DNA of 13,240 nucleotides from an uncultured archaeon (GTDB lineage: Archaea; Asgardarchaeota; Lokiarchaeia; Sigyniarchaeales; SOKP01): the NCBI GenBank assembly GCA_964525635.1, contig CAZGJX010000106.1:1-13240 (forward strand), read 5' to 3'. The notes under the pieces were generated by a model. That model was not told the origin of the DNA and did no database searches. It saw only the letters and a program-made list of their open reading frames with translations. This document shows positions 1-13,240 of this stretch, one piece after another. The translations under genes were made by a program, and so were the position numbers. Positions within the stretch are counted from its first letter, which is position 1. Every line of letters begins with the position of its first letter.

Positions 1-62
1 TTGATAATTATGATAATGAGTTTAATCCATATTCATGGAAATTATTATATTATCACGAATAA
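1..62 (+). CDS. possible 3' end of a gene entering from the left edge
   Basis: Frame from nt 3 reads DNYDNEFNPYSWKLLYYHE then TAA (60-62), followed by AT-rich spacer. Too short to verify. Confidence 0.3.
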   Translation, partial: DNYDNEFNPYSWKLLYYHE

Positions 63-238
63 TAACAGATTAAGTATATTAAAATTTATAACAAACAATA
101 AAGAAATTCCTCTCTTATTTTGAATGTTAATTGAGTGTTTATTGACTAAAAGGTATATTTAATCTAGAAAATTTAACAGGTTTGAATAAATGGATTTAAA
201 ATAATTAGTTTTGATTAGTTTAAATAAAAATAAAAGAT

Positions 239-1594
239 TTAATTTGAATTAAATTTGTCTCTCTTTATCAATAAAAGAACAACACTTATAATTCCAATTG
301 CAATAAGAGATAAAGATATGTTATAACCAGAAATAGCTGCTATATTAGTTTTAATTGGAATCTTATCTAGATCATATTTTATTACAATTAAATCCCAAAA
401 ATTGTCAAATGGAGCTAGTGGATATGTTCCCGTTCCTGTTATATAAGCATAACCCCAATCATCTAATACTAATCCAAAACCATAATCTGTGCCACTATGT
501 GCCCCCCATGTCTTAAATCCTAGATTATTACCATTTTTATCAAATTTTGCTAATAAAACATCTACAAAATTAGAAGTAGGTTTAAAGCTTCCTGTAGCAC
601 CAGTTATATAGATATAGCCCAAATCATCAATTTTAATATCAATTCCAAAATCTTTTTCATCTCCTCCCCATGTTTTTGCCCAGTGTAATGTACTTGTATT
701 ATCATAACTTAATAAACATAAATCGAAATCATTCAAGCTATTTTGTTTATATCCAGTAATATAAATCATACCACTATCATCTAATACAATACCATTTCCA
801 CAATCATCTTCAGGACCCCCCCATAAATGTTCCCCTTCAAGATTTCCTGAAGAATCATATATTAATAAACATAAATCAATTTTATTCAAACCATTTTCTA
901 TATATCCTGTTATATAAATATTTCCATTATCATCTACAACAATATCTTCTCCCGAACTAGGAATGTCTAACGTTTTACTCCAAACTAAATCTCCAAATGA
1001 ATCATATTTTAAAAGCACTAATAGATAATCATCTTCCCCCGTATTAAAAAAATAACCCGTTATATAAATATTTCCTTCATTATCTATATCAATTCCATGA
1101 CCCATTCCATATTTAGATCCTCCCCATGTTTTATTCATTTGTAGATCTCCTGAAGAATTATATTTTAATAAACATATTTGCCTAGTACCATTAAAATAAT
1201 AATTTCCAGTAATATATATACTGTCTAAATCATCAATAGCAATATCTTGTCCACGACCATAACGCCATGTTTTATTCCATAATAATGATCCATTATTATT
1301 ATATTTCAAGAGACATAACGGTCCACTTCCATCCTGATAACCTGTAACATATGTATTATTCAAACTATCTATATTAATTCCATAACCCCAATCCATCATC
1401 TCCCCTCCATATGATACAAGCCATTCGTATTCATAATTAGAGGATGTTTGAATTTCTTTTGATTCATTTACATCATTAATAGAACTTCCAGGATATGTAA
1501 TTATTGGTATGAATATATTAATAGCAAGAAATAAACAGATTAATAAGCTTATTAACTTAGTTTTTCTGAATTTATTCATGTTAATATTAATCAC
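239..1594 (-). CDS. SBBP-repeat (beta-propeller) cell-surface protein with N-terminal signal/TM segment and Loki-CTERM-like anchor
   Basis: About seven repeats of WGG..D.G.(G/D)I.(I/L)D..G.IYITG...L.KY(D/N)..G. N-terminus is basic then hydrophobic (KFRKTKLISLLICLFLAINIFIPII). C-terminus is ISGY + hydrophobic helix + KRDK. Start is either GTG 1594 or ATG 1579. Confidence 0.88.
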   Translation of the reverse strand: MININMNKFRKTKLISLLICLFLAINIFIPIITYPGSSINDVNESKEIQTSSNYEYEWLVSYGGEMMDWGYGINIDSLNNTYVTGYQDGSGPLCLLKYNNNGSLLWNKTWRYGRGQDIAIDDLDSIYITGNYYFNGTRQICLLKYNSSGDLQMNKTWGGSKYGMGHGIDIDNEGNIYITGYFFNTGEDDYLLVLLKYDSFGDLVWSKTLDIPSSGEDIVVDDNGNIYITGYIENGLNKIDLCLLIYDSSGNLEGEHLWGGPEDDCGNGIVLDDSGMIYITGYKQNSLNDFDLCLLSYDNTSTLHWAKTWGGDEKDFGIDIKIDDLGYIYITGATGSFKPTSNFVDVLLAKFDKNGNNLGFKTWGAHSGTDYGFGLVLDDWGYAYITGTGTYPLAPFDNFWDLIVIKYDLDKIPIKTNIAAISGYNISLSLIAIGIISVVLLLIKRDKFNSN

Positions 1595-1729
1595 TTTTTT
1601 ATTGGATATAAGTATTATTAAGAGAAGGAGATATAAAAATCTATATGTGAAAAAATTGATTATTTTTATGAATTTAATTTGAAATTTGGATTAATGATAT
1701 TAAATGCCTTATGAAATTATTATAAAATA

Positions 1730-2251
1730 ATGTCAAATGAAAAATTAAAAATAATATTATTTCGTAGTGCTGGTATTGAAATAGACCATTTTATTCAAAG
1801 ATTTACAAAAAAAAGATTTAATATGAGTTATAAATTAGAATTAGGAGTTGATATATTAAATAAAGAAGTAGAATATGAATCTGGAAAAAAGGTACAGCTT
1901 TCAATATGGGATATTGGAGATCATCTAAGGTATAAATTTGTACGAAGTAAATTTTATCGAGGAGCTGTTGGATGCATATCTATTTTTGATCTAAACAAAC
2001 CTCAGAGTTTTGAATTCATCAGAAAAAGGATTTTAGAGATATATGATTATATCAATAACAAGAGGTATTTTATCATTATAGGAATTAATATAGATATACC
2101 AGAAAAATCAGATATAAGTATTGAGAATCCAGATGTTCAGGAATTTATAGAAAAATATTGTAGTATCTATTATAAAGCCACTAAAAATAATAATAATATT
2201 GAAGATTTATTTGTTGAGTTAACTCGGAGAATAATGTATTCTAGAATTTAA
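1730..2251 (+). CDS. Rab/Ras-like small GTPase-fold protein with degenerate G motifs (probable pseudo-GTPase)
   Basis: Rab-type segments GVD, LSIWDIG, FYRGAVG..IFDL...SF and NIEDLF.EL.R.I are present. G1 reads RSAGIEID, G2 lacks Thr (KLELGVD), G3 is WDIGDH and G4 is GINID. Confidence 0.85.
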   Translation: MSNEKLKIILFRSAGIEIDHFIQRFTKKRFNMSYKLELGVDILNKEVEYESGKKVQLSIWDIGDHLRYKFVRSKFYRGAVGCISIFDLNKPQSFEFIRKRILEIYDYINNKRYFIIIGINIDIPEKSDISIENPDVQEFIEKYCSIYYKATKNNNNIEDLFVELTRRIMYSRI

Positions 2252-2342
2252 TGGAAGACGTGGCACTTTTATAGGATGTTCAAATTATCCCGATTGTAAA
2301 TATACATTTAATCCAGAAAGAATTAAAAAATTAGAATTTTAA
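2250..2342 (+). pseudogene. C-terminal half of a topoisomerase-type C4 zinc ribbon (zf-C4_Topoisom-like) gene remnant
   Basis: Manual translation: NGRRGTFIGCSNYPDCKYTFNPERIKKLEF*. Matches the G..G.F.GCS.YP.C.YT motif. No start codon and no N-terminal CPxCG. Confidence 0.75.
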
Positions 2343-2573
2343 ATTATAGGTAAAGAATAGAATCATAATAAGATAGATCTTTAATTAATTAATATAATTA
2401 GATTAGAAATTCTTTACTTAAATCTTATATTCTTAATAGATAAATAAGCTAATTGATTTGCTTGGAGTTTTCTGTAATAATTTTATGAATTATGATAACT
2501 AAAAATTTCTATTCTGCTATACATTATTAGAAATGTAAAATTTTGTATAAAATCATTGGATTGATAATTTAAA

Positions 2574-3140
2574 ATGGAGTCTATTATTTTTTTAGAGGAA
2601 TGTGGTATTTGTAGAGAATGCTGTGAAAGAATTCCCATCTGTGTGTGTGATTATCGCGTGATTGAGGCAATTATTTCAGATATTCTCCCTATTGAAATAA
2701 TTAATCAACTAAGAATTTATCAAATCAAGGAGGAATTGCTAAATTACGTGGCAAAAATATGGTGGTTTTTTCCAAATCACAATCTTCTAAAACTCATGAC
2801 GATAGAAGAAGAAGGGTTCTATTATATTTTAACTATACCACGATTAAGAGGGGGATGTCCATTTCTTTCCAAAGATAAGGAAAGAGGATGTCAATTTCCT
2901 AAAATTAAACCATATAATTGTGCAATTTATCCTTATTATATAGAACATGGAGAATTTAAGATTAGTTTGACATGTAAATACGCAAAAACAAAAAATATAA
3001 TTGAAATAAAATCATCTATAAGACAAATTGCTGACAATTTTACTCGTGAATGTTTAAAAAACCAAAAGAATTATTTTAAAAATCTGAAAAAAATTCAAGA
3101 AATATATACTATTCCCCAAATTAAATATCATGCATTTTAA
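2574..3140 (+). CDS. YkgJ-family (CxxCxxCC) zinc/iron-chelating cysteine-cluster protein
   Basis: CGICRECC near the N-terminus, then CPFL, GC and KPYNCAIYPY, which is the characteristic motif order. Confidence 0.85.
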   Translation: MESIIFLEECGICRECCERIPICVCDYRVIEAIISDILPIEIINQLRIYQIKEELLNYVAKIWWFFPNHNLLKLMTIEEEGFYYILTIPRLRGGCPFLSKDKERGCQFPKIKPYNCAIYPYYIEHGEFKISLTCKYAKTKNIIEIKSSIRQIADNFTRECLKNQKNYFKNLKKIQEIYTIPQIKYHAF

Positions 3141-3177
3141 ACTCCAGACTTATTCTAGGTTATCAATTTTATTAAAT

Positions 3178-3198
3178 ATGTTAAATATTATTTAACAT
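3178..3198. repeat. perfect 10-1-10 inverted repeat ATGTTAAATA-T-TATTTAACAT
   Basis: Read directly. Lies 37 bp downstream of the YkgJ-family stop codon. Function unknown. Confidence 0.6.
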
Positions 3199-3703
3199 TC
3201 TTATTAAAAATTGTTCACATGAAGGTTGTATTTGAATACCTTATTCATGAATGGTAAAACCAGTACCATCTATCGAGTAGGTGTTCAAACCATCCCCGAC
3301 TACTTAAAGTCTCATGAAGGTCACCCATTCAAATCATAGATGGGATTTCATGCTTAGATTCTCGAAATGAGAATATTATTCCACAAATGAGGGAAATTCT
3401 CGGAAAAAATAATTCTAATACCAATGCAATAATATATAAATTTAAAGTTTTTTAATGGACCTCCTTTTCAGATAAATTTCAATACATTAAATAATAAAAT
3501 TTAAAGTATGTTTTAAATTATTAAAGAGAGTACTCATTTATCAATAAACTGATGAAAAATAGAATATTAAATACATATTTTAATAAAAAATCTTAATAAA
3601 CCTTAACATTTTTAATATTTTTTATGATGATATTTTTTTTTTTAATTATATTATATTCAATCGATACTTTCAAATTAAATCTTAAAATTCCAATGACAAA
3701 GAA

Positions 3704-3877
3704 TTAAGTATCTTGAGCTTGTAAACACCTTAAATTCTGTACTTCTTCTATTCTTCGTCTTGTTGCATCAATAATAAATTCGGTATACGTTCGATATGCT
3801 AATACATTATTTACTTTTAACTCATTATTAATTTTATTGATTAATTCCTCAGGTAATTCTAATAACACATTTTTCAT
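3704..3877 (-). CDS. small ribbon-helix-helix (CopG/MetJ-like) DNA-binding protein
   Basis: From ATG 3877: MKNVLLELPEELINKIN...YRTYTEFIIDATRRRIEE. Fits the strand, LP.EL helix and Y.(S/T)..EFI.DA.R helix pattern of archaeal RHH proteins. The upstream extension to 3982 is low-complexity and probably non-coding. Confidence 0.65.
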   Translation of the reverse strand: MKNVLLELPEELINKINNELKVNNVLAYRTYTEFIIDATRRRIEEVQNLRCLQAQDT

Positions 3878-4147
3878 ATTATTTTGGGGTTTTATTTTGG
3901 CTTGATCTCTTATAATTTTTTGCGTATTGATATTTACGTAAATTAATTGAACTTTATTAAGAAGAAATAAGAAATAAAACAAATAATTTAAAGATCATAA
4001 TACTAATATTAAGATATCAAATTAAAATTAAAAAATAATGAATTTAAGAATCTAAAATATCCAAATATGAATAACATTTCAAAATATAATTTATTTTTGA
4101 TTAGGAAAGAAAAATTAAAAAAAGAAATTATATCATCAAAAAAGATA

Positions 4148-4342
4148 ATGCAAAAACAAGAGGATCCATTAGAAATAGCAGATGATCTAATACATAATTC
4201 ATTTAAACTAATTGAAGAAAGCACTAAGAAAAGATACCCTAATTTTTCAGATCAGGATATACATTTAAAAATTAAATCAAATATTAACTTATTCAGCCGA
4301 ATTAAAGCAGTGAATAAAGGTAATAAAATATGGCAGAACTAA
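4148..4342 (+). CDS. small helical protein, putative MenA1-like antitoxin
   Basis: 64 aa from ATG 4148 (the track start at 4067 is possible). Long helix, then RYPNFSDQDI, then a second helix. Overlaps the downstream nucleotidyltransferase by 13 nt. Confidence 0.6.
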   Translation: MQKQEDPLEIADDLIHNSFKLIEESTKKRYPNFSDQDIHLKIKSNINLFSRIKAVNKGNKIWQN

Positions 4343-4911
4343 AAAATATTCTACAAAGGATTGAAAATGTATTTAAGGCAGTAGATTTGAAATATATTAT
4401 TGTTGGGGGAGTCACAATTATTCATTATGGTCATGTAAGAACTACAACGGATATTGACATAATTTTAGAAAATAATCCTTCTGAATTTGCACATTTTATA
4501 AAAATTTTAAAAGAAAATAAATTTGATGTTATGGAAGATCAATTCTATCAAGGAATAAAGGAAGGAACAAATATTACTATTTTTGATAATAAAAGTTATT
4601 TTAGATTAGATTTAAAAATTGCTAATAATAATAGAGAAAATGAATTATTAGACAGAGCAATTATGAAAAAATTATTTGACTTAAATATACTAATACCCTC
4701 ATTAGAGGATGTATTATTGGGTAAAATTTTATACATAGGAGATATCGAAGATATTCCTGATTCAGAATTATTGGAATATCAGGATATAACTGATTTTTTA
4801 ACATTATTTCATGCAAATCAAGAATCTATTAATCTTGTCTATTTAAAAGAGGAAATAAAAAAGATAGGTCTAGAATTAACGTTTAATAAGCTTCTTTCAA
4901 TAAAACTATAA
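4330..4911 (+). CDS. nucleotidyltransferase of the AbiEii/DUF1814/DUF6036 (MenT-like) group, putative toxin
   Basis: YIIVGG......G..RTTTDIDI (GG and RxTxDxD motifs), third acidic residue in RLDL, PSLEDVLLGK with the conserved Lys, and C-terminal QDITD (DxxD). Confidence 0.85.
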   Translation: MAELKNILQRIENVFKAVDLKYIIVGGVTIIHYGHVRTTTDIDIILENNPSEFAHFIKILKENKFDVMEDQFYQGIKEGTNITIFDNKSYFRLDLKIANNNRENELLDRAIMKKLFDLNILIPSLEDVLLGKILYIGDIEDIPDSELLEYQDITDFLTLFHANQESINLVYLKEEIKKIGLELTFNKLLSIKL

Positions 4912-5305
4912 ATTATTAGATTAAATAATCGAGAAGGTTGGAGTATTTTCTTGTTCTTTTTTAGATATTTAATATTTTTTTTATTGAAAAGGGAAATTTA
5001 AATTCTGATTTTAATGAAAATTCAATTAAAATATGTTATTCAATTAAATTAATTAAAAAAAACAAACCTTTTAACTTCTTTAATTGATCTTAAAATAGAA
5101 CATGAAAATGATTTTTACGATAACGCTATAGAAACAGATAAAACCATACCAAATGATAGGATCGAATCAAATTTAATAAATTTGTTCAATATTAGTCCTG
5201 ATCGTGTTTATATATCATATTAAATTTTCTTATTAAATAATTTACTTTCGATTATCAAAAATTATAATAATAAATTAAAATCAATTAGAAAACAAAAGAT
5301 ATAAA

Positions 5306-8300
5306 ATGAAAAGAAAGAAACTTATCGTTTTAATCATGATTATTCTTATTTTTTTTCCCTCGTTTGCTAATATTTCATCTTTTTTTGAAGAATCAAACAA
5401 AATAAAAAATAAAGTTGATGATAATTATAACATCCACCATAGTGATTCTGAATTTAATATCTTAACACCTGAAAATACAACTTATATGAATCCTATGTGG
5501 GGATATTATCCCGCCACTTTTGGATTTGAAAGAGTTATAGATAGAGATTTTGATAGTGAATGGGATGATAATAGTGGTACTGGTTGTAGCGCTCAAGTTG
5601 TTAACGCGATAGCAGGGCATAATAAAGTCCTAGAATTAAATGATACAGATTCCATATATGGATGTGATGTATCGAATACTTTTACAACTCCTCAAACTAG
5701 TGGAACCATTGAATTTTGGTTTCTTGGAATTAATACACTCTCTCAAATAAACATTCAGATTAATACTGGTACAACAACTGCAATTATGTTGGCTATAGGG
5801 GGAGAGTTTCTTCAATACAATGATGGTAATTGGAATAATATCCATCATGTTTTAAGCAATACATGGTATCATATTAGAATCGACTTTGAGTGTGGTAATG
5901 GATTATATCAAGGATTATCCCCTGATACATTTTTTGTTTATGTAAATGGAATAAATTATGGTCCATATTCTTTTTATACTGATGTCTCCGATGTTAACAT
6001 ATTTAATTTATTTACTCGTACCGTCATAGCAAATTACAAATATTACTTTGATGATATTGGATATTCATGGGATCCAAATTATAATATTGGTGATAATCGA
6101 AATGAGGGGCTTTTACTAAGCTTTGAAACTTCAATTATTATGGAATGGATTGGATATTCATTAGATGGTCAAATAAATAGGACTATATTGGGAGATAAAA
6201 CCATTCCCTTTCCAAGAAAAGGATTCCACTCTTTAAAATTGTTTGGAAATGACTCCTTAGGAAATATCTACCAATCAGATCTTAGGTATTTTAGAATTTC
6301 TCCCATAAATATCTTAACACCCGAAAATAAAACTTATATCAAACCAATGCAAGGATATTATTTAGCAACTTATGGATTTGAAAGCGTTGAGGATGGAAGT
6401 CTTCATAATGAATGGATTGATAATAGTGGTTCTGGATGTAGTGTTCAAGTTATTGACTCAATAGAAGGACGTAAGAAAGTCCTAGAGTTAAATGATAGTG
6501 ATTCTACTTATGGATGTGATGTATCGAATACATTTACAACTCCTCAAACTAGTGGAACCATAGAATTTTGGTTTTTAGGAATTGATGTCAATTATCAAAT
6601 AAACATTCAATTAAATTCTGGTGCAACAAATGCAATAATACTCGCTACAGGAGCAGGACACCTTCAATATAATGATGGTAATTGGAATAATATCCAAGAT
6701 ATTTTTAGTAATACCTGGTATCATATTAGAATCGATTTTGAGTGTGGAAATGGATTATATCAAGGATTATCCCCAGACACATTCTTTATTTATGTAAATG
6801 GAACTAAATCTGTAGCATATTCATTTGCCAATGATGTCTCTGAAGTTGATTTAATTAATTTAATTACACGTACCACCATAGCAGATTACACATATTATTT
6901 TGATGATTTTGGATATCTGTGGGATCCAAATTATAATATTGGAGATAACCAAAATGAAGGACTCTTAATCAGCTTTGAAAATTCAATTCCTATGGATTGG
7001 ATTGGTTATTCATTAGATGGTCAAAATAATAAGACTATTTTAGGAGATAAAACTATTCCCTATCCAGAAGAAGGTTCTCATACTTTAAAATTATTTGGAA
7101 ATGACAGCTTGGGAAATATCTATCAATCAGATCTTAGGTATTTTAAAATTTCTCCAATAAATATCTTAACTCCTGAAAATAAATATTATGAAGATCCTAT
7201 GGAAGGATATTATCCAGCTACTTTTGGATTTGAAAATGTTATGGATGGAAACCTACATAATGAGTGGATTGATAACAGTGGAACAGGATGTAATGTTCAA
7301 GTTATTAATTCCATAGAAGGACATAATAAAGTCCTAGAATTAAATGATTCTGATTCCATCAATGGATGTGATATATCAAATACGTTTACATCTCCTCAAA
7401 CTAGCGGAACCATTGAATTTTGGATACTAGGAGATGATGTATATAATCAAATTGATATTAATATTGATTCTGGAGCAGTAAATGCAATTAGGATTGGTAT
7501 AAATATGAGAAATATTCTTTATTATGAAAATTTTTGGAAAAATATCCGATCTATTTCAAATAATACTTGGTATAATATAAGGATTGATTTTGAATGCGGT
7601 GGTGGATTATATCAAGGATTATATGATGATAAATTTTGTATATATATAGATGGAATAAAATATGGTTCTTTTGATTTTAATAATCAAGTTTCTAATGTCG
7701 ATAAATTTTATGTTAATACTAGTAGTAATGTAGCAAATTACAACTATTATTTTGATGCAATTGGATATTCTTGGGATTCAAATTATTATATTGGTAATAA
7801 TCAAAAAAAAGGTCTTTTAATTAGCTATGAAAGTTCAGTTATTATAGATTGGATTGAATATTGTTTAGATGGGAGGATTTTTAGGACTATTGAAGGAAAT
7901 ATATCAATTTCTTTTCCAAATGCGGGTAATCATTCAATACAATTATTTGGAAATGATTCATTAGATAATTCTTATCAGTCTGATATTGTTTATTTCACTA
8001 TAATTGTTATAGACTTATTAGAACCAAAGAACAACACTTATGCATATACCATGAGGGGGCATTATTTTGCAACCTTTGAATTTGAAAAAAAACCTAATGA
8101 ATATTTTTTTAATAATTGGATAGATAATAGTGGATCTGCATGTATTACCCAAACTATTGATTCATTAGAAGGACATAATAAAGTTTTAGAATTGATTGAT
8201 AGTAGTACTTCGGCTGCCTGTGATATATCCACTACTTTTTCTACGCCTCAAACATCCGGAACACTTGAATACTGGATTTTTGGATACAATCTCAATTATC

Positions 8301-10372
8301 AAATTAGTTTAGATTTAGATTCTGGTACTGATACTGGAATAAGATTAGCTATTGGAGCAAGCATCTTTCAATTTCATAATGGATCTTGGAACAATATTGA
8401 GGAAGCATCAAATGCCATTTGGTATCATATAAGAGTTGATTTTGAATGTGGGGATGGATTATATCAAGGATTAGCTCCTAATACATTCTTTATCTATATA
8501 AATGGGGTAAAGTTTGGAGCGTATACCTTTAGAAGTAATGTTGGTAATATTGATAAGTTTCATATTTATACGCGTACTGATATTTCTAGCTATAGATATT
8601 ATTTTGATGCGATTAGTTATTCGTGGGATCCAGACTATAATACAGGGGATAATCAAAAGGAAGGATTTTTAGTTAGTTTTAAGATTTCTGAATATTTTGA
8701 ATGGGTTGGATATTCTATAGATAATTTAATAAATAAGACTATTTTAGGATGTACAATTATTCCTATGCCAAATCTTGGGAAACATTCAATCCAAATTTTC
8801 GCAAATGATTCAAAAGGTATTAAATATCAGTCAGAAAAGAGATTTTTTACTATAGAAAACATTTTAACCTTGATAAGTCCAAAAAATATAACATATGAGG
8901 AAGAAATAGAAGGATATTATCCTGCTACATTTGGATTCGAAAGTGTTATAGATGGTGATTTTCATGAAAAATGGATTGATTTTAGTGGATCTGAATGTAG
9001 TGCTCAAGTTTTTAATTCAATAACAGGACATAAAAAAGTACTAGAATTAAATGATACATCTGAAGCTAGTCAATGTCATGTGAGAAATATCTTTTCTACT
9101 CTACAGACCTCTGGAACAATTGAATTTTGGTTTTTAGGAATTGATGTTAATCATCAATTAAATTTTAATATTAATTCAGGACCATCAACTGCGATTATGA
9201 TTGCTACAGGGGCAGGACGCCTTCAATTCAATAATGATTCTTGGAACGATATTCAAAATATTTCAAGTAATACATGGTATCATATAAGAGTGGATTTTGA
9301 ATGTGGAGATGGATTATATCAGGGATTAGCTCCGTATAAATTCTATATCTATGTAAATGGAGTAAAATATGGTCCATATTCTTTTTATATTGATGTTTCT
9401 AATGTGGAGTACTTTGATTTAATTACTCGTGATATCATAAAGGATTATAAATATTATATTGATGCTATTGGATATTCATGGGATTCTAATTACAATATTG
9501 GTGATAATCAAAATGAGGGCCTCTTAATCAGTTTTGTAAATATTACTATGTTAGAATGGTATGCATATTCTTTAGATGGACAAGTAAATAGGACTATATT
9601 GGGCAATAAAACTATTCCATTTCCAAATGACGGGTATCATACAATACAAGTATTTGGTAGGGATTTGGATGGATTTTATTATCAAACAGATTTGATTGGT
9701 TTTAACGTAGATCTTTATCCAAATTTGAATTCACCTGATGATATTAATTATGTAGAAGGTGAAACAGGAAGCCAAATTTCTTGGATTCCCACAGACTTTA
9801 ATCCTCATTATTATTTAATAATTCAAGATGATACAATAATAGAAAATGGAACTTGGATTTCTGGAGAACCCATAAACGTTAATGTTGAAGGATTATCTGT
9901 TGGAATACATACTTATAAAATTATTCTTAATGATACAAAGGGACGATTAGTAAATGATAGTGTTAATGTTATTGTTAAAGCAAATCTAATACCTTTTATT
10001 AATTCTCCCTTAGATATTGAGTATATTGAGGGAGAAACTGGGAATATAATAAACTGGACAGTAATAGATGACAATCCTTTAAATTATATTGTATATGAAA
10101 ATGGATCTGAAATATTAAGTGGAATATGGATTTCTGGAGATCATATAATTGTTAATGTTGATGGATTATCTCTAGGAGATTATAATTATACAATAGTAGT
10201 CTTTGATAATAGTGGTGAATCTGTTTTCGATGAAGTAATTATCAAAATTTTACCGAGATCTCATCCCTCAAATAATATTCCTGGATTTGAATTATATATA
10301 TTGCTTATAAGTATGATTACATTGATTTCTATAATAATATATTTTATTCAAAGAGAAAGGATTCTAAAATAA
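5306..10372 (+). CDS. large cell-surface (probable glyco)protein: signal peptide, five ~284-aa repeats (jelly-roll/LamG-like + Ig-like), two ~91-aa Ig-like domains, IPGF-TM Loki-CTERM-like anchor
   Basis: MKRKK + hydrophobic N-terminus. SGTIEFW...WYHIRIDF...YVNG...YFD motifs recur five times. Many N-x-S/T sequons. C-terminus is IPGF + TM helix + QRERILK. Confidence 0.9.
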   Translation: MKRKKLIVLIMIILIFFPSFANISSFFEESNKIKNKVDDNYNIHHSDSEFNILTPENTTYMNPMWGYYPATFGFERVIDRDFDSEWDDNSGTGCSAQVVNAIAGHNKVLELNDTDSIYGCDVSNTFTTPQTSGTIEFWFLGINTLSQINIQINTGTTTAIMLAIGGEFLQYNDGNWNNIHHVLSNTWYHIRIDFECGNGLYQGLSPDTFFVYVNGINYGPYSFYTDVSDVNIFNLFTRTVIANYKYYFDDIGYSWDPNYNIGDNRNEGLLLSFETSIIMEWIGYSLDGQINRTILGDKTIPFPRKGFHSLKLFGNDSLGNIYQSDLRYFRISPINILTPENKTYIKPMQGYYLATYGFESVEDGSLHNEWIDNSGSGCSVQVIDSIEGRKKVLELNDSDSTYGCDVSNTFTTPQTSGTIEFWFLGIDVNYQINIQLNSGATNAIILATGAGHLQYNDGNWNNIQDIFSNTWYHIRIDFECGNGLYQGLSPDTFFIYVNGTKSVAYSFANDVSEVDLINLITRTTIADYTYYFDDFGYLWDPNYNIGDNQNEGLLISFENSIPMDWIGYSLDGQNNKTILGDKTIPYPEEGSHTLKLFGNDSLGNIYQSDLRYFKISPINILTPENKYYEDPMEGYYPATFGFENVMDGNLHNEWIDNSGTGCNVQVINSIEGHNKVLELNDSDSINGCDISNTFTSPQTSGTIEFWILGDDVYNQIDINIDSGAVNAIRIGINMRNILYYENFWKNIRSISNNTWYNIRIDFECGGGLYQGLYDDKFCIYIDGIKYGSFDFNNQVSNVDKFYVNTSSNVANYNYYFDAIGYSWDSNYYIGNNQKKGLLISYESSVIIDWIEYCLDGRIFRTIEGNISISFPNAGNHSIQLFGNDSLDNSYQSDIVYFTIIVIDLLEPKNNTYAYTMRGHYFATFEFEKKPNEYFFNNWIDNSGSACITQTIDSLEGHNKVLELIDSSTSAACDISTTFSTPQTSGTLEYWIFGYNLNYQISLDLDSGTDTGIRLAIGASIFQFHNGSWNNIEEASNAIWYHIRVDFECGDGLYQGLAPNTFFIYINGVKFGAYTFRSNVGNIDKFHIYTRTDISSYRYYFDAISYSWDPDYNTGDNQKEGFLVSFKISEYFEWVGYSIDNLINKTILGCTIIPMPNLGKHSIQIFANDSKGIKYQSEKRFFTIENILTLISPKNITYEEEIEGYYPATFGFESVIDGDFHEKWIDFSGSECSAQVFNSITGHKKVLELNDTSEASQCHVRNIFSTLQTSGTIEFWFLGIDVNHQLNFNINSGPSTAIMIATGAGRLQFNNDSWNDIQNISSNTWYHIRVDFECGDGLYQGLAPYKFYIYVNGVKYGPYSFYIDVSNVEYFDLITRDIIKDYKYYIDAIGYSWDSNYNIGDNQNEGLLISFVNITMLEWYAYSLDGQVNRTILGNKTIPFPNDGYHTIQVFGRDLDGFYYQTDLIGFNVDLYPNLNSPDDINYVEGETGSQISWIPTDFNPHYYLIIQDDTIIENGTWISGEPINVNVEGLSVGIHTYKIILNDTKGRLVNDSVNVIVKANLIPFINSPLDIEYIEGETGNIINWTVIDDNPLNYIVYENGSEILSGIWISGDHIIVNVDGLSLGDYNYTIVVFDNSGESVFDEVIIKILPRSHPSNNIPGFELYILLISMITLISIIIYFIQRERILK
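5453..9715 (+). repeat. five intragenic tandem repeats of 852-855 bp
   Basis: Equivalent unit starts at 5453, 6305, 7157, 8009 and 8864 (spacing 852, 852, 852, 855). Confidence 0.92.
9719..10250 (+). repeat. two tandem 273-bp Ig-like domain repeats
   Basis: P..NSP.DI.Y.EGETG..I.W...D.NP..Y...G.WISG..I.VNV.GLS.G starting at 9719 and 9992. Confidence 0.85.
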
Positions 10373-10380
10373 TTATATAA

Positions 10381-10388
10381 TTTTTTTT
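10381..10388 (+). terminator. possible archaeal oligo-T terminator
   Basis: T8 run 8 bp after the stop of the large gene. Weak evidence in AT-rich DNA. Confidence 0.3.
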
Positions 10389-10422
10389 AATTATCTTAAT
10401 AGATACACCTGAAAATTGTTAT

Positions 10423-10749
10423 AGGAATAAATTTATAAAAAGTACATTTTATCGAGGAGCTTTTGGATGTATATTTATTTTTGATCTAAAAAAACCTCAG
10501 AGTTTTGAAATCATTAAAAAAAGGATTTTAGAGATATATGATTATGTCAATAATAAGAGGTATTTTATCATTATAGGAATCAATGCAGATTTATCAGAAA
10601 AATCAGATATAAGAATTGATAATACAGATATTCAGGAATTTATAGAAAAAATTAGTAGTATCTATTATAAAGCCACTATAAATAATATTAACAATATTGA
10701 AGATGTATTTGTTGATTTAACTCGAAAAATAATGTATTCTCGAAGTTGA
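10423..10749 (+). pseudogene. 5'-truncated second copy of the small GTPase gene at 1730..2251
   Basis: Aligns to 1928..2251 with about 35 substitutions plus one extra codon (about 89% identity, hand count). Reads RNKFIKSTFYRGAFGCIFIFDL...TRKIMYSRS*. The frame is open from 10381 but has no ATG/GTG/TTG start near its 5' end. Absent from the ORF track. Confidence 0.88.
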
Positions 10750-10844
10750 TTATTTAATTATTGGGGTTTTTTTTGAGTAAAAAGATTTTTAATTTAATAT
10801 AACTTTTAGAAACGTCATATTTTAATATTTAAGATAGTTATCGT

Positions 10845-10865
10845 GAAATAACTGTTTTGCAAAAC
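10845..10865. repeat. repeat A copy 1: GAAATAACTGTTTTGCAAAAC
   Basis: Identical 21-mer at 12225..12245. Contains the palindrome GTTTTGCAAAAC. Confidence 0.85.
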
Positions 10866-11022
10866 ACGTTATTAGGGGCTATAAGCTCTAATTTGCTAAA
10901 GATTGAAAAGATTAAAATAATTAACAGAAAGAATTATCAATATTGCTTTATCTCTAAATTATAGGTAAAAGATATAAAGTCAATTGACTATATTTCTTAA
11001 GATTTATATTCAATATTTTTAA

Positions 11023-11055
11023 ATAAAAAAGTTGAGTTAGAAACCAAACATTTAT
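11023..11055 (-). repeat. repeat B copy 1 (33 bp), terminator-like on the minus strand
   Basis: ATAAAAAAGTTGAGTTAGAAACCAAACATTTAT, 32/33 identical to 12131..12163. Minus strand gives an imperfect hairpin + T6, 14 bp after the flavodoxin stop. Confidence 0.8.
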
Positions 11056-11069
11056 ATAAAAAAATATTA

Positions 11070-11531
11070 TTAATCCTCTAAATAGACTTTAATATTATTG
11101 ATAAAATCTTGTATTTTTTGTTCTTGTCCCTCCTCAGCAGGCCCTTTCATACTCTTCATTTTTACTTCTAAAACTTCTGAATAAACATTTTCGATATTCT
11201 TTGCATTTCTTATTGTTTTCACCATCCCCCTTTTAAATAATTTCTTGGGTTTTAATCTATGAGTATAACATATTATAGTTTTAGGAATTGGTCCCTTTCT
11301 ATTAGTATCTATTTCTTCAACAAACTTTTTCATTTCTCTATCTACTCCAAATTGCATTATTCTAGTAGTTAAAATGAGCCCATAAAGGTTATCTGTATCA
11401 TTAGTAAGATTAAAATTACCTATTCGTTTAACTTTAACATCAAACTTCTTGGTGAGGCCTTTAGCTATTTCTTCTGCTAAAATTCTTGAATTCCCATAAA
11501 GGGAATTATGAATAATATATACATTCTTCAT
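11070..11531 (-). CDS. flavodoxin-fold protein (paralogue 1)
   Basis: IIHNSLYGNSRILAEEIAKGL (S.xGN(T/S)..A..I phosphate-loop motif), 153 aa, alpha/beta pattern, KGP.EEG near the C-terminus. Confidence 0.8.
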   Translation of the reverse strand: MKNVYIIHNSLYGNSRILAEEIAKGLTKKFDVKVKRIGNFNLTNDTDNLYGLILTTRIMQFGVDREMKKFVEEIDTNRKGPIPKTIICYTHRLKPKKLFKRGMVKTIRNAKNIENVYSEVLEVKMKSMKGPAEEGQEQKIQDFINNIKVYLED

Positions 11532-11554
11532 TTTTTTTCTACCCTCTATAATAA

Positions 11555-12016
11555 TTAACTTTTTAAAAATATCTTTAGGTTATTAATATATTCATTAATT
11601 TTTAGTTCTTGTCCTTCCATAATGGGACCTCTATTTCCATCAACTCTTACTTCTAGATACTCAGGAGATATATTTTTTATATTATTTAATTTTTCTAACG
11701 TTTTATCCATTCCTTTCTTGAATCTTTCTCTCCATTTCATTTCATGCATGTAGAATACTGCCGTTTTAGGTATAGATTTTTTTCTATAAGAATCAATTTT
11801 TTTTATAAATTTCCTTATTTTAAAATTTGGTCTTAATGAAATAATCCGAGTAGCGATAATTAGTCCATAAAGACTATTTATATCACGCTCAAAGTCAATA
11901 TCATTTATATGGTCAATTTTCGTTTCAAAATCATTTTTAAGACCCTCAGAAATCGTTTGTGCTACACATTTTGAATTCCCAAATCGAGAATTATGAATAA
12001 TTAATATTTTTTCCAT
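11555..12016 (-). CDS. flavodoxin-fold protein (paralogue 2)
   Basis: IIHNSRFGNSKCVAQTISEGL. Co-linear with paralogue 1 (LYGLI..TRI, IPKT, GP..EGQE.KI). ATG 12016 gives the same 153-aa length. Confidence 0.8.
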   Translation of the reverse strand: MEKILIIHNSRFGNSKCVAQTISEGLKNDFETKIDHINDIDFERDINSLYGLIIATRIISLRPNFKIRKFIKKIDSYRKKSIPKTAVFYMHEMKWRERFKKGMDKTLEKLNNIKNISPEYLEVRVDGNRGPIMEGQELKINEYINNLKIFLKS

Positions 12017-12130
12017 TTTTTTATACCTTTCATAAATCAACGTTAATTGGATATATTTATTGATTAAAATTTTATTTTTTTATATTATTTCTTTAGTCCA
12101 ATTTTTGATAAATAATATCTTGCTTTACAT

Positions 12131-12163
12131 ATAAAAAAGTTGGGTTAGAAACCAAACATTTAT
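12131..12163 (-). repeat. repeat B copy 2
   Basis: ATAAAAAAGTTGGGTTAGAAACCAAACATTTAT, direct repeat of 11023..11055. Confidence 0.8.
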
Positions 12164-12224
12164 TTAATAATAATTATGGACTTTTTTCATGGAAAAAGAG
12201 ATTTTTTTAATGGAAAATGGGTGC

Positions 12225-12245
12225 GAAATAACTGTTTTGCAAAAC
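12225..12245. repeat. repeat A copy 2
   Basis: Identical to 10845..10865. Both copies run into a CACGTTA motif. Confidence 0.85.
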
Positions 12246-12538
12246 TCACGTTAATAAGTGATCTCAGTCATATCATTAAGTTTTGGAGGGATGAATATAA
12301 ATTAAAAAATTTTTTGATAAGATACCTAAGTTTTTAGGAAATTTATAAAAGAGAGAAAATTAGTTGATTCTTAATTTCAAGATATAATAGAAAAATTATA
12401 TAATAAAGAAATTTTAAATTCTATGAAATTTGATTTTCGAAATAGACAAATTCAACGTCAGATTTCAATGAAAATTACATTGAAAAATATGAACCCATAA
12501 CCAAATTTTGGATTATAGATATCTAAAATTCAAAATGT

Positions 12539-13240
12539 TTAGGTACATTGAGAAGCATATTCAAAGAGTTCATCAAGCTCTCTCTCCAATGCTTCTACAC
12601 TATATGCTCCTTCACGAATTCCAGGAATTTGTCCACCATAAGCTCCATGATAAGCGATATAAATAAAAACCTTACAATACATTATAGAATCTTCAGGAGA
12701 ACAACTGTCGGAAAATTCAATGAAATATCTATTCAGTTTGAGGAGAACATCTTTTGAAAATATTTCGTTAGGTATTTGATTTTTATTTATTATTTCTGGA
12801 ATTATTTCATGAAGAACCTTATTTTTATCAATAAAATTATCTTTTTGATACCATAGGTCAGCCTCCTCATATTTTTTCATATCACTAACAATATCTTTAG
12901 GGGGAATGTAAATTCTTGGATCTATAATATAGAGTAATTCAATAGATAGAAGCTCTGTGTAAGTTGAAAATAAGCTAATTTGATCTTCACTCCTCATTTC
13001 TGATTTCATATGTTTCGTAAAATAAGAAAAAAGGTCTTCAACTGACCAGAGATGAGAAGGTTCTGCACTTCCGATAGTATATAATCCACCTGCTTCGAAA
13101 ATCTTTCTAACAGAATCTTTTGTGAGTTTTTGACGATGACTATAAAGGTCTCTAAAGAAATTTTCATCAAAGTAAGGTATTGTCCAACATGTAACCATGT
13201 TCAGAAAATTTTTAGAAAATAGGGATCTAATATCTTTTAC
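12539..13240 (-). CDS. hypothetical protein, probably 5'-truncated by the window edge
   Basis: 219-aa ORF with no family I recognise. The frame stays open upstream of ATG 13198 to the window end (VKDIRSLFSKNFLN-M). Confidence 0.7.
   Translation of the reverse strand, partial: VKDIRSLFSKNFLNMVTCWTIPYFDENFFRDLYSHRQKLTKDSVRKIFEAGGLYTIGSAEPSHLWSVEDLFSYFTKHMKSEMRSEDQISLFSTYTELLSIELLYIIDPRIYIPPKDIVSDMKKYEEADLWYQKDNFIDKNKVLHEIIPEIINKNQIPNEIFSKDVLLKLNRYFIEFSDSCSPEDSIMYCKVFIYIAYHGAYGGQIPGIREGAYSVEALERELDELFEYASQCT

Follow-up and report, generated by a model that had tools for sequence, protein, structure and literature searches.

A Rab-fold protein without canonical G motifs in a Lokiarchaeial genome: candidate class-i-type pseudoGTPase of a genus-restricted, partly decaying clade

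What is left for a Rab-shaped protein to be once every motif of its GTP site has changed? Asgard genomes hold dozens of Rab-like GTPases, and one gene among them raises this question directly. The stretch of DNA analyzed here, 13,240 nucleotides long and called the window throughout, is an entire contig (C106) of a Lokiarchaeial genome (Promethearchaeota, kingdom Promethearchaeati), so that the Asgard origin read from the letters in the original prediction is correct. The genome comprises 4.45 Mb in 245 contigs and yields 85 Ras-family matches, a typical Asgard expansion, and DNA of the window is present in salt-marsh metagenomes. Scans of the window for tRNAs and Rfam families gave no match. 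The gene in question, copy A, runs from ATG to TAA with no stop or frameshift across its 173 codons. Its features are given below, with motif calls taken from alignments to Rab30 and Rab11 chains and to 28 canonical archaeal orthologues; L062 is a metagenome contig, G002 a second genome of the same genus and P0003-P0005 are metagenomic proteins, all of which are described further on.

1730..2251, + strand: copy A, a Rab-fold open reading frame of 173 aa without canonical G motifs, candidate class-i pseudoGTPase (open reading frame list, Pfam, Rab30/Rab11 alignments, AlphaFold2)
1763..1786, + strand: degenerate G1/P-loop, R12-S-A-G-I-E17-I18-D19, where canonical orthologues read GAAAVGKT (alignments)
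1838..1840, + strand: G2, with Glu37 instead of the switch-I Thr, which is lost in copy A and L062 and kept in P0003-P0005 and the G002 copy (alignment)
1850..1909, + strand: interswitch beta2-beta3 hairpin, residues 41-60, the best-conserved part of the clade (identity between subclades)
1910..1924, + strand: degenerate G3, D61-I-G-D64-H65 for DIGGQ (alignment)
2084..2095, + strand: degenerate G4, I119-N120-I-D122 for NKxD, the changes of N to I/F and K to N being common to the whole clade
2177..2188, + strand: degenerate G5, A150-T-K-N153 against canonical T-S-A-K (alignments)

Does copy A belong to the Ras superfamily at all? Residues 20-169 match Pfam Ras (PF00071) with E=4.9e-23 and 81.9 bits (cut-off 21.6), and Pfam Roc is matched with E = 4.6e-12. 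Among solved structures, 588 chains match copy A, the best being Rab30, Rab11, Sec4 and Ypt31 with E down to 8e-22; the Rab30 and Rab11 chains score at E=1e-21, far beyond chance. Copy A retains the scaffold segments LGVD, SIWD, FYRGA and IFDL, and in residue alignments LGVDI, SIWDI, FYRGA and SIFDL resemble RabF1, F2, F4 and F5. The C-terminus (...RRIMYSRI) is a tail without Cys and thus lacks the prenylation motif of eukaryotic Rabs. At the other end, the clade alignment shows a conserved start codon and N-terminus (MSN.KLKI). The original prediction of an intact Rab-like frame in which all nucleotide-binding motifs are altered is upheld by the Ras match and by the degeneracy of G1 to G5 in the alignments.

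The damage to the motifs is extensive. In G1, both Gly of GxxxxGK[ST], the Lys and the Thr are replaced; E17 and I18 are common to all full-length clade members, and position 19 is D, E or Q. Of the other marks of a functional switching GTPase (G2 Thr, G3 DxxGQ, G4 [NT]KxD and G5 SAK), copy A has none. The strings first read for G1 to G4 stand as given. For G5, first read as ATK, homology places T151-K152-N153 opposite SAK, with the gap fixed by two close copies, and the HMMER alignment gives A-T-K; the motif is degenerate either way. An acidic substitution had also been claimed at the P-loop Lys, and this was mistaken: the Lys has become Ile, and the acidic residues stand at the preceding Gly (now Glu) and at the Mg-binding Thr (now Asp). 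Twelve of the 14 key G-motif residues are changed in copy A, as compared with 28 of the 78 other positions at which canonical sequences are invariant or nearly so (Fisher p=0.0008), and 64% of the non-motif canonical-invariant residues are retained. The loss is therefore concentrated on the pocket, as had been proposed, and most of the rest is kept. From its residues, copy A is predicted to be unable to bind GTP/Mg in the canonical way.

Could the pocket have been remodelled rather than emptied? Copy A would then bind a nucleotide or another phosphate ligand as a class-ii/iii-type atypical GTPase. It retains D61 of G3 and D122 of G4, and the residues that replaced the canonical ones, E17, I18 and N120, are in turn conserved throughout the clade, so the region is not free to drift. 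However, the P-loop Lys, the Ser/Thr, both Gly of GxxxxGK, the N and K of NKxD and SAK are all gone, two acidic residues stand where phosphates would lie, and a single change of such a kind, Ypt1 N121I, already abolishes GDP and GTP binding (PMC2120555). We regard a remodelled pocket as very improbable.

Would such a sequence still take up the shape of a Rab? An AlphaFold2 model of copy A, built from a 22-row alignment, is a Rab-type G domain (mean pLDDT 77.3, pTM 0.78) with strands and helices in Rab order and a poorly formed alpha-1. Its weak part comprises the P-loop, alpha-1 and switch I (pLDDT 63-76), and it has a disordered loop following G4. Foldseek relates the model to Rab35, Rab8, Rab1, Rab11, Ypt32 and Ypt7 with TM 0.72-0.80 (probability 1.00 for Rab35, Rab8, Rab1, Rab11 and Ypt7). 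Rabs in complex with a GEF, mostly without nucleotide, rank first at rmsd 3.1-4.1 Å, with DENND1B, GRAB, DrrA, SH3BP5, TRAPPII, Mon1-Ccz1 and Rabin8 as the GEF partners; most nucleotide-bound Rabs rank lower, at 4.7-5.5 Å. We treat this likeness to nucleotide-free Rabs as a lead only, because the region that deviates is the one modelled with low confidence.

An open frame from a metagenome bin invites one more doubt: it could be a product of misassembly, such as a chimera of paralogous copies that collapsed in the bin. Two or three copies of about 80-90% identity are present in the population (A, B and L062), the Logan contigs are fragmented across the gene, and the bin is itself in 245 contigs. 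Yet independent Logan contigs from run X1, possibly the source sample, match the window without a difference over 1433-1997 and 1995-2145; the N-terminal part, for which the genome holds no paralogue, aligns colinearly with P0003-P0005; and the reading frame is continuous and homologous throughout. We give an artefact next to no credence.

How far does this kind of sequence extend? The degenerate clade consists of copy A, its paralogue copy B, the L062 allele, the G002 orthologue and the metagenomic proteins P0003-P0005. The last three are 174 aa long, 57-59% identical to copy A and 83-87% identical to each other, and appear intact in their database translations. Orthologues sharing the degenerate G1 and G4, for which the original prediction had proposed a search, do exist: P0003-P0005 and the G002 copy have IEI[DEQ] and I/F-N-x-D. 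Among 5.8 billion clusters only five match the clade; the word-indexed search gave four relatives, and P0004 as query added no further one. In an exhaustive search of 1.8 billion representatives, nothing came closer than P0002 (143 aa, 81% identical to copy A), and the next in order were ordinary or multidomain Rab-like proteins. Clade members occur in two of the 135 genomes of the family, the window genome and G002; L062 was the sole return of a metagenome scan and a G002 contig that of a scan of genome contigs. The clade is confined to one genus, and no neighbour in the window recurs beside the copies of its relatives.

Copy A is the only intact clade copy in the window genome. The second copy lies further along the window.

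10420..10749, + strand: copy B, 5'-truncated paralogue, residues 66-173 (E=1e-48)

Copy B has 78% protein identity to copy A, has no start codon and is without G1-G3; its homology starts about 50 nt past the stop of the gene at 5306-10372 and ends at the stop codon. That gene (+ strand) encodes a predicted surface protein of 1688 aa with an N-terminal signal-like segment, a C-terminal hydrophobic helix and five internal repeats of roughly 270 aa, for which galectin, Laminin_G and Ig-like matches are sub-threshold only. The same part of the window holds a dispersed repeat at about 12182-12250, with a partial copy at 10845-10874 and the core palindrome TGTTTTGCAAAACA. The 12182-12250 repeat recurs at 40-odd further places in the genome (45 rows listed), often several per small contig, and summed contig depth over 11935-12376 is up about 5-8-fold in all four runs. 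Tandem flavodoxin-like paralogues, both under Pfam thresholds, lie at 11070-11531 and 11555-12040 on the - strand, and a shared sequence of roughly 47 nt (GTTAGAAACCAAACATTTAT core) stands 3' of the first (11023-11070) and 5' of the second (about 12131-12177).

The other two DNA copies are broken by nonsense codons. The G002 orthologue sits among unrelated genes and contains two in-frame TAA codons, both where canonical orthologues have Gln. A BHB mini-intron was considered for these stops and rejected, the alignment being colinear without an insert and both stops falling on the canonical Gln positions. L062 (Ga0315555_1056994) is the contig of P0002 and is 100% identical in DNA to window positions 2417-3691, a flank of 1275 nt. 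Within the GTPase gene, by comparison, it is only 82-95% identical to the window, and homology is lost upstream of about 1797; the allele is 5'-truncated and carries TAA at codon 28 and TGA at codon 60. A contig from run X2 has the same downstream variants. Because an identical flank adjoins a diverged gene body, we infer that the gene body of L062 was replaced by a paralogous copy, through gene conversion or recombination, rather than drifting as an allele. P0002 reads W where the DNA of L062 has TGA. The database protein thus appears to come from reading through a dead allele with TGA taken as W, and a database entry of this kind calls for caution. A dead allele at the locus of copy A also means that at least one strain can do without the gene.

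Immediately after the GTPase gene, half of a topoisomerase-type C4 zinc ribbon (GRRGTFIGCSNYPDCKYTFNPERIKKLEF) is encoded at window 2253-2342, in the +1 frame relative to the GTPase frame and directly abutting its stop; it recurs with a few changes at L062 541-627. As a lost C-terminal domain of the clade it was rejected, since P0003-P0005 end where copy A ends and have no tail.

From what did the clade arise? Nearly every genome of the family and order carries one highly conserved copy of a canonical Rab-like GTPase (MSSFKLKVLLTGAAAVGKT...), which reads MSSFKLKVLLTGAAAVGKTSLVQRF...DIGGQQRF...GNKxDL...ETSAKTG...TELTRRIIDSR and is about 41% identical to copy A (examples are G001:C108, G003:C343 and G002:C52). 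In a maximum-likelihood tree, the seven degenerate sequences form one clade (100/100) inside the canonical f1 group of the family. The stem of this clade measures 0.65 changes per site and is followed by a further 0.40 to A, B and L062, against canonical branches mostly below 0.1. Copy A and the canonical protein are alike in length, in the N-terminus MS..KLK, the C-terminus TRRI..SR, the segments SIWDI and FY.GA.G and the absence of a C-terminal Cys. They differ in that the canonical protein has all five G motifs and evolves at an omega of 0.003-0.004, whereas copy A has no motifs and a branch roughly ten times longer. The clade would thus have originated by duplication of this canonical GTPase.

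The order of the losses can be read from the two subclades. E17, I18, I/F119 and N120 are derived states shared by both, and the sequences point to a clade ancestor that had already lost G1 and G4. P0003-P0005 and the G002 copy retain the G and Q of G3 (DIxGQ) and L062 reads DIGEH, so the loss of G3 looks late and specific to the subclade of A and L062; the sub-lineage of the window genome would have lost G2, G3 and G5 after G1 and G4. Relatives of the canonical parent in other metagenomic lineages have degenerated independently: in P0020 only G1 is kept of G1, G3, G4 and G5, in P0023 all four of these are gone, and the P-loop of P0046 looks frameshifted. Motif loss in this group of GTPases appears to be recurrent.

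Is the parent still present beside its degenerate descendant? In G001-G003 it lies downstream of a RACo-like Fer2/ASKHA gene (G001:C108:15926-16444). No close copy was found in the assembly of the window genome (G000), where the best match, on contig C30, is 56% identical and has orthologues of its own in G001 and G002; a search for remains of the parent in the ends of contigs C155 and C137 gave no significant match. Since the syntenic slot coincides with the end of C155, loss of the parent is indistinguishable from an assembly gap.

Was the lineage maintained after the GTP site had gone, or has it simply been decaying? We fitted a self-written GY94-F3x4 branch model to a codon alignment of nine DNAs, namely five canonical genes and the copies A, B, L062 and G002, in which stops were masked, and cross-checked it only by IQ-TREE fits of a single omega. 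Canonical branches evolve at omega 0.003. The branches after the loss (the stem of the trio A, B and L062 together with the G002 branch) give a pooled omega of 0.11, for which both omega=1 (p=2e-13) and omega=0.5 (p=1e-6) are rejected. The IQ-TREE GY+F3X4 fits agree, with 0.004 for the canonical genes, 0.21 for the four degenerate DNAs and 0.38 for A, B and L062, and the Nei-Gojobori ratio between A and the G002 copy is 0.34 (pN 0.25, pS 0.52). On deep branches dS is about 2, near saturation, and single-branch estimates are unstable, for which reason only the pooled tests are relied on; the saturation leaves the pooled result intact, for non-synonymous change lagged far behind. The dN/dS comparison proposed with the original prediction therefore spoke against neutrality on the post-loss branches. 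The codon alignments indicate that the lineage was held by purifying selection after loss of the GTP site, as expected of a class-i-type pseudoGTPase lineage and not of plain decay.

Closer to the present the picture is less clear, and here a different reading gains ground: copy A may be a young pseudogene that is not yet broken, from a clade that was once functional and in which selection has lapsed in this genome group. On its own branch A has an omega of 0.53, indistinguishable from 1 (p=0.35) and from the branches of B and L062 (p=0.67), so that the original comparison did not come out for copy A itself as it did for the lineage. Nei-Gojobori ratios are 0.79 for A-B, 0.64 for A-L062 and 0.51 for B-L062. 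All three of the nearest copies are broken, G2 and G3 are lost in A and not in the intact P0003-P0005, and the locus is variable between strains, with rearrangement breakpoints near the gene. The clade is in a birth-and-death phase and eroding, with B truncated and both L062 and the G002 copy carrying nonsense codons. The original prediction had set its reading against random decay; this is right for the lineage after the loss and does not extend to the three closest copies, which are dead.

Set against this reading, the pooled terminal branches of A, B and L062 have an omega of 0.43, below 1 (p=0.018). The frame of A is free of frameshifts, its start codon and MSN.KLKI N-terminus are conserved, and it has kept nearly two-thirds of the invariant residues outside the motifs, as noted above. 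The terminal dS of A is 0.117 over 519 nt, and in this AT-rich frame 8.9% of mutations make stops, so that a terminal branch neutral over its whole length predicts about 5 stops in A; none is seen in 173 codons (P about 0.005 by our arithmetic), and L062 has 2. Neutral evolution can thus have covered no more than about the final third to half of the branch. We take the open frame as a mild sign of selection, which probably still acts on copy A or did so until very recently. We consider the young pseudogene a real possibility, to be held tentatively.

The reading that we favor, with moderate confidence, is that copy A is a Rab-fold, class-i-type pseudoGTPase of a genus-restricted clade, kept by selection after the loss and predicted to serve as a nucleotide-independent binding module. 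What would such a module bind with? The interswitch hairpin is 84% identical between the two subclades, most other regions being only 30-57% identical, and residues 34-62 form an invariant block in clade alignment A1. A permanently empty, Rab-shaped module might thus bind a partner through the interswitch/switch-II face, which is conserved and would be inherited from the parent. Such a protein may be a scaffold or decoy, as first suggested. Of the four nearest DNA copies three are dead, the allele at the same locus is dead in one strain, and the neighborhood is not conserved, all of which argues against a role of present importance.

One such role may be to hold a GEF-like partner of the canonical relatives. 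We know of no GEF for any Asgard Rab-like GTPase. The idea comes from G4, where the change of Asn to Ile is the same kind of change as Ypt1 N121I, which blocks its exchange factor. By this analogy copy A would be a natural mimic of a permanently nucleotide-free Rab that traps or regulates, within its own cell, the exchange factor or another switch-face partner of its canonical relatives, which we think unlikely. Were this so, an archaeon closely related to eukaryotes would encode its own "dominant-negative" GTPase, and a G domain that stays empty could act as bait for GEF-like partners, among them those of Asgard Rab-like GTPases.

How does copy A compare with systems already known? Ypt1 N121I fails to bind GDP or GTP and exerts its inhibition by tying up the exchange factor (PMC2120555), and Rab1a N124I is a nucleotide-free, dominant-inhibitory Rab mutant (PMC2120032). 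Both share with copy A the change of the first residue of NKxD from Asn to Ile (I119 in copy A), but they are single laboratory changes in intact GTPases, whereas in copy A all five motifs are gone; the likeness is an analogy and not evidence. A further comparison is Thor-Rab, with structures 7EZB, 7EZD and 7EZE (Tran et al. 2024, PMC10933270), which binds GDP and GTP. As described there, Asgard Rab-like GTPases share with copy A the superfamily, a stand-alone length of roughly 175 aa and the absence of a prenylation Cys; unlike Thor-Rab, copy A is without the residues for binding. A keyword search of that paper gave no mention of motif-less members, and no publication in the library searched joins "pseudoGTPase" and "Asgard". 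PseudoGTPases as a kind and Asgard Rab-like GTPases are each established already.

PseudoGTPases are known "from bacteria to human" (PMC12490416), and the class-i members include CENP-M (PMC4080450), the N-domain of AAGAB (PMC12490416) and pG1 and pG2 of p190RhoGAP (PMC5593906). Like these eukaryotic proteins, the lineage of copy A has a GTPase fold whose G motifs were lost and which was conserved afterwards, and in both the result is thought to be a fixed protein-binding module. The eukaryotic examples are old, widely conserved, biochemically proven to be nucleotide-free and have known partners. Copy A, in contrast, is archaeal, stands alone, belongs to one genus, is partly decaying, is predicted to be nucleotide-free and is related to them only at the level of the superfamily. 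With one genus, no conserved neighbors and several dead copies it makes a weak model; what it offers is a single genus in which a pseudoGTPase can be followed from gain through maintenance to decay. If its Rab-shaped product was kept after the GTP site was lost, as the post-loss branches suggest, then the transition from switch to adaptor known from eukaryotes would happen in archaea too.
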